Positions 1 through 64,000 of a stretch of DNA of 64,000 nt are shown one piece after another. Source of the stretch: a virus. Under the pieces are notes generated by a model. That model worked only from the letters and a program-made list of their open reading frames with translations. It was not told the origin of the DNA and searched no databases. The translations under genes and the position numbers were made by a program. Location: IMG/VR virus record IMGVR_UViG_2850695442_000001, one strand, 5' to 3'. The first letter of the stretch is position 1; every line of letters begins with the position of its first letter.

Positions 1-866
1 TTATCTAATTTTAATACCCTATATTTCATTCTTTTATCTCCCCTAGCAAAAAATTCTATTAACTGTTCATCTGTTTCATGAAATTGAAAATAGTTATCCC
101 GATGAACAATTTCTAAATTATCTGAGCCACAGATGCTACAAAATTTTAGTTCACTCCCTAAATTGATTTCAAAACTTTTGCAGTCTCTACAAAAATGATA
201 GATGTTATCATCAATAGAATAAAGTAATCCAGAGTATCGGGAAGCATTCCTAGCTCCCATGTCAAAATAATTCTTTCGCAAATTGATTTTGATTTTATTA
301 TCAAAATAATCTTTAAAAGTTTCAGTCACTTGAAGCCAAGGATACTTTTGTCTTGTATGAAGTGTATTTTGTGCAACAAGAGCAGAAACATCAAAAACTT
401 TTTCTATAAATTCCTTTGACCAGTCGCCACTCGTCGCACAAGTTGGACAGAGTAATTCACTTGCAAAAGTGTCTGCCTCCCCTTCGAGTATAGAATTAAC
501 CCTTCCAAAGCCATTTCGGGGGAGAAGTCCACTATAATTTACAAAGTGTCCTAAAAGAATATGCCCCAATTCGTGAGCTAAAGAAAAGCGTATCCTTTGC
601 GGAATTTTCTGAATGGTATTGTCATTATAAAAAATAATGTAAGCATTAGTCCCTGTTTTACAGCTGAAAGCTTCATCTGAAATTTGTTCTGCTTTTTTCC
701 CTAATTTTGGAGCGATATCAGTATTAAACTTTTCATAGGTGTCCAGATGAATATTTGGAAAATTAGAAAGCAGTTGTAAGATATTAATCGGAAATGTAAT
801 GTCGCATTTTTCAACTAATATTTTCTGAGTAGTGTAGTTAATCCTAGAATAATTATATTTTCCCAT
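1..866 (-). CDS. ImmA/IrrE-family metallopeptidase with C-terminal zinc-ribbon motifs (runs off the left edge)
   Basis: Manual translation from ATG at 866: MGKYNYSRIN...RIRFSLAHELGHILLGH (HExxH)...EGEADTFASELL, then CRDC and CSIC. No stop before base 1, which is why it is absent from the ORF track. Confidence 0.85.
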   Translation of the reverse strand, partial: MGKYNYSRINYTTQKILVEKCDITFPINILQLLSNFPNIHLDTYEKFNTDIAPKLGKKAEQISDEAFSCKTGTNAYIIFYNDNTIQKIPQRIRFSLAHELGHILLGHFVNYSGLLPRNGFGRVNSILEGEADTFASELLCPTCATSGDWSKEFIEKVFDVSALVAQNTLHTRQKYPWLQVTETFKDYFDNKIKINLRKNYFDMGARNASRYSGLLYSIDDNIYHFCRDCKSFEINLGSELKFCSICGSDNLEIVHRDNYFQFHETDEQLIEFFARGDKRMKYRVLKLD

Positions 867-878
867 TTCATTGTTTTA

Positions 879-1208
879 CTACTTATCATAGCCGTTATCT
901 TTTGCGAATTTAGCAATAAGAGCCCCTAGCATATCTATTTCCTCATCTGAAAGTTCTGTATCCATTTTTCGGGCAAGAATTTGTACTTTAGGTTTTTGCA
1001 ACATTTCCTTAGGAGCATCTGCTCTACCTAGGAGATAATCAACGGTCACATTAAAATAATCAGCAACTTTTGCTAAATCTTCTCCTTTGGGTTTTGCAGT
1101 TTTCCATTTATAGATATTATTCTCGCTAAATCCTAATCTAATTGCTAAATCTTTTAGACTAATTCCTTGTCCATCAGCTAAAGATTTAATTCGTTCAAAT
1201 GTAGTCAT
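879..1208 (-). CDS. XRE-family HTH transcriptional repressor (ImmR/CI-like)
   Basis: MTTFERIKSLA...GISLKDLAIRLGFSENNIYKWK...LAKVADYFNVTVDYLLGR is a classic XRE HTH. It lies directly upstream of the IrrE-type peptidase. Confidence 0.9.
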   Translation of the reverse strand: MTTFERIKSLADGQGISLKDLAIRLGFSENNIYKWKTAKPKGEDLAKVADYFNVTVDYLLGRADAPKEMLQKPKVQILARKMDTELSDEEIDMLGALIAKFAKDNGYDK

Positions 1209-1248
1209 AATATTCCTTTCGCAAAATATCCAAAAAGATACTTTATTG

Positions 1249-1277
1249 TTGACTTATTTCTCGAAAAAGATTATAAT
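1249..1277 (+). promoter_or_regulatory. sigma70-type promoter for the rightward operon
   Basis: TTGACT (1249-1254), 17-bp spacer, TATAAT (1272-1277). Confidence 0.65.
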
Positions 1278-1484
1278 GAACCTTGTAAGAAATAAAAAAA
1301 TAAATAAAAAATCACCTAATAATTACATTAAACATTGCCCCAAGCTAGTTTGTAGAGTATTTAAGAGGATTTTTATTGTGTTTTAATATTATCATTTTCG
1401 ATAATATTTGTCAAGGGTTATTATATAAAGAAATAAATACTGTTGTCAAGAGTGATTATTTCAGAAAAAGCAGGAAGGATATAC

Positions 1485-1823
1485 ATGGAAATTAAAATTA
1501 ATGAGGAGTCGTATTTTACGGTAGAAGAAGTAATGAAAAAAACGGGACTATCAGAAAATTCACTTAAAAGTTATAAAAGTTCACGATTTCCCGAAATCAA
1601 AGAGATGGTAGTAAAAATTGGGGGAAAAACTTTATATTCCAAGAAAGCTATTGATTTTTTAAACAATCGTAAAACTGAAATGGGGTTTACTGAAGCTATT
1701 GAACTTGCTGGAATTGAATTCCCATCCAAGAAAGAAGCTGCCGCATACTTTGGCTTTCCGCCAGAAGACCTATCACGATATTTGCGCGTGAAAAAAGCAA
1801 TCGAAGCAGTAGAAAAAAATTAA
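1485..1823 (+). CDS. small HTH DNA-binding protein, possibly the partition adaptor or regulator
   Basis: RBS AGGAAGG before ATG 1485. N-terminal FTVEEVMKKTGLSENSLKSY and C-terminal FPSKKEAAAYFG are HTH-like. Immediately upstream of the actin gene. Confidence 0.55.
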   Translation: MEIKINEESYFTVEEVMKKTGLSENSLKSYKSSRFPEIKEMVVKIGGKTLYSKKAIDFLNNRKTEMGFTEAIELAGIEFPSKKEAAAYFGFPPEDLSRYLRVKKAIEAVEKN

Positions 1824-1913
1824 TTGATTTTTGTAAAAATTATCAAGGATTTTTTGAAACAAAAATATACTCATATTGTGAAGCGAAAAAGATTCACAAG
1901 AAAAGGAGAAAAA

Positions 1914-3068
1914 ATGGCAATCACAGTTAAGAAGACACTCATTTCCATTGACTTGGGAAATAAACAAGTAAAGTTAGAATCACGCGCAACAGGTGTTAAA
2001 GTTGCACCAAGTGTACTGTTAGATACGCGGTATGCACCAGATTTTTATCTTGGAGGGAAACCTGAAAATACACCGTCTATTTATCGTTTACGCCTCGATA
2101 AAGAAGAAAAATCTTTCCATTTTGGGGAGACGATAAACAGCTGGGGGAAAGCTTATGCAGGTCATTGGGAGACTTCCATTGGTTTTGGAATGAAACGCTA
2201 TACCAAACAGATTTTTAAAGAGCTTTTCCTATTTTCTGTCGCACGCGTAGTCAAGGAGATGAATACCAATCATCCTGTTCTTGATATTGTCACAGGATTA
2301 CCAACAGGCGATTATAAAGACCCAAAGGTCATAGATTATATTCGGAAAATAGCGAAAGGCTTCCACACTATCTATGTGGATGATAAGCCAGTTAATTTCG
2401 ATATCGCTTCCATTACGTTTTATCCTCAGTATCTTGGTTCTATTGCAAATAATTGTTTCCAATGGAACGGAGAAAAGTATCATCATTTGACTCAAAATCT
2501 TTCTAAGTTTTCAGGCATCCGGTATGGCTTCATGGATATTGGCGGTGGAACAATTTTGAGCGATGTTGTAGAAGGACTAAATTTTAACCTTTCAGAAACT
2601 AAAACAACAAGTCGCAATGGTGTTCATCGCCTGTTGGGACAAGTCGCTAAAGAGGCGAGTATTTCTCAAGTAGAAGCTGAACTTGCTTTATGGCATACGA
2701 ACGAGCAAGGACGTTATATTATAGGCGAGAAAACAGCAGCCCCAAAAGATATTACAGATATTGTATTGAGAGCTAAAAAAGCTTATACAGAAGTTGTCTT
2801 GCATGAAATTGAAACTCAATTTTTCCAAATTGATTTAGATGACCGACTTTCATCTGTTCGTTTGAATAAAATTTTTATCACGGGTGGAGGTGCATATCTT
2901 ATTGATGTGGACCAGCTGATTGAAGGAATTGAGAACAGCTACAATATTCCCGAAGAATTTACAGCATCTGGAGATTTCATTGAACTGCTCAATAATTCAA
3001 CAACTGCTAATGTTGAAGGTTATTTCAAATTAGGGGTGGCAGCTCACTTGGGTGAATTTGTGGAATAA
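1914..3068 (+). CDS. parM: ParM/StbA/Alp-type actin-like plasmid segregation ATPase
   Basis: Actin-fold motifs ISIDLGNKQVK (phosphate 1), MDIGGGT (phosphate 2) and ITGGGA (adenosine). RBS AAGGAG before ATG 1914. Confidence 0.85.
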   Translation: MAITVKKTLISIDLGNKQVKLESRATGVKVAPSVLLDTRYAPDFYLGGKPENTPSIYRLRLDKEEKSFHFGETINSWGKAYAGHWETSIGFGMKRYTKQIFKELFLFSVARVVKEMNTNHPVLDIVTGLPTGDYKDPKVIDYIRKIAKGFHTIYVDDKPVNFDIASITFYPQYLGSIANNCFQWNGEKYHHLTQNLSKFSGIRYGFMDIGGGTILSDVVEGLNFNLSETKTTSRNGVHRLLGQVAKEASISQVEAELALWHTNEQGRYIIGEKTAAPKDITDIVLRAKKAYTEVVLHEIETQFFQIDLDDRLSSVRLNKIFITGGGAYLIDVDQLIEGIENSYNIPEEFTASGDFIELLNNSTTANVEGYFKLGVAAHLGEFVE

Positions 3069-3086
3069 AACTTAAAAAGGAGAAAG

Positions 3087-3938
3087 ATGATGCTTGAAAA
3101 AGAAGTACAACCTGTTTTGGGTATCTATTTATCAGAAGTTAAATATTCTTACGATGACTACCAAGAAGCTTGTTGGAACATGAAACTTCTTAGTTATTAT
3201 CCAGTTAATTTACCTTGGTTGAAATTCTGGGGGAAAATAAACGAAGCGCTGTTTCGTTATTTTTACGAGGACACGGATGAGGGGGAATTGGAACAACTAT
3301 TAAACAGTCATCAAACAGAATTTGAACGCCTGGTGATAGTGGATGATTTGGTTCTTGAACGACTTGTGATTGGTTTTAAAATTTTAAATTCTCTAGCAAG
3401 TCCTACACTTGTGCATGCTCGTATCTCTTTCAATAGAATTGCAGCAGAAGTGGGAATTTCCCTTGACGATTTAGAAATCTTTATTCCTGAGATGTACAGT
3501 TATTACGACTGGGAAGATATTGATAGCGAACCTGAAAATTATGATGTCACAGACCTCTTTGCATCTATTGATACAATAGATAAATTTAACAATCAATCCC
3601 AAAATCAAAGAGAACTCGCACGCTTTTCTAAAGCATTGGATAAGACGGGACATAAAGTTATTAGTTATCGTTTCCGCGATTTTCAAGAAAGTGAAGGGAA
3701 ACTTTTTACAAGACTATTTGTGTATTTGTTAAATGTTATCGCACAGCGCAAGCGTACAAAACTACGCAAGTATCTGTTGGAATATAGTAATCACAGTGAT
3801 TATGTGCAGAACTCGTTCGGTTTGCGAAAACAAACCGATAAAAAAGGACGCTGCTATCTGCATGATGATTTGATTGGGCAAGACTTTGAGATTGATGAAA
3901 TTCTAAAACTTTACCATTTAGATGTATCAAAGTCATGA
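3087..3938 (+). CDS. hypothetical protein
   Basis: 283-aa ORF with RBS AAGGAG, in an operon with parM. Confidence 0.7.
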   Translation: MMLEKEVQPVLGIYLSEVKYSYDDYQEACWNMKLLSYYPVNLPWLKFWGKINEALFRYFYEDTDEGELEQLLNSHQTEFERLVIVDDLVLERLVIGFKILNSLASPTLVHARISFNRIAAEVGISLDDLEIFIPEMYSYYDWEDIDSEPENYDVTDLFASIDTIDKFNNQSQNQRELARFSKALDKTGHKVISYRFRDFQESEGKLFTRLFVYLLNVIAQRKRTKLRKYLLEYSNHSDYVQNSFGLRKQTDKKGRCYLHDDLIGQDFEIDEILKLYHLDVSKS

Positions 3939-3953
3939 TGGAAAGGAATTCCT

Positions 3954-4217
3954 ATGGTTATGAGTGACCCAAAGTATAAAGATTTGCTTTGCCCCTATTG
4001 TGGTACTTCTAATCGTTTTCCGACGGCTTGGGCAGAAGACCAACGTTGTATTCATTGCGATAAGTGGATGGTGCATAAAGACAAAAATATCATGGAAGAA
4101 GAACTTCGGGTATTGAAAGAACATTATCAAAAAGAAAAGAATGCTATTTATGAAAGGTACCGTGGAAATTATTATGAACCACATCTTAAGGTCATTGAAG
4201 AAGGCAAGAAAGTATGA
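3954..4217 (+). CDS. small zinc-ribbon protein
   Basis: CPYC...CIHC pairs; RBS present. Confidence 0.6.
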   Translation: MVMSDPKYKDLLCPYCGTSNRFPTAWAEDQRCIHCDKWMVHKDKNIMEEELRVLKEHYQKEKNAIYERYRGNYYEPHLKVIEEGKKV

Positions 4218-4456
4218 GTAGGATTGACAGAACGACCGCTGATTATATTTTTAGCGAATTATCGGCAAAGCATAAAATTTCAATAGAAAATGTGAAACAG
4301 CGATTTGTAACAGGAGAAGGCTTTGAACCTATACAAGGATTGTGGCGCAGAGATATGAGCATGGGATATCAAGACAAACGTGGACGCTTGCACGTTCGTC
4401 CGGTCACTCTTAAAGAATGGCAAGAAGATTGGAAATGTATGAAGGAACAAGAATAA
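4214..4456 (+). CDS. hypothetical protein
   Basis: ATGA overlap with the previous ORF (translational coupling). Confidence 0.6.
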   Translation: MSRIDRTTADYIFSELSAKHKISIENVKQRFVTGEGFEPIQGLWRRDMSMGYQDKRGRLHVRPVTLKEWQEDWKCMKEQE

Positions 4457-4572
4457 TATGATACTATTTATTATTTTGCTCATTGTCCTTATTATAGGAA
4501 CAATAATCAGTCATGGTCTTGTACGTGGTGCAGACCCTCGACAATAAAATAATTCACCGAAGGAGAGAAATC

Positions 4573-4839
4573 ATGAAACAATATAAGATTGATAAAATTT
4601 TAAACCACTTAAAAGAACAGAAAACTATTACAAGTTTAGAAGCTTTCCAGCTCTACAACATTACACGTTTATCTGCCATTATCTATGTTTTACGGCACAC
4701 TCACCATCTTTATATTACCAATGATGATTTTAAAGCCAAGGACGGCACACATTTTGCTCGTTATCATTTGCATGAGGGAGAAAGTGCTCCAGATGTTACG
4801 GTCGCAAAGGGACAAATGTCTATTAAAGATTTTATGTAG
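4573..4839 (+). CDS. phage-type winged HTH protein
   Basis: ILNHLKEQKTITSLEAFQLYNITRLSAIIYVLR pattern; RBS AAGGAG before ATG 4573. Confidence 0.6.
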   Translation: MKQYKIDKILNHLKEQKTITSLEAFQLYNITRLSAIIYVLRHTHHLYITNDDFKAKDGTHFARYHLHEGESAPDVTVAKGQMSIKDFM

Positions 4840-4944
4840 CTTTTGCTCGTTGTAAATCAAATTATTTTGTAAGAATATGAGAAATGTGCATCCAGGGTAT
4901 TGAACAATCAATACTCTGTGTTTGCCATTAGGTAGAGGAATTGT

Positions 4945-6000
4945 ATGTCAAATAAATATAAAGCAGCATATAGAGCAACTGATGAAGGAGCAAGAGGAAC
5001 GTGGGGGCTAGTTGAGAAGGAAGTAGGGATTGCTTATGAAAATATGTATGGTATCCAGAAGTCCGACGGTAACGGCTGGTTAGGATGGCTTAAAAGTGGT
5101 AATGGTTTTACTTCGGAAGAAGAATTTAGAGTGAAGGAAGAGTACACTCTTAGATATTATGATTATAGCGAGATGGGGACTCTAAGGACAGAACAAGGGA
5201 GTGGAGTATTTTTATTTGATGCTCAGGAGAAGGCGGGGGCTTTCATTGTTGAAGTGGTTGAGCAAATGTTTATGGATGCTAATTCATTAAAAGTTGAACA
5301 GATTGAAACCTCACCAACTTTGTTTATGAAACGATTATTTGATGATTATCATGATATTTTAAGTCAAGCACATGATAAATTTTTGGCAGAAGCTATTCGC
5401 TACGAGAACAATCAGCCTACTTCTCTTGAAGCACTGTGTGTGAAGAAGCGATATATTAAAATATTGCCTAAATTTCGATTCATACTCTGTAATTTGCTTG
5501 TGACGTGCTTCATTCTTGGTGGGATTTTCGCTAAAACTCAAATTATCTTTGTTTCTATAATGATACCTATAAGTATAATTTTGTTGGTCTTGCAGGTATT
5601 GGAGGATAGGGAAGGCATTGCTGATGGATATTCTCGTTTTTTGAAGCATACTACAAAAAATTATAGAGATTTTCTTTCTATCTTTGAAAAGTATCCTAAC
5701 CTTAGTGTGAAAGGTTTAGAGTATTTTGGCTATCAAGACCCAGTAACATACAAATTATTTAATGCTGTGATGACATTTGCCTTTAATAGTTTTACATTAG
5801 CGGACACACAAGGAGATAAGAAAGCCTTGGAACGCATTCTCCGACCAATTGTAGCTGATTTATTTAGACAGGTACAACTCAATTATAGAGAGCATTTAGA
5901 GATTGAACAAGCTGCCGCCAATGCACAAAAGCGGCAATTACAACAACAAATTGATTCTGATTTACACGCGTATGAGCATCGAATATTTAAAGAATTATGA
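4945..6000 (+). CDS. hypothetical membrane protein
   Basis: 351-aa ORF with two adjacent hydrophobic segments (FILCNLLVTCFILGGIF; IIFVSIMIPISIILLVL). Confidence 0.7.
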   Translation: MSNKYKAAYRATDEGARGTWGLVEKEVGIAYENMYGIQKSDGNGWLGWLKSGNGFTSEEEFRVKEEYTLRYYDYSEMGTLRTEQGSGVFLFDAQEKAGAFIVEVVEQMFMDANSLKVEQIETSPTLFMKRLFDDYHDILSQAHDKFLAEAIRYENNQPTSLEALCVKKRYIKILPKFRFILCNLLVTCFILGGIFAKTQIIFVSIMIPISIILLVLQVLEDREGIADGYSRFLKHTTKNYRDFLSIFEKYPNLSVKGLEYFGYQDPVTYKLFNAVMTFAFNSFTLADTQGDKKALERILRPIVADLFRQVQLNYREHLEIEQAAANAQKRQLQQQIDSDLHAYEHRIFKEL

Positions 6001-6114
6001 GGGGATATACCTCAATAAATATTAGATATTTTATCGTCTATGAGCAACACATGGTGTTTAGGGTGGTTAGATTCTGCCTTGTTGCTATAAATAATAAAAA
6101 AGGAAAGTTCTATT

Positions 6115-7548
6115 ATGTCAGTAGAAAAGAGACACTCAGCGAGTGCAGTTTTACGCAATCAAGAACATTTTTTTCAATTGGATGAACGATTGCTTTTGGT
6201 ATTTTCACCAGAGCAGTATATGTTCATCAATCGTCTTGATTTTTGGATTCAACAGAAATTGCAAGCACAACTAGCTAACGGTGAACCTGTTCGTGGTTGG
6301 GTTAACACAGAAAATAGAATGTATATTTTTAAGACATTAAAGCCTAGCCAACATCAAACGATTCCTTCATGGTTAGAAGAATTCTACCATTTTTCAGAAT
6401 CCAGTTTTAATCGTGTAGTAAAGTCGTTAGTTAGTGCGGGAATTGTACTCAAGCACAATGATAAGAACAAGCTTGCTAGAGATAAAACACTTTGGTATTC
6501 ACTTGATTATGAAGCATTGGACCGGTATTATTCCGAAAAATTTATAGAAAGATGGCAAGAAGTGATTGTCACACGCGTGACTTGGGAATTAAAAAAGTGG
6601 CTTGACTTTCAGCCAAATGTAGAAAATTCATCTCTTACGAATGTTCAATTAAGAAAGAAACTCTTTGACTCCAACGCAAAGGTCATAGCAAAACAACGAG
6701 CAGAAGAACTCGTTTTAGAGTTTAGTGATTTCAATGAACAAGTGATAAAAGATGAAGTCACAGAGGCAGTGAATAAAATTTTAACCCAATTAGAGCAGGA
6801 ATTTCTTGGTGTTGTTCCATGCTGTCAAAATGACAACATGAGTGATACCAACGGTTCAGATGGTGAAAACGAGAAAATTAACGAAAAAAAAGCTGGGAAG
6901 CCGCATGAACAGTCATGCTGTCAAAATGATAGCATGGAAGCTGTCAAAATGGCAGCAGCATTAACCATATATAACCAACCAGGTATAACAAAGAATTACG
7001 ATACTAATCGATACGTAAATCTTGACGATTTACCGAATAACTTCATTCAAGGAGTGAATCATCTTTTTCTTACGCCTAAAACCGTTGGACAACTCTCACA
7101 TTTTGGTGAAGAAGCCAAAGCATTACAAGATATCATTTTTAGAGCCAAACTAAAAGTTGAAAAAGAATACCACGAGCAGTTAAAGCTCAGATTTCCTGAT
7201 AGAGAAAAATCACGGATTGAGGGAGAATTTTGGCAAGATGATTTAGAGAATGAAGTTCAAAAGTTAATATTTGTGATTAAAGAGAGCAGACGCAAGGAGA
7301 AACCAATTCAAAATATTGAGGCTTTCTTTACGGCGATGATGGAAAATTTTTGGCTTGCGGCGCTGGTTATTGATTTAAACTGTTCTTACAGCTGGAAAGA
7401 AAATGCAAAATATCAAGCTGAGGAAGAGGGGAAGAATTTTCTCCACGCTTATTTTAGCAAATTTGATAAGGCGGAACTTAAAGAAGAATTGTCAAACTTT
7501 AGTAAGGAAGATGCTCAAAGGCTGAGCACGAATGAAATTTGGATTTGA
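6115..7548 (+). CDS. putative phage-type replication initiator (N-terminal wHTH)
   Basis: N-terminal FINRLDFWIQ...SFNRVVKSLVSAGIV...DKTLWYSLDYEAL resembles lambda-O/replisome-organiser-type initiators. The gene carries internal palindromic repeats. Confidence 0.6.
   Translation: MSVEKRHSASAVLRNQEHFFQLDERLLLVFSPEQYMFINRLDFWIQQKLQAQLANGEPVRGWVNTENRMYIFKTLKPSQHQTIPSWLEEFYHFSESSFNRVVKSLVSAGIVLKHNDKNKLARDKTLWYSLDYEALDRYYSEKFIERWQEVIVTRVTWELKKWLDFQPNVENSSLTNVQLRKKLFDSNAKVIAKQRAEELVLEFSDFNEQVIKDEVTEAVNKILTQLEQEFLGVVPCCQNDNMSDTNGSDGENEKINEKKAGKPHEQSCCQNDSMEAVKMAAALTIYNQPGITKNYDTNRYVNLDDLPNNFIQGVNHLFLTPKTVGQLSHFGEEAKALQDIIFRAKLKVEKEYHEQLKLRFPDREKSRIEGEFWQDDLENEVQKLIFVIKESRRKEKPIQNIEAFFTAMMENFWLAALVIDLNCSYSWKENAKYQAEEEGKNFLHAYFSKFDKAELKEELSNFSKEDAQRLSTNEIWI
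6818..6956. repeat. three palindromic iteron-like repeats inside the rep gene (candidate origin)
   Basis: CATGCTGTCA-AAA-TGACAACATG (6818-6840), CATGCTGTCA-AAA-TGATAGCATG (6914-6936) and GCTGTCA-AAA-TGGCAGC (6940-6956), with an A-rich tract between copies 1 and 2. Confidence 0.65.
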
Positions 7549-7693
7549 ATAGCATACAAAATTATTTGCCCGACAGATTTTTTTCCGTGAGATAATAAGA
7601 GAGTAAAAGGTTGTTGCCTTTCCTAGCTCAAAAGGCGTGCGAGTAGGATAAGTTAATTAGGACTGACGAAAGCGCAAAAAAGAGTATTTATAT

Positions 7694-8338
7694 TTGATTA
7701 TTAAAGGTGGGGAAATGTATAAAGGAAAACAAAAAATAGAGCTCAAAACGTTGAATGAGCATTTAAACTATATCGTTGTTGGCGGCATTATTGGGCTGCT
7801 TATTTTATTAGGGATTAGTGCTGTATTTACTTTTTTGAGTATAGCGGCCTATGCGGCAAGTGTTGACCATAGTATGTCTGTCGTTGATTATCTCTATAAT
7901 TCTAATTATAATCATACCGTTCTCAAATTTATCCTATTCGTCACAGGAGGTCTGGGAATTATTTTATTAGTTGTGACGGTTATTGCTAGTTTTATTTTAC
8001 TTATGAGAGGAAAGCAATGGCTTGGAGGGACAATTCTAGGAATAATTACTGTTTCTACATTGTTTTTGTTCTTTGTTCCTGTCAGTCAAACTCAAAAAGT
8101 TTACTCCGTTAAAGGGATTCTAAAAAATGACGTATTTATTGATGGGCGAAATGACTTTACTACCCCTAGTTATAAAAGCGTGGAAGAAGCGAAGCAAAAA
8201 TTTTTTGATGAGGTTTGGTTTAGTAGCCCTCAAGAGGTTACTTTTACAACGATTGTCAGTACCAGAAAGGTTTATCAACCTTTAGTCAAGATTGAATTCC
8301 CTCAGAAACCTGCCAGTTACAATGCGGATAATGAGTAA
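7694..8338 (+). CDS. hypothetical membrane protein
   Basis: Three hydrophobic segments in the N-terminal two thirds. Confidence 0.65.
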   Translation: MIIKGGEMYKGKQKIELKTLNEHLNYIVVGGIIGLLILLGISAVFTFLSIAAYAASVDHSMSVVDYLYNSNYNHTVLKFILFVTGGLGIILLVVTVIASFILLMRGKQWLGGTILGIITVSTLFLFFVPVSQTQKVYSVKGILKNDVFIDGRNDFTTPSYKSVEEAKQKFFDEVWFSSPQEVTFTTIVSTRKVYQPLVKIEFPQKPASYNADNE

Positions 8339-8501
8339 AGCATCTGATAAAGCCTTTCTTTTTGTCAGTGCAATAGAGTTTTGTGGAGATAGATATATAT
8401 GTACCAAAGAATTGAGCACCAAAACCTCTTTGCTAAAGCATGATGCTACGGAATTGAGGAAAAATCATAAAAAATAATATTTTGGAGGAGAAAATAGATG
8501 A

Positions 8502-8807
8502 TTGAAGTTAAACGATGTACCAATGATAAATCTAAAGAAGCGTTTGAGATGTACGCTAAAGTTATTAATGAGTTTAAGCCAACACCAGTGCGTTACCGTG
8601 GAGATTGGCTTGATATTGAGAAGAATTACGACATTGATAATAGGGACTGATTCTTACTATCCAAGCGGTCTTAAATTTTATGATAAGAATGGTTATCAAT
8701 CACTCAAAGAAAGTGAAATTCATGAAAATCTTGATATATTTAACGCTTATCAAGATTATAAAGATGTAGATGATATATGGTTAATAAAAAAATTGACTAT
8801 TAAATGA
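8502..8807 (+). CDS. hypothetical protein
   Basis: RBS GGAGG upstream; co-oriented with neighbours. Confidence 0.5.
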   Translation: MKLNDVPMINLKKRLRCTLKLLMSLSQHQCVTVEIGLILRRITTLIIGTDSYYPSGLKFYDKNGYQSLKESEIHENLDIFNAYQDYKDVDDIWLIKKLTIK

Positions 8808-8819
8808 ATCGAGGGTTAC

Positions 8820-10337
8820 ATGAGAGAACTCATAATTGATAATTTTGCAGGTGGCGGTGGCGCTTCAACAGGAATAGAAATGGCAATTGGTCGCTCGGTG
8901 GATGTTGCGATTAACCATGACCCGAACGCTATTGCAATGCACAAGGTCAACCATCCGACTACAAGACATTATTGTGAAGATGTTTTTCAAGTTGACCCTC
9001 ATGAAGCTACGAGAGGTCTCCCCGTTGCACTTTGCTGGTTTAGTCCTGATTGTAAGCATTTTTCTAAGGCAAAAGGCTCTACACCTGTTTCAAAGAAGAT
9101 TAGAGGTTTAGCCTGGGTAGCGGTCAAATGGGCAAAAGCAGTGAAACCGCGGGTCATCATTTTAGAAAATGTTGAAGAATTTCGGACATGGGGACCACTG
9201 ATAGAAACTGAAAAGGGATTGTTTCCAGACCCAGCTCACAAAGGCGAAACCTTTGAAGAATTTAAGTATGAGCTAGAAAAATGTGGTTACATCGTTGAAT
9301 TTAAAGAACTCAGAGCTTGTGATTATGGAGCCCCCACGACAAGAAAAAGGCTGTTTCTTATTGCACGTTCGGACGGCAAGCTAATTGTTTTTCCTGAAGC
9401 AACTCATGCCCCCAAAGATACTTTAGAGGTGCTTAGTGGATTAAAGCTTCCTTACCATTCTGCTGCAGAATGCATTGACTGGAATATTCCTGGACAATCT
9501 ATCTTTGACCGAAAGAAACCACTGGCAGAAAATACCATGAAGCGGATTGCCAGAGGTTTACAAAAATTTGTAATTCATAATCCAAACCCTTTTATTGTCA
9601 GAATCGGACAAACAGGATTTGGTGGAGACCGACTTTCCTATTCCTTAGAGCAGTCATTAACCACAATTACCACAAAAGCAGAACACTGTTTGGTTACGCC
9701 TACCATTATGGTTAATACCTCTGGACATCCGGGTTCAAGTGTTACTGAACCACTCAAAACAATTACTACTGGCGGGCATCAGGCACTTATTCAAACCAGT
9801 TGGATTAAAGAAGATTACTCCAAATCCACAGGGACAGATATCAGTAAGCCTGTTGGAACGATTACTGCACAAAGTGTTCATCAAGGTGTTATGTCGGCTT
9901 TTCTCTGCAAGCATTATGGCGGAAATTATCAAGGTGCAGGGATTGATGTCAGAAATCCAACCGATACAATAACGCAGGTTGACCATCATGCATTGGTTGA
10001 AGCGTTCCTGATAAAATATTATGGCTCGGATACGGGTCAAAGCCTCAATGACCCACTTCACACGATTCCAACTAAGGACCGGTTTGGTTTAGTTAGAATT
10101 GAAAATCAAGATTATCGGATAGTCGATATCACAATGCGGATGTTGCAACCGCATGAGCTTTCTAAAGCCCAAGGATTGCCCGAAGACTACATTATCGACC
10201 GAGACCCCGAAGGAAATAAAGTAAGTAAAGCCGTACAAACCGCAAGAATTGGGAACATGGTGGTTCCACAATGCGCAGAAGCGCTTGTTCGAGCCAACTT
10301 ACCAGAGTTATGTCAAACCACTCAAAATTCGAACTGA
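8820..10337 (+). CDS. dcm: DNA (cytosine-5)-methyltransferase, orphan, phage/plasmid type
   Basis: Motif I DNFAGGGGAS, motif IV SPDCKHFS, motif VI ENVEEF, motif VIII RKRLFLIAR, C-terminal IGNMV. No cognate endonuclease is adjacent. Confidence 0.95.
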   Translation: MRELIIDNFAGGGGASTGIEMAIGRSVDVAINHDPNAIAMHKVNHPTTRHYCEDVFQVDPHEATRGLPVALCWFSPDCKHFSKAKGSTPVSKKIRGLAWVAVKWAKAVKPRVIILENVEEFRTWGPLIETEKGLFPDPAHKGETFEEFKYELEKCGYIVEFKELRACDYGAPTTRKRLFLIARSDGKLIVFPEATHAPKDTLEVLSGLKLPYHSAAECIDWNIPGQSIFDRKKPLAENTMKRIARGLQKFVIHNPNPFIVRIGQTGFGGDRLSYSLEQSLTTITTKAEHCLVTPTIMVNTSGHPGSSVTEPLKTITTGGHQALIQTSWIKEDYSKSTGTDISKPVGTITAQSVHQGVMSAFLCKHYGGNYQGAGIDVRNPTDTITQVDHHALVEAFLIKYYGSDTGQSLNDPLHTIPTKDRFGLVRIENQDYRIVDITMRMLQPHELSKAQGLPEDYIIDRDPEGNKVSKAVQTARIGNMVVPQCAEALVRANLPELCQTTQNSN

Positions 10338-10512
10338 TGCAAAGCTATGGACAACGCTAGATTTAGAGAGAAAAATAAATATCGTTGCATCATGGATTGA
10401 ACTCATTGAAAATCAACATGTTAAACTGATGCACATTGATGATGGAACAAGTGATTTTGCTGAAAATTTAGCGAAAGTTCTAACTTGTCCTTTGGAAGAT
10501 TTATTAGATTAA

Positions 10513-10550
10513 GGACTTGTTTTAAGCTCAAAAATTATTTTTGAGATAAT
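10513..10550 (+). promoter_or_regulatory. conserved bipartite promoter motif GGACTT-N26-GATAAT, copy 1
   Basis: aaGGACTTgttt...tgaGATAAT upstream of ORF 10568. Confidence 0.75.
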
Positions 10551-10567
10551 AAAAGTAGAGGCAAAAT

Positions 10568-11422
10568 TTGTTGTTAGAGGAGAAAATACACATGTTTGGT
10601 CAAAAAAAGAAAAATATCTTAGATGATTTAAACGAAGAATTGGTAGATAGCGCTGCTGAGGAAACGCAAGAAACACTTGAGGAATTAAAGCATATAGAAG
10701 AAACTGACAAAGCGGCGGCGAAAAAGGTTGAAGACGAACGCCTCCAACAGCAAGCAGAAACAGTACGTCAACAGGCAGAGAATGCCGAACGCCTTCGACA
10801 TCAAGAAGGGCTTGAGAAGCAAGAATATTTAGAACGTGAACGACAACAAGCCCGTGAAGCAGCTGAACGTCGCCAAAAAGAATTGGAAGCTAAACAGAGT
10901 CATATTACTTCTCCTCAAAAAGAAAAATTAGATAATTATCTACAACAGTTACAAGTCAAACAAAGTGAGATAGCAAAAACGGTAAATCTGTTTGAGTTAA
11001 TACCGGCTCTTCATGAAGCGAGTGAAAGTTCGATTGCAAAGTTTGAAGATGATGAGGTAAGTAAATTAGCTACTGAAATTCAAAAAATGGATAAACGAGT
11101 GGAATTGAAAGATAAGGCTAAAGAAGCATCACGCGCTCGCCAGGAAAAGGAAGTGTCACGTTTAGATGCATTCTATCATGCACAAGAGTTAGAGAGAATT
11201 GCCGAAGTTCAGCGCTATATAAAAAAACAGCGAGAGGAGGAGCAAGAAGCAGTTCGAGATGCTGAAGCAAATACACTGAATCAAACATTACTTGAAATCG
11301 AAAATACAGAAACTGAAAAATTGGATACTTACTCTAAAAATCAAACAGAGCGCATTCGCTTTGAAAAGAAACATTATCAAGAAATGTGTAAAGACTCACT
11401 CAACAAGATTTTGGGGAAGTAA
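10568..11422 (+). CDS. coiled-coil hypothetical protein
   Basis: E/Q/R/K-rich helical 284-aa ORF. Confidence 0.75.
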   Translation: MLLEEKIHMFGQKKKNILDDLNEELVDSAAEETQETLEELKHIEETDKAAAKKVEDERLQQQAETVRQQAENAERLRHQEGLEKQEYLERERQQAREAAERRQKELEAKQSHITSPQKEKLDNYLQQLQVKQSEIAKTVNLFELIPALHEASESSIAKFEDDEVSKLATEIQKMDKRVELKDKAKEASRARQEKEVSRLDAFYHAQELERIAEVQRYIKKQREEEQEAVRDAEANTLNQTLLEIENTETEKLDTYSKNQTERIRFEKKHYQEMCKDSLNKILGK

Positions 11423-11592
11423 TTATGAAGGGAAAAATTTCGCTATGACAGCTAAACACCAACAATTTAATTTTTTGCCTAATGACCCACAAAAAAAGAA
11501 AGCTACTTTGCGGGACATTACTACTAAAGATACAGGATGGTTCCAAAGTGATTTTAAGGCACGTATTGCTGCTCTAGGAAGTCAGGATAATC

Positions 11593-12315
11593 ATGCGACA
11601 ACGTAATAGTAATTATGAAAGTTCTCACGAAACACAGCGTGGTGCAAGTAAGGCACGCACGGAAGCCATGACGACTTATTTTACTCAGCCTTTAATTACA
11701 GTAGATACGCCTGAAACGATTGCCAAACGTTATCTTCCCGTCTCAGTACTTTCAAGACATGTGGAAGATTTCATGCAAGAAGAACGTGGCGAGGGTTGGG
11801 TTATGATAAATGACGAATTGTCTCAAGAAGAAAACTCACTTTTGTTAATGAAGGAACAATACTATGAGAAATATTTATATTATCAGAGTTTTTATAAAAG
11901 TCATGACCGCCGACTGAGCACCATGATGCCGCTCATTCGTATGCTTAAACATAGCACTTATGAAGGTTTGGCTGCTAAACAAAAACGAAATTCTATTATT
12001 TTTGGAAGTCTGTTAATTCTAAGCGCATTGATTATTCTCGCACTTTTGCGTGTTGTATTGGCTACACCATATACTTTACTAGCAAGTATATTTGTAGGCT
12101 TATTTTTGGGTGTTTTTTTAATCTTTCAGTATGCCTACAAGCAAGATGTAGAAGATTTACTCCTGGATGCTGAGGTGCGAGAAGTTTTAAATAAAAAGTT
12201 CCAATATATTTTAGGACAAATCTTTAGAAATGCTGTAAATAATATCCAAGAATTACCAAATGCAGAAGAAAAAATGGGAAAACGGAGTATTTTCCCGACA
12301 AAATTTGGGTCATGA
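11593..12315 (+). CDS. hypothetical membrane protein
   Basis: Two TM-like segments near the C-terminus. Confidence 0.7.
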   Translation: MRQRNSNYESSHETQRGASKARTEAMTTYFTQPLITVDTPETIAKRYLPVSVLSRHVEDFMQEERGEGWVMINDELSQEENSLLLMKEQYYEKYLYYQSFYKSHDRRLSTMMPLIRMLKHSTYEGLAAKQKRNSIIFGSLLILSALIILALLRVVLATPYTLLASIFVGLFLGVFLIFQYAYKQDVEDLLLDAEVREVLNKKFQYILGQIFRNAVNNIQELPNAEEKMGKRSIFPTKFGS

Positions 12316-12401
12316 TAAAATAATAATGTGAGATTTTATATCTTTATATCTTTATATCTTTGTACAACTTTTATTCTAGGTACGTTCTCCTAGAATATCT
12401 A

Positions 12402-12474
12402 AGCAGAGTAGAGCAATGGCAGCTCATCTGGTTCATACCCAGAATTGGTGATGGTTCGAGTCCATCCTCTGCAA
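12402..12474 (+). tRNA. tRNA-Met(CAU), initiator-like
   Basis: Cloverleaf: acceptor AGCAGAG/CTCTGCA with a 1:72 mismatch, D stem GAGC/GCTC, anticodon arm TCTGG-TTCATAC-CCAGA, T arm GATGG-TTCGAGT-CCATC. CCA is not encoded. Confidence 0.9.
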
Positions 12475-12479
12475 TTATT

Positions 12480-13055
12480 GTCTCATCTCGGTTATACAGG
12501 GCTTGATAACCCTCCGAGAGCCTTTCTAAGTATGCCCTTAGTGGTGTATGAAAGTAACCTTTGTAAGTTTTAGTGGTGATAACCCCTAAGCGCGAAGATT
12601 GAAGCGTGTGAGCGTGAATTTGCTAGTAAAAGCTAGTGTGAAATGGAAGGTGTGGCAATGTTTTATCACTTTAGTGCATTCTTCTTTTCGGTAGATAGAA
12701 TTATACGGTGGTTGTTGCGAAAACCACAAGCAGCCGTATAGCTCAGTGAGGCTTGCTCTAGCTGGCAAGGAAACCTGAGTATTGCTAAGCAATCTGCTGT
12801 GTCGTGAAACTGAGAAATCAGGGTATAAGAGAAGCGAGAAGTTCAAGTAGCCCAAGACACATACTCATAATAAAAACATTTACTAAATTATATGTTGAAA
12901 TCTGTATCGGGTGAAAGTTGGGAGATTTTGTTTCTCGCCCAATCATTAAAAGCAATAGGAGCTAAGAGAGTTGCTACTCTTAGTAGAGCCTGTTGGGATT
13001 GTCGCATAATTAAGAGGAGTAAAACATTGTTTGGAGAAAAACCGGGACAATATTT
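12480..13055 (+). ncRNA. large ornate structured RNA candidate (ROOL-like; GOLLD is the alternative)
   Basis: ~575-nt GC-richer segment between tRNAs with only weak RBS-less ORFs and many helices: CTCGG/CCGAG, TATACGG/CCGTATA, TGGTT/AACCA, CTCAG/CTGAG, CTTGC/GCAAG, TTGGG/CCCAA, CTAAGAG/CTCTTAG, ATTGTC/GACAAT. Size and tRNA context fit ROOL. Confidence 0.55.
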
Positions 13056-13056
13056 T

Positions 13057-13145
13057 GGAGAAATAGAATGTAATTTGGTATCAGGCTAGACTTGAAATCT
13101 AGCAATCGCAAATGCGGTGTGTCGGTTCAAATCCGACTTTCTCCT
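13057..13145 (+). tRNA. tRNA-Ser(UGA)
   Basis: GGAGAAA/TTTCTCC acceptor, CTAGA-CTTGAAA-TCTAG anticodon arm, long variable arm, GTCGG-TTCAAAT-CCGAC. Confidence 0.9.
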
Positions 13146-13222
13146 TTGCCATTGTGGCGCATTTACCTAGTTTTTGTTGTTATTGTTTTGGTAGGAATTT
13201 TGCTGAAAATCCTACCTCTCAT

Positions 13223-13295
13223 AGAGAAGTAGCTCAGCGGGGAGAGCAGTGGTTTTACACTCCATATGTCAGCGGTTCAAATCCGTTCTTCTCTA
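13223..13295 (+). tRNA. tRNA-Val(UAC)
   Basis: AGAGAAG/CTTCTCT acceptor, GCTC/GAGC D stem, anticodon loop TTTACAC (stem has a T.T mismatch), T loop TTCAAAT. Confidence 0.85.
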
Positions 13296-13389
13296 TAAGC
13301 GTCAAATCTATGCTAGTAGATTTGGTGGTATTCTAGCAGATGCAATTTAAGAGCGTTCGCTTCCTCTTTGACAAATCGGAAAGACGAAA

Positions 13390-13461
13390 GTGCTTGTAGC
13401 TCAATGGTAGAGTGTTGGCTTACAGAGCCAAAGGTTGTAGGTTCAAGTCCTACCAAGCATG
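13390..13461 (+). tRNA. tRNA with ACA anticodon (nominally Cys; Arg(ACG)-like body)
   Basis: GTGCTTG/CAAGCAT acceptor, TTGGC-TTACAGA-GCCAA anticodon arm, GTAGG-TTCAAGT-CCTAC T arm, G73. Confidence 0.85.
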
Positions 13462-13496
13462 TAGTTATCATGATGATTTTTGATAGCATAATAACT

Positions 13497-13570
13497 CTGA
13501 ATATGGCTCAGTTTGGTAGAGCACCTGTTTTGGGAACAGGAGAGCGCAGGTTCAAATCCTGCTATTCAGA
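13497..13570 (+). tRNA. tRNA-Pro(UGG)
   Basis: CTGAATA/TATTCAG acceptor, CCTGT-TTTGGGA-ACAGG anticodon arm, GCAGG-TTCAAAT-CCTGC. Confidence 0.92.
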
Positions 13571-13580
13571 TTTTACAAAT

Positions 13581-13651
13581 GGTTTTGCTCAACAGTCAGA
13601 GTATCCAAACAAATTTGGGTTGGATAGGAGTTCGATACTCACACAGAACCA
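13581..13651 (+). ncRNA. degenerate tRNA-like element
   Basis: GGTTTTG/CAGAACC 7-bp acceptor-like stem, CTC/GAG D-like stem, long TATCCAA/TTGGATA arm with an 11-nt loop, and GAG-TTCGATA-CTC T-like arm. Confidence 0.5.
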
Positions 13652-13679
13652 CTATATATTTAAGAAAGAAGTAAAAAGG

Positions 13680-14012
13680 ATGAGAGATACAAAATCATTA
13701 TTGCCTAAATTTGAATATTTCAAATCTCCGAAAAGCGGAAAACTTAGAAAAGTTAAAAATGGCTATTCTTGGACAGTTATGCTATTTGGAATAATTGTAT
13801 TATTATTTCGCAGAGAATGGAAAATTGCGGGTATTGCCGTAGCAATCATTATTGCCTTTTCTGGACTAATGGTCATGTTTCACTTAGATGGAGGCAATGC
13901 ACTATTGCTTGCAGGTTGGATTTTTTATGGCTTTAAAGCAAATGAGCAGCGTAAGCATGACTTGCTTAATGCTGGCTATGAATTAGTAGATATGCCAGAG
14001 AAAACGGAATAA
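13680..14012 (+). CDS. small membrane protein (DUF2628-like)
   Basis: True start is ATG 13680 after RBS AAGGA; contains GYSWTVMLFGIIVLLFRREWK. The upstream part of the track ORF runs over tRNA genes and is spurious. Confidence 0.65.
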   Translation: MRDTKSLLPKFEYFKSPKSGKLRKVKNGYSWTVMLFGIIVLLFRREWKIAGIAVAIIIAFSGLMVMFHLDGGNALLLAGWIFYGFKANEQRKHDLLNAGYELVDMPEKTE

Positions 14013-14178
14013 TGTTGCTCATGCAGCATTATTTTTTGAAGAATCAAGATGAATAACAGAAAACTGATTAAAACTCCATCACTACACGAAGGAGATGTAT
14101 TGAAAGTCAATAACCGGCTGGTGCGCGTAAAACTTACAGGTGTTGGTTGGAAATATGTTGAGTTAGGAGAGAATTACC

Positions 14179-14766
14179 ATGTCACAGTATCGCAGAAGCA
14201 AGAAAAATCAAAAAAATGAAGATTATTGGAATCGACCGGTCTTTGAAAAAAATAAAGTTGAAGAAAGAAAGCGAGTTGTTTATCTCAAAGATGAGGAGAT
14301 AAAGGATAAGAGAGGCAATAAAAAACATAGCAATCTTTTAATATGGTGGCTTCTATTTTTGATTTTCACGCTTATTCTTATACTTGTAGGAGTCGTAGTT
14401 TTCGCAACAAAGACACCGGCAGGACCGCAAACACAGAAGAATTTTGCGCAAGTAAGTGTAAAGAAAAGTAGCGCTAAGAAACACTTTTCAAGCAAAGATA
14501 CGATACAATCTTCTAGCTTAGATACAACGGAGATGACAGAAACGCAAGAAACACTTCCTAGTTCTTCTAATGTGCCTGAAATGTCATCTAATGCACCATC
14601 AGATACACCGACAAGTAGTTCAGGGAAATATACGTTAAAGACAGTTTCCTCATCAGGAAGAACAAGTATAACTTATTTTGATGATTTACAAAGTGCTATC
14701 AATCAGGGAATTGCTTTGGTGAATAGTGGACAAGCCATAAATTATTGGGTGACAAACTCAAATTAA
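14179..14766 (+). CDS. membrane-anchored Ser/Thr-rich protein
   Basis: Basic N-terminus, single TM, Ser/Thr-rich linker, small C-terminal domain. Confidence 0.7.
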   Translation: MSQYRRSKKNQKNEDYWNRPVFEKNKVEERKRVVYLKDEEIKDKRGNKKHSNLLIWWLLFLIFTLILILVGVVVFATKTPAGPQTQKNFAQVSVKKSSAKKHFSSKDTIQSSSLDTTEMTETQETLPSSSNVPEMSSNAPSDTPTSSSGKYTLKTVSSSGRTSITYFDDLQSAINQGIALVNSGQAINYWVTNSN

Positions 14767-14825
14767 GTTTAATAATACACAATTCGTTACATATTGCTAC
14801 AAATTGAGACAATTTGTGTTTGCTT

Positions 14826-16224
14826 TATGGAACAACACCGAAAAACTCGGTATTTTAATGCCGAGATGAAAGGTGCTTTACTGTTAATTTACCCGACGAC
14901 TTTTTTCCCATGAGATAATAAGAGAGGAAGTTGATACTTAACGAAAGGAAGAATAATAAATGGTTATACGAAAAATCGCTCAAAAAATACCTTTCAAACC
15001 AACAAAGAAGCAAATTCAGTTCTTTGCGGATTGTTTTGGTGCGAGAAGATTTGTGTATAACAGCCAAGTTGCTGTATTCAATACTTACTTTGAAGAAAAT
15101 AAGAAGTTAGTCTATCCTAAAATCACAGACCTTAAACATGAGAATGAGTGGTTAAGAGGAAGTGTTGTGCCTGCTCACAGTCTCTCTAATGCACTCATGG
15201 ATTTTGGTAAAGCTCGTTCTGCCTACTTCAAAAAGAAAAAGTATTCAAAAAATCGTCCTCGATTTCAAAGCCGTCACGATTACATTCAATCGTTCAGAAA
15301 TGGAATGCCTCTAAAAACAATTCGTGAAAACGGACGCTACCAACTTTCAAAGAAGCTAGGATATATTAAAATCCGTAAACGTGACAACCTCCGCTATCCT
15401 ATTGAACAGATGACCCAATGGACAGTCAAGCGTGAGGGCGACAAATACTATATCGTCTTCTTGTTCACGGTTGAAGTTGAAACGCAATCTGAAACCACTG
15501 GTGCAGTTGGTATTGACCTTGGCATTAAAGACTTCGCTATCACATCGGACGGCGAAAAAATAGATTTGCCTGAACAAATCGGAAAACTGGAAGCCAAAGT
15601 GATAAAAGAACAGCGTAAACTTTCACGAAAACAAAAAGGCAAAGGCAAGCAGTCGAACAACTTCTATAAGCAAAAAGCGAAGTTACAAAAGGCTCATGCT
15701 AAAGTTCGTCATGTTCGTGAGAACTTCCATCATCATGTGTCAAAACAGCTCGTTGAAGAAAACCAATTCATTGCTTTGGAAACATTGAGACCTTCTAATA
15801 TGATAAAGAACCACAAGCTGGCTCGTTCGATTGCACGAGCAGGCTGGCGACAATTCACCAATCAGTTGGAATATAAAGCTCAATGGTATGGACGTACCGT
15901 ACAACACGTGGGGCAATACTATGCAAGTTCAAAGACTTGTGGAAATTGTGGCATCATCTATCACGGTCTTAAACTTTCTGAAAGAGAGTGGACGTGTTCA
16001 GAGTGCGGCACCCATCATGACAGAGACCTTAACGCAAGCCAAAACATTCTCAAAGAAGCACAACGATTAGCTTCTTAAAATAAATACTTGTAATTGTTAA
16101 AGAACCGACCGACAATCGGGGATAGCTCGCTCAATATAAGAACCTCTGGCACACGGAAACAAATCCGGAGTCAAGTCTGCTTAGTTCGCGAGAATCTCGG
16201 TACTTTAGTACCGAGAATGTTCAA
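14826..16224 (+). mobile_element. non-autonomous IS200/IS605-family element (tnpB only)
   Basis: Left-end hairpin CTCGGTA-TTTTAA-TGCCGAG (14846-14865); right-end hairpin CTCGGTAC-TTTA-GTACCGAG followed by TTCAA (16220-16224). No tnpA. The left boundary is approximate. Confidence 0.8.
14960..16078 (+). CDS. tnpB: RNA-guided endonuclease TnpB
   Basis: Ruv[12 protein letters not shown], RuvC-II IALETL, Zn finger SSKTCGNCG...CSECG, Ruv[15 protein letters not shown]. The D-E-D triad is intact. Confidence 0.95.
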
Positions 16225-16244
16225 AGAAAAAAGGAGAAGCTATG
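16050..16244 (+). ncRNA. TnpB omega/reRNA scaffold plus 3' guide
   Basis: Structured region from the tnpB 3' end to the right-end hairpin and TTCAA. Predicted guide is the flank AGAAAAAAGGAGAAGCTATG. The 5' boundary is uncertain. Confidence 0.6.
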
Positions 16245-16248
16245 AAAT

Positions 16249-16473
16249 TTGGAAATAAAAAGAGTAAGAAATATTATGGGATATTCGCAAGCGAGTAAAA
16301 TGCGATGGTTTCCTTTTGAAAAATTTGAGCCACAATACGCTCAAGGATATATTCGATTAGAAGCTGATTCAAATGAAGTTGGATTTAGAGTTGTAGATAC
16401 TTATGGACGTAGAGATGAAGAACTTGAAAAAGAGGGATTTGTCTTTGAAAAAGGGAGCAGCCAAAGCACGTGA
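16249..16473 (+). CDS. hypothetical protein (start uncertain)
   Basis: 74-aa ORF. The best RBS precedes an out-of-frame ATG at 16242. Confidence 0.4.
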   Translation: MEIKRVRNIMGYSQASKMRWFPFEKFEPQYAQGYIRLEADSNEVGFRVVDTYGRRDEELEKEGFVFEKGSSQST

Positions 16474-16559
16474 GAGCGTGCTTTTTATAATGGTTTAAAT
16501 AAAAATAATTATTTTTTAGCTGCTAAGAAAAGTGAAAAAATATATAAAAAGCAGAAGAA

Positions 16560-16597
16560 GGACTTGTTTTTGGTCAAAAAATTGTGCGTGAGATAAT
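16560..16597 (+). promoter_or_regulatory. GGACTT-N26-GATAAT motif, copy 2
   Basis: aaGGACTTgttt...tgaGATAAT, followed by ~850 nt with no ORF. Confidence 0.75.
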
Positions 16598-16603
16598 AAA
16601 CAG

Positions 16604-17445
16604 GTAAACATTTTATATACTATTCTATTTGACCTTAGGTCAGCCAGAACTCCGAAGCTTCGCTTTGGTGTATTGAGTTTCTTGTATGGGATATTTTTAT
16701 TGAAGGTTCACTCGTTGTGATATGCTTTGTCGATTTTATCGCCATTCTATCATTTCTTGATGTGTTCCCGCTCGGTTCAAATTTCTTCATTCAACACTTA
16801 ATTATCCATTGCAGCTTTTGTTAGAGGATAGGCAAATGAGAACGTGTGTTCTTATGAGGTAATATCGTGAGATATAGGTTTCTTGTGAAACTGTAAATTT
16901 TGATGCTATGTCATTTTTTACACCCAAGCACCAATAGCCGAAATTGAATTTAATGGGTTTGATTTTCTCGGTCAAACATCATGTTTCAATTTTAAAATGA
17001 ACAGCAATGATTTCCAAGTCTGGAAGTTGAGTGCATAAGAGAACTTGTACTGTTTTGTGAAAACAAGCAAAATCTGACTGTTCATCATTCAAATGTTCAA
17101 GTTAAAAACGTCCGATGTGGAATGGTTTAACCTGATTCATGATTAAGACAGCGTAACGTCCGGTGTGGAATTGACGTGTCACCCTAAGAAGTGGCTTGCA
17201 AGTGGTTCTTGCGTCTTAACAAGTTGAATGTAATTAAAATTTCTGTTGAGCTAGTATTCAGAAGAGAACAGATTTTATCTGTCTGATAATGAGCGAAAGT
17301 GTAGTGTACAAGAGTACATCCAGTTTTACAAGAGGCAATAGAACAAAATGTTCGTTAGTGCGTGGCATTTGTTTGTAGTTGTCCAAAGCATTTATTGTTT
17401 TTAAACACATAAGGGTCAACGTACCATACGTTTTTGCCCTTATGG
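16604..17445 (+). ncRNA. candidate large structured non-coding RNA (or structured ssDNA element)
   Basis: No ORF of 60 aa or more on either strand, and consecutive nested multi-branch helices (see findings). Confidence 0.45.
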
Positions 17446-17456
17446 GCTAGAAAGGC

Positions 17457-17630
17457 ATGAAAATGCAAAAAATTAGTAAAAAATACATTATTTTTCTTCA
17501 TTCTTCATCAGGTTATTCAATAGGACAAATTGAAGGAGACAACAAGCGAAAACTTGCGCTTGAAGCTCTGGATATTATGGATTGGGCTTCATTTAATTAT
17601 TGCTACCGACGTGTTAAACGGGTGGAATAA
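17457..17630 (+). CDS. small hypothetical protein (57 aa)
   Basis: RBS AGAAAGG; MKMQKISKKYIIFLHSSSGYSIGQIEGDNKRKLALEALDIMDWASFNYCYRRVKRVE. Confidence 0.5.
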   Translation: MKMQKISKKYIIFLHSSSGYSIGQIEGDNKRKLALEALDIMDWASFNYCYRRVKRVE

Positions 17631-17837
17631 TAAGAAAAGCTAATTGAATCGGTTTGATAAATGAATTGATAAGTAGAAAAATAATACTAACACAAAAACG
17701 CACTAGACGTTACTCTATTGAGTAAATAATTTGTGCGTTTTTCGTTCAGTAGAATTGAGAACAAACAACGCACAAAGTCTGTATGTTCAGGCTAATATTG
17801 TGCGTTTTTATATTTTATGCACAAAGGGGCACATATC

Positions 17838-18311
17838 ATGAATAACACACAACTCATCGGACGCACAACCAAAGTAATTGAACTTCAAACATCACCAGCT
17901 GGAAAAAGTTACGCACGTTTTACTATTGCAGTCAATCGTCGTTTCAAAAATGCCAATGGGGAGCGTGAGGCTGACTTCATTCCTTGTATCATTTTTGGAC
18001 AATCTGCGGAAATTTTTTCCAAATATGTTCAAAAAGGAGATTTAGTAGGAATTGATGGTGAATTGCGGACGAGTAATTACACTGATAAAGATGGCAATAA
18101 GCGCTTCAATATGGAAGTGATTGTCACAGCCTTTGATTTTTTGCCTTCGCATAATCAAAATGCTCAAGGAAATCAAAGTACACAACAGGGACAACAAAAT
18201 CCTTCCGCTTATCAAGCACCACAAGCAAATAGTGGTCAAGCTTCTACGTATGATGACCCATTCTCAGGTGGTACTCCAATGGAAATCAATCCAGAAGATT
18301 TGCCATTCTAA
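17838..18311 (+). CDS. ssb: single-stranded DNA-binding protein
   Basis: MNNTQLIGRTTK...ARFTIAVNRRFKNANGEREADFIPC...GELRTSNY OB fold with acidic tail INPEDLPF. Confidence 0.97.
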   Translation: MNNTQLIGRTTKVIELQTSPAGKSYARFTIAVNRRFKNANGEREADFIPCIIFGQSAEIFSKYVQKGDLVGIDGELRTSNYTDKDGNKRFNMEVIVTAFDFLPSHNQNAQGNQSTQQGQQNPSAYQAPQANSGQASTYDDPFSGGTPMEINPEDLPF

Positions 18312-18447
18312 AAACGATAAGTACGGTGTGGAACGGGGGAAAGAGAGAAACACGTAAAGTGTGGAAGGAATGAAACCCTGAGGTCAGTGCCTGTCAAGCT
18401 TGCTTGATATGGTAACACTTCACTTTACCTATCGTTATAATAAAAAA

Positions 18448-18757
18448 CAAAATAAATAATGGTATTAGGAAACTAATACCTTGTGGTAGCCACGTAAATC
18501 CTTTTACGGGGTAAAAAGAAAGGAGGTATCTTTTATGACCTCACTTCTTTCTCGCATGGTATTAGTTGGGATGTTCAAATTTGTACTCACGGGTACGAAG
18601 GCGAAAGAAAAACCGCCGCCGTAAGGCGAAACGGTTTCTCTTGTGGTTAGTTAGACTACTGATTCAACTATTGGTCCAAGGACTGATAAGCAAATTGGTA
18701 AACTATCTGACCCCACTTCTCTAATATTATTATACCATGCGAGACCCGCAGACGCAA
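18448..18757. other. type I toxin-antitoxin-like locus
   Basis: Plus strand: TATAAT at 18436, GGTATTAG-GAAA-CTAATACC hairpin, sequestered SD, small ORFs 18535-18624 and 18581-18724. Minus strand: TTGCGT-17-TATAAT promoter with extended TG (18757-18729) and a terminator with U-tract at 18640-18604. Confidence 0.65.
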
Positions 18758-18858
18758 GTTTGCGTGGCTTTCAGAGGGTATTGTTTACTTTTCCAAGAAA
18801 TAATCAGTTCAAAATAATGAAGAATTTGGACCTAATTAAAAAGAGAGTAGTAAATAAT

Positions 18859-19020
18859 ATGGAAAACATAGAAGCACTTTGTAACCATTTAGAGAATATG
18901 ACAGTGACGGAAAGAAAAAAACTGTTTGAAAGACTTTCTCTTTATAAAAAAATTATTTTTCTAATTTGTTTGGGATTAATAATCCTTTTAATGAAAAGGA
19001 ATAAAGAAGTTACAAAATAA
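18859..19020 (+). CDS. small membrane peptide
   Basis: C-terminal hydrophobic stretch KKIIFLICLGLIILLMKR. Confidence 0.5.
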   Translation: MENIEALCNHLENMTVTERKKLFERLSLYKKIIFLICLGLIILLMKRNKEVTK

Positions 19021-19037
19021 TAACTATAATAAAATTG

Positions 19038-19100
19038 CACCTAAACCCAATCGGGTATGGATAATTCCAACCCGAAAGGGTTGAGGAAGTAAATAAAATG
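19038..19100 (+). repeat. three-hairpin leader, copy 1
   Basis: CACCTAAACCCAATCGGGTATGGATAATTCCAACCCGAAAGGGTTGAGGAAGTAAATAAAATG, nearly identical to 20106-20168. Confidence 0.85.
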
Positions 19101-20093
19101 ACAAAAGAACTACTTGACCTTGCAAACACAGATAATTTGACAGCAAGCATTGTACGTCAATATATCACGGGTGGGGCACAAGCTTCCCCTGAAGAATTAG
19201 CATATCTGGTTACTATTGCAAAAAACATTAAAGCAAGTCCGTTTCTTAAAGAAATTTACTTTATTAAGTATGATGAGAAAACACCTGCTCAAATTGTAGT
19301 ATCTCGTGATTTTTATAGAAAACGAGCACAAATGAATCCTCTATTTAAGGGGATTGAATCTGGTGTTATTGTGACAGACCTTGATGGAGAGCTTGCTTAT
19401 CGTGATGGTGCGGTTAAATTACCAACAGACACCTTATTAGGCGGCTGGGCTAAAGTCTATGTCAAAGATTATGTTTCTCCTATCAAATCCTCTGTTATGT
19501 ATGATGAATATGTACAGATGAAGGATGTTTGGGAAAATAATCGAAAGACAGGAGAGAAAGAGCCAAAAGCATTATGGGCATCTAAACCTTTAACAATGAT
19601 TACTAAAGTTGCAGAGTCACAAGCTTTACGCTCAGCTTTTCCATCAGAATTTTCTGGTTCGTATGCCGAGGAAGAGATTCCAGAAGCTTCTGAACTGATT
19701 AATAAAGATAGAAAAGATGTCACGCCAGCACAAGGACAAATAGGAAATCCTGTTAATCAACAAGGGATGTATAAACAAACCTCAAGACAGGAAGTATTGG
19801 AAAAACAAAAAATGGAGAGCATTCAGAAAAAAGGGGAACGTCAACAAGCGCCAACTAATCAGTACGCACAACAAGGACTTTCCACTCAAAACGACCGCTA
19901 TCCGGATGTTCGTTCCTCTCAACAAGGGAACGGACAAGCACAACAGTCCCAGCAACCACAATATACTGGAACACAAGTAAGTAACGAACAACAGGCTCAA
20001 AATAATGATGAATTTAACCCTAATCGTTTTGCTCGTGACCCTCAACAAAGTTCACAAAAAAATGAAACGTTCGTTAATGAACTTCAATTTTAG
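19098..20093 (+). CDS. bet: phage recombination protein Bet/RecT-family single-strand annealing protein
   Basis: ASPEEL...KASPFLKEIYFIKY...QIVVSRDFYRKRA...LLGGWAKVY...W...PLTMITKVAESQALRSAFP, with a Q-rich tail. Confidence 0.9.
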   Translation: MTKELLDLANTDNLTASIVRQYITGGAQASPEELAYLVTIAKNIKASPFLKEIYFIKYDEKTPAQIVVSRDFYRKRAQMNPLFKGIESGVIVTDLDGELAYRDGAVKLPTDTLLGGWAKVYVKDYVSPIKSSVMYDEYVQMKDVWENNRKTGEKEPKALWASKPLTMITKVAESQALRSAFPSEFSGSYAEEEIPEASELINKDRKDVTPAQGQIGNPVNQQGMYKQTSRQEVLEKQKMESIQKKGERQQAPTNQYAQQGLSTQNDRYPDVRSSQQGNGQAQQSQQPQYTGTQVSNEQQAQNNDEFNPNRFARDPQQSSQKNETFVNELQF

Positions 20094-20105
20094 TTTATAT
20101 TAGTA

Positions 20106-20168
20106 CACCTAAACCCAATCGGGCATGGATAATTCCACCCCGAAAGGGTTGAAGAGGTAAATAAAATG
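20106..20168 (+). repeat. three-hairpin leader, copy 2
   Basis: CACCTAAACCCAATCGGGCATGGATAATTCCACCCCGAAAGGGTTGAAGAGGTAAATAAAATG. Confidence 0.85.
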
Positions 20169-20714
20169 AACGAAATTACACTTACTGGAGAATATAAAGC
20201 AATTTATCCAGAGAATAAAGAATATCAAAGTAGAGAGAGTTCTTTCTATTGGCATCTTACCAAAGAGGATAAAGAATTTCTTGATGTACTAGAGAATATT
20301 TTTAAACGCAAGGAAATAATTGAAAAATTTAAATCTGCTTTTGGAGATAATTTCCACTTTTATCATTCAGAATATAGCTTTACATATGATACCAATGAGG
20401 TAAATATCACATGCTTTTATAATGGGATGCGCGAACTTTCTTTACAAGAGAAGAAAGAAAAAGAAATTGCTGACGATAAGCAGATGGGGTCTTCTGAAAA
20501 GCTTGTACTGGCTCAAAATTTAACTGTACCCGCTTATTCAAAGAAAAGAGAACTTTTGTTTCGCGGAGAATCATTCAAAAAAAGAATTTGGGTAAATGAT
20601 TGGATATTAAAATTTGATGTTACAGATAACTTGATTTTAAAAGAGACCGGATTAGTTAATTCAAAAACGGTTCCTGATATGATGGAGTATTTATCTTCTA
20701 AATTTCCCAACTAA
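20166..20714 (+). CDS. hypothetical protein
   Basis: 182-aa ORF behind the repeated leader. Confidence 0.7.
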   Translation: MNEITLTGEYKAIYPENKEYQSRESSFYWHLTKEDKEFLDVLENIFKRKEIIEKFKSAFGDNFHFYHSEYSFTYDTNEVNITCFYNGMRELSLQEKKEKEIADDKQMGSSEKLVLAQNLTVPAYSKKRELLFRGESFKKRIWVNDWILKFDVTDNLILKETGLVNSKTVPDMMEYLSSKFPN

Positions 20715-20861
20715 CTATATAAATTGAACTCTTAATTGAGTAGCAATCACTTAGTATGATTCATAATGCCGCTAAAATCGGGCATTAACTACCGCAAGGG
20801 ATTTCATCACTCCCTTGCGGAATGGTGTGTTCCTACATTTATTAAAAATAAAGGAGACATT

Positions 20862-21356
20862 ATGACTAACACTATTAAAACAAATCAAAATCTCAAAGAA
20901 ACTTTTGCTGCGATTGCGAATAACGACTTAGACCGCATGGTTGCAGTTTATGAAAATGAACAAGTCAATCAAGCAGTACAAGCTTATCAAGCAAAAGTTC
21001 ATGCAATTTCTAGCCAACTGGCTCATGTTGCTGAACTTTGTACAGGGTTGAAACAACGCTACTTTGGTTTAAAGGAATCTACGTTCACTCGCGCCTCTTA
21101 TATGTCCGCAAAAGCTTCATTAAAGGTTTGTGCGAACGTGAAGAGAACTATCAAAAATACTCAGTTATTTTTAGTAGAAAGACGCTTTGAATTTGGATTT
21201 GAAGAAACAAAAGCAATGTTGAAACTTTTTGTACCATATCTTGAAGGACTTAAAATTTTAATTAAAGGCTATGTCCAAATGGTACAGAAGTATGAATTTG
21301 AACAAACACAAGCAGACTTGTTTTATTTACAAGCAAAGAATGTAGCACTTACTTAA
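20862..21356 (+). CDS. hypothetical protein
   Basis: RBS AAGGAG before ATG 20862. Confidence 0.7.
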   Translation: MTNTIKTNQNLKETFAAIANNDLDRMVAVYENEQVNQAVQAYQAKVHAISSQLAHVAELCTGLKQRYFGLKESTFTRASYMSAKASLKVCANVKRTIKNTQLFLVERRFEFGFEETKAMLKLFVPYLEGLKILIKGYVQMVQKYEFEQTQADLFYLQAKNVALT

Positions 21357-21445
21357 AAGTTTGTGATGCATAACACTCAGGAGGGTGCAATATTCCCTTC
21401 TGGGGATACTGTATCTCTCCATTTTTTGAAAGGAAATATTAAAAA

Positions 21446-21682
21446 ATGGCAGTAGAAATATACACAGCAGATGCAATCAACTTACTTTACTTGTATGAAA
21501 AAACAGGAGAATATGGCGATACCACGATTACCTTTGCGGAAATCAAAGATTACGTGGAGTATATCGCTAAAGTTCGTAAGATTGAAATAAAATCAGGAAA
21601 AGAAACAGAAGTTGATGTTGAACGTCCGCTCTCGATTCTATCCAGCACTTTCTCGAAAAATATAAAGCGAATAGACCTATAG
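21446..21682 (+). CDS. hypothetical protein
   Basis: RBS GAAAGGA; directly precedes the PARP-like gene. Confidence 0.6.
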   Translation: MAVEIYTADAINLLYLYEKTGEYGDTTITFAEIKDYVEYIAKVRKIEIKSGKETEVDVERPLSILSSTFSKNIKRIDL

Positions 21683-21705
21683 AGGTAGCACAGGCTAATA
21701 AAGGT

Positions 21706-22377
21706 GTGGAAAAATCTAAACTTAGTATGACTATAGAAAATTTTTATATAGCACTTAACAAGATTTTGAAGCATGAAAAATTAGATGTTGATGAAGCGTT
21801 ATTCTTTTTAGAAGAGACAAATGATGTTTTGAATAAAGAAAATATCTGGCAGTTTTTGGGACTCTCTGAAACGATGCTTGAAGAGACGGAACTTCCGTTT
21901 AATATGACTGATTCTATTTTTAAAGCACATAACCGCATTGGAAAAGTCTTTGCAGTTGAAAATGTACAAGAACTTTCACGATACAAACACGTTTGTTATG
22001 GTGCTCATGGAACCAAAAATGATAATGTTTTATCTATTTTATCCAATGGTTTTGTTTCATCTGACAAAGTTAAAGCCGTGGCATTTTCAGGTCAAATGTT
22101 CGGAGAAGGAGTCTATATGTGTCGCCTTTCTCAATTTTCTAAAGTTTTGAACTACATTTCTAGTCCCAGTACCTCAACTCCAAGTTATGCCTTTTTAATG
22201 AAAATTGGATATAACAAAAAAATTGATGTGACGTCTAGCAGAAGCGAAACTATACAACCTGGGGAATTAGTTCATGCTCATGATATTGGAATGTATTCAA
22301 GAGATGAATATGTTGTGGCGGATAGTTCTCAAATTGCTATTACGCATATTGTTGAAATTTTTGAGAAAAACAACTAA
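21706..22377 (+). CDS. PARP-fold (H-Y-E clade) ADP-ribosyltransferase
   Basis: AHGTKNDNVLSILSNGF, GQMFGEGVY, SKVLNY and DEYVV...QI align with PARP1 WHGS..GILSQGL, GYMFGKGIY, SKSANY and NEYIV. Confidence 0.85.
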   Translation: MEKSKLSMTIENFYIALNKILKHEKLDVDEALFFLEETNDVLNKENIWQFLGLSETMLEETELPFNMTDSIFKAHNRIGKVFAVENVQELSRYKHVCYGAHGTKNDNVLSILSNGFVSSDKVKAVAFSGQMFGEGVYMCRLSQFSKVLNYISSPSTSTPSYAFLMKIGYNKKIDVTSSRSETIQPGELVHAHDIGMYSRDEYVVADSSQIAITHIVEIFEKNN

Positions 22378-22495
22378 AAATATCACTTATCACTTGATAA
22401 GCCCAAGAGTTTTTAACTCTTTTTTATCATGGGATAAGACTTCTGCTTTAGCAGTTGGGGCTTTTATAATGGCATCTGCCAAAGAAAGGAGCCTC

Positions 22496-23473
22496 ATGGC
22501 TAAACAGATTATTTATCCCACTAACGAAAATGAAATTCTCACTCAAAAAGTGAACTACACCAAAACAAAAGATGGTATCACAAACTGGAACTTTTGGACA
22601 GGTAATTCTTCTGATAGATTTGGGTTTTATCCCTCTTTAGTAAATCCTATTACTAAAATGGAAGCATTGCTTGATTATCGAAAGAAAATGCGTGTAGCTT
22701 ATGAGAGAAGACTTACTGAACAACAAAAGAATGTTATCAATCCGATTGATAATCAACAACAACTGAAGCAATGGTTAGAAAAAGAGGGTGTAATAAAAGC
22801 AGCATCATACTTTGAATTTAAAGATTCATCAAGTAATTGGGTAGATTTGAAAGCTATTGCTCCTTATTATTATTCAGAAGCTGTTCTGTTTTTTGAAAAT
22901 CTTTTTTTACCTCAATTAGATGCTTTAAATACATTATTTACCTTTACTGGAAGTTGGGAAGATGATTTGAAAAGATATGCTTTTGAGATGGAAAAGACGC
23001 GTATTGAAAATTCAATGTTGCATCTGAATTTAAAAAACAAACATTCAGATACTGCTTTTCTAAGTCACTCTATTATTAGAAAGGTAACGGCTGAAATTAA
23101 TAAGGCTTATTATTCAACCATTGAAAATTTTAATGGTAATTCTAGGACAAAGCTAAACTTAGAAAATAGCACTTTGACAAACTTTGAAGGCTCAAATAAT
23201 TTTACTTTGGTGAATTCTAAGTGGTGTGATACGGCATTTCAGCGTCACACTGGTGGTGAAAATAACGCTAACATCTTCTTGGAAAATGTATCGCTTATCA
23301 ACTGTACGGTTAAATCAAATAATAAAATTAAATTCCGAGGAGAGGACGAGAATAATGTTCTCACCTTGAAAAATATAACAATTTTAGATTTTAGAGAAAT
23401 TTCATATACTACAGATGAAGAAACAACATTGACTGCCGATATGGTAAAGAATAATAAAATAATCCTTTACTAA
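22496..23473 (+). CDS. hypothetical protein with Asn-rich, beta-solenoid-like C-terminus
   Basis: RBS AAAGGAG before ATG 22496; low-complexity N/L/S/T periodicity in the C-terminal third. Confidence 0.65.
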   Translation: MAKQIIYPTNENEILTQKVNYTKTKDGITNWNFWTGNSSDRFGFYPSLVNPITKMEALLDYRKKMRVAYERRLTEQQKNVINPIDNQQQLKQWLEKEGVIKAASYFEFKDSSSNWVDLKAIAPYYYSEAVLFFENLFLPQLDALNTLFTFTGSWEDDLKRYAFEMEKTRIENSMLHLNLKNKHSDTAFLSHSIIRKVTAEINKAYYSTIENFNGNSRTKLNLENSTLTNFEGSNNFTLVNSKWCDTAFQRHTGGENNANIFLENVSLINCTVKSNNKIKFRGEDENNVLTLKNITILDFREISYTTDEETTLTADMVKNNKIILY

Positions 23474-23577
23474 TTTTACTTTTTAACACCCAAAGGGGGA
23501 TAATCGTTCCCTTTGGGAAGTTATCTCCTTTTTACTTTAAAAGCTTGCGAGCAAAAATAAAATGGAGGAATACTGAA

Positions 23578-24972
23578 ATGGCAAAAAATAAAAAGATAGT
23601 AAACGGACAGCTCTCGTTCTTTGACTTATTGGCAGGGTATGAACGTGAAGCAGTTGAAACACAAATCACTGTTCCCGAAATTAAAGGAATTACTGGAGAA
23701 CTTTTTGATTGGCAAAAAGCACCCACTGATGCCTTAAAAGCTATTTTACTAGATAAGGAAAATGAAGATTATAAAAATCAACGTGCTTTCTTCATATTTG
23801 GTGAAGTTGGTGTCGGGAAAACTTATATCTCATGTTATATAGCAAAAGATTGGCAAGGAGAAGTAAAAATTATTGCGCCAATAGGAACACACAAAAATTG
23901 GAAATCTTGTTTAAAACTTTTTGGCGTTGAAAACGCTGAAATAGTTGAGACTATAGATTTTGATATTTTCACAACGATTGACCCAGAAAATTTATTAATT
24001 ATTGTGGATGAAATTCATAATAATGTAAAAGATACAGAGTGGCTAAATTTGTATTCGTGCTTTGTAAAAGCAGGGGTAACCTTATTAGGATTGACAGGCA
24101 CACCTTTTGAAAAGCAAATTAATGTATTTGCGAAAGCAGCATTAATCCTTTCAAATTTGGACGTCCCTCGATTAAAAGCCGGACAAGTGAAAAAATATTT
24201 ATCACAAGTCGTTCCTTATCATGGTATATCCCTCTCTAAACCTGCTGAAAATATCCAGCCTCATTACATTACAAAGACGAAAGAAATTGCGATTGAAATG
24301 AGTTCGGAACAACGTGCGTTCTATGATTTTATGGTTGCACGTACTGGTAAATTGGATATTTCAAACTTTCAACTCGCAAAAGCGACTGATAATTTTGTGG
24401 ATTTTGGAGATACCGAAACATTCTTTACTAAGCGAGATACAGGACGCTATTTTGTAGGGTATAAAGCAGAAGATAAATGCGAAAATCAAAAATTGGTAGC
24501 ATTGAGAAAAGAAACTTTCACTTTATCTGGTAAGACTTTAGTCTATGTCAACACGAAAAAAGCCTTAGAATTCCTAGAAAAAGAAGGATTTGATACTTTA
24601 ACGTTTGAGGATAAAGAAAAAACAGAAGAACTCATCCATCAACACTATGAAACCAAGGATATTCTTGTTGTTTGCACAACAGAGGTCAAAGAAGGGATAA
24701 ATCTTGATGAAATAACCAACATTATTTGGTATCAAACTCCAAAAAATGCAGTAGATTTCACTCAATGCAACGGACGGATGCTTCGTGGTGTTCCAGAGAA
24801 AGATACTGTTAAAAATGTTATTCAGATTTTTTCTCATAACACGATTCAAGAAAAAGTGGCTAATCAATTAGCAGCTGTGGTTACAGGCAATAATATATCT
24901 ATTGCTTCTGAATCTTCAGAAACATGGGAAACGCGTCTGGAAGCTTTCTTGAGAAATGTACAAAGTATGTAA
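23578..24972 (+). CDS. superfamily 2 helicase-like protein
   Basis: Walker A GEVGVGKT, Walker B IVDEIH, motif III LTGT, KEGINL, motif VI TQCNGRMLR. Confidence 0.85.
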   Translation: MAKNKKIVNGQLSFFDLLAGYEREAVETQITVPEIKGITGELFDWQKAPTDALKAILLDKENEDYKNQRAFFIFGEVGVGKTYISCYIAKDWQGEVKIIAPIGTHKNWKSCLKLFGVENAEIVETIDFDIFTTIDPENLLIIVDEIHNNVKDTEWLNLYSCFVKAGVTLLGLTGTPFEKQINVFAKAALILSNLDVPRLKAGQVKKYLSQVVPYHGISLSKPAENIQPHYITKTKEIAIEMSSEQRAFYDFMVARTGKLDISNFQLAKATDNFVDFGDTETFFTKRDTGRYFVGYKAEDKCENQKLVALRKETFTLSGKTLVYVNTKKALEFLEKEGFDTLTFEDKEKTEELIHQHYETKDILVVCTTEVKEGINLDEITNIIWYQTPKNAVDFTQCNGRMLRGVPEKDTVKNVIQIFSHNTIQEKVANQLAAVVTGNNISIASESSETWETRLEAFLRNVQSM

Positions 24973-25063
24973 TAACACTAACCATAAAAGGAAAACAGCT
25001 TCTTTGGTGGTGTTTCTCTTTTATAAATTATTAAACTAACAATTATAAGGACATAAAAATAAA

Positions 25064-25477
25064 ATGGGATATACAAATTATTTTACAACAACTAAAAAAG
25101 ACTTTAATTCTGAATTTATTGCTTTAGCACGAAAGATTGTTGAACTATCTGACGTTTCTACTAAAGGCTGGGATGGAACGAAGAAGGCTGAGTTCAATCT
25201 TAAAACAATTTCCTTAAATGGGGATGCAAGCAATCAAGAAGATTTCGAGACGTTCGAGTTATCTAGGTTTGCTTATGATTTTCGAACAGATGACTACTAT
25301 TTACCGTCTGAACTGAAGTTTGCATTTACAAAAACTGAAAGATTACCTTACAGTTTTAATGGTAAAGTCACAGATAGCGAATTCATTGCAGGAGCAAATT
25401 TATTCAATAATGCTCTGGACTATTTTAACATTGAAAAACTATCTATCGAAGAATGTGAAAACTTTGTAAAGCAGTAG
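25064..25477 (+). CDS. conserved hypothetical phage/plasmid protein
   Basis: MGYTNYF...FETF...FTKTERLPY pattern; family not named with confidence. Confidence 0.6.
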   Translation: MGYTNYFTTTKKDFNSEFIALARKIVELSDVSTKGWDGTKKAEFNLKTISLNGDASNQEDFETFELSRFAYDFRTDDYYLPSELKFAFTKTERLPYSFNGKVTDSEFIAGANLFNNALDYFNIEKLSIEECENFVKQ

Positions 25478-25717
25478 GAAGAAAGTACAATCATGTTTAA
25501 TCAATATACAACACAAAAAGGAATAACTGTTACTGAATTAGTTTCAGGGTCACTCTGGATTGTTAATAATGGAAAATTACAATTTAAGTTTACTAATATC
25601 ATTGATTTTGTTCGGTATATGACAAAAGTGAAATGAATTTAAATTGGTAATCCCTCATGGGACTCACAGCGAGTGGCTGATTGTCCCGAGGGGGCGTTAT
25701 CTCGAAAGGAGAGGCAA

Positions 25718-25945
25718 ATGGTTACTGTTTATTCAAAAAACAACTGTATGCAATGCAGAATGGTTAAAAAATTTTTAACTGAACATGATGTTACTTTCAA
25801 AGAAATCAACGTAGATGAGAATCCTGAGTTTATTGCTCATTTAAAAGATGACCTTAATTTCATGGCAACCCCTGTTGTTGAAACTGAAAACATCGCTTTT
25901 TATGGTTTTGCGCCTGATAAGCTGAAAGCATTAGCAAACAATTAA
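25718..25945 (+). CDS. nrdH: glutaredoxin-like NrdH-redoxin
   Basis: MVTVYSKNNCMQC (CxxC)...TPVV...GFAPDKL; RBS AAAGGAG. Confidence 0.92.
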   Translation: MVTVYSKNNCMQCRMVKKFLTEHDVTFKEINVDENPEFIAHLKDDLNFMATPVVETENIAFYGFAPDKLKALANN

Positions 25946-26067
25946 CAATTAAATATTGCTTCATAACGAAGCCGCCTTGCACAGGGTGTCATTGAACGTG
26001 CGTGCTAAAATATTAGCTCGTAAGTCCTGATTCCCGTGAGGAACAGGCTGAGTTTAGGAGAAATGTA

Positions 26068-27066
26068 ATGAATGAATTGTCAGTTAAATTTATTCCCGCA
26101 AGTATTGAACTTGTTCAACAAAAAGAATTTGAGCAACAAATTATTGATATTGCTAATAAATATTCTAATTTGGTAGTGACTCAAGAAACATTGAAAGAAT
26201 CTCGCGAAACACGGGCAGAATTGAACGGTGTGATAAAAGACTTAGAGTCTAAAAGAAAACAGGTCAAAGCTCATATCAATGAGCCTTACGAGGCTTTCGC
26301 AGGATGGCTTAAACAGGCAACACTTTCTTTAACAGATACAATTTCAAAGATTGATGCAGGAATTAAAGAATGCGAACGGAATACTCGTGAGCTTCGATTA
26401 CAAATTCTTACAGCAAATCTTGAAAAAATTTGTGAAGATAAAGAATTGCAAATTAATGGGAAAGTTATGGATTCTCGCATCTTTGATGCAGAGCTATCAA
26501 AAATGGCTTTAGCTGTTAATTTTACAAAAGATATGAACTTGACTAAAGTGGCACGCGAAAAGCTTCAAGAATTAGTAGAAGTTGAATTTAATGCTAAAAA
26601 AGAATTAGCTTTGGCGACAGATTCAATCAATACAGTGGCTTTTAGCGTAAATCTTGAACCGCGTCCGTATCTTCAACTCTTTGTGCAGGGGAAACCTATT
26701 GCGGAAGTTTTGGTAATGATACAAAAGGATGCACAGGCAAAAGATGAACGTAGAAGGCTTGCGGAGCAAATACAGATTGAAAAAGCTGAAAAAGCCAAGC
26801 AAGCTGAGTTAGCAAAGCAAGAAGCGACACGGCAAGCAAAAGTGATGTCTTCTGCCGAGCCACCACATCAAAAGGTTATTGACCCATATCCAGCTCAACT
26901 CATTTTTTCGATTGACTTTGAAACTGTCGCACAAAAAGACTTCTTCAAATCAGTTATGGAAGATAATGGGTTTGAGTATGTGGTGAAATCTTTTGAATCG
27001 CGTAATCCGGAATACCTTAAAGTACTTGAACAGAAAAAAGCTCAGGAAAATAATTCTGTTGCATAA
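26068..27066 (+). CDS. DUF1351-like phage protein
   Basis: KYSNLVVT...RAELN...LESKRKQVK...EPYEAF coiled-coil pattern, typical of Bet-associated phage modules. Confidence 0.75.
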   Translation: MNELSVKFIPASIELVQQKEFEQQIIDIANKYSNLVVTQETLKESRETRAELNGVIKDLESKRKQVKAHINEPYEAFAGWLKQATLSLTDTISKIDAGIKECERNTRELRLQILTANLEKICEDKELQINGKVMDSRIFDAELSKMALAVNFTKDMNLTKVAREKLQELVEVEFNAKKELALATDSINTVAFSVNLEPRPYLQLFVQGKPIAEVLVMIQKDAQAKDERRRLAEQIQIEKAEKAKQAELAKQEATRQAKVMSSAEPPHQKVIDPYPAQLIFSIDFETVAQKDFFKSVMEDNGFEYVVKSFESRNPEYLKVLEQKKAQENNSVA

Positions 27067-27151
27067 TCTAATACACTGACCCAAAGGGCTGAAACATTAC
27101 TCTTTGGAGTGGTGTCTCTCTTTATTAATTTTAAAGGTAAAGGAGAATAAA

Positions 27152-27472
27152 ATGAATAAATCTGAGTTGGGAAACCTTCTAATCGAAGTAATTTCTCCCG
27201 CAGTTTCCACACAAATTTACATTACAACTTTCGATAATGACACCTGTCTCCATACTTGGAAGGAAGTCAAATGGAAAGGTGATTCATCCCAAGAATGGAA
27301 TGAATTTCTAGAAGTTGAAGTGACCTTGAATGAAATCTATGAAAAATTTAGAAATACAGAGAGGTCTCAAACTATTGTTGTTGTTGTTGTAGATGGTGGA
27401 CTTTCAGGGAAAATTTACCGTGAAGATAATGGGTTTTGGATGCAATATGCGGAAACTCACGGTTATGCTTAG
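27152..27472 (+). CDS. hypothetical protein
   Basis: RBS AAGGAG before ATG 27152. Confidence 0.65.
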   Translation: MNKSELGNLLIEVISPAVSTQIYITTFDNDTCLHTWKEVKWKGDSSQEWNEFLEVEVTLNEIYEKFRNTERSQTIVVVVVDGGLSGKIYREDNGFWMQYAETHGYA

Positions 27473-27819
27473 GAGAAAAAAGATGATAATTTAAGAGTTC
27501 ATCAAAATGGAAATGCTTATTCAATCAGAAGTAGTCATTCAAATATAGAAAGACTCATCAACTATATTCAGAGCATTAAAGTAGCGCATCGGTTTGATAC
27601 ATTGATTAGTACAGACTTTACGGAAGTTGAAAAAACTTTAGTATAGTGCTGGATTTAGATTTGAAAATTAACAAAAAATGCCAGATATGCTGATGAGCTG
27701 TTACAAAGGTAACACATAATGCTTCTAAAATCGGGCATTATACTAACAAACAATCCGTAAGGAAATTGTTATTTCCTTCGGGTATGATAATTTCCTTGGG
27801 AACGATTAAGGAGATTATC

Positions 27820-28299
27820 ATGGAAACAACAAATAAATTGAACTATTCAGAAGTTATGGAAATAACGGATAAGGTACTGAAACGTAAACCTTGGGATACG
27901 GCTGAGCACTGTAATATCATACATGGGACAATTCTCTCAAAAGTTTTTGGAGAAGTCCTAGATGATATAAGTATTGAAGACTTTGACAGAATTGAACAAG
28001 CAGTTAACAAAAAAATATTGGAGTCGCTTGGTATCACTCATCAAACGAAAGAAGAAGCGTTAGCATCTGAACAGCGTATTATGGAATATTGGGGATGGGG
28101 AGATAACGTTAAAAATATTTTTAATGGTAAGCCTTATTCTGATAAAGATGGTTTTGGTTCGATTATTTCCAGATATAGAGCGGATTTTCCCTTTAAATCT
28201 GTAAGAGCAGAGAATGCTTTCGTCAGAAGTCAAACTAGAAATTTGATTCATCATTGGTATTTTATGCTCAAAGAATGCTTACCCGAAAAGTTTGAGTAG
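27820..28299 (+). CDS. hypothetical protein
   Basis: RBS AAGGAG before ATG 27820. Confidence 0.65.
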   Translation: METTNKLNYSEVMEITDKVLKRKPWDTAEHCNIIHGTILSKVFGEVLDDISIEDFDRIEQAVNKKILESLGITHQTKEEALASEQRIMEYWGWGDNVKNIFNGKPYSDKDGFGSIISRYRADFPFKSVRAENAFVRSQTRNLIHHWYFMLKECLPEKFE

Positions 28300-28413
28300 A
28301 ACTATAAGATTACATCTCACCCTAGGGGACATTTTGACACCTTAGAGGTAGAGAAGTCAACTAGGATTTAAACACGCGCAGATGCGCTCTTAATTAAGCC
28401 TAGGAGGCACAAC

Positions 28414-28590
28414 ATGAAAACAACAACTTATATCGCATTATCAGTAGTATTTATCTTTGTAGCAGCTATCTTCTTTGCTCTTATGATAATCTTCAAGACC
28501 AATACGCTCTTTTTTGGAGCAGGTATCATTAGCGGAACGATTGTAGTTTTGTTTACAACCTTTGGCTATGCACTTATTGAAGAAGTCTAA
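28414..28590 (+). CDS. small two-TM membrane protein (58 aa)
   Basis: RBS AGGAGG; MKTTTYIALSVVFIFVAAIFFALMIIFKTNTLFFGAGIISGTIVVLFTTFGYALIEEV. Confidence 0.65.
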   Translation: MKTTTYIALSVVFIFVAAIFFALMIIFKTNTLFFGAGIISGTIVVLFTTFGYALIEEV

Positions 28591-28610
28591 GAAGGAGAGA
28601 AAAACTAAAA

Positions 28611-28889
28611 ATGAGATTAACAAAAGCTGATAAATTGACACTTTCTAAATTTGGTTTTTACCAAAACGACCTGCTTACTATCGAAGATTTGGATTATACC
28701 TTTCAATATAAGGGAAAATCTGTTTCATTTGTAGAAGTAAAACGCATCGCAAGTGACCCAAAACAAAAATCACTTGGACGAGAAGCCCTTCTAGTTTCTC
28801 TTGCACGCAGTGCTTTTAAAGGTAGCGTACAATTTGGAATTAAAAAGGATATTGTCGTTACCTCTTGGAATAAGGAGTGGTTACAATGA
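28611..28889 (+). CDS. hypothetical protein
   Basis: RBS AAGGAG; 92 aa. Confidence 0.6.
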   Translation: MRLTKADKLTLSKFGFYQNDLLTIEDLDYTFQYKGKSVSFVEVKRIASDPKQKSLGREALLVSLARSAFKGSVQFGIKKDIVVTSWNKEWLQ

Positions 28890-29044
28890 TTGAAAATCAA
28901 ATAAAAGAAAAATTAATTGTAATACTTGCTAAACATGAAGAGGGTGTCCGTCAGATGATGGCAAAGGCAAGGGAACATCAAATTGAAAATTTAGATTTGT
29001 TTTTATCACTTGTGAGAGAAGCAAATCAACACATTATTAAATAA
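28886..29044 (+). CDS. small hypothetical protein (52 aa)
   Basis: RBS AAGGAG; ATGA overlap with the previous ORF. Confidence 0.5.
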   Translation: MIENQIKEKLIVILAKHEEGVRQMMAKAREHQIENLDLFLSLVREANQHIIK

Positions 29045-29129
29045 CACTATTACTTCTCTGTTAGGATTTAATCTTTCCTACAGGGAAGACTAGATGCTTT
29101 CGGACTTTTAACAAGAAAGGAGCATCTAC

Positions 29130-29429
29130 ATGATGACTTTTAATGATAAAATCAATTGGCTAAAAAAATATTATCCTTACAAACTTTCACGCGCATGGTA
29201 TGAAGAAAATCCTGTGAGGACTTGCGCTATTTATAGACGTGAGTATCACAAATGGTATCAAGGTCAAATTGACCGTATCACTGATGAAGTACGTGCAAAA
29301 AATGCTGAAAAAACTGAAGCACTTGTAAAGCGAAGTTTGGAGTTATTTGGGAAAAAGATTTCACAATTAACCCCAGAACAAAGACGTGTGATGTTTACTG
29401 AAGCGCTTGCATTAGCTCGATGCCAATAA
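29130..29429 (+). CDS. hypothetical protein
   Basis: RBS AAAGGAG; 99 aa. Confidence 0.6.
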   Translation: MMTFNDKINWLKKYYPYKLSRAWYEENPVRTCAIYRREYHKWYQGQIDRITDEVRAKNAEKTEALVKRSLELFGKKISQLTPEQRRVMFTEALALARCQ

Positions 29430-29766
29430 CGATGAAAGTAGGAAATAGAATGACAAAAACAAAAAAAGAATACCGTGGGTATCCATTAACAACTGAGCTA
29501 GAATTTGTTCTTGATAGTACGGTAATGAAGAAGAATTAGACTTTTTATACTCAGGTGAAATGAGTATAGAAGATAAAGTTACTTTATCTAAGCTACTTGA
29601 TGCTGGTGTCTCTGCTGGTTACCTTGTCAAAACAAAAGATGGTTATGAAGCTGTCTAATTTAATAAAATAAAAAATAACTCTACAAGGAGCAAAATGAAT
29701 TACTTTCTCCTTGTAGGGGGATGTAGTTTAAATTTTGTTCCTTTTTCATTTTAAAGGACAAAAGAT

Positions 29767-30396
29767 ATGACAAAGAAAAATTTACAAAACGTAGCGAAGA
29801 ATGCTAAAATGTACGCACACAACGATTTGAAAGTCGTTCTCAATACATATAAACTCTCTTCCTTTACTGTAACAGAAAATGGATTTGGACAGTTCACAGG
29901 CAACTATTATGCTGTACTTGATTATCTTGGAGTTTCTGAAAAACGATTTATCAATCTCATTGCAGAATCCGAGAATGAAGAAAAGCAATTTAATCATCTC
30001 AAGAAAAAAATAGAACGCAAGTTGGGAATGTTAAATCACTCTCAACAAGATGATTTGATGACTCAATGGGTTAATTGGTCTAATGAGACACACGCTGACC
30101 CATGCGAATCACACAATAAACGTGTTTATATCAATCGTGATGATGAAGATTGGATGCCTATTGAAATGGAATTGGCGACTTTACAGAATTCTATGAAACT
30201 TATCAAACGCGAAGCAGTTGAACGTGCTTATTGCTTAGCAGCGCTTCATGTCTGCAAGCAAGAAAAGACACTTAGAGATTTAGCGTATGATTATGCTCTC
30301 AATTATGAATTGCTTTTGGAAGTCAACAATGACTTGTTCCAGCCAAAAGAAATTGAAGAAGACGAATTCTTTTGGAACTTCTTAAACTTAAACTAA
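29767..30396 (+). CDS. hypothetical protein
   Basis: 209 aa; followed by the terminator-like hairpin ACACCTCTA/TAGAGGTGT-TTTT (30408-30439). Confidence 0.65.
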   Translation: MTKKNLQNVAKNAKMYAHNDLKVVLNTYKLSSFTVTENGFGQFTGNYYAVLDYLGVSEKRFINLIAESENEEKQFNHLKKKIERKLGMLNHSQQDDLMTQWVNWSNETHADPCESHNKRVYINRDDEDWMPIEMELATLQNSMKLIKREAVERAYCLAALHVCKQEKTLRDLAYDYALNYELLLEVNNDLFQPKEIEEDEFFWNFLNLN

Positions 30397-30451
30397 ATAT
30401 CTATTATGACACCTCTATCTCTCTCTTAGAGGTGTTTTTATTTGATAGAAA

Positions 30452-30489
30452 GGACTTTTTACTCGATGAAAAATTTTCAATGAGATAAT
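30452..30489 (+). promoter_or_regulatory. GGACTT-N26-GATAAT motif, copy 3
   Basis: Upstream of the operon containing ORF 30526 and the Spx-like gene. Confidence 0.75.
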
Positions 30490-30525
30490 AAAAAGAAAAA
30501 ACGGAAATAAAAAGGATATAAAAAT

Positions 30526-31350
30526 ATGGCAAGTCCAAGTTATCAAAAGAAATTAAAAAGTGCTGTTCAGCGCTATAAAGTTCAGCAGATTAAGAAAACA
30601 TCTAGGGAAGAAAATAATAAAGAGATTAAAGAAAAATGGCTCAATCAAGAATTGATGACTCCTGTTATTCCGAATATGCCACGATGTCCAAAAAATGTTG
30701 ATGAATATCTGTATTTATTAACTATTCAGTATGGAATGGCTAATAAGGGAACAAAAAACACCAATGACCGGCGTGATATTCTCTCGAATTATAGTGGCGC
30801 TTGGATTGGAGTGGAAGGTTATGTGACGGATGCTAAAATCTTTAATGGAGTCATGCGACTTTGTATTTCGCTTCCGAGACTTGATACTTTTGATGCTAAC
30901 TCTGGCAAAATTATTGATAGCCATGTCTGGATTAAAATGAGTGATTTTCAATACAGTGATATTGATGATGGACGAATTACGAATCAAGCAATGTACGAGA
31001 GCGAAGAAAGCGTGGATGGTGCCATAAGTCTAGGAGATTTCGTCCAATTTGTTGGATTGGTTTATCCTTATGTCACAGGAAAAAAAGTGAAATATGGCTT
31101 CAATAAATTTAAAAGGATTAGCCGTGGGGGGCTAAAATTTGTTGTTGAATCTAAAAAAGGAAAGAAACAACGAATTGTTGATTCGCGTTATCCAAGATTG
31201 GGTTATTTGATTAAAGCACATCATATCCCTGGAACGAATAAATTTGCTTATCGTTTTGCAAATTGGAATGAAATTAATAAACAAAAAGAGAAATTAGAAA
31301 ATTTGTATAATGCTTACAAATTGAAAAATGGGGTTGGGGAAGAAGCATGA
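30526..31350 (+). CDS. hypothetical basic protein
   Basis: 274 aa, Lys-rich. Confidence 0.7.
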   Translation: MASPSYQKKLKSAVQRYKVQQIKKTSREENNKEIKEKWLNQELMTPVIPNMPRCPKNVDEYLYLLTIQYGMANKGTKNTNDRRDILSNYSGAWIGVEGYVTDAKIFNGVMRLCISLPRLDTFDANSGKIIDSHVWIKMSDFQYSDIDDGRITNQAMYESEESVDGAISLGDFVQFVGLVYPYVTGKKVKYGFNKFKRISRGGLKFVVESKKGKKQRIVDSRYPRLGYLIKAHHIPGTNKFAYRFANWNEINKQKEKLENLYNAYKLKNGVGEEA

Positions 31351-31790
31351 TAACAGTATTTGTAGGTTTGAATAATAAAAAATCAATAGGAACAGCCATT
31401 CAATGGCTCAAAGCGCATCATCTCTCTTATAAAGTAAAACACATAGAGGAGATGACTTTATCAGAACTCATTCATATTCTTTCGTTGACTGATGAAGGGA
31501 CCTCTGAATTAGAAGCTAACCCTGACCATAAAGCAAGAAATAAAGCATGGCGACAGATGCATGAAGCCATAGAAAATGCAGAGAGTTTAAGAGAAGTACA
31601 GACCTTCATTCACAGTTATCCTCAACACTTTCATGGATTATTTATCGTGGACGAACAAAGATTAGTAATTGGCTTTAATGCGAATGAAATTAGATGTTTT
31701 GTCCCTCGTGAAAATCGCCATGTTTTTATTAACGGGTTACATTCAAATGAATTAAGAGAACATTTGAATGTGCGCGGATATACGTCTTAA
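31347..31790 (+). CDS. Spx/MgsR (ArsC-fold) family regulator lacking the CxxC motif
   Basis: AIQWLKAHHLSY...ELIHILSLTDEG...IVDEQRLVIGFNANEIRCFVPRENR matches Spx; the N-terminal CxxC is replaced by NKKS. Confidence 0.75.
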   Translation: MITVFVGLNNKKSIGTAIQWLKAHHLSYKVKHIEEMTLSELIHILSLTDEGTSELEANPDHKARNKAWRQMHEAIENAESLREVQTFIHSYPQHFHGLFIVDEQRLVIGFNANEIRCFVPRENRHVFINGLHSNELREHLNVRGYTS

Positions 31791-31811
31791 ATAAGATGGA
31801 GGAGAGAGAAT

Positions 31812-32045
31812 ATGTATAATTTACTGAAACAATATCTTACAGAGAAGAATATTTTTTTAGGAAAAGAAATGTTCTCAGCTGTGTTATTGGATTTACAATT
31901 TAGAGAAGCCGGAAATACAACGCGGATTTCTAATGCTTTAGCTTATGGATTAAAGCTTTATCAAACATCAGACGGTTTTAAGATTGATAAGGACAAATTT
32001 GAATATTTATCAAGAATTTCTACCGAGGTGTGGAAGACAAAGTGA
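31812..32045 (+). CDS. hypothetical protein
   Basis: RBS GGAGGAG; 77 aa. Confidence 0.55.
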   Translation: MYNLLKQYLTEKNIFLGKEMFSAVLLDLQFREAGNTTRISNALAYGLKLYQTSDGFKIDKDKFEYLSRISTEVWKTK

Positions 32046-32061
32046 AACTCATATAGAAAAA

Positions 32062-32099
32062 GGACTTGTTTTAGGTGTTTTTTTCTTTTTTGAGAAGAT
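32062..32099 (+). promoter_or_regulatory. GGACTT-N26-GAAGAT variant, copy 4
   Basis: aaGGACTTgtttt...tgaGAAGAT upstream of the topoisomerase. Confidence 0.6.
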
Positions 32100-32121
32100 A
32101 GAAAAAAGGAGACGAGATAAA

Positions 32122-34230
32122 ATGAGTATTTTTGTGCTAAGCGAAAAAAACACCCAACAAGCTAAAAAATATGCACAAGCTCTCTTTGGACATACCAGGC
32201 GTAACAAGGAGGGTTTCTACGAGGGAGTGTGGGCTGGGAATTCAATGGTTATAGGGTATCTCGGCGGTCACTTATATGAACAATATTCACCTGCTGACTA
32301 TACGGATAGGTGGAATGCGCGTGAAGCAAAACCTCGACAGTTAATTGAAATGCAACCACTTGTTCCAGAAAAATGGAAAATCAAAGAAAAGAAGGGAAAA
32401 GTTGGCAAGCAGTCTATTCACGACCTTCTTCAAAAGATTAAACGCGCAGGAGACAATGTGACAGAAATTTATTTAGCGACTGACCCTGACCGTGAGGGGA
32501 CACTACTTGGGCGTGAGGTTTTAATTGAATTAGGATTGATGGATAAAGTGACGTCTCGCGTTTATGCTCATGATACGGCAGAGTCCCAAATTAGAAAAGC
32601 TTTCAGTCAGGCAAAGCCGATAGCAACGGATGAATTACTCTATGTTGCAGGTTTGGAAAGACAACGTGTAGATTGGCTTGGTGGAATTGCTTCTTTTGCC
32701 TTAATGAAGTCAGAAAATGCACTGAAAGGGCATCTTGGAAAAGGAACAGGTTCAATAGGACGTGTTAAATCTGGTGTTGCTATTTTTATAGAACAGGTCA
32801 ATCAAAAAAACGATAATTGGGACGAGGAAGCACCTGAAAATAATAAGTATGGTATAAAAATGACGACTTCTGATGGACTTGTTTTGAAATCTGCTCGACA
32901 GGCACCGCTAGAAGCACAAATTATTGGTTGGATAAAACGACATTCAACAATAACAACCGTTGATATAAAAGCAGAGGATAAAAAGCGTTCAGTGAATGCT
33001 CCAATGTTATTACAGCTCTCTAGTATTATGACTTGGGCGAAAAAAAATAAAATAAAAAAAGAGATTATGCCTTTTTTGAATAATTTGGCTCTTAAAGGCT
33101 ATATTACTTATCCTCGTACAGAAATAAATGTCATTTCAAAATCTTTTCGTGACGAAAATCTTGCACCACGCGCAGAAGAAGTTAAAAATCTTCTTGAAGT
33201 GAAGCTTCCTTTACCTAATCGTTTGATTTTTGATAAGCCTTGGATAAACAATAAAAAAGTAGATAACGCTGGACACATGGCAAATACCTATGGAGATAAT
33301 GTGCCCAGTAAGACGGAACTTGAAAGTTTAGAAAAAGAGGAACAACAACTTTACCGGATTATAGGATTGCGCTCTCTTGCGCCGATGATGCCTAAAGGAA
33401 TTGATAGCGTTCGCCAATATAGCAGTCAAGTTGATGATATGCCCTTTGCTGCAAGCAGTTCATCTATTCTAATAAAAGGCTGGCGAGAATTGCCTGAGCT
33501 TTATTCTAATAAAAATCAGTCAAAGAAATCAGATGAGGAAACGACTTTTGTGGATGGCGGTTTGAAAAATGTCAATTTTGAAGTGGAACGTATAAAACGT
33601 CATCCTCCAGTCCGTATTACTCCTGCAAATATCATAGAACTGATGGGAAAATATGGTTTGGGAACATCAGGAACCCGAGAAAATATTATTAAAGAGATGA
33701 CTTCTTTTGGACAAATCAAAAACAATGGAAAATATTATGAAGTAACGGAAGTAGGAAAAGCTTTGGTGTATAATCAGCCACTTTATACCTTTGAGTCCAC
33801 AAAAGAGCTTGGTAAACTTCTCTTAGATATTCAGGGATTAGGAGACTCAGAAACACCAATTCCAGCAGGAACGGCTATCAATAAACTTGCAAGGGATATT
33901 TCAACTTGGCGAGATGCGATATTGCCAAAAATAAATGACACGTTTACTTATTTTGACCCCAATATTGAAAAATACAAAGCAGTAGAACGTATGGAAGTGA
34001 AAACAAAGTCAGGTAAAACGTTGAAGTTTAAAAAAGAGTTTTTTGGACATACTTTTAGTGAAGAAGAATGTGAAGCGCTTAGTCAAGGGAAAGAAATTAC
34101 TTTTAAAGGAAATAATGGGAAGCCTGTCACTGGTATGCTAAAGCATCAAACTTTTAGTGGGAATAAATTTATAGGCTTTATGCCGAATTGGGACAGTGAA
34201 AAATATAAAAAAGCAAAAAGCGTGAGATAG
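32122..34230 (+). CDS. topB: type IA DNA topoisomerase (TopB/TraE-like)
   Basis: TOPRIM VLSEK and LATDPDREG, GSIGRVKS, active-site GYITYPRT, GLGTSGTR. Confidence 0.9.
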   Translation: MSIFVLSEKNTQQAKKYAQALFGHTRRNKEGFYEGVWAGNSMVIGYLGGHLYEQYSPADYTDRWNAREAKPRQLIEMQPLVPEKWKIKEKKGKVGKQSIHDLLQKIKRAGDNVTEIYLATDPDREGTLLGREVLIELGLMDKVTSRVYAHDTAESQIRKAFSQAKPIATDELLYVAGLERQRVDWLGGIASFALMKSENALKGHLGKGTGSIGRVKSGVAIFIEQVNQKNDNWDEEAPENNKYGIKMTTSDGLVLKSARQAPLEAQIIGWIKRHSTITTVDIKAEDKKRSVNAPMLLQLSSIMTWAKKNKIKKEIMPFLNNLALKGYITYPRTEINVISKSFRDENLAPRAEEVKNLLEVKLPLPNRLIFDKPWINNKKVDNAGHMANTYGDNVPSKTELESLEKEEQQLYRIIGLRSLAPMMPKGIDSVRQYSSQVDDMPFAASSSSILIKGWRELPELYSNKNQSKKSDEETTFVDGGLKNVNFEVERIKRHPPVRITPANIIELMGKYGLGTSGTRENIIKEMTSFGQIKNNGKYYEVTEVGKALVYNQPLYTFESTKELGKLLLDIQGLGDSETPIPAGTAINKLARDISTWRDAILPKINDTFTYFDPNIEKYKAVERMEVKTKSGKTLKFKKEFFGHTFSEEECEALSQGKEITFKGNNGKPVTGMLKHQTFSGNKFIGFMPNWDSEKYKKAKSVR

Positions 34231-34234
34231 AAAC

Positions 34235-34272
34235 GGAATTCTTACACGAAGAAAAAGCAATCATGAGATAAT
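34235..34272 (+). promoter_or_regulatory. GGAATT-N26-GATAAT variant, copy 5
   Basis: cGGAATTcttacacga...tgaGATAAT, similar to the 59222 copy. Confidence 0.65.
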
Positions 34273-34292
34273 ATTTTTGAGGAGGAAATGAA

Positions 34293-34499
34293 TTGAGAAA
34301 ATTAACAAGTGTTGGAAAAATCATCAATATTTTAGCGTTGTTAGCGGCAGTCTCTGCTATTATTTTATTTTTGCTTGAGCACAAGTTTCAGACGGCTCTT
34401 TGGGCTGGAATAAGTACGCTTTGGATTGCAAATACAATAAAGAAAGAACAGCAACTTCAACAAGTGATAAAAATACTTGAAGAAGTAGAGAAATATTAA
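34293..34499 (+). CDS. small membrane protein
   Basis: RBS GAGGAGG; two hydrophobic segments. Confidence 0.6.
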   Translation: MRKLTSVGKIINILALLAAVSAIILFLLEHKFQTALWAGISTLWIANTIKKEQQLQQVIKILEEVEKY

Positions 34500-34540
34500 A
34501 ATGAAGGTATTTTAGGAAGAATTTAATAGGTAGAAGAAGA

Positions 34541-34813
34541 ATGACAAAGAAAAATATTAAGAATGTTGATGGTAACCTTATTATTGAAAAAGTAAATCAA
34601 TTAGAGGCAATGGAATGTCCTTTCGTATCACTTGAAGATTACATCGCTTTTCAGCTGTACATGGATGGTCCTGCCATTGATGAGTTGGTGGATAAATTTA
34701 TCCCACATCTGCCAGAACGACACAATGAAGTAGCTGAGGCTTTAGCACAAAGGATAAGCGAATTTTCTGAGATTATGAAGAAGCTTTTGCTGGGAACGAA
34801 TATTGAAGAATGA
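34541..34813 (+). CDS. hypothetical protein
   Basis: 90 aa, acidic. Confidence 0.6.
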   Translation: MTKKNIKNVDGNLIIEKVNQLEAMECPFVSLEDYIAFQLYMDGPAIDELVDKFIPHLPERHNEVAEALAQRISEFSEIMKKLLLGTNIEE

Positions 34814-34867
34814 TAAATAGAAAAAGAATCGCACTGGGCGGTTCTTTTGTTGTTTGTAAGCAAAGAC

Positions 34868-34905
34868 GGACTTGTTTCCTGAAAAAAATAGAGCTATGGG
34901 ATAAT
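34868..34905 (+). promoter_or_regulatory. GGACTT-N26-GATAAT motif, copy 6
   Basis: GGACTTgtttcctgaaaaaaatagagctatggGATAAT, almost identical to the 46117 copy. Confidence 0.75.
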
Positions 34906-34911
34906 AGAAAA

Positions 34912-35215
34912 ATAAAATATCAAGGAGGTTCAATAGCTCCAGTGACACACGGGTTTGAAAACCCATGATTGCTCGCTTTGCTCAGTCGCATTGCAAGATG
35001 TGATTCGAGCGAAATATTGAATAGTCTAAGCTAGAAATAGCTACGTTATCTTGGTTAACAGACCCGTGGACCTTTGTTCTCATCTACGGCTCTCTGGAGG
35101 CACTGTAAACAGTTCTGTTGGAGACGGAACGGTCAACCTCGGTACGGCTTATCAAATAAGAAAGCCTTGATAACATTGACGAAGGACACCAACGGAGATT
35201 TATCTCCGATTTACA
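34912..35215 (+). ncRNA. IscB omega RNA (HEARO-type) with 5' guide
   Basis: TTCAATA/TATTGAA opening helix and hallmark blocks TTGAATAGTCTAAG, CTACGTT, TGTAAACAG, AACATTGACGAAG. The guide would be the 5' flank (about ATAAAATATCAAGGAGG). Confidence 0.75.
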
Positions 35216-36524
35216 TTAAATTTCAAAGGAGGGAAGCATGACCCAACAAATCAAATTCATCAATGTTCTGAATAACCACGGCACATGGTACGTCGATGGA
35301 TTAAAACAGGACAAGCACACTGGATTGGACGTGACACCATTCAATTCGACCGTCCAATAGGTTCAGAAACACAAGAACTCACATTAGGCATTAATGCCGG
35401 CTATAAAATCATTGGTGCATCAGTGACAAGTGAGACACAAGAGTATTATGCCTCAGAAACGAACCTGCGCACTGATATTGTCAAGAACTTGAGTACAAAA
35501 CGTCAATATAGACGGTCTCGTAGAAATCACAAGACACGATATCGTCAGGCACGCTTTGACAATCGTGTGAAGTCAAAGCATAAAGGTTGGCTTGCCTCAA
35601 GTATTGAAGTCAAGATTGACAATCATGTCCAGCTCATTCGCAAGCTTATAAAGAAGCTTCCGATAACTAATATTATCGTTGAAGCTGGACAGTTTGACAT
35701 TCAAAATCTCAAAAACCCTGACATCACAGGTAAAGAATACCAAGAAGGAAATCAACTTGGATTTGCTAATGTCAGAGAGTATGTCTTAGCAAGAGACCAT
35801 CACAAATGTCAACACTGCAAGGCAGATGGTTTGAAAGGTATCAAGTTACACGTCCGTCACCTCGTCTCACGAAAAGTGGGAGGTAACCGCCCTGACAATC
35901 TCATCATTTTGTGTGAAAACTGTCACGCAGCTTACCACCGTGGCGAGTTTGAATTAAAGAAAGCACCAAAAGGCTATGCGCCAGCTAGTGCAATGTCAAT
36001 CATGCGTTCGACCCTGCTTGACCGACTCATTAATGAATTTGGTGACAAGGTGGAGACAACGTTTGGCTATTTGGTCAAAGAAGCACGACTCACAATTGAC
36101 TTGCCAAAAACAAGCATGACTGATGCCTTCGTCATTGCAGGCAATCTAATGGCTGACAGATTAGACTTTCAAGAGCTGAGAAAGCATGTGCGCTGCCATA
36201 ACAGACAACTCCACAAAGCAAAATTTCTTAAAGGTGGCATCCGCAAAGCCAATCAAGCTCCAAGAGAAGTTCATGGTTTTCGACTGTTTGACAAGGTTCA
36301 GGTAGAAAACAAAAATTGGTTTGTTTTTGGAAGAAGAACCAGTGGCTATTTTGACCTTCGTAGTCTGACAGGAGAAAAGCTCAATAAGGGGAGCTATAGT
36401 GCCAAAAAAATTAAGCTCGTACACCGAGCAAATTCAGTAATCACACAATACGCAACAATCGCTCCAACGGGAGCATAGAAAGGGCGCATTCCTCTTGGCA
36501 TTTAAATACCGAGTCTTCTTGCGC
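34929..36524 (+). mobile_element. IscB-type IS200/IS605-superfamily element
   Basis: omega RNA scaffold, iscB, then a short hairpin right end (GCGCA...TGCGC). Removing it rejoins AAGGAGG with ATTAATT-ATG. Confidence 0.75.
35238..36478 (+). pseudogene. iscB: IscB (RRXRR-HNH) with PLMP motif deleted/frameshifted and catalytic substitutions
   Basis: RBS-ATG 35238 gives MTQQIKFINVLNNHGT, then shifts frame to MVRRWIKTG (35285). RuvC-I GINAG (D to N), bridge helix RQYRRSRRNHKTRYRQARFDNR, HNH LHVRH...NLIILCENCH, RuvC-III KTSMTDA. Confidence 0.85.
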
Positions 36525-36531
36525 ATTAATT

Positions 36532-37322
36532 ATGAGACAACATATTAACGGTAACTATTCTCAAAGGACAGCATCAATACGTCCTCCCAAAAATCATATG
36601 ATGAAAACAACCATTATTGTTGCAACGTCAATGGTAGCTTTAACAGGTGCATTCATCTTGGGAAAAACAAATTATGACATGCATATGAGTATTATTCATG
36701 CACAGGCTCAAACTCAGGCAGCACAAAGGAAAGCTAAAAAAGCAGAAACAGCACAAAAGAAAATTCAAGCTTTAGAAGCAACTGTTTCTCAAACGAATGT
36801 CAAAGTGCAAACTTTGACAAAATCAACAGCAGACATGAGTAAACAAATCACGTCTCTCAATCAACAGTTAAAATAAAACTGGCTGAACGGGCAAAGGCAA
36901 AACAAGAAGCACAAGCGCAAGCAGATGAAGCTGCTACACAGGCGCAACAAGAAAAGGAGAGTGCCAGCCAACCGACAGCCACACCGAAAGGAAGTAATAA
37001 CACCACTCAAACAACATCACAGGTACAATCACAGTCCTCTAGTTCAACGTCAGGCTTGAATATGAACCAGACATCAGGACAAGTTGATATTAACGCTGTC
37101 GCTCAGTATATGCAATCCATAACAGGAGGAGATGCAGGCACTTGGGCAACGATTATTCAACGGGAGTCAAGCGGGAATATGGATGCCAATAATAGTACCC
37201 ATTTTGGTTTATTTCAGTCAGACACTGCATATATTGGTATGACATTAGAACAAGAATGTGCTAATGCAAAAGAAAAATATGATAGTCAGGGCTTTGCAGG
37301 AGCGTGGCTCAATTATGAATAA
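36532..37322 (+). pseudogene. frameshifted secreted lytic-transglycosylase-like protein (SceD/IsaA/Apf-type C-terminus)
   Basis: N-terminal half (TM plus coiled coil) stops at 36876. The -1 frame continues KLAERAKAKQEAQ... into WATIIQRESSGNMDANNSTHFGLFQ...QGFAGAW. Confidence 0.75.
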
Positions 37323-37357
37323 CAAGTAAAAAATAAACACAAGAAAGGACATTTGAA

Positions 37358-37840
37358 ATGTCAAAAATCACAATCAAACTGGCTTCTTTGCAAGCCGTCA
37401 ACAATAAAATACCCAATACTATCCGCGGGATTGACCGTAGCACAGTTACTTTTCTGCCTGAAGCTATTGTCAAACGAATTGGTTCTGATGAAGATTTAGC
37501 ACTATTTGAAGAAAAGTGTCTTGTAACTACGCGCAATAGACAAAATCAGCAAAGTACTTTTTATCAAGTAAAAATTGCCCCAACAAGTAGTTTTCATATT
37601 TTTTCTAAAACAAAAGAAGATTGGACAGATAAAATAACCGCAAACATTTCTTATAATGTTGGAAAAGATGGGAAAGTTCTTGTCAATCTGGTTATTTTTG
37701 TTAGAGAAAGTCCAGAATTTCATACGAAATATCTTCGTGCGCGTGCATTGGTATTCAACACGGAAGAACTAGCTGACATTCATATTCATCGAGAACAGCA
37801 AGAAGAATTCAAGCTTAATGATGAAGATTATAATTTTTGA
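37358..37840 (+). CDS. hypothetical protein
   Basis: RBS GAAAGGA; 160 aa. Confidence 0.65.
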   Translation: MSKITIKLASLQAVNNKIPNTIRGIDRSTVTFLPEAIVKRIGSDEDLALFEEKCLVTTRNRQNQQSTFYQVKIAPTSSFHIFSKTKEDWTDKITANISYNVGKDGKVLVNLVIFVRESPEFHTKYLRARALVFNTEELADIHIHREQQEEFKLNDEDYNF

Positions 37841-37912
37841 TGACCGCACAAACCCCGCCGACAAAAAAGAATAATAAAATAATTTTTTGTTCTATGATTT
37901 ATCGGTTTTTAC

Positions 37913-39324
37913 TGTAAAGGGTCATGCTAAAATGTAGGAAAAAGGTCATTGAAAATGTAGGTTGAAGCGTAAACATGATATGCTTTTCTTACTCAATCCA
38001 AAGGAGGATTTGTTTGAGAAAAGACATCCTAGAAAGGCTCAGCTTACATTTTATGACTGACACTAAACCTAATTTCGCAGCCCTTGCCAGACGATATAAT
38101 TGTGATTATCGTACCGTCAAACGTTACTATGAACTCGGACAAGAACAAACCCTACAAGAAGCTTCTCGGCGCAATGTTCCGCCCACATTAATTGAAAATT
38201 TCAAGACCCTCATCAATGAAAAAGTTGAATTAGGATGTTCCGCTCGTTCTATTTTCTACCTCATTCAAAAACGAGGTTATAGTGGGAGTTATGTCACAGT
38301 CAGACGTTACGTGAAATCTTGTAAAGTAACCAAGCAACATAAAGCAACTGTTCGTGTAGAAACTTCTCCTGGACTTTCCGCTCAAGTCGATTGGAAAGAA
38401 AACCTCAAGATGACTTCTAAAAATGGAGAAGTATTCACGGTCAATATTTTTCTCTATGTGCTTGGCTACTCACGCATGAAATACCTTCAACTGACAACCA
38501 GCCGTGAACAGCCTATCCTATTTGACTGCTTGAACAACGCTTTCTTTGAACTCGGTGGAGTTCCTGAAGAAATATGGTTTGATAACATGAAAACCGTCGT
38601 TGACCATTCAAAGAGCCAATTCACTCATGCTGTATTCAACGAAACCTTCCGACAATATGCGAAGGATGCTGGATTTCAATTTCAACCCAAACTCAAAAAG
38701 ACAGACATCGTTGATTTGCATACGCTGCGTTTCTTGGACAATCATGACAATATTCTTTTTGTTGGAAATAGTGGTGTGGGTAAAACACATTTAGCCATTT
38801 CTCTGGCTTTAGAAGCTTTGGATAAAGGACACAGCTCTTATTTTATTCTCAGTAATGAACTGGTCAATAAGTTGCTTAAAGCCCAACAGCGTGGCGCTTT
38901 AGAACGTGCATTAAAGCAATACGCCAACTATGATTTACTCATTATTGATGAGATGGGTTATCTTCCTTTTTCCAGAGACGGCGCTACGTTGTTGTTTCAG
39001 CTTATCAATGCCCGATATGAGAAAAAATCCACCATTATTACCACCAATATTCCCTTGTCGCAATGGTCAGAGTTCTTACAAGATAAGAAATTAACGAATG
39101 CTTTATTAGACCGCTTAGTTCATCATTCTAAAGTTATTCCGATTACAGGTAATTCTTATCGAATGAAAGATTATAGCGAAAGAAAAACAAGGGTAGTCAC
39201 CACAAAGAAATAGAAAATATAGGGAGATTAAATCCGACATAATGACCCAAAAACTACATTTTCGATGACCATTTCCCTACATTTTCAATGACCAAAAAAC
39301 TACATTTTTACGTGACCCTTGACA
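37913..39324 (+). mobile_element. internally deleted IS21-family element (IS712-like)
   Basis: IRL TGTAAAGGGTCATGCTAAAATGTAG; IRR (reverse complement) TGTCAAGGGTCACGTAAAAATGTAG; multiple subterminal CTACATTTT..TGACC repeats; only 1412 bp. No target duplication seen. Confidence 0.85.
37975..39213 (+). pseudogene. in-frame IstA(N)-IstB(C) fusion
   Basis: IstA HTH NFAALARRYNCDYRTVKRYY, QVDW, WFDNMKTVV up to DAGFQ, then IstB FQPK...GNSGVGKT, LLIIDEMGY, LLDRLVHH. Confidence 0.85.
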
Positions 39325-39707
39325 AGCCAAATGATACTCAATTGAAAAAAGTTGCTTGGGAGCTAGGAACTTCAGTCGATTATTTATTGGGAGAGGTTGA
39401 TGAATCTCCGAAATTTGTAAAATTTGACAAAGAGGAGAAAGAAAATTTTTATCAAATTTTTCGAGGAAATTTAGATAAGCTATCAGAACAATTGTCAAAT
39501 CATGACATTACAAAAGAAGAATTTGAAAAGCAAGAAAAAATGATATTAGAATTTCTTGAAGAAGCTCCAGATGTAGAAGTTCGTAGTACAATTATTGGCT
39601 CATACCTTATTGCAGAAACAAGTAGGGGTAAAAATTTTACTTTTAATTTTGAAAATATGGAACAAAAAGAAACTGATGATGAAAATAATAGAGATAAATT
39701 AGGATAA
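39325..39707 (+). pseudogene. 5'-truncated XRE-family regulator
   Basis: LKKVAWELGTSVDYLLG is the end of an XRE HTH. The track ORF start lies inside the IS end, and the N-terminal half is not found at the left IS flank. Confidence 0.65.
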
Positions 39708-39847
39708 TTTTAAATTATAATAAAAAAGAAGTGGGCAAATACCTACTTTTTTTAGTGAAATTTAGGAAAGTTAATTGCAAACCTCTGTCAAAAAAAGTAA
39801 AATAAACTTAATGATAATTAAATAAAAAAGCAAGGAGATTTACATCT

Positions 39848-40123
39848 ATGGGAACATCAAGAATTAGTTCTGATATCATGACCGCACAGAGTGCAATTTC
39901 TAGGTTGACAGGAATTGAAGCTTCAGGGATTCAAAATGAACATCTTGAATTTGCAGGAAGTAATATTCCATGCATGAAAGCAGGGAAGAATCTGAACAAT
40001 CAAATACTTAAAGATGTGAGCGAACTCGTTACTTGTATTCAAAAGCAAGCAGATAAAGTTGAAGGACTAGCCCAGGCAATAGAATATCGAGATAAAGCTG
40101 ACGCTAATAGTTGGGGATTCTAG
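39848..40123 (+). CDS. small T7SS-associated WXG100-like protein (TIGR04197-like)
   Basis: 91 aa, ISSDIMTAQSAISRL start, helical; first gene of a three-gene LXG cassette. Confidence 0.65.
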   Translation: MGTSRISSDIMTAQSAISRLTGIEASGIQNEHLEFAGSNIPCMKAGKNLNNQILKDVSELVTCIQKQADKVEGLAQAIEYRDKADANSWGF

Positions 40124-40124
40124 T

Positions 40125-40481
40125 ATGAGAGATAAAAGTGCAGATGAACGAGTGATGTTAGGACGTGAAATTCTTTTCAAAGAAAATCAAATTGACGAAA
40201 TCAACCGAGAATATCAAAATCAAGAGAGTCAACTTGAACGTTTTCATAGTGAAATGAATCGTTTATTTAATGCAGAACAAGAATTGTATGCCCAAGCTCA
40301 ACAAGAGGGAGAAAATACAAGCTGGAAAGAGGCAGAATTTCAAGCGGTTAGTCAAGAAGTTCAGCGTGTTGTTTTTACCGAATCGGAACTCATTCATCAA
40401 GGTTACAGTCAAGCTCGACTGACAATTCAAGATGATATTGACCAACTTCATAAAGAGAGGAATGCTTTGCCGTGGGATTAA
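40125..40481 (+). CDS. LXG-associated helical accessory protein (DUF3958-like)
   Basis: 118-aa E/Q-rich coiled coil immediately before the LXG gene. Confidence 0.6.
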   Translation: MRDKSADERVMLGREILFKENQIDEINREYQNQESQLERFHSEMNRLFNAEQELYAQAQQEGENTSWKEAEFQAVSQEVQRVVFTESELIHQGYSQARLTIQDDIDQLHKERNALPWD

Positions 40482-42004
40482 AGTATAATAAAAATGACGG
40501 TCAACTTTTCATTTCGGCTATGAATCATAATGTTTCAAGTGCGAATGAAATCGTAAGTCGATTAAAAGACGGAAGCGACCATTTAATTAGTATGGTAAAT
40601 GGCGGTTCAGCTCAATTATCAGGAAAAGCTTATAATGCAGTTGGAACACTTTTTACAAGTCTAGTTCAACCTGTGCTTTCAAAATTAGAGTCAGCAACAG
40701 AAGATATCAAAAATGATATTCAAGTTTTTCAAGCTCAAAGCTCTGCCTTTAATGCTTTTAATGATACGATTTATGATGAAGATAGATTAAATCAATTAAA
40801 AGAGATTAAACAACAACAGCAAGCAACAGTTGTGGCTCAAATTGGCATGTTCAATAGTACCTTGTTAGGAGATTTAGCAAAAAATGTAGCCGAAGCACTC
40901 TTTTATGAGGGGAAACGATTAGAGAATGTCGCCGAGCATTATGCCAATGAAATTAGAGAAATTGATGATAAACTTCGAATTTTACATGAGTTTTCTTCAA
41001 GTACTAGTCATTTGTTTCAAGACAGTTTAACTGTTTTTCAAAGTGCTATGCAAGGGGTTAAGGCACTTAATCAAGGACGATTTGATTCTAATGGTAATTT
41101 TTCAATACCAAACAATTCTAGTATGGATTGGTATAAAACACTCACAAATCAAAAATTGGATTCAGCCTTAGTTTCAGATGATGAAGCAGAACGAGAAGAA
41201 CTACTCAAAGGACTTGATGTTAAAGGCTTGACAGATAAAGACCGAGATAAATATGAGTCGTCAGTTTCAGATATCCTCAAGACACTACAGAAACAGGGGT
41301 GGACGAAAGAGGGGCTTGAAGCTTATCTCAAAACCTTAGCGACAATCAATTCAAATAGTCATTCTGCAGGAGATGTTTTTCCAATAGATTCTTTGATTGA
41401 AAATGCACAATTAATGAAATTCTTATTGGACAATGCGAGTCATCTTGATGTTTCGAAATATGTTGAGAAAGGTTGGGAGTGGGAGAAGACAAATACTTAT
41501 TATTTTATCAATGGGGAGCCAAACTTTGTTTTAACACAACTAGGCGCATATCTTCCAAATTTTAAAGTGACCAAACAAGCCAGTCCAGAAGAAATGGCAA
41601 GTGTATCTAAAGTTGTGGAGGATAAAGTTGTTGCCCCAGGGGAAAGCCAAGCATTATTGATTGCGGATACTATTTTAGAAGAGTCAGAATTACTTAAAAT
41701 AACTGATAGTGAAGTATTTATAAAGGCATTAGGTGGTAAAACATATACAGAAAACACTAATTTCGTATATAATTTTTCTTCTGAAACAAAAGGTTACAGT
41801 GCTGCTAAAAAAGAATTTGATAGTATGAATTTATCTAATGTTAGAATATATAATCAAGGAACTGATAAAGAAACAATAGTGGGAAAACTCTCAAATGGGG
41901 ATACGGTCAATCTTCATACCTCATCATCGAAAAATATTGGGGAACCTCCATCTATTGAAATTTATGACCCAATTACTAAAAAGAAAATTAAAATAAGGTT
42001 TTAG
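40472..42004 (+). CDS. LXG-domain polymorphic toxin (T7SS effector)
   Basis: N-terminal LXG-type region (QLSGKAYNAVGTLFTSLVQP...IYDEDRL...KLRILHEFSSSTSHLF), linker, and a compact variable C-terminal domain ending PSIEIYDPITKKKIKIRF. Confidence 0.8.
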   Translation: MGLKYNKNDGQLFISAMNHNVSSANEIVSRLKDGSDHLISMVNGGSAQLSGKAYNAVGTLFTSLVQPVLSKLESATEDIKNDIQVFQAQSSAFNAFNDTIYDEDRLNQLKEIKQQQQATVVAQIGMFNSTLLGDLAKNVAEALFYEGKRLENVAEHYANEIREIDDKLRILHEFSSSTSHLFQDSLTVFQSAMQGVKALNQGRFDSNGNFSIPNNSSMDWYKTLTNQKLDSALVSDDEAEREELLKGLDVKGLTDKDRDKYESSVSDILKTLQKQGWTKEGLEAYLKTLATINSNSHSAGDVFPIDSLIENAQLMKFLLDNASHLDVSKYVEKGWEWEKTNTYYFINGEPNFVLTQLGAYLPNFKVTKQASPEEMASVSKVVEDKVVAPGESQALLIADTILEESELLKITDSEVFIKALGGKTYTENTNFVYNFSSETKGYSAAKKEFDSMNLSNVRIYNQGTDKETIVGKLSNGDTVNLHTSSSKNIGEPPSIEIYDPITKKKIKIRF

Positions 42005-42015
42005 GAGCTTGGAAA

Positions 42016-42573
42016 ATGGAAAAAATAAAAAATAGTGAGTTATATTACAAAATCAAGTTTATAAAAAATATTATGGGGGGAAATCAAGAATTTTCAATTA
42101 TATTTGAATCGGATAATAAGGAAGAATATAAACTATATTTTGGACCAGTTTATGAAATGCGATATACAGTGGAAATGGCGAATATATCACGTTTTTCAGA
42201 TGCAAAATTTATTGAGGAATTAAGCACAGACATATTGCTAATAGAGAATTCTGATTATGTCAATAGTTTAGAGGAAGCTATGGTGTATGCCTATTCTTTA
42301 GAGAATATCAAACATTATTTCATACATGATGAAATGGATACAGTAATAGATGTCTTAGCAAATGGGGAACCAAGAATAGAAAAAATTAGTAAATCTGAAA
42401 GTACCGATTTACTAAAAAAAGAAGTTAAACATTTGAAGTGGTGGGATAACAACGAAAATATATCGCTCATTCAAAAAGAGTTAGAAGATTTACGAGCATA
42501 TAAATTAAAACGTGAACAAGAGGATAAAAAAGCTAGAGAAGATGAGATAGCAAGAAATTCTTTTGGATTTTAG
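42016..42573 (+). CDS. putative cognate immunity protein
   Basis: Acidic ORF directly downstream of the toxin with RBS AGGAG. Confidence 0.6.
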   Translation: MEKIKNSELYYKIKFIKNIMGGNQEFSIIFESDNKEEYKLYFGPVYEMRYTVEMANISRFSDAKFIEELSTDILLIENSDYVNSLEEAMVYAYSLENIKHYFIHDEMDTVIDVLANGEPRIEKISKSESTDLLKKEVKHLKWWDNNENISLIQKELEDLRAYKLKREQEDKKAREDEIARNSFGF

Positions 42574-42977
42574 AAACAATAAAAAACCACGTCTTAAAGT
42601 AAAGAGGTGGTTTAGGTTACTTAATATTTACTTCTCAACGTTAAGGCTCGGTTGATTATTGCTGAGATTTAATAAAGTTTTGTTTAACATTATTAAAAAT
42701 GTGAGAAGACATATTATGCTAGTAAAATTGTATTCATTATTATGACTATCTTTTTATGATTAGATTTGGTGTGAATTGGTGCAAAAATTATCCTGAAACA
42801 TACTTGTGTATCTTTAAATATCATATCTAACAAAAGTGAATTAGTGATAGAACTGGATTTTTAAGTATTCATAAGTATATTAATGTTGATAGAGAATTCT
42901 CAAAATTTTAGGAAAATTGAATAATAGAGCAATTTCTGAATCGAAATTGCTCTTTTAATCGGAGAAAAGTAGAAGAA

Positions 42978-43015
42978 GGACTTGTTTTAAGTCCTTTTTT
43001 TCTTTGTGGGAAAAT
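42978..43015 (+). promoter_or_regulatory. GGACTT-N26-GAAAAT variant, copy 7 (overlaps inverted repeat AAGGAC..GTCCTT)
   Basis: aaGGACTTgttttaagtcctttttttctttgtggGAAAAT. Confidence 0.65.
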
Positions 43016-44526
43016 GAAATAAAAAAGGGGGTGATTGCGATTGGTTCTCTTATCATTATGCTTCTAAAGAAAGTCTTGATTAAAAGTGCGGAAAAAGCAG
43101 TAAAAATTGCACAGCAACACGCCCAAAAAGCAGGAAAAGCATTTCTTGGGAATAATAAAGCATTACGCCATTTGCAGCGTATCAAAGGGATATTGCATGT
43201 CATAACGATTATTGGGGGACTGTTGGATTTTGGTGTTGTGATTGCAGGCTTCGTCCTTATCATTGTTTTAGTCTTCGGGTTAGCTTCAACATCAAGTGCT
43301 TGTAGTAATGGGAGTGATGATGCTTCAACAAATGTGGCTGAAACCAGCAATTCTAACTCAAAAGAAACATTTACCTTAGCTCAAGTCACACAGTTTGGAA
43401 ATGATGGCTTGACATCCACTTGGGGAGTCTCTGAACAAAATGTAGAAAATTATTTTCTTGCGAATAATCGTGCAACGGCTGCAAAATACAATCTCATCGC
43501 TTCAAATATCGGAGAAGTTTCAGATGCAGTCAAGAGCGAGGGCGTTTCTCCAACTTTCTTTTGGCTTTATGTCGTCAATGAAGGGGGTGGCGCTGGTGGA
43601 TTTATCAATCATTATGGTTCTGACTCAGGGAATGCGGTGACAGATGCAAAACGTGATGCGGATTACCTTGTTCAATATGCAAGTTTAAACACAAAGGTGG
43701 CAACTGTCGGTGGAGAACCGGCAGATATGCCAACTGATGAAGCAACAAGTTTTTTAAAAGCTCAACCTAACGGAAGTATTGGACGTGTCTATGTACAAGC
43801 AACTTCCGCTGTAACCGCAGAAATTGAAACTTTGTCAGGGAAAACGGGAGATTGGACAGGTAAATTTAATCTCCCGTTGTCTACAATGATGAATAATATT
43901 GATAATCTTGGTGGAAATTGGAAAGAAGGAGCAAAGGCACAAGCAGCTGGAGACTCCAATTCCAGTACTACAGATAAGTCCAGTGACAGTACAGATGATG
44001 ATTGTTCTGCAAGTGATTCTACTTATACTCCTGGTAGTATTCCTAGTGGAGGGATGAAGCTAACGATTGCTCAAAATTGGATGAGTAAAAATTATGCGAC
44101 TGCGCCACTTCCTAGTGATTACTATGGAGAAGCACAGGGAAGTCCCGACGTTCATGATAACTGTACTCTTTTTTCAGGTTGGTTTGTCGCAAACTTTACT
44201 GATTTAAAATGGAGTCATGGAAATGGTGCAGATATTGTTAAAAATCTTTCTGCTGCAAATGGTATTCAGCCAATGAATAAGCCGGAAGTCTATGCCATTT
44301 TCTCTATTCAGGGGGACGTGACACAGGTATGGGCTGGAAAACATCAAACCCAGAAGGACACACGGGAGTTGTTCTTGGCATTGATGGTGATAATGCGATT
44401 ATTGGACAAGCGGGTTATGGAAGTAACTTTATCAATGCTGCCTCAGTACCTTTGAAAGATTTGACTGCCGCAAACGGATGGAGTTTCTTTAGTACGAAAG
44501 GACATTTAAAAAATGTTCCGAAATAA
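43004..44526 (+). pseudogene. CHAP-domain conjugative cell-wall hydrolase, frameshifted in a G5 run
   Basis: TM N-terminus, lysozyme-like middle, CHAP Cys motif HDNCTLFSGWF in frame 1, His motif PEGHTGVV in the ORF at 44329-44526. The true start is probably downstream of 43004. Confidence 0.75.
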
Positions 44527-44528
44527 AA

Positions 44529-44750
44529 ATGGGTAGGAAAGGAGAGGGGAAAATGTCAGAATGTAAGAAAATCAAATATTCAAATTTAGGTGCGTTGTAT
44601 GCGTTAGTTTCTGCACAAGAAACTCATAATGATTATCGTCCCATTCGCAAATATTTTTGTAAAGAATGTCAGGCTTATCATCTAACAAGCAAACAACATA
44701 TTCATTATTTAGAAGAAATGGGTACTCTTGGGTTTCACTTAAATTCATAA
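44529..44750 (+). CDS. small zinc-finger protein
   Basis: CKKIKY...PIRKYFCKECQAYHLTS. Confidence 0.55.
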   Translation: MGRKGEGKMSECKKIKYSNLGALYALVSAQETHNDYRPIRKYFCKECQAYHLTSKQHIHYLEEMGTLGFHLNS

Positions 44751-44791
44751 TAGAAAAAAGAATTTTGAAAACTAAAATAACGAAAGGAAAG

Positions 44792-45454
44792 ATGAGTTTG
44801 AAAAAAATAATCATAGCGAGTTTGCTTTCATTAACGAGTTTAACTTTATTAAGTGCTTGCGGGAACTCACTCAAAAAAACGTCCCAATCAAAGAACGAGA
44901 AAACAGAACAGCTTTCACCAAATGTAAAAGACAAAGGAACATCAAAAACAAAAAATACTTTAAACGGTGGAACAATACAAACTGCGCCAAAAGTTTCATC
45001 TTCATCCAAACAAGTGGCTACTACGAAACCCTCATCTTCATCTGAAAGTGTAGCAGATAAAGAAGCACAGAATAAAAAAATTGTTACAGAATTCTTTGCG
45101 GATTATCTTACTTTCAACACTTCAACAATGCCTGCTTATCAGCGTGCAGAAAATATGCTTAAACTTTCCAATGAGAAAGTCGTCAATTACTTAATGCCTA
45201 ATGTCCTAGCTAATGGAAACAATGTCAGAGAGTCCATTAACTATACACAATCTTATATATCACCGATTATCATTAAAAATTCTAGTCAAGCACAGTACCA
45301 ATATGATGTGACAGTAGAGTACAAAACTTCTATTGCCGGTAATGATAATCAAACGAAAGAAATGTATTCTTTGAGCCTTCAAAACGGCAAAGTAAGTGTG
45401 ATTAAAAAAGATGTGACTTGGATATGGAATCCGAGTACAAAGTCGTATCAATAG
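44792..45454 (+). CDS. conjugation-associated lipoprotein (NTF2-like C-terminal domain)
   Basis: Lipobox LLSAC after a signal peptide, Ser/Thr/Lys linker, beta-rich C-terminus. Confidence 0.65.
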   Translation: MSLKKIIIASLLSLTSLTLLSACGNSLKKTSQSKNEKTEQLSPNVKDKGTSKTKNTLNGGTIQTAPKVSSSSKQVATTKPSSSSESVADKEAQNKKIVTEFFADYLTFNTSTMPAYQRAENMLKLSNEKVVNYLMPNVLANGNNVRESINYTQSYISPIIIKNSSQAQYQYDVTVEYKTSIAGNDNQTKEMYSLSLQNGKVSVIKKDVTWIWNPSTKSYQ

Positions 45455-45470
45455 CGAATGGGAGAATAAA

Positions 45471-46058
45471 ATGAAGATGAGAGATGAAATAGAAATAAGC
45501 TTCATCAATATAGGGAAAAGTATTATTTCTGAAACCAAGATAAAAGATATAGGTCAGCCTTTATCCATTACCCTATTACTAGCAATGATTATCAATCATA
45601 ACGCTCTCCTACTAGCAAGTAATGTTATTCTATTAGCCTTATTTTTGATTGTATTATTTAGGATAGGAAAGGGAATTATTTCTTATTTTAATACACAAGA
45701 TATGCTAGAAAGTGTAGAAGAACGCTTCAAAAAACAGAATGACGTCGTGAATAGTTTTGAAGTGGCAATGCTTGGTATTGGAACGTTGTTCAACTTTGTC
45801 TATGAGACAGTGAGACTAACAGTTTTATTCCTTGTATTCATAATTTTTTGGACTGCTGTGATGGCGGAACCCAGCGAATTGAGTGATTTTTTGAAAGAAA
45901 TGAATAGTGGAAACATGATGACGCTTTTTCAGATAGTGTTGGGTTGGCGATGTGTATGGTCGGGCTTTAAACTAGTCATAAGCCTTTACTCTAACAAGAA
46001 AGCACATATTTGGAACAATAAGTTTTTTGACTACTGCAATGCATTGCTTAATCATTGA
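45471..46058 (+). CDS. multi-TM membrane protein
   Basis: About four hydrophobic segments. Confidence 0.65.
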   Translation: MKMRDEIEISFINIGKSIISETKIKDIGQPLSITLLLAMIINHNALLLASNVILLALFLIVLFRIGKGIISYFNTQDMLESVEERFKKQNDVVNSFEVAMLGIGTLFNFVYETVRLTVLFLVFIIFWTAVMAEPSELSDFLKEMNSGNMMTLFQIVLGWRCVWSGFKLVISLYSNKKAHIWNNKFFDYCNALLNH

Positions 46059-46116
46059 AAAAGAACGCTGATAAGCGTTTTTTTATTGGAGAGCATTGTT
46101 GAAAATGTTCGACAAA

Positions 46117-46154
46117 GGACTTATTTCCTGAAAAAAATAGAACCGTGAGATAAT
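46117..46154 (+). promoter_or_regulatory. GGACTT-N26-GATAAT motif, copy 8
   Basis: aaGGACTTatttcctgaaaaaaatagaaccgtgaGATAAT. Confidence 0.75.
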
Positions 46155-46190
46155 GAAAGTATCAAATTAAAATGAAAGAGGAACCCATTT

Positions 46191-46436
46191 ATGGCTTCTA
46201 AGTTAGCGGTAATCGCACTTTTAGACACTTGCGGAATTTTACAAGAACAAACTTCCCTTGCCTTTTCTGATTTAAAAAGAAAAATAAAAATTTGCGATGA
46301 CTTTGAATTTCTCAGTTTAATTATTGAGCAAAAAGAACCTCATGAAACGAGACTGAGTGATGCTCAAAAAAAAGAACTTTCTAATCTTGCTCGTACAGTT
46401 GTTCAAATTTTGAGACACAAAAAAGTGATTGCTTAG
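46191..46436 (+). CDS. hypothetical protein
   Basis: RBS GAGG; 81 aa. Confidence 0.55.
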   Translation: MASKLAVIALLDTCGILQEQTSLAFSDLKRKIKICDDFEFLSLIIEQKEPHETRLSDAQKKELSNLARTVVQILRHKKVIA

Positions 46437-46452
46437 AAAGTAGGAAAAGACG

Positions 46453-47070
46453 TTGCTAGATTTCATTTGGATAATTATTGTCATTATCGTGCTTACTTGT
46501 CTTTCGAGCTTTCTTATACTTTCGCGGAAGAAGAGCAGACTGAGCCGATGGCAAAGAATACTCATTACTCTCTCAATTTTTTTTATTGCTTTCCCCTTGC
46601 GTTTGTTTTTGGTTTGGGATTTATTTACAAAACCTGCACCTTTTATTCAAACTCTGCAATATGCTTCGAAGGCAAATATACAAAAAGAATTGCCATTGTT
46701 GATGAATAATACGCATCATGAAAGTCAGATAGATTTTTCTAAGCCTCAATTTATCATCTTGTATAAAGTTGGTTGTCCTTATTGTAATGCAGCACATCAG
46801 ACGATTGAACAGGAGATAAAAGACTTACCACGCGCACAAGTCCATTTTGTGGAAGTAAGAAGCCATTTAGGAAAACAACTTGTCCAACGCTATCAAGTAC
46901 AAAAAGCACATACAATTATTGTGACACGTCCTAAAACAGATGAAAGCACACTTTTTGAAGAAGCCCAAGCAGTATTAAATAGTGAGCATCAATTAGTGTT
47001 TTCTGCGGATAAGAGTAGTATTCAAGAAGCTATTCAATATTTCAAAGGAGAAAATTCAAAAGGAAAGTAA
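46453..47070 (+). CDS. membrane-anchored thioredoxin-fold protein
   Basis: Two N-terminal TMs and LYKVGCPYC (CxxC). Confidence 0.75.
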   Translation: MLDFIWIIIVIIVLTCLSSFLILSRKKSRLSRWQRILITLSIFFIAFPLRLFLVWDLFTKPAPFIQTLQYASKANIQKELPLLMNNTHHESQIDFSKPQFIILYKVGCPYCNAAHQTIEQEIKDLPRAQVHFVEVRSHLGKQLVQRYQVQKAHTIIVTRPKTDESTLFEEAQAVLNSEHQLVFSADKSSIQEAIQYFKGENSKGK

Positions 47071-47084
47071 TGATAATAAAACCT

Positions 47085-47315
47085 ATGGGACAGCACCGAA
47101 AAACTCGGTATTTTAATGCCGAGATGAAAGACGCATTACTGTTAATTTGCCTGACGGATTTTGTCTCCGTGAGATAATAAGAGAGGAAGTTGATACTTAA
47201 CATTGCGATTGAAACATTAAGACCCTCTAACATGATTAAAAATCACAAACTTGCTCGCTCTATTGCAAGAGCAGGCTGGCGACAATTCACCAATCAGTTG
47301 GAATATAAAGCCCAA
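47085..47315 (+). mobile_element. remnant of a second tnpB element (left end fused to an internal tnpB fragment)
   Basis: Roughly 80% similar to 14826-14941, including the CTCGGTATTTTAATGCCGAG hairpin. From 47201 it encodes [38 protein letters not shown]. Confidence 0.85.
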
Positions 47316-47365
47316 CCGTTTGCCAAGCCTAACGGTTTTGGTAAAAATTAAGAAAGGAATTCAAA

Positions 47366-48688
47366 GTGAGAGATATAAAAACAACACTTTTTACCCGACT
47401 ACTTCCAAAATACTTAAAAAAGAATAAAAATAGTGAAGAGGATGCCCCTGTTATTGTTATCCCTTCACTCATAAATTTGGAAACATTAAAAGGCAACATT
47501 TCACTTGATTTATCATTCTATAAAGAAAATCATGCCCCTAAAAAGTACCTCACTTCGTCAGACTATGAAGAGGTTTATTTTTCGGATATTAAAGATGACC
47601 CGATTGCGTTTGAACTGCTACGTTTCTTAGCTAAAGTAACTTTTGCCCATAAATTACAAGTAGAGCATTATATGCTTTCTTACTGTGAAGCATTAACAGA
47701 AATCGTTGCCCCAAAGTTACGTGAGAAAGCTTTGGATAAAACGATTATCAAATTACAAAAGAATAATCTTTTGAGAAAGATGATTTATACAGGTTCTGAC
47801 AAGACACCATTTGATGTACCTATTTTATCCTTGACAGGTGAGGGCTATCGTTTTGCAAAACATTTGCGTGCGCAGCTTGGTATTAATTATTTTATTGCTT
47901 CGCCTGATAGCTACCTTGAAAGAGTTCCGCGTGCTTTTGCGCGTGCATGGTCTATCGTGGATGTCTTTTTGGCATCCCTTGCTTTAAAGAACTTTAGAGG
48001 TTATGAAAGTCATTTCACAGGATTTTCTGATGCGGAAATAAACTATTCTACACCTGTGTCTAACTGCGTAATAACCTTTGAACTCGCTTCTCATGTCAAG
48101 ACATCCCTTTTTGCTTATACTTACTTTGAAAATGATAATCCTTTCTATCTCAAACAAGCCATTAAAGCCTGGATAGGTATTGCAGAAAATTACTCTAATA
48201 AAAGTATTCCCGGATTTGAGGGGGACATTAACCTTTTTGCGGTCATTGTACAAACACGTGAAATGGCAGAGTTTATCAATCAACAATTCGGGTTAGACCA
48301 ACTGCCCTATCCTCCTGTTTTAATTATTCTTGAAATGATGCAAGACCAAAGCATTGAAGAAGCTTTTGTTTTCTGGGATAAAAATGGGAAACTTTCAAAA
48401 TTAGCTTTAACGGCAAAACAACCTTTTAAGGAAAGTAAGCCATTGGAACCTATTGAACCTATTGAAAAACCAAAAACAACCCTTTCTGAGGCTTTATCCG
48501 AAAAGCCGGATGAAGAAATAGAAACAGGTGCTGAGCAAGAAAAATCAATATCTGAAGTTGAGAATACGTTAGAAAATCAAAATGATGATGAAGTTGAAGA
48601 AGAAATCTTGTACGAGGAAAGCGAAGATATTGACGATGAAGTGATTGAAGAATCAACAGATGATGACGATTTTGAAGGGAGCTGGTAA
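47366..48688 (+). CDS. hypothetical protein (wHTH, possibly Replic_Relax-like) with acidic tail
   Basis: LLRFLAKVTFA...IIKLQKNNLLRK...LSLTGEGYRFA wHTH-like segment; family call is tentative. Confidence 0.55.
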   Translation: MRDIKTTLFTRLLPKYLKKNKNSEEDAPVIVIPSLINLETLKGNISLDLSFYKENHAPKKYLTSSDYEEVYFSDIKDDPIAFELLRFLAKVTFAHKLQVEHYMLSYCEALTEIVAPKLREKALDKTIIKLQKNNLLRKMIYTGSDKTPFDVPILSLTGEGYRFAKHLRAQLGINYFIASPDSYLERVPRAFARAWSIVDVFLASLALKNFRGYESHFTGFSDAEINYSTPVSNCVITFELASHVKTSLFAYTYFENDNPFYLKQAIKAWIGIAENYSNKSIPGFEGDINLFAVIVQTREMAEFINQQFGLDQLPYPPVLIILEMMQDQSIEEAFVFWDKNGKLSKLALTAKQPFKESKPLEPIEPIEKPKTTLSEALSEKPDEEIETGAEQEKSISEVENTLENQNDDEVEEEILYEESEDIDDEVIEESTDDDDFEGSW

Positions 48689-48691
48689 TCA

Positions 48692-49669
48692 ATGGGAATC
48701 ACACTTTATTTAGAAGCAAATTTTATCACAAATAAATCTCAGAACCCTTTTTTCTCTAAGATTATTAACAGTGCAGGAAATTTGCTTTATGTCGCAAGTT
48801 CTTATTTGCAAGGAACAGATGCTTTTCTTGAGGGTAAGCTTAAAGCCTCACAACAGTTTATTCAAACACCAGAGGAAAAACTAGACGAAAGTATTGCAGG
48901 GGGTATCATTGAGGAAAATTGCACAATGTTTATTGATGATGCTTTAGGCGATTTGAAAAAAAGTACCTTGACAAAGTTATTAAATTCTAATGTACGTGCC
49001 ATCTTTATTCTTGCTCGTTTCGAGGATTGGTTACATGGACCAGAGAATAAATATACGCTATCAAATGGCTTCGACTCCTTCTTAATTTCACGTCCTGTGA
49101 TTACCAATCCTCAACGTCTCCTAGAATTTGTGAATATCTTTCCAGAAGCAGAAGAAAAAGTATTAGACTGGGTGGAACATCCGAGAAAATTGCCGGTAAA
49201 TAGCTATTATGTCTTTAATAAGCAACAATTTAAAGGAGTGGACTATTTTTCTATCTTTGACCCACGGACAGTCTCTTTCATCTCCCTAGAAGAAAGTAAG
49301 CAAATGTTAGCGCGTGATGATAAGAGTCAGTTGTATTTCAATACCTTAGCGAAACGCTTGAAGGAGTTGACAACCCTCGTCACAACACAAGGAGAGAACC
49401 TGAACCATTTAAAGCAAGAACTAGCAGGTCTCACTCAAAAAGAAAAGGACACAACAGAATTAAAGGAAAAAGTGTCAGAAGCGTTGACAGAAAACTTCCA
49501 ACCCCTACATAATGAATTATTGGAACTTATTCAAAAAAGTGCCACTAACCAAGAAAATGCTGAGAAACTATTACAAAAATTAATAGAACACCAACATATT
49601 GAACTGGAAGAAAAGAAAACCATCACAAATAATGTGAAACAAACTTCTCTTGAAGAATTGTTCAGCTAG
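48692..49669 (+). CDS. hypothetical protein with C-terminal coiled coil
   Basis: 325 aa, in an operon with the previous gene. Confidence 0.65.
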   Translation: MGITLYLEANFITNKSQNPFFSKIINSAGNLLYVASSYLQGTDAFLEGKLKASQQFIQTPEEKLDESIAGGIIEENCTMFIDDALGDLKKSTLTKLLNSNVRAIFILARFEDWLHGPENKYTLSNGFDSFLISRPVITNPQRLLEFVNIFPEAEEKVLDWVEHPRKLPVNSYYVFNKQQFKGVDYFSIFDPRTVSFISLEESKQMLARDDKSQLYFNTLAKRLKELTTLVTTQGENLNHLKQELAGLTQKEKDTTELKEKVSEALTENFQPLHNELLELIQKSATNQENAEKLLQKLIEHQHIELEEKKTITNNVKQTSLEELFS

Positions 49670-49678
49670 TTTCCAAAA

Positions 49679-49716
49679 GGACTTTTACCCCCGTCCTTTT
49701 TTCTTTGTGAGAGAAT
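49679..49716 (+). promoter_or_regulatory. GGACTT-N26-GAGAAT variant, copy 9
   Basis: aaaaGGACTTttacccccgtccttttttctttgtgaGAGAAT. Confidence 0.65.
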
Positions 49717-49744
49717 AATGATATAAAAACAAAAAGGAAAATGT

Positions 49745-50716
49745 ATGACAGTAAGAAAGATAAGTATTTTATTTATAGCTTCACTATTACTTTGTAGTTC
49801 AATTCCTGTAGCAGCCACACCACAGACTACAGGTGAAGCAAAACAGGATATTCTCACGACACAAGCTACAGCACAAAAGCAACTTAATCAAAGTAAGCTC
49901 ATTCAAATAAAGATTGATAAGCTCAATAAAGAAGTGACGACAGAACAGAGTGTTTTAAAAGAAGAGGCGCGTGAAGTCCAAACCAGTCAGTTAGGTTCAG
50001 GAAATAATATTATCTCTATTGTGGCGAATTCAAAGAATTTATCTGATTTTTTGATGAAAATGAATGGCATCTCCACCTTACAAAAGCAACAAGCACTACA
50101 AATTGCAGCACAAAATAAAACGCTTGTCGATTTAAAAGGACAGAAAAAGAAGTCTGATGATGCGATAGAAAAAGCAAATCAAGCGCTAAAAGAAGCACAA
50201 ACAGAATATAATACACTCTCTGCCAAAGAAAAAGCTGAATTTCTTAAAGCACAAGAAAACAAAGCCAGTGATAATATTCTCCAGTCTGTCCCAGTTTCCA
50301 ATACTAAAACTACCGCATCAGAAGTTCAATCTGCCCTAACAGCTTCGAACACTATAGTATCTTCAAGTAGTAGCAATGCAGCCAAGATTATCAGCGTCGC
50401 AAAACAATATTTGGGTGTCCCTTATGTCTGGGGAGGCACAACACCTTCCGGTTGGGATTGTTCCGGCTTTACCTCTTTTGTTTATCGACAAGCACTCGGC
50501 ATGGAAATTGGACGCACAACCTACAACCAAATGGCTTCGGGGCACTCCATCCCATTTAGTCAGGCTCAGCCAGGGGATTTGTTGATTTTTGATGGTGGTG
50601 GACATGTTGGTATTTACCTAGGAAATAACGAGATGATTAATGCAGAGAATCCATCTGTCGGTACAGTCATTGCCAGTCTTACTTATTGGCAACCAGATTA
50701 TGCCTTAACCTATTAG
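49745..50716 (+). CDS. secreted coiled-coil NlpC/P60 (C40) peptidoglycan endopeptidase (PcsB/CwlO-like)
   Basis: Signal peptide, coiled coil, YLGVPYVWGGTTPSGWDCSGFTSFVY, GHVGIY. Confidence 0.92.
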   Translation: MTVRKISILFIASLLLCSSIPVAATPQTTGEAKQDILTTQATAQKQLNQSKLIQIKIDKLNKEVTTEQSVLKEEAREVQTSQLGSGNNIISIVANSKNLSDFLMKMNGISTLQKQQALQIAAQNKTLVDLKGQKKKSDDAIEKANQALKEAQTEYNTLSAKEKAEFLKAQENKASDNILQSVPVSNTKTTASEVQSALTASNTIVSSSSSNAAKIISVAKQYLGVPYVWGGTTPSGWDCSGFTSFVYRQALGMEIGRTTYNQMASGHSIPFSQAQPGDLLIFDGGGHVGIYLGNNEMINAENPSVGTVIASLTYWQPDYALTY

Positions 50717-50728
50717 AAAGGACGAGTC

Positions 50729-50854
50729 ATGTTCATCATCTATTTTTTAATTGCTGCTTTAGCGGTTTGCGTGGGAATCTTTGCAATCATCATGGGAATC
50801 ATTGGGTTCATAGCACTTGCCGTTGAAGCTATTTTAGATAAATTGGGAGACTAG
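50729..50854 (+). CDS. small hydrophobic peptide (41 aa)
   Basis: RBS GAAAGGA; MFIIYFLIAALAVCVGIFAIIMGIIGFIALAVEAILDKLGD. Confidence 0.55.
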   Translation: MFIIYFLIAALAVCVGIFAIIMGIIGFIALAVEAILDKLGD

Positions 50855-50875
50855 CAGTTTTAATGATGAAAGAAA

Positions 50876-50913
50876 GGACTTGTTTTAAGCTCCTTTTTTA
50901 ATTTTGGGATAAT
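50876..50913 (+). promoter_or_regulatory. GGACTT-N26-GATAAT motif, copy 10
   Basis: Upstream of the pilin-like gene. Confidence 0.75.
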
Positions 50914-50950
50914 TAAACAGTATAAAATTAAATTCTTTAAAGGAGAAAAA

Positions 50951-51502
50951 ATGAAAGATGTTTTTTCTGGTATCTATACGGTCATCAACAACAACTTACC
51001 AATCATCGTATGGATTATGTTGGGAGCTTTTATCGCATTATTTCTTGTTGCCATTGGCTTTGCGGTCGTAAAGCTAATTTTTGGAGGACAAGATGGAGTA
51101 CATGCTGCTCGCCAGTCTATTGGTAAAATTCTTACAGGGGCATTGATTGCCCTCCTAGCATCTGCTTTAGCACATGGCGCGCAAACTGCTCTAAAAGCTG
51201 TCAAGATTGCAAATATCACGGTTGCTGGTGGAGGGAAAGCACAAGATGTGGTCGATACGATTGTGAGTGCAGGAAATGCCATTTTAGCATTGTTGATTGC
51301 TTTTATTCTAGTTGGAATTGTTCTTACTTGTATTGGAGCTGCCTTGATGTTCTTGGGTGGAGAAGATATGGCAAAGAAAGGGAAAACGATGTTGATGACG
51401 TGTATCATCGCTGTTGTCATTATGTTAATCGCACTCCCTGTTTCTAAAATCATATCAGATGCTTTATTAAATGGTTATAAACCACTTGATATTACAGGCT
51501 AG
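50951..51502 (+). CDS. TrbC/VirB2-like membrane protein with two tandem pilin-like units
   Basis: Two TM-GG(Q/E)D-amphipathic-TM modules: LIFGGQDGVHAARQSIGKILTG and MFLGGEDMAKKGKTMLMTCIIA. Confidence 0.65.
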   Translation: MKDVFSGIYTVINNNLPIIVWIMLGAFIALFLVAIGFAVVKLIFGGQDGVHAARQSIGKILTGALIALLASALAHGAQTALKAVKIANITVAGGGKAQDVVDTIVSAGNAILALLIAFILVGIVLTCIGAALMFLGGEDMAKKGKTMLMTCIIAVVIMLIALPVSKIISDALLNGYKPLDITG

Positions 51503-51512
51503 AGATAAAGAA

Positions 51513-51550
51513 GGACTTGTTTGAGTCCTTCTTTTGTGTTGCGAGATAAT
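51513..51550 (+). promoter_or_regulatory. GGACTT-N26-GATAAT motif, copy 11 (perfect inverted repeat AAGAAGGAC/GTCCTTCTT)
   Basis: Upstream of ORF 51658 and the virB6-like gene. Confidence 0.75.
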
Positions 51551-51657
51551 GAGACCAAACCACTTTTGAAAGGGGGGTTATCATCAAATTCAAATTTAAT
51601 ACGCTGTTAGTCAAGGGAAAGAAAGTTGTTTTTCCTTGGGTCAATCTGGCGCGTCCA

Positions 51658-52005
51658 TTGATGATAGAAGAATTCATAGGAATTGCGAATGACCTGCAAT
51701 TAAAGGCTATCCAGTTTTTAGATAATGACCTTGAAAGCTCACTTATGATAAGTCTTACTATTTCTACGGAAGACTATGCGGTGCGCCCACAAACAATTAC
51801 TATAAAATGGGACATTCAGACAATCACACTTCCTGCTCTTACGTTGATAATTACGGCAATGCTTGAACTCTGTTATCACACTAAAATTGAAACAGAAAAT
51901 GCGGAACTGTTAGGGCATTGGATATGGGAGGTCCGTCAACTTTTGGAAGAACTCTATACTATCAAAGTGGAGATAGAACAGGAGGAAGGCAACCATGCGG
52001 TTTAA
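51658..52005 (+). CDS. hypothetical protein
   Basis: 115 aa, overlapping the next gene. Confidence 0.55.
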   Translation: MMIEEFIGIANDLQLKAIQFLDNDLESSLMISLTISTEDYAVRPQTITIKWDIQTITLPALTLIITAMLELCYHTKIETENAELLGHWIWEVRQLLEELYTIKVEIEQEEGNHAV

Positions 52006-54298
52006 AAAAACGAAAATTGGCGGGCTCTTGGTTTCATTCACTTTCTTGTTAAGTCTCCGTATCCAAGCGTTTGCGGATGATAGCTTGATGTCAAAAGATT
52101 CTGCAGAAGCAATTAAGCACATTCGAGCTTGGCAAGATTATGTGAGCACGCAAAGTGTCATTTGGGATATCTTTCGCTTGATAGGATGGGGAATTGTTAA
52201 ATTTTTCTTTTCTATCAACCAAGCTTTGGCTGACTTCATGACATGGTACATCTCTCCCGCAAAAGGAATTTTCAGTATTCTTAGCCAAGGGTCAAGCGCT
52301 AAAGCTTCTGTGAGTGACCAAATTGCAGCAAGTCCCTTTGCTTTCTTGTTTTTTGTAGGGACAGCGGTCATTGTTGTGGGAGTGACGATTGCGATTGCTC
52401 TTAATGCTTTTCATTATTTTACTGGCAAAGGACGTCCAGTCAACGAACTCATTATGACGCTTCTCAAAAATGCGGGAATTATTATGTTGGCTCCCTATAT
52501 GCTTATGTTTGGACTTTTGATATTCCAGTCGCTTTCTTCAGCAGTAGGATTTACCAATAGCACGACAACAGATGCCAATGGTCTCAAAGTGACGCTTGCT
52601 TCTCAAATGATAGGAAATAATCTTATTGATGCAGAAGACGCCAATGCTCAAGACTTACCTATTTATGGGAAAGCAAAATATGAAGAAGATACGACAATTA
52701 AGGGAAATTATGGAGAATCAAACCTCAATCCTTTTCGACTCATTCCGATTGGAGCGATTGCTGGTTCAGGTTATGCCGTTGGTAGTGAGGGAGGTGTAGA
52801 AGCCTACACTAAACCGTCTGATATTTATAATATTGACATCAACCAAATCGTAAAAAATAGTCCCTATAACAGTGACAATCATACATCCACAGACTGGGTT
52901 CACGCAGCACACGGAGACTTTGGTTCAAAGGTTTCAGATTTTTTCTCTTCGGGTAATGCGGATGTAGATAAAGAAAACCTAATCATTTATACAGCACGTA
53001 ATATAGACTTGAATGAAAATCCAAATCCAGATAAAAAAGCAAGCTATTATCTGGACTCACGGACATCGGGCATTCCAAGTATTAGTGCTGGTGTTTATGT
53101 TTGGCACGTTTCATGGCTTCCTATTATTATTGGTGAGTTTGCGCTCACAATGGTTTATATTTTTGCTATCTTTAAAATTGCTAAGATTGCTTGGGAATTT
53201 ATCAATCTTTTAATTTTAGGCATTCCAACAGGCGCAGTAAAAATAGGAACAGAAGAAGGGGCAAGGTTTATTCTTGATGAGACCTTTGAAATGTTACTTT
53301 CTCTGTTTATGACCGTTATTGGTGTCAACATGTTTATTGGATTTTCAACGGTTATTGGGACATTGGTAAGTGGTTGGCAAGCTTCGGGGATGTATGAAAA
53401 TCTTCTTAAATCTGTAATAACGCCTATCTTGCTTTTGATGTTTGCAGGCTTCTCTCGTGAAGACCCACGGTTCTGGCGTGCTTCGGGTGCGATGCAGGGA
53501 AATTCCAATATGGGAATGACAACACGAGGTCTCGTGGGAAGTATGATGGCAATGAATGCGGCAAAATCTGCGATTGGAGGTGTCACACGTCTTGGAAAGA
53601 ATGTAGTTGGTTCAGATATTAAAGGTGCTATGCAACGTTCTGCTGCACAAAATGGAGGGAAAACGACCATAGGTGGAACATTGGCAAATCTTCGAGGAGC
53701 GCGTGCAGCTTCCTTTATGGGAGGTAAAGTTAATCGTGGTTTTCAGGAGGGGATGAATGCTTATCATAAATCTTCTGCAAAAACAGCTCGAAAGAATGCA
53801 GAGCATCATGACAATAGTAAAGGCAAAATAAAAGCTGCTGCTGTTGGTCTTGGAGCAGGGATTATTTCTCCCGGAATAGAAGCGGCAGGTTCTATTCGCA
53901 AGGGTTCTCGAAACTTTGGTAAAACAATGATGAAAAATACAAGTGTAGCTAAGCGAACGGGGGCTTCTGAGAAAATGAATGAAGCTGTTCGAAATGGTGA
54001 TGATAGAAAACTAGAGCATTTAGAAAATAAAGCGAAGGCAAAGCAAGATGCTGTACGTTATTCAATCCCACATAGACATGACATCTCTGCTGTTCGTAAG
54101 GCTAATAAAGCAACAACAAGAGCGTATGAAACAGAATCTAAAATAGGTCTTGCACGGGAATATGCCGCCTATGTTAGCTTACCACCTAAAGCACAAAAAG
54201 AAATGAGATTTGAGGAAGTTAATCGTCATCCATTGCACGAGGTAAATGTGGATAGCAATATGTCATTGCCGCCTAAGCGTCCTACAAAAAAATATTAA
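51995..54298 (+). CDS. VirB6/TrbL-like (pLS20_p028-type) polytopic T4SS channel protein
   Basis: Signal peptide, WDIFRLIGWGIVKFF, about 7 TMs, Gly/Ala-rich basic cytoplasmic tail. Confidence 0.75.
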   Translation: MRFKKTKIGGLLVSFTFLLSLRIQAFADDSLMSKDSAEAIKHIRAWQDYVSTQSVIWDIFRLIGWGIVKFFFSINQALADFMTWYISPAKGIFSILSQGSSAKASVSDQIAASPFAFLFFVGTAVIVVGVTIAIALNAFHYFTGKGRPVNELIMTLLKNAGIIMLAPYMLMFGLLIFQSLSSAVGFTNSTTTDANGLKVTLASQMIGNNLIDAEDANAQDLPIYGKAKYEEDTTIKGNYGESNLNPFRLIPIGAIAGSGYAVGSEGGVEAYTKPSDIYNIDINQIVKNSPYNSDNHTSTDWVHAAHGDFGSKVSDFFSSGNADVDKENLIIYTARNIDLNENPNPDKKASYYLDSRTSGIPSISAGVYVWHVSWLPIIIGEFALTMVYIFAIFKIAKIAWEFINLLILGIPTGAVKIGTEEGARFILDETFEMLLSLFMTVIGVNMFIGFSTVIGTLVSGWQASGMYENLLKSVITPILLLMFAGFSREDPRFWRASGAMQGNSNMGMTTRGLVGSMMAMNAAKSAIGGVTRLGKNVVGSDIKGAMQRSAAQNGGKTTIGGTLANLRGARAASFMGGKVNRGFQEGMNAYHKSSAKTARKNAEHHDNSKGKIKAAAVGLGAGIISPGIEAAGSIRKGSRNFGKTMMKNTSVAKRTGASEKMNEAVRNGDDRKLEHLENKAKAKQDAVRYSIPHRHDISAVRKANKATTRAYETESKIGLAREYAAYVSLPPKAQKEMRFEEVNRHPLHEVNVDSNMSLPPKRPTKKY

Positions 54299-54359
54299 TA
54301 TAAAAACAGAAGGAAAGCCCTATTTTTAGAGTTTTTCTTTTTATTAAGAGTGTAAAGAA

Positions 54360-54397
54360 GGACTTGTTTCAAGCTTCTTTTTTTATTTTGAGATAAT
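54360..54397 (+). promoter_or_regulatory. GGACTT-N26-GATAAT motif, copy 12
   Basis: Upstream of the trsD-like/virB4 operon. Confidence 0.75.
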
Positions 54398-54425
54398 CAA
54401 AAAGAAAGACAAAGGAGGTACTTTT

Positions 54426-55064
54426 TTGGGACATATTTTACTGATTGTCGGCATCATTGGGGCAATTCTAACCATTGGATTATTAGCTCTTTTATTTTTA
54501 CCAGAATTAAAAAGTTTGGGAAGCGGTAATGCTAGCGGAGGCTTGTCTTTAGCTTCTTTAGGGAAAGGTTCACTTGATGAATACAATCCCCTCATTATAG
54601 GAATTGCTGAGGATACGTATGTCATACTCTCGCCAAAAGCTGGGGGAGGCTATTATACCTACCTTAAAATCGAAGCTGTTGATTTATTTGATATTTCTGA
54701 TGAAAACTTGGAACGCCGTATTCGTGGATTCGCTAAATTCTTGGAAGCAAATGTTAAAGGCATTCAGTTCGTTAGTTTTGCGACTAAGATTGATTCAAGC
54801 CTGCAAAAGGAACATCTTTCAAGACGTATTGCAAAGGCAAAGACTGAAAAGCAACTACAACTGTTGGAAATTGAAATGCAGAAAATTTATGAAGCAGAGC
54901 TGACAGACCAACAAAAAGTATTTTATTTTAAAATATTTGACCGTAAGTTGGGAAGCTTAAAGAAGCGCATCATGTTACTAGGAGCTATTAACAATGATTT
55001 TCCTTATGAGCAAATCAAAGGAATGGATGAAATAGCCGAAATTGAGAAAAAACTTGTTGAATAA
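54426..55064 (+). CDS. conjugation protein (TrsD-like)
   Basis: TTG start after GGAGGT, N-terminal TM, immediately upstream of virB4. Confidence 0.55.
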   Translation: MGHILLIVGIIGAILTIGLLALLFLPELKSLGSGNASGGLSLASLGKGSLDEYNPLIIGIAEDTYVILSPKAGGGYYTYLKIEAVDLFDISDENLERRIRGFAKFLEANVKGIQFVSFATKIDSSLQKEHLSRRIAKAKTEKQLQLLEIEMQKIYEAELTDQQKVFYFKIFDRKLGSLKKRIMLLGAINNDFPYEQIKGMDEIAEIEKKLVE

Positions 55065-55079
55065 ATCAAAGGAGAAAGA

Positions 55080-57149
55080 ATGCGACAACAACCAACATTA
55101 CTTGGAACAAATCCTACGATATTGGGAAAGAAAAAGACTATCAAAATAAAAGGCAATAAAAAAGAAAAGCAAAAAGAGGAGAGTGCGCGACCACCTTATA
55201 CAAACGAACGAATGAAGTTGGAGCAGTTAAAGCGGTTGATTGCGAAACAACGTCAAAAGGGTTATGATGTTGATTTTATTTCCAAAACACAGCCCTCAGG
55301 GACGATTACTTTTGAAGAAAGTTATGTTCAAACAGGGAGTGGCATAGAAACGACAGTTCTTGTTGATGCATTCCCTCAAAGTCCGTTGCCTTTTTGGATT
55401 GTCAACTTAGCAGAATCAGCCCCAGATGTGATTTGTATTATGAATATTGAGTCTGAAAACAAAGTAACAACGAGACGACGATATCAAAAGATGCTGCGAG
55501 AAGAAAAATTTGGGCTAGAACACGCCAAAGATGACTCTGCGGCAATGGAAGCGCAAATTGAAGTGGAAAAATTGCAACAACTCATTCTGGGAACCTTTCA
55601 AGGGGAATCCTCTCAAAAAGTTATTTCCGTGCGCCTCACCATTAAAACGGTGGACAAAAAATCGCATCAGGAGCGTTTAACGGAATTAGTCAATACACTT
55701 AAAGGAGGAGGCTTTCATGCGCAAGCTTTTCCAAGTGACACGAAAGCACTTTATGATGCCAAATGGCTTTCTCCTGAACAGACTTCTAGTTCCTTTTATA
55801 AAATTGCGCCTTTTTCTATTAGTTCAAACGACCTCGCCAAAGGCTATCCTTTTAATCATACAGAGTTGACAGACCCAGAGGGTGCTTATCAGGGACGAAC
55901 AGACACAGGAGGGGCTATTTTCTTTGACCCTTGGTATCGTATTGGACAACGTACCGCAAGTAATATCATGATTTTAGGGAAGACCGGAGCGGGGAAATCT
56001 CACTTCATTAAGAAGAATTTAGATTTTCAAGTAGCCCTTGGGAATCGAATCATCACCTTTTCTAAAAATAATGAATACAATAAATGGACAAAAGATGTCA
56101 ATGGGATTGTCGTTGGTATGTTTAGTTCAACAGAGCGTATCAACATGATGCAGGTTTCTGGCTCTGTTTCAAAGGTAAACGAAGACGGTTCGGGAAAAAA
56201 TGAGATAGATATTTCAGCCTCATTTACAGCCCATATTTCAAGTATCGTGAATAATTTCAGATTACTTGACCGCACAATTACGGATACCGAATCGAATGCT
56301 ATGTCTGTTATTTTGAATCAGTTTTATATTGCTTATGGTATTTGGAGAAGCCCAGAAGATTTAGCGAAGTTTGGAATGCCAGATGTGACATCTTTGTCTC
56401 CTGAAGAATATCCTATTTTATCTGACCTTCAAGACTTTGTTTACAAGACTCTAGAACTTTTTACAGACGCTTCAACAGAATATAAAATGAAAACAGCACT
56501 TAAAATGCTCATAGAAGTAGGCTCTGGTGTCTTTGATGGGATAACGAATGTCCGTGACCTGACTAAAGAGCAGGTAGTTTGTTTTGATTTGGATACATTA
56601 TTAGCCCAAGACCGAGCTTTCCAGCAAATTCAGCTTGCTAATGCCTTTAACTTGATTGTTTCACAAGCATTAATTTCGGGCTTAAAACAGCGTGATTATG
56701 TGGCAGAGGGGGGCGACCCAGATGGTGTGATGCACACGATATTAATGATAGATGAGTGCCATAATTTGATTAATATTCATAATCCATTTATTGCCGAACA
56801 GGTAACGACCTCTTTGCGTGAATTACGTAAACTCTATGGTGCGATTTGGTTGGCAACACAGACACCAAAGGAAATGCGTCCTTCTGGAACACCACAAACA
56901 AAAGAATTAATGACCGCTGTTGAATCCATTAATAAGATTGTTGATTTTATGACGTATCGTTTTTTGTTTAACTTGGATAATTCAGCTGAAATCAAAGATT
57001 TGATTGGAGATAACCTCCCGGAGGAATATGCAAAAGCTATTCCACTTCTTGACAAAGGGCAATGTGTCTTTATGTCTGGGAAGACGGTTATGAAAATGAG
57101 CGTCCACTTTGACCCTGTACGTAATCAAGTCTATTCAGGAGGTGAATAA
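55080..57149 (+). CDS. virB4: VirB4-family conjugative ATPase
   Basis: YPFNHTELTDPEG..QGRTDTGG, Walker A GKTGAGKS, Walker B LMIDECH, LRKLYG..WLATQ. Confidence 0.92.
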   Translation: MRQQPTLLGTNPTILGKKKTIKIKGNKKEKQKEESARPPYTNERMKLEQLKRLIAKQRQKGYDVDFISKTQPSGTITFEESYVQTGSGIETTVLVDAFPQSPLPFWIVNLAESAPDVICIMNIESENKVTTRRRYQKMLREEKFGLEHAKDDSAAMEAQIEVEKLQQLILGTFQGESSQKVISVRLTIKTVDKKSHQERLTELVNTLKGGGFHAQAFPSDTKALYDAKWLSPEQTSSSFYKIAPFSISSNDLAKGYPFNHTELTDPEGAYQGRTDTGGAIFFDPWYRIGQRTASNIMILGKTGAGKSHFIKKNLDFQVALGNRIITFSKNNEYNKWTKDVNGIVVGMFSSTERINMMQVSGSVSKVNEDGSGKNEIDISASFTAHISSIVNNFRLLDRTITDTESNAMSVILNQFYIAYGIWRSPEDLAKFGMPDVTSLSPEEYPILSDLQDFVYKTLELFTDASTEYKMKTALKMLIEVGSGVFDGITNVRDLTKEQVVCFDLDTLLAQDRAFQQIQLANAFNLIVSQALISGLKQRDYVAEGGDPDGVMHTILMIDECHNLINIHNPFIAEQVTTSLRELRKLYGAIWLATQTPKEMRPSGTPQTKELMTAVESINKIVDFMTYRFLFNLDNSAEIKDLIGDNLPEEYAKAIPLLDKGQCVFMSGKTVMKMSVHFDPVRNQVYSGGE

Positions 57150-57152
57150 CGC

Positions 57153-58049
57153 ATGGCATTAAGAGAGACGAATGACAAAGATGAGCAAAAAATTGATTTT
57201 AGCCACTCTGATAAGAAAAACGCACGAAAGCTGTATGGGAGCATAGGAGGCGTGCTTGTACTCTTTCTTGCTCTTGGATTTACCTTGCGTACTCCTCCAA
57301 AACCTGTGACGCCCACCTTGACGAAAATGAACACTTCACAAGTAACAGCTGTCGGGAATATCTATTATATCGGAACCAGTCTTAGTGCCTCTAAGAAAAT
57401 GGCACAGTCTCTTTATTATATTGATGCGCCACAAACAGATGGTGCGCTCTCTATTAAAGTGACAGCTACTCTTACAGCTCAAAATGGGAATGCGGTTGAA
57501 AGCAAAGTCTATCAAGCAGGGGCACATATCTTTGCGATAGAGTATAAACCACAAGCTAAGTTGCCTATTATCTCTCAATCTATTGCCATAAAGAATTTAT
57601 CTATAGTGAGTGATGAGGGAACGACAAATGAAGCCCAAGCAGTCTCAGACCCCTTTGTAGTCAAACCGAACAATAAAGTGAAGTATCAAGTCCCAAATTA
57701 TCGTCATTTAATAACGGAAGAATTGGTTTATCAAATTAACTTGTATAACAAAGAAATTGCCAAGCAGGGAAAGACGTTGACGCAAGCGACAAATAAGCTC
57801 AATAAAGATAATCAAACGATTGATGCTATCAACGCTCAAAATAAAACGAATTTAACAGAGGACCAGTTAAATGCCAATCAGTCACAGGTGGATGCATTAA
57901 CTGCGGATGTCGCTACACAACAAGCCAATATCGCTCAAGCAAAGGCTCAACAACAGACTTTACAGGAAAATCTAAAGAAAGCCATAAATGTTCAAGAAGC
58001 GGTTAAAAAGGCGACCACGGATGATGCCATTGCAAAAGCATTGGGCTAG
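57153..58049 (+). CDS. membrane-anchored coiled-coil conjugation protein
   Basis: Single TM and a long Q/A/N-rich coiled-coil tail. Confidence 0.65.
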   Translation: MALRETNDKDEQKIDFSHSDKKNARKLYGSIGGVLVLFLALGFTLRTPPKPVTPTLTKMNTSQVTAVGNIYYIGTSLSASKKMAQSLYYIDAPQTDGALSIKVTATLTAQNGNAVESKVYQAGAHIFAIEYKPQAKLPIISQSIAIKNLSIVSDEGTTNEAQAVSDPFVVKPNNKVKYQVPNYRHLITEELVYQINLYNKEIAKQGKTLTQATNKLNKDNQTIDAINAQNKTNLTEDQLNANQSQVDALTADVATQQANIAQAKAQQQTLQENLKKAINVQEAVKKATTDDAIAKALG

Positions 58050-58058
58050 GAGAAGAAA

Positions 58059-58511
58059 ATGAGTAGTCAATATTTAAACGAACCCATTAAAATTTACTCT
58101 ACACAAAAGAAAGATATGAAGCTCTTTAGAGGTGTCAATGTTTGGTATATTGGAGCAGGAGCTGTGCAGCTGCCGCTCTTCATGAGTCTCTATAATCAAA
58201 AACTAAGTTTGGGGTTTATCATTCCCATTATTATCATCACAACAGTCCTTTCACTGAACGGGGTACGTTGGTCTAATAAATATAAAGGACGGAGAAATTA
58301 TCGTAACATCCTTCGTTCATTGACACAGCGTAGGCAGAAATTTCAGACCTATAATATCAAGGCGATTCAGTGGGCAGAAGTAGAGGCTGCGGAGTATGAT
58401 GTCTATAATGATACCGTGGATGCGATAGAGAGCCTTATACTGGAGCGTATGGCACGTTTAGGAATTGTAGATGCACAAGAACTCAAAGCAATCAATCAAA
58501 GTATTCATTAA
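58059..58511 (+). CDS. VirB3/PrgI-like membrane protein (DUF5592-like)
   Basis: Y...IKIY..KKDMKLFRGV start with two TMs, located in the T4SS cluster. Confidence 0.55.
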   Translation: MSSQYLNEPIKIYSTQKKDMKLFRGVNVWYIGAGAVQLPLFMSLYNQKLSLGFIIPIIIITTVLSLNGVRWSNKYKGRRNYRNILRSLTQRRQKFQTYNIKAIQWAEVEAAEYDVYNDTVDAIESLILERMARLGIVDAQELKAINQSIH

Positions 58512-58645
58512 AAAATATCAGCCCATTCATTGCTGGCTGATATTTTTGTAAGGTTACCCGGCATAAAAAATAATAGGCGATAATGTTATGAGGATAGAAA
58601 AATTGCAATAAAAGTTTGGCTCAACCATGCGGATAGTCAGGCTAA

Positions 58646-58683
58646 GGATTTGTTTGGGACTTGTAATATTTTTATGGTATAAT
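58646..58683 (+). promoter_or_regulatory. GGATTT-N26-TATAAT variant, copy 13
   Basis: aaGGATTTgttt...tggTATAAT upstream of ORF 58713. Confidence 0.7.
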
Positions 58684-58712
58684 GATGCGTTTGCCAATTT
58701 TTTGGCGAGAAA

Positions 58713-59028
58713 TGGAGAAAATATGAATCAGTTAGTACGAACAGTGAAACGTTATCCCTTTCAAGTATGGGCGGTTGTTTCTAATTTAGGAGTCTTTGCT
58801 TGGCTTCAAGCCAATACGGGACGATTTGTGCAAGAAGGTAAAGCGATGATGGCAACGCATCAGAGCGACCTTGAAAGATTTTGGAATTTTCTTAAAGAGA
58901 ATCCGCTCATAGTTTTAGGAATTGCAGTCATATTAGTGATTAGCTTTCATTTCTTAGAGAATATAGGACGTACTATTTTTACCCTTTTGAATCTTTTACT
59001 TTTACTCAAAATTTTGGGAGTATTTTAA
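58713..59028 (+). CDS. small multi-TM membrane protein
   Basis: RBS GGAG before ATG near 58713-58725; three hydrophobic segments. Start approximate. Confidence 0.55.
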
Positions 59029-59221
59029 ATCAGAAACAAAAAAAGCAGAGAGTGATTGCAAAAGACAATCATTATCTGCTTTTTCCTTTGCCTAAAGGTT
59101 ACAAAGGGACTTTCAGAATACCACAAGTTCTTATTTTTTACAAGTAAGTGTTCATTCTATGTGAGAAACATTTTATTCCTCCTATTTTTCTTTCTTTAGT
59201 GCTTGAAAATGGTACTACAGC

Positions 59222-59259
59222 GGACTTCTTACCCGACAAAAGAAAAGACATGAGATAAT
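59222..59259 (+). promoter_or_regulatory. GGACTT-N26-GATAAT motif, copy 14
   Basis: Upstream of the intein-helicase. Confidence 0.75.
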
Positions 59260-59292
59260 AATAGAAAAAGCATAAGAAAGAATAAGTTTGAT

Positions 59293-62200
59293 ATGGATTT
59301 GATTAAAGAATTGGATATTAAAAATGATGTTCCTTCCGTAAAATTGCGCTATTATCAAGAAGAAGCGAAAGCTGCGATTGAAGCAGAATGGGAAAAAGGC
59401 AACAAAAGAACCCTAGTTGTTATGGCAACAGGGTGTCATAGAGTCGGTGAAGGTCTTTTAATGGCTGATGGAACTGTTCAAAAAGTTGAAAATATCAAAG
59501 TTGGTGATAAATTATTAGGGGGTGACGGCTCTCCTCGTACAGTATTAAAACGGCATGAAGGAGAAGATGAAATTTATGAGATTAAACCTATCAAAGGAAA
59601 AAGTTTTTTTGTAACAGGGAATCATAAACTAACTTTGGTGAAAACAAGAAGGCGTGGAGATAATTCGCCACAGTATCCATCTTATCAGTATGATGCTTCT
59701 TTTGTAGATGTATCAGTAGATGATTGGCTTTCATGGGGTAAAACACAAAAGCATATCCATAAATTAGTTAGAACAACAGGGGTTGAATTTCTAAATAAGG
59801 TTACTTTACCTCTTCCCCCTCATTTTCTTGGTGTTCTTCTTGGAGATGGTGGCTTGAAGTATCAGTTAAATGTGACTACTATGGATGAAGAAATTGTTGA
59901 AGAACTCATTAATCAAACTAAGGCACTTAATATGGAGCTTAGTCATACACCTGCTGGACGAGCAAAAACATATAAATTTTTAGATAATCATAAGCACAAT
60001 AATAAATTAAGAAATATTTTAGATACTTTAGATTTAACTGATAAAGGCTCAGAAGAAAAATTTATTCCACAAATTTACAAAACTGCATCTACGCAAGATA
60101 GACTAGAATTAATTGCAGGATTATTAGATACAGATGGAAGTTTAAGCAATACAACTTATGATTTTACATCTAAATCAAAACAATTAGCAGAAGATTTGGT
60201 ATTTCTTTGTCGCTCGGTTGGTTTAGCCGCTTATATGTCTGAAGCTAAAAAAGGAATAAAAAGTTTAAATTTTGAAGCAATTTATTGGCGTGTATGTATT
60301 AGTGGAAATACTGATAGAATTCCATGTAGAGTAGCGCATAAAATTGCTTCCAAAAGAAAACAAAAGAAAAATGTACTTAGAACAGGTTTTACTGTGACTC
60401 CTGTTGGAAAAGATAATTATGTTGGTTTTACAGTAGATGGAGATAATCGTTACTTACTAGATGATTTTACGATTACTCATAACTGTGGCAAAACGATAGT
60501 CATGGCAAAGGTCGCGGAAGAACAACAACGTCTTCATCCAGACAAACAAATTTTAGTGCTTGCTCACCGTGGAGAACTGCTAAATCAAGCAATGAATAAA
60601 TTTGAAAAAGCAACAGCACTTACCACTGTAAAAGAGAAAGCCCAAGAGACAAGTATTGGTTCGGAAGCACAAGTCGTTGTTGCTTCTGTTCAAACCATGA
60701 AAAATGATAAACGTCTGCATCAATTTGACCCAGAACAGTTTAGCACCATTATGGTCGATGAGACACATCATATTATGGCAAAGATGTACCGCAAAGTCAT
60801 TGACTATTTCCCCAATGCGAATATGTTAGGTGTCACAGCGACAGCTGACCGGACAGATAAATTAGATTTAGGAGAAGTATTTGACAGTGTTGCTTATGAG
60901 TACGATTTAGCAACAGCTATTAAGGACGGCTATCTTTCTCCATTAACCGCTCAGACTATTCCAATTAATATTGATTTAAACGGCGTACATATGAAAGCAG
61001 GAGATTTTAATGAATCTGAACTTGATGATGTTTTAGGACCTTATTTAGAACGAATCGCAGATGAAATGGTCCTCGCGTGTGAAGGACGACAAACAGTCGT
61101 TTTTATGCCGTTGATTGCGACTTCCAAACGTTTTGTGGATATCCTAAATAAAAAAGGCTTTCGTGCTGCTGAGGTCAATGGACAATCTAAGAATCGGGAT
61201 ACCATTCTCAAAGATTTTGAAAATCGGAAATATGAAGTGTTGGTGAATGCCATTTTGCTTACTGAAGGTTGGGATTGTCCGACTGTGGATTGTATTGTTA
61301 TGCTTCGTCCAACCAAAAGCCGAAGTCTTTATGCACAGTGTATTGGGCGGGGAACTCGCTTATCGCAAGGAAAAAAAGAGTGCCTTATTTTAGATTTTCT
61401 CTGGAATAGTTCTAAGCACGCACTCTGTCATCCTGTTTCGCTTCTTACCAAAAATGAAGCACTGGTACATAATGCGTCACTCCTCGCACAAAATGGCGAA
61501 CCAAAAGCTGTTGACGAGTTAGTTGAAGAAGCGAAAGAAGAATATAAAAAAGCACAATATGCACAGTTGACACGAGAATTAGAAGCTCTTTCTATTCGGC
61601 GCCGTCGGAAAAAGCTTGACCCTTTTGAAATTTTTCTAGGGAATGCGAATGGTGTGGATTTCTCTGATGAAACCCAGAAAATGACAATGAGTCAAAATCA
61701 AAAAAACTGGTTGGATAGTAATAATATAGATACTTCTTTGATTAAAACCTACGCACAAGCTGAGAGTTTAATCAATCAATTAACACATCGTGAACCAGAC
61801 CAAGCTACGCTGAAGCAAGTGAAACTTCTTAAAGATAAAGGATTTAAACAGGCTGACCAATGGACAAAAGTAGAAGCGTCCGAAGTCATAGGAAAAATAG
61901 CAGAAAACTTCTGGGAAGTGCCACGCTCAATCCATCCAAATACATATCAACCAAAACGCTTAGAAAATATTGAAAATAAAGAGAATTCTTCCTCAATACA
62001 ACACTCTGAGATAAAAGAGCGTATTAAAAAATTTGATAAACTGATAGAAAAGCAATTTTTAGAGTTGATTGCATCTGATAAAGAAGTGACAGCTAATGAT
62101 AAGTTACGAAAAGCCATGCTTCAAGCCATGATGGAAGAAAAAAGCAACAGAGTAACGGCAATAAAACGAGCCTTTTTACAGAAAAAATCTCAAAAAGAAA

Positions 62201-62706
62201 TAGATGGTATTGTTTATCAAGAAAACAAAGAATTTTACACTCAAACGAAGGAAGCTTGGAAAGTCTCAGAAGAAAAGCTTCGACAAGAAAAACGGCGAGA
62301 AGCCCGCAAAAAGGAGCGGGTGAAAAAAGAACAAAAGCAAAAAGAAAAAATCATAAGTCGAGAAAAAGCCGAAGAAGTCAGCAAGGCGCGTGAAGATAAA
62401 ATTAAAGAGTTGTTTCCTGATGAATGGTACTTAGTTAAAGCACTTAATGGACGATGGATGAAAAAATATAAAGGGCGGATTACTGCTATCGCTCTTACAA
62501 AACGTGAAGGGGATTATTATGTGAGAGTCCACATTTCTGATTTTAATAAGAAAACATTCAAGGAAAGAAAAAAAAAACAAATTATTGACCATTTCTATGG
62601 GTTTAGCTCTGAAGTGCATTTTAGAGGCGAAAAGCATCTCTCTATTCCGATTTCAACACTCAAAGAATTTTTTTACAAGGAGACAGTGGTAGCAGCCATT
62701 TTGTGA
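59293..62706 (+). CDS. DEAD/DEAH-box SF2 helicase (phage/type III Res-like) containing an intein
   Basis: After splicing: ATGCGKT Walker A, VDETHH, TATADRTD, LTEGWD, YAQCIGRGTR; long basic C-terminal extension. Confidence 0.9.
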   Translation: MDLIKELDIKNDVPSVKLRYYQEEAKAAIEAEWEKGNKRTLVVMATGCHRVGEGLLMADGTVQKVENIKVGDKLLGGDGSPRTVLKRHEGEDEIYEIKPIKGKSFFVTGNHKLTLVKTRRRGDNSPQYPSYQYDASFVDVSVDDWLSWGKTQKHIHKLVRTTGVEFLNKVTLPLPPHFLGVLLGDGGLKYQLNVTTMDEEIVEELINQTKALNMELSHTPAGRAKTYKFLDNHKHNNKLRNILDTLDLTDKGSEEKFIPQIYKTASTQDRLELIAGLLDTDGSLSNTTYDFTSKSKQLAEDLVFLCRSVGLAAYMSEAKKGIKSLNFEAIYWRVCISGNTDRIPCRVAHKIASKRKQKKNVLRTGFTVTPVGKDNYVGFTVDGDNRYLLDDFTITHNCGKTIVMAKVAEEQQRLHPDKQILVLAHRGELLNQAMNKFEKATALTTVKEKAQETSIGSEAQVVVASVQTMKNDKRLHQFDPEQFSTIMVDETHHIMAKMYRKVIDYFPNANMLGVTATADRTDKLDLGEVFDSVAYEYDLATAIKDGYLSPLTAQTIPINIDLNGVHMKAGDFNESELDDVLGPYLERIADEMVLACEGRQTVVFMPLIATSKRFVDILNKKGFRAAEVNGQSKNRDTILKDFENRKYEVLVNAILLTEGWDCPTVDCIVMLRPTKSRSLYAQCIGRGTRLSQGKKECLILDFLWNSSKHALCHPVSLLTKNEALVHNASLLAQNGEPKAVDELVEEAKEEYKKAQYAQLTRELEALSIRRRRKKLDPFEIFLGNANGVDFSDETQKMTMSQNQKNWLDSNNIDTSLIKTYAQAESLINQLTHREPDQATLKQVKLLKDKGFKQADQWTKVEASEVIGKIAENFWEVPRSIHPNTYQPKRLENIENKENSSSIQHSEIKERIKKFDKLIEKQFLELIASDKEVTANDKLRKAMLQAMMEEKSNRVTAIKRAFLQKKSQKEIDGIVYQENKEFYTQTKEAWKVSEEKLRQEKRREARKKERVKKEQKQKEKIISREKAEEVSKAREDKIKELFPDEWYLVKALNGRWMKKYKGRITAIALTKREGDYYVRVHISDFNKKTFKERKKKQIIDHFYGFSSEVHFRGEKHLSIPISTLKEFFYKETVVAAIL
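59434..60483 (+). mobile_element. intein with LAGLIDADG homing endonuclease (350 aa)
   Basis: Starts CHRVGEGLLMADG, contains FVTGNHKL (block B), LGVLLGDG and IAGLLDTDG, ends FTITHN, followed by the C+1 Cys. Confidence 0.95.
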
Positions 62707-62724
62707 TAAAGCAGATACATAAAA

Positions 62725-62762
62725 GGACATTTTTCTCGTCCTTTTTTTTCTTGTGGGATAAT
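62725..62762 (+). promoter_or_regulatory. GGACAT-N26-GATAAT variant, copy 15 (inverted repeat AAAAGGAC/GTCCTTTT)
   Basis: Upstream of the antirepressor. Confidence 0.7.
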
Positions 62763-62791
62763 TATTGTAGAAAATAATTGGAGGAAAGAAG

Positions 62792-63613
62792 ATGAATTCA
62801 AATTTAACGATGCAAGAATTGATTAAAGTTGTACAAAATGATAATGGCGAACAAGTAGTAAGTGCAAGGGATTTGCATAAAGGACTTGGACTTTCAAAGA
62901 AATTTTCAGCGTGGTGGGAACAAAACTCATTATTGCTTATCGAGAAAGAAGATTTTACAAGGGAACCTCAAAGTTACCTTGTTCAAAAAGGGAATGGAGC
63001 GAGTCAATTATTCGATGATTACGTCTTGACGATTGACGCTGCAAAACATTTAGCTATGCAAAGTAAAACTGAAAAAGGGCGTGAATATCGTAATTACTTT
63101 ATTTTAGTTGAAAAAGCATGGAATTCTGATGAAATGATTCTTATGCGAAGCAGACAAATTCTTGAACGAAAAGTTGATAGACTACAAATTGAGCTTCAAG
63201 AGAAAGAAGTATTAACTGCTCAACTTCAACTTGAAAAAGAAAACTTAAAACTAGAATTAGAAGAAGCGACAGAAAAAACACGGTATCTTGATATCATCTT
63301 AGAATCTAAAGATGAAATGGTCGTCAAACAACTGGCGCAAGATTACGGGATGTCTGCTATTCAATTCAACCGGATTTTACACGAATTAAAAATTCAATAC
63401 AAGGTCAACGGACAATGGATTTTATACGCAAAGTATCAAGCAAAAGGCTACACTAAGAGCCGTACTGTTTCTTTCTTAGACCATAATGGTATCCAACATA
63501 CACGAGTAAATACTTGCTGGAGTCAGAAAGGAAGAGAGTTTCTTTATAGAAAACTGCTCAATCAAAATATTCTTCCATTGATTGAACAAGAACAAGAGGT
63601 AAAGTATGGCTAA
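62792..63613 (+). CDS. phage antirepressor (AntA/AntB N-domain plus KilAC C-domain)
   Basis: VSARDLHKGLG..KKFSAW...DYVLTIDAAKHLAM...GREYRNYFILVEKAWNS and QLAQDYGMSAIQFNRILHEL...WSQKGREFLY. Confidence 0.92.
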   Translation: MNSNLTMQELIKVVQNDNGEQVVSARDLHKGLGLSKKFSAWWEQNSLLLIEKEDFTREPQSYLVQKGNGASQLFDDYVLTIDAAKHLAMQSKTEKGREYRNYFILVEKAWNSDEMILMRSRQILERKVDRLQIELQEKEVLTAQLQLEKENLKLELEEATEKTRYLDIILESKDEMVVKQLAQDYGMSAIQFNRILHELKIQYKVNGQWILYAKYQAKGYTKSRTVSFLDHNGIQHTRVNTCWSQKGREFLYRKLLNQNILPLIEQEQEVKYG

Positions 63614-64000
63614 AAAAGGTGGAAATTCAAATCGAGGGTGCGGTGCAACCATCGGAGCTATCCTATTTTTATTGGTCCTGTTTTTTTCATTAGCTTTCGT
63701 GGCAGTGCGCGTGGCTAACGCACATGGCTTTGATGTTTTAGGAACTTTAAAAAATGCAGGAACTTGGATATGGAAGAACTCTGATACAAAGGGAATTGAT
63801 GATGTGAAATTTTCGGCACCTAACACCAGTAGTATTAAATCAGCCGTAGATAAAGGAAAAACAGTGGCTGGGAATGTTGCTTCAAACGCAAATACCGCAT
63901 TAGATAAGGCAAATCCAAATACACAATCTAGTGCAACGACAACTCAAGGAAATGTTGATTATGGTAAGACAATGGATAAACAACCAACAGAAAGTTTGGC
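63606..64000 (+). CDS. membrane-anchored protein, partial (runs off the right edge)
   Basis: MAKKGGNSNRGCGATIGAILFLLVLFFSLAFVAV..., open to base 64000. Confidence 0.65.
   Translation, partial: MAKKGGNSNRGCGATIGAILFLLVLFFSLAFVAVRVANAHGFDVLGTLKNAGTWIWKNSDTKGIDDVKFSAPNTSSIKSAVDKGKTVAGNVASNANTALDKANPNTQSSATTTQGNVDYGKTMDKQPTESL

What the first reader, a model, noticed from the sequence alone, without database searches (positions are those of the whole stretch)
31347..31790. Redox-blind Spx paralogue as candidate activator of the -44 GGACTT regulon
Seen: an Spx/ArsC-fold protein that keeps the Spx C-terminal signature (IVDEQRLVIGFNANEIRCFVPR) but has lost the N-terminal CxxC and the RPI motif. It is itself in an operon behind a GGACTT-N26-GATAAT promoter (30452). 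Established: B. subtilis Spx binds the RNAP alpha C-terminal domain, and the complex reads a cis-element around -44. Inference: a plasmid-encoded, oxidation-independent Spx could redirect host RNAP to the element's -44 motif, with positive feedback. That would be a new way to control conjugation genes.
Basis: inference. Interest (0 to 1): 0.75.

Follow-up and report, generated by a model that had tools for sequence, protein, structure and literature searches.

The report
Mobile-element Spx paralogue without redox switch
A chromosomally integrated conjugative element of a Lactococcus-type bacterium encodes a real but very divergent Spx-type RNA-polymerase-binding protein that has lost its redox switch; it is always made together with an unknown 274-residue partner in elements that share one odd promoter type, so it is a reasonable but unproven candidate for the factor that switches those promoters on.

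Summary
ORF 31347-31790 is an intact Spx-fold protein (AF2 pLDDT 90; best structural matches are Spx chains). By alignment it has no CxxC and no RPI motif, but keeps G52 and most of the alpha-CTD interface. It is the second gene of an operon behind a GGACTT-N26-GATAAT promoter.

The promoter class is real. All 16 exact copies in the 2.76-Mb genome lie inside one ~115-kb integrated element, so this is not a plasmid. The conserved block, placed at -46 to -35 if transcription starts 7 nt after GATAAT, covers the -46 to -37 stretch that B. subtilis Spx contacts in the cryo-EM activation complex.

New here:
- The Spx-like gene is tightly coupled to unknown ORF274.
- The pair recurs in about five related metagenomic elements, all with the motif.
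- A Rep3-plasmid contig has a distant ORF274 but no Spx-like gene and no motif.

Against the activator idea:
- Spx's DNA-contact positions are poorly conserved in this clade.
- This copy lost R14, K15, R91 and R92.
- A degraded relative in L. nasutitermitis keeps the promoters without the pair.
- CxxC-less Spx paralogues are common in this host.

Verdict: a genuine new Spx clade. The activator role is plausible (~0.4) and untested. The scan holds no look-alike on other DNA.

The parts
30409..30440 (+). Terminator-like hairpin (ACACCTCT / AGAGGTGT plus a T-run) that closes the upstream ORF209 unit
   Evidence: Read directly from the sequence. It lies just before the 30452 promoter, so ORF274 and the Spx-like gene start a new transcription unit.
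30452..30489 (+). Element-class promoter: GGACTT, 26 nt, GATAAT with a TG extension (TGAGATAAT) and no -35 hexamer
   Evidence: It is one of 16 exact copies in the genome, all inside the element.
30526..31350 (+). ORF274, an unknown protein and the constant partner of the Spx-like gene (basic helical N-terminus, beta-rich core)
   Evidence: There is no Pfam, NCBIfam, PHROG or PDB match, and the AF2 model is unusable (pLDDT 38). Homologues of 44-55% identity sit directly before an Spx-like gene in L150, L151/152, L155, L161/162 and L163/164.
31347..31790 (+). Spx-family protein without CxxC and without RPI; its start overlaps the ORF274 stop (ATGA)
31812..32045 (+). ORF77, a small unknown protein conserved after the Spx-like gene in element B
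   Evidence: 53% identity to the 79-aa ORF of L113/L150 at the same position.
32062..32099 (+). Degenerate copy of the promoter motif (GGACTT-N26-GAAGAT) before the topoisomerase gene
   Evidence: Only 4 of 6 positions match in the -10 box, so it may be weak or inactive.
32122..34230 (+). Type IA DNA topoisomerase, the last gene of the unit
   Evidence: Pfam Topoisom_bac E 1e-35 plus Toprim. 71-76% identity to the topoisomerase at the same position in L113/L150. The start was chosen by homology (MSIFVL...).

Best explanation
The ORF encodes a monomeric Spx-type protein that docks on the C-terminal domain of the host RNA polymerase alpha subunit. It has no thiol switch, so its activity is set only by how much of it is made. 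It is made as a translationally coupled pair with ORF274. The most likely job of the pair is to help host sigma-A polymerase use the element's own promoters. These promoters have an extended but off-consensus -10 (TGnGATAAT, with G where T is expected at -12), no -35 hexamer, and a conserved AAGGACTTgTTT block. That block sits at about -46 to -35 if transcription starts 7 nt after GATAAT, which is where an Spx-alpha-CTD complex sits on DNA. The pair lies behind such a promoter itself, so it would amplify expression (positive feedback) and would not be the first trigger. The first trigger is probably derepression of the canonical sigma-A early promoter at 1250-1277 next to the ImmR/ImmA-like genes.

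Shown: the fold, the family, the loss of CxxC and RPI, the coupling to ORF274, the reality and element-specificity of the promoter class, and the co-occurrence.

Inferred: alpha-CTD binding, any DNA readout, the transcription start that fixes the -44 numbering, and the whole link between this protein and the motif.
For: 1. Spx fold and family.
2. G52 is invariant, and the alpha-CTD contact positions (L46, V71, L76, L79 kept or conservatively changed) are conserved at least as well as the whole protein (0.46 against 0.42 pairwise identity). The host RpoA keeps V260, R261, Y263, N264 and K267 (read against PMC8501982).
3. In the Spx activation complex, Spx contacts an extended -44 element at -46 to -37 (PMC8501982). 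The position matrix of 22 element promoters has its conserved block at -46 to -35, given the assumed start.
4. The block is asymmetric, which fits a monomeric reader. The left arm GGAC(TT) is at a fixed distance from the -10, while the complementary right arm, where present, lies 4-10 nt away.
5. The motif occurs nowhere else in the genome. TGAGATAAT is 6.7-fold enriched in the element and at chance level outside it, so an element-encoded factor is expected.
6. No sigma-70 region 2 or 4 and no LytTR domain was found in the element. Of the recognisable regulators in the window (ImmR-like, HTH_17, wHTH, Spx-like), only ImmR-like and Spx-like are conserved in the syntenic element B. The ImmR/early-promoter region holds no GGACTT.
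7. Every contig with the ORF274 + Spx-like pair has motif promoters (L150/element B, L151, L152, L155, L161, L163/164). The contigs with a distant ORF274 but no Spx-like gene (L159/L160) have none.
8. Lactococcus SpxB is a published precedent for an Spx paralogue that binds RpoA and activates a specific promoter (PMC7476776).
Against: 1. The positions with which B. subtilis Spx contacts DNA are less conserved within the clade than the protein overall (0.29 against 0.42), although the motif core is nearly invariant. R92, one of Spx's base-contacting residues, is G, V or T in all clade members.
2. This copy alone has also lost R14, K15 and R91 (to G, T and H) and the cis-Pro of RPI.
3. L. nasutitermitis carries at least six motif promoters in a ~32-kb related element but has no orthologue of the Spx-like gene or of ORF274 anywhere in its genome. 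That element is degraded, however.
4. The gene is itself behind a motif promoter, so something else must fire first.
5. The co-occurrence is among related elements and is not independent evidence.
6. Dozens of element ORFs have no recognisable family, and any of them could be the real reader.
7. The transcription start, and so the -44 numbering, is assumed.
Confidence: 0.4

Rival explanations
1. It is a generic anti-alpha or host-takeover factor. The protein binds alpha-CTD like any Spx but reads no DNA. By occupying alpha-CTD it would compete with the host's 11 Spx-type paralogues and with alpha-CTD-dependent activators. That would reprogramme host transcription while the element is active or newly arrived. 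In this model the GGACTT block is read by another, still unrecognised element protein.
For: - The alpha-CTD interface is conserved but the DNA-contact positions are not.
- The host has many competing paralogues, and competition between paralogues for RpoA has been proposed in L. lactis (PMC7476776).
- Spx's original anti-alpha role is discussed in PMC8501982.
- The gene sits among replication, recombination and establishment-type genes (SSB, RecT, helicase, NrdH, topoisomerase).
- The L. nasutitermitis remnant keeps the promoters without the gene.
Against: - It does not explain the strict coupling to ORF274.
- It does not explain why the pair-less plasmid contig lacks the motif.
- No other conserved candidate reader was recognisable.
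Confidence: 0.3
2. The pair has a non-transcriptional job. ORF274 and the Spx-like protein would work together on something other than RNA polymerase, for example as an adaptor/substrate pair for proteolysis (as Spx pairs with YjbH) or in DNA processing beside the topoisomerase. The Spx fold would serve only as a protein-binding scaffold.
For: - Tight gene coupling in all relatives.
- A clade-specific conserved W-x-x-[I/M]-[H/N] on helix alpha-4 and an HF before the former RPI suggest a new protein interface.
- In two element types the pair is followed by a topoisomerase, and in the others by a cell-wall hydrolase of the transfer apparatus.
Against: - G52 and its surrounding LSLTDxGTxEL segment, the hallmark of alpha-CTD binding, are the best conserved part of the clade.
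- ORF274 shows no similarity to YjbH/DsbA-type proteins or to anything else.
Confidence: 0.15
3. It is a decaying paralogue. The loss of CxxC, RPI, R14, K15 and R91 would mean that this copy is drifting and has little function.
For: This copy is the most derived member of its clade at functionally annotated positions. It has no close relative among 1.84 billion representative proteins; the nearest is 43% identical.
Against: - The frame is intact and translationally coupled.
- The fold is predicted with confidence (pLDDT 90).
- The alpha-CTD segment is conserved.
- Orthologues are kept at the same position in a syntenic element at about 44% identity.
Confidence: 0.05

Closest known systems
Bacillus subtilis Spx (PDB 1Z3E, 3GFK, 7F75)
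   Same: Same fold and length class (Foldseek TM ~0.8). G52 and most alpha-CTD contact residues are kept. The C-terminal IGFN..EIR.F.PR segment is kept. Spx acts as a monomer at -46 to -37 of promoters (PMC8501982), which is where the element's conserved block lies under the assumed start.
   Different: There is no CxxC and no RPI, and R14, K15, R91 and R92 are changed. There is a 5-7-residue insertion before helix alpha-4 and a clade-specific W..[I/M][H/N] on that helix. The C-terminal helix is longer and lacks the Spx C-terminus. The gene is on a mobile element and coupled to ORF274. The candidate target is AAGGACTT, not the AGCA-type -44 element. Only ~28% identity.
Lactococcus lactis SpxB / TrmA and the other five chromosomal Spx paralogues
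   Same: Same genus-level host biology. Multiple Spx paralogues share RpoA and can direct it to particular promoters (SpxB to oatA; PMC7476776). Several paralogues in this very genome also lack CxxC.
   Different: All chromosomal paralogues here keep [R/K]-x-P-[I/L]. None is paired with ORF274 (not found elsewhere with this query). They share at most ~37% identity with this protein. They are host stress regulators, not mobile-element genes.
Plasmid-borne Spx/MgsR genes of Lactiplantibacillus, Pediococcus, Enterococcus and L. garvieae plasmids
   Same: They are Spx-family genes on mobile DNA (123 plasmid records match).
   Different: They are 29-34% identical ordinary Spx genes in unrelated contexts, for example beside a Y-family polymerase on pLG606-optrA. 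No plasmid record holds ORF274.
Phage T4 MotA/AsiA sigma appropriation (analogy of principle only, from general knowledge)
   Same: A mobile element supplies small proteins that retarget host polymerase to promoters with a good -10, no -35 and an element-specific upstream box.
   Different: The proteins are unrelated. They act on sigma region 4, with the box at -30, not on alpha-CTD at -44. No homology was tested or claimed.

Membership tests
Spx/MgsR family (RNAP alpha-CTD-binding regulators, ArsC-like fold) | ArsC/thioredoxin-like fold with Spx topology | tested here: met
   AF2 pLDDT 90.1. The eight best Foldseek hits are Spx chains, E 2e-9 to 1e-6, TM 0.77-0.83 on the target; ArsC-like proteins score lower.
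Spx/MgsR family (RNAP alpha-CTD-binding regulators, ArsC-like fold) | Sequence match to curated family models above their cut-off | tested here: not met
   NF002459 scores 65.6 bits against a cut-off of 123. TIGR01617 scores 34.1 against 75. Pfam ArsC is not hit at E<=1. The matches are significant (E 4e-18) but sub-threshold, so this is a divergent member.
Spx/MgsR family (RNAP alpha-CTD-binding regulators, ArsC-like fold) | N-terminal CxxC redox switch | tested here: not met
   C10 and C13 align to K and I; the N-terminal segment reads GLNNKKSIG.
Spx/MgsR family (RNAP alpha-CTD-binding regulators, ArsC-like fold) | RPI motif (R92-P93-I94) | tested here: not met
   It aligns to G-L-F. All host paralogues and all clade relatives keep the Pro.
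Spx/MgsR family (RNAP alpha-CTD-binding regulators, ArsC-like fold) | G52 and the hydrophobic alpha-CTD contact cluster | tested here: met
   G52 and L46 are invariant. V71 is I/V, L76 is L/I and L79 is V/L in the clade. The residue list is from PMC8501982.
Spx/MgsR family (RNAP alpha-CTD-binding regulators, ArsC-like fold) | Physical binding to RpoA alpha-CTD | not testable with these tools
An experiment is needed.
Spx/MgsR family (RNAP alpha-CTD-binding regulators, ArsC-like fold) | DNA-contact residues of the Spx activation complex (T11, S12, R14, K15, R60, K62, Q65, R91, R92, N106) | tested here: inconclusive
   In this copy S12, K62 and N106 are kept. T11, R14, K15, R91 and R92 are changed. 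R60 is kept in the HMMER alignment but not in the MAFFT alignment, because of the insertion.
ArsC arsenate reductase | Catalytic N-terminal cysteine | tested here: not met
   There is no Cys in the first 100 residues; the only Cys is C117. Structural matches to ArsC are weaker than those to Spx.

The most novel reading that the evidence does not exclude
ORF274 and the Spx-like protein form a two-subunit RNA-polymerase appropriation factor encoded by a mobile element. The Spx-like subunit clamps onto alpha-CTD without any redox control. The pair reads GGACT at about -44, so that host sigma-A polymerase fires from -35-less TGnGATAAT promoters across the whole ~115-kb conjugative element. That would give an all-or-none, self-amplifying switch for excision, replication and transfer.
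Probability: 0.3. Interest if true: 0.8.

Novelty: new variant of a known kind. Interest (0 to 1): 0.55.

Why it matters
Spx proteins are known as chromosomal stress regulators that work through the alpha subunit of RNA polymerase. I found no paper describing one as a control protein of a conjugative element.

If this clade drives the element's private promoter class, it would be a new way for mobile DNA to take over host polymerase: through alpha-CTD, not through sigma. It would also explain how more than 25 promoters spread over ~115 kb are coordinated. It would give a compact, orthogonal promoter/activator pair for lactic acid bacteria.

Even if the protein is not the motif reader, the clade is informative. 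It shows what an Spx looks like once the redox centre is lost (CxxC gone or reduced to CxxS across the clade, RPI Pro also gone in this copy) while the alpha-CTD face is kept, and it flags ORF274 as an unknown obligate partner.

Tried and rejected
- The AF2 model of ORF274 from a 3-sequence alignment had pLDDT 38 and was not searched further. The PDB profile search for ORF274 found nothing.
- An element-encoded sigma factor or LytTR regulator as the motif reader was not found: Pfam Sigma70_r2, Sigma70_r4_2 and LytTR have no hit inside C1:184-300 kb. A very divergent one cannot be excluded.
- The wHTH (4513-4839) and HTH_17 (1443-1823) proteins as conserved activators are weakened, because neither has a detectable homologue in the syntenic element B.
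- A rigid dimeric palindrome reader was rejected, because the right arm GTCC lies 4-10 nt from GGAC while the left arm is at a fixed distance from the -10.
- The near-DNA search of plasmids found no match; the phage search found only short IS-like and integrase-flank stretches. ORF274 is absent from plasmids and viral contigs.
- The strict motif scan of genome contigs found nothing. The looser scan found only L. nasutitermitis among 87 mostly chance hits.
- The metagenome scan gave 33 single hits, of which only L127, L131 and L135 are relatives. Their records could not be extended.
- The L. nasutitermitis element as a clean refutation was rejected. Its Replic_Relax gene keeps only residues 176-309, and the next gene is frameshifted.

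Full report
**What is at the coordinates.** ORF 31347-31790 (+, 147 aa) is real.
- It matches the NCBIfam Spx models significantly but below their curated cut-offs (NF002459, E 4e-18, 65.6 against 123 bits). It does not reach Pfam ArsC.
- phmmer against the PDB finds only Spx chains (E ~1e-11).
- An AF2 model built on 67 homologues is confident (pLDDT 90.1). Its best structural matches are B. subtilis and S. mutans Spx (TM ~0.8), ahead of ArsC proteins.
- Aligned to a canonical Spx, C10 and C13 are K and I, and R91-R92-P93-I94 are H-G-L-F. G52 and the C-terminal IGFN..EIR.F.PR segment are kept.

**The transcription unit.**
- A terminator-like hairpin (30409-30440) closes the upstream gene.
- The promoter GGACTT-N26-GATAAT follows at 30452, and then ORF274 (30526-31350).
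- The stop codon of ORF274 overlaps the Spx-like start as ATGA.
- ORF77 and a type IA topoisomerase follow. A degenerate motif copy lies before the topoisomerase.

**The element.** The window is part of a 2.7-Mb chromosomal contig, so this is not a plasmid.
- At the left end lie a tyrosine integrase, an ImmA-like metalloprotease and an ImmR-like HTH repressor on the minus strand.
- Opposite them is a canonical TTGACT-N17-TATAAT promoter (1250-1277). It drives an early operon with HTH_17, a ParM/Alp7A-like protein, a wHTH protein and a C5 methylase.
- Almost all other genes are on the + strand. They include VirB4-like, cell-wall hydrolase, RecT, helicase and topoisomerase genes.

It is best described as a ~115-kb integrative conjugative element.

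**The promoter class.**
- GGACTT-N26-[G/T]ATAAT occurs 9 times in the window against 0.12 expected. It occurs 16 times in the genome, all between C1:186308 and 295971.
- A matrix of 22 sites gives AAGGACTTgTTT at -46 to -35, an A/T tract at -26 to -21, and TGaGATAAT at -15 to -7 with G at -12 in 21 of 22. This numbering assumes a start 7 nt after GATAAT.
- There is no -35 hexamer.
- TGAGATAAT is 6.7-fold enriched in the element and at chance frequency elsewhere.

This looks like a private promoter type that should need an element-encoded factor.

**Why Spx is a reasonable candidate.**
- In the cryo-EM Spx activation complex, a single Spx bound to alpha-CTD contacts an extended -44 element at -46 to -37. 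Base contacts come from T11, S12 and R92, with K62 in the major groove. Backbone contacts come from R14, K15, S58, R60, Q65 and R91 (PMC8501982).
- The element's conserved block covers the same positions and is asymmetric, as expected for a monomer. Where a complementary right arm exists, it lies 4-10 nt away and is followed by a T-run. It therefore looks like a terminator stem and not a second half-site.
- The alpha-CTD contact residues are kept or conservatively changed. The host RpoA keeps the "261 determinant".
- L. lactis SpxB is a precedent for a paralogue that binds RpoA and activates a specific promoter (PMC7476776).

**New facts from relatives.**
- The protein has no close relative in 5.8 billion clusters or in 1.84 billion representatives. 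The nearest is 43% identical.
- ORF274 has five homologue clusters.
- In element B the pair lies in the same synteny, ORF274 - Spx-like - ORF77 - topoisomerase. Element B is a JGI contig rebuilt over 47 kb from L150, L156, L157 and L158. Its motif promoters sit at the positions orthologous to our 10513, 16560, 30452 and 34235/34868.
- In L151/L152, L155, L161/L162 and L163/L164 the pair precedes the transfer-apparatus hydrolase. It is flanked by AAAAAAGGACT-hairpin-T7-TGAGATAAT promoters.
- The most distant ORF274 (36% identity, L159/L160, on Rep3-plasmid contigs) is followed by a membrane protein instead of an Spx-like gene. Those contigs have no motif and no TGnGATAAT box on the coding strand.
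- In element B, the wHTH and HTH_17 proteins of our early operon have no detectable homologue, while ImmR-like and the pair are conserved.
- No sigma or LytTR domain is detectable in the element.

**What speaks against the link.**
- Within the clade, pairwise identity is 0.29 at Spx's DNA-contact positions, 0.42 overall and 0.46 at alpha-CTD contacts. This is odd for a protein that is supposed to read a nearly invariant GGACT.
- R92 is lost in all members. This copy alone has also lost R14, K15, R91 and the cis-Pro.
- Lactococcus nasutitermitis carries a ~32-kb related element with at least six motif promoters. Neither an orthologue of the Spx-like gene nor ORF274 was found in that genome. That element is clearly degraded: it has a truncated Replic_Relax gene and a frameshifted neighbour, and it shares 84-97% identity with parts of ours, so the deletion is recent. 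It weakens the hypothesis but does not refute it.
- The gene is itself motif-driven, so it cannot be the primary trigger.
- In the hydrolase-type relatives the pair's own promoter carries a variant box (GAAGTT or GAGGTT), and in element B it carries GGGCTT. This may mean that it is controlled differently.
- Being redox-blind is not unusual. Four or five of the host's eleven chromosomal paralogues lack CxxC.
- Co-occurrence among kin is not independent evidence, and dozens of element ORFs remain unannotated.

**Verdict.**
- This is a genuine, highly divergent, mobile-element-specific clade of the Spx family. It is defined by loss of CxxC (CxxS or none), a GTxELE segment after G52, an insertion plus W..[I/M][H/N] on helix alpha-4, HF before the former RPI, and obligate coupling to ORF274.
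- Alpha-CTD binding is very likely by homology but untested.
- I put about 0.4 on the model that the protein, probably together with ORF274, activates the GGACTT promoters. I put about 0.3 on a non-specific anti-alpha or takeover role, 0.15 on a non-transcriptional role of the pair, and 0.05 on decay.
- No paper in the searched library describes an Spx-type regulator of a conjugative element.
- The scan's own notes hold no look-alike on other DNA.

Noticed in passing
window 7548-7596, 14871-14919, 47130-47178 (also beyond the window, at window-equivalent coordinates 99068, 103609 and 104408): A second promoter class shares the TGAGATAAT box but has TTT(A/G)CC(C/T)GAC about 21 nt upstream instead of GGACTT. 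Some GGACTT promoters (59222, 34235) carry both boxes.
   Followed up: partly
window 42978-43005, 49679-49706, 51513-51540, 62725-62752; relatives L151:11280 and 13441, L163:11265, 13431 and 19747: In 9 of 22 motif sites (shuffles: mean 3.7, maximum 8 of 500), GGAC(TT) is the 5' arm of a short hairpin followed by a T-run, which looks like a terminator fused to the next promoter. In the hydrolase-type relatives every copy has this form, with an A-tract in front.
   Followed up: partly
window 1250-1277 and 3-1208: A canonical sigma-A promoter (TTGACT-N17-TATAAT) faces an ImmR-like HTH repressor gene (879-1208, minus strand) and an ImmA-like M78 protease gene (3-866, minus strand). This is probably the element's primary switch, of the ICEBs1 type.
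   Followed up: partly
window 25673-25945: A small NrdH/glutaredoxin-like protein with a CMQC active site. It matches the N-terminal half of the arsC_related model but is not an Spx.
   Followed up: partly
window 59293-62706: An SNF2/ResIII helicase interrupted by an intein (Hint plus a LAGLIDADG homing endonuclease).
   Followed up: no
window 14960-16078 and 35285-36478: An IS605-type OrfB/TnpB (Cas12f-like TNB domain) and an RRXRR-HNH nuclease gene lie inside the element.
   Followed up: no
L106-L108 (G201:C3 ~4-36 kb, Lactococcus nasutitermitis NBRC 111537): A ~32-kb degraded relative of the element. It keeps integrase, adhesin, sortase and a few transfer genes and at least six motif promoters. 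It has lost the immR side, the early operon and the Spx-like/ORF274 pair. It also carries a stand-alone LytTR protein.
   Followed up: partly
L151:9315-9881 and L152:1048-1614: In the hydrolase-type relatives, a 188-aa protein made of three sigma-70-region-4/LuxR-like HTH repeats sits directly upstream of the ORF274 + Spx-like pair. No homologue was detected in this element.
   Followed up: partly
L151:9931-9968, L161 ~1190-1232, L163 ~9925-9968, element B 36233: The promoter in front of the pair itself carries a variant upstream box (GAAGTT, GAGGTT or GGGCTT instead of GGACTT) in four relatives. This hints at separate control of the pair.
   Followed up: no
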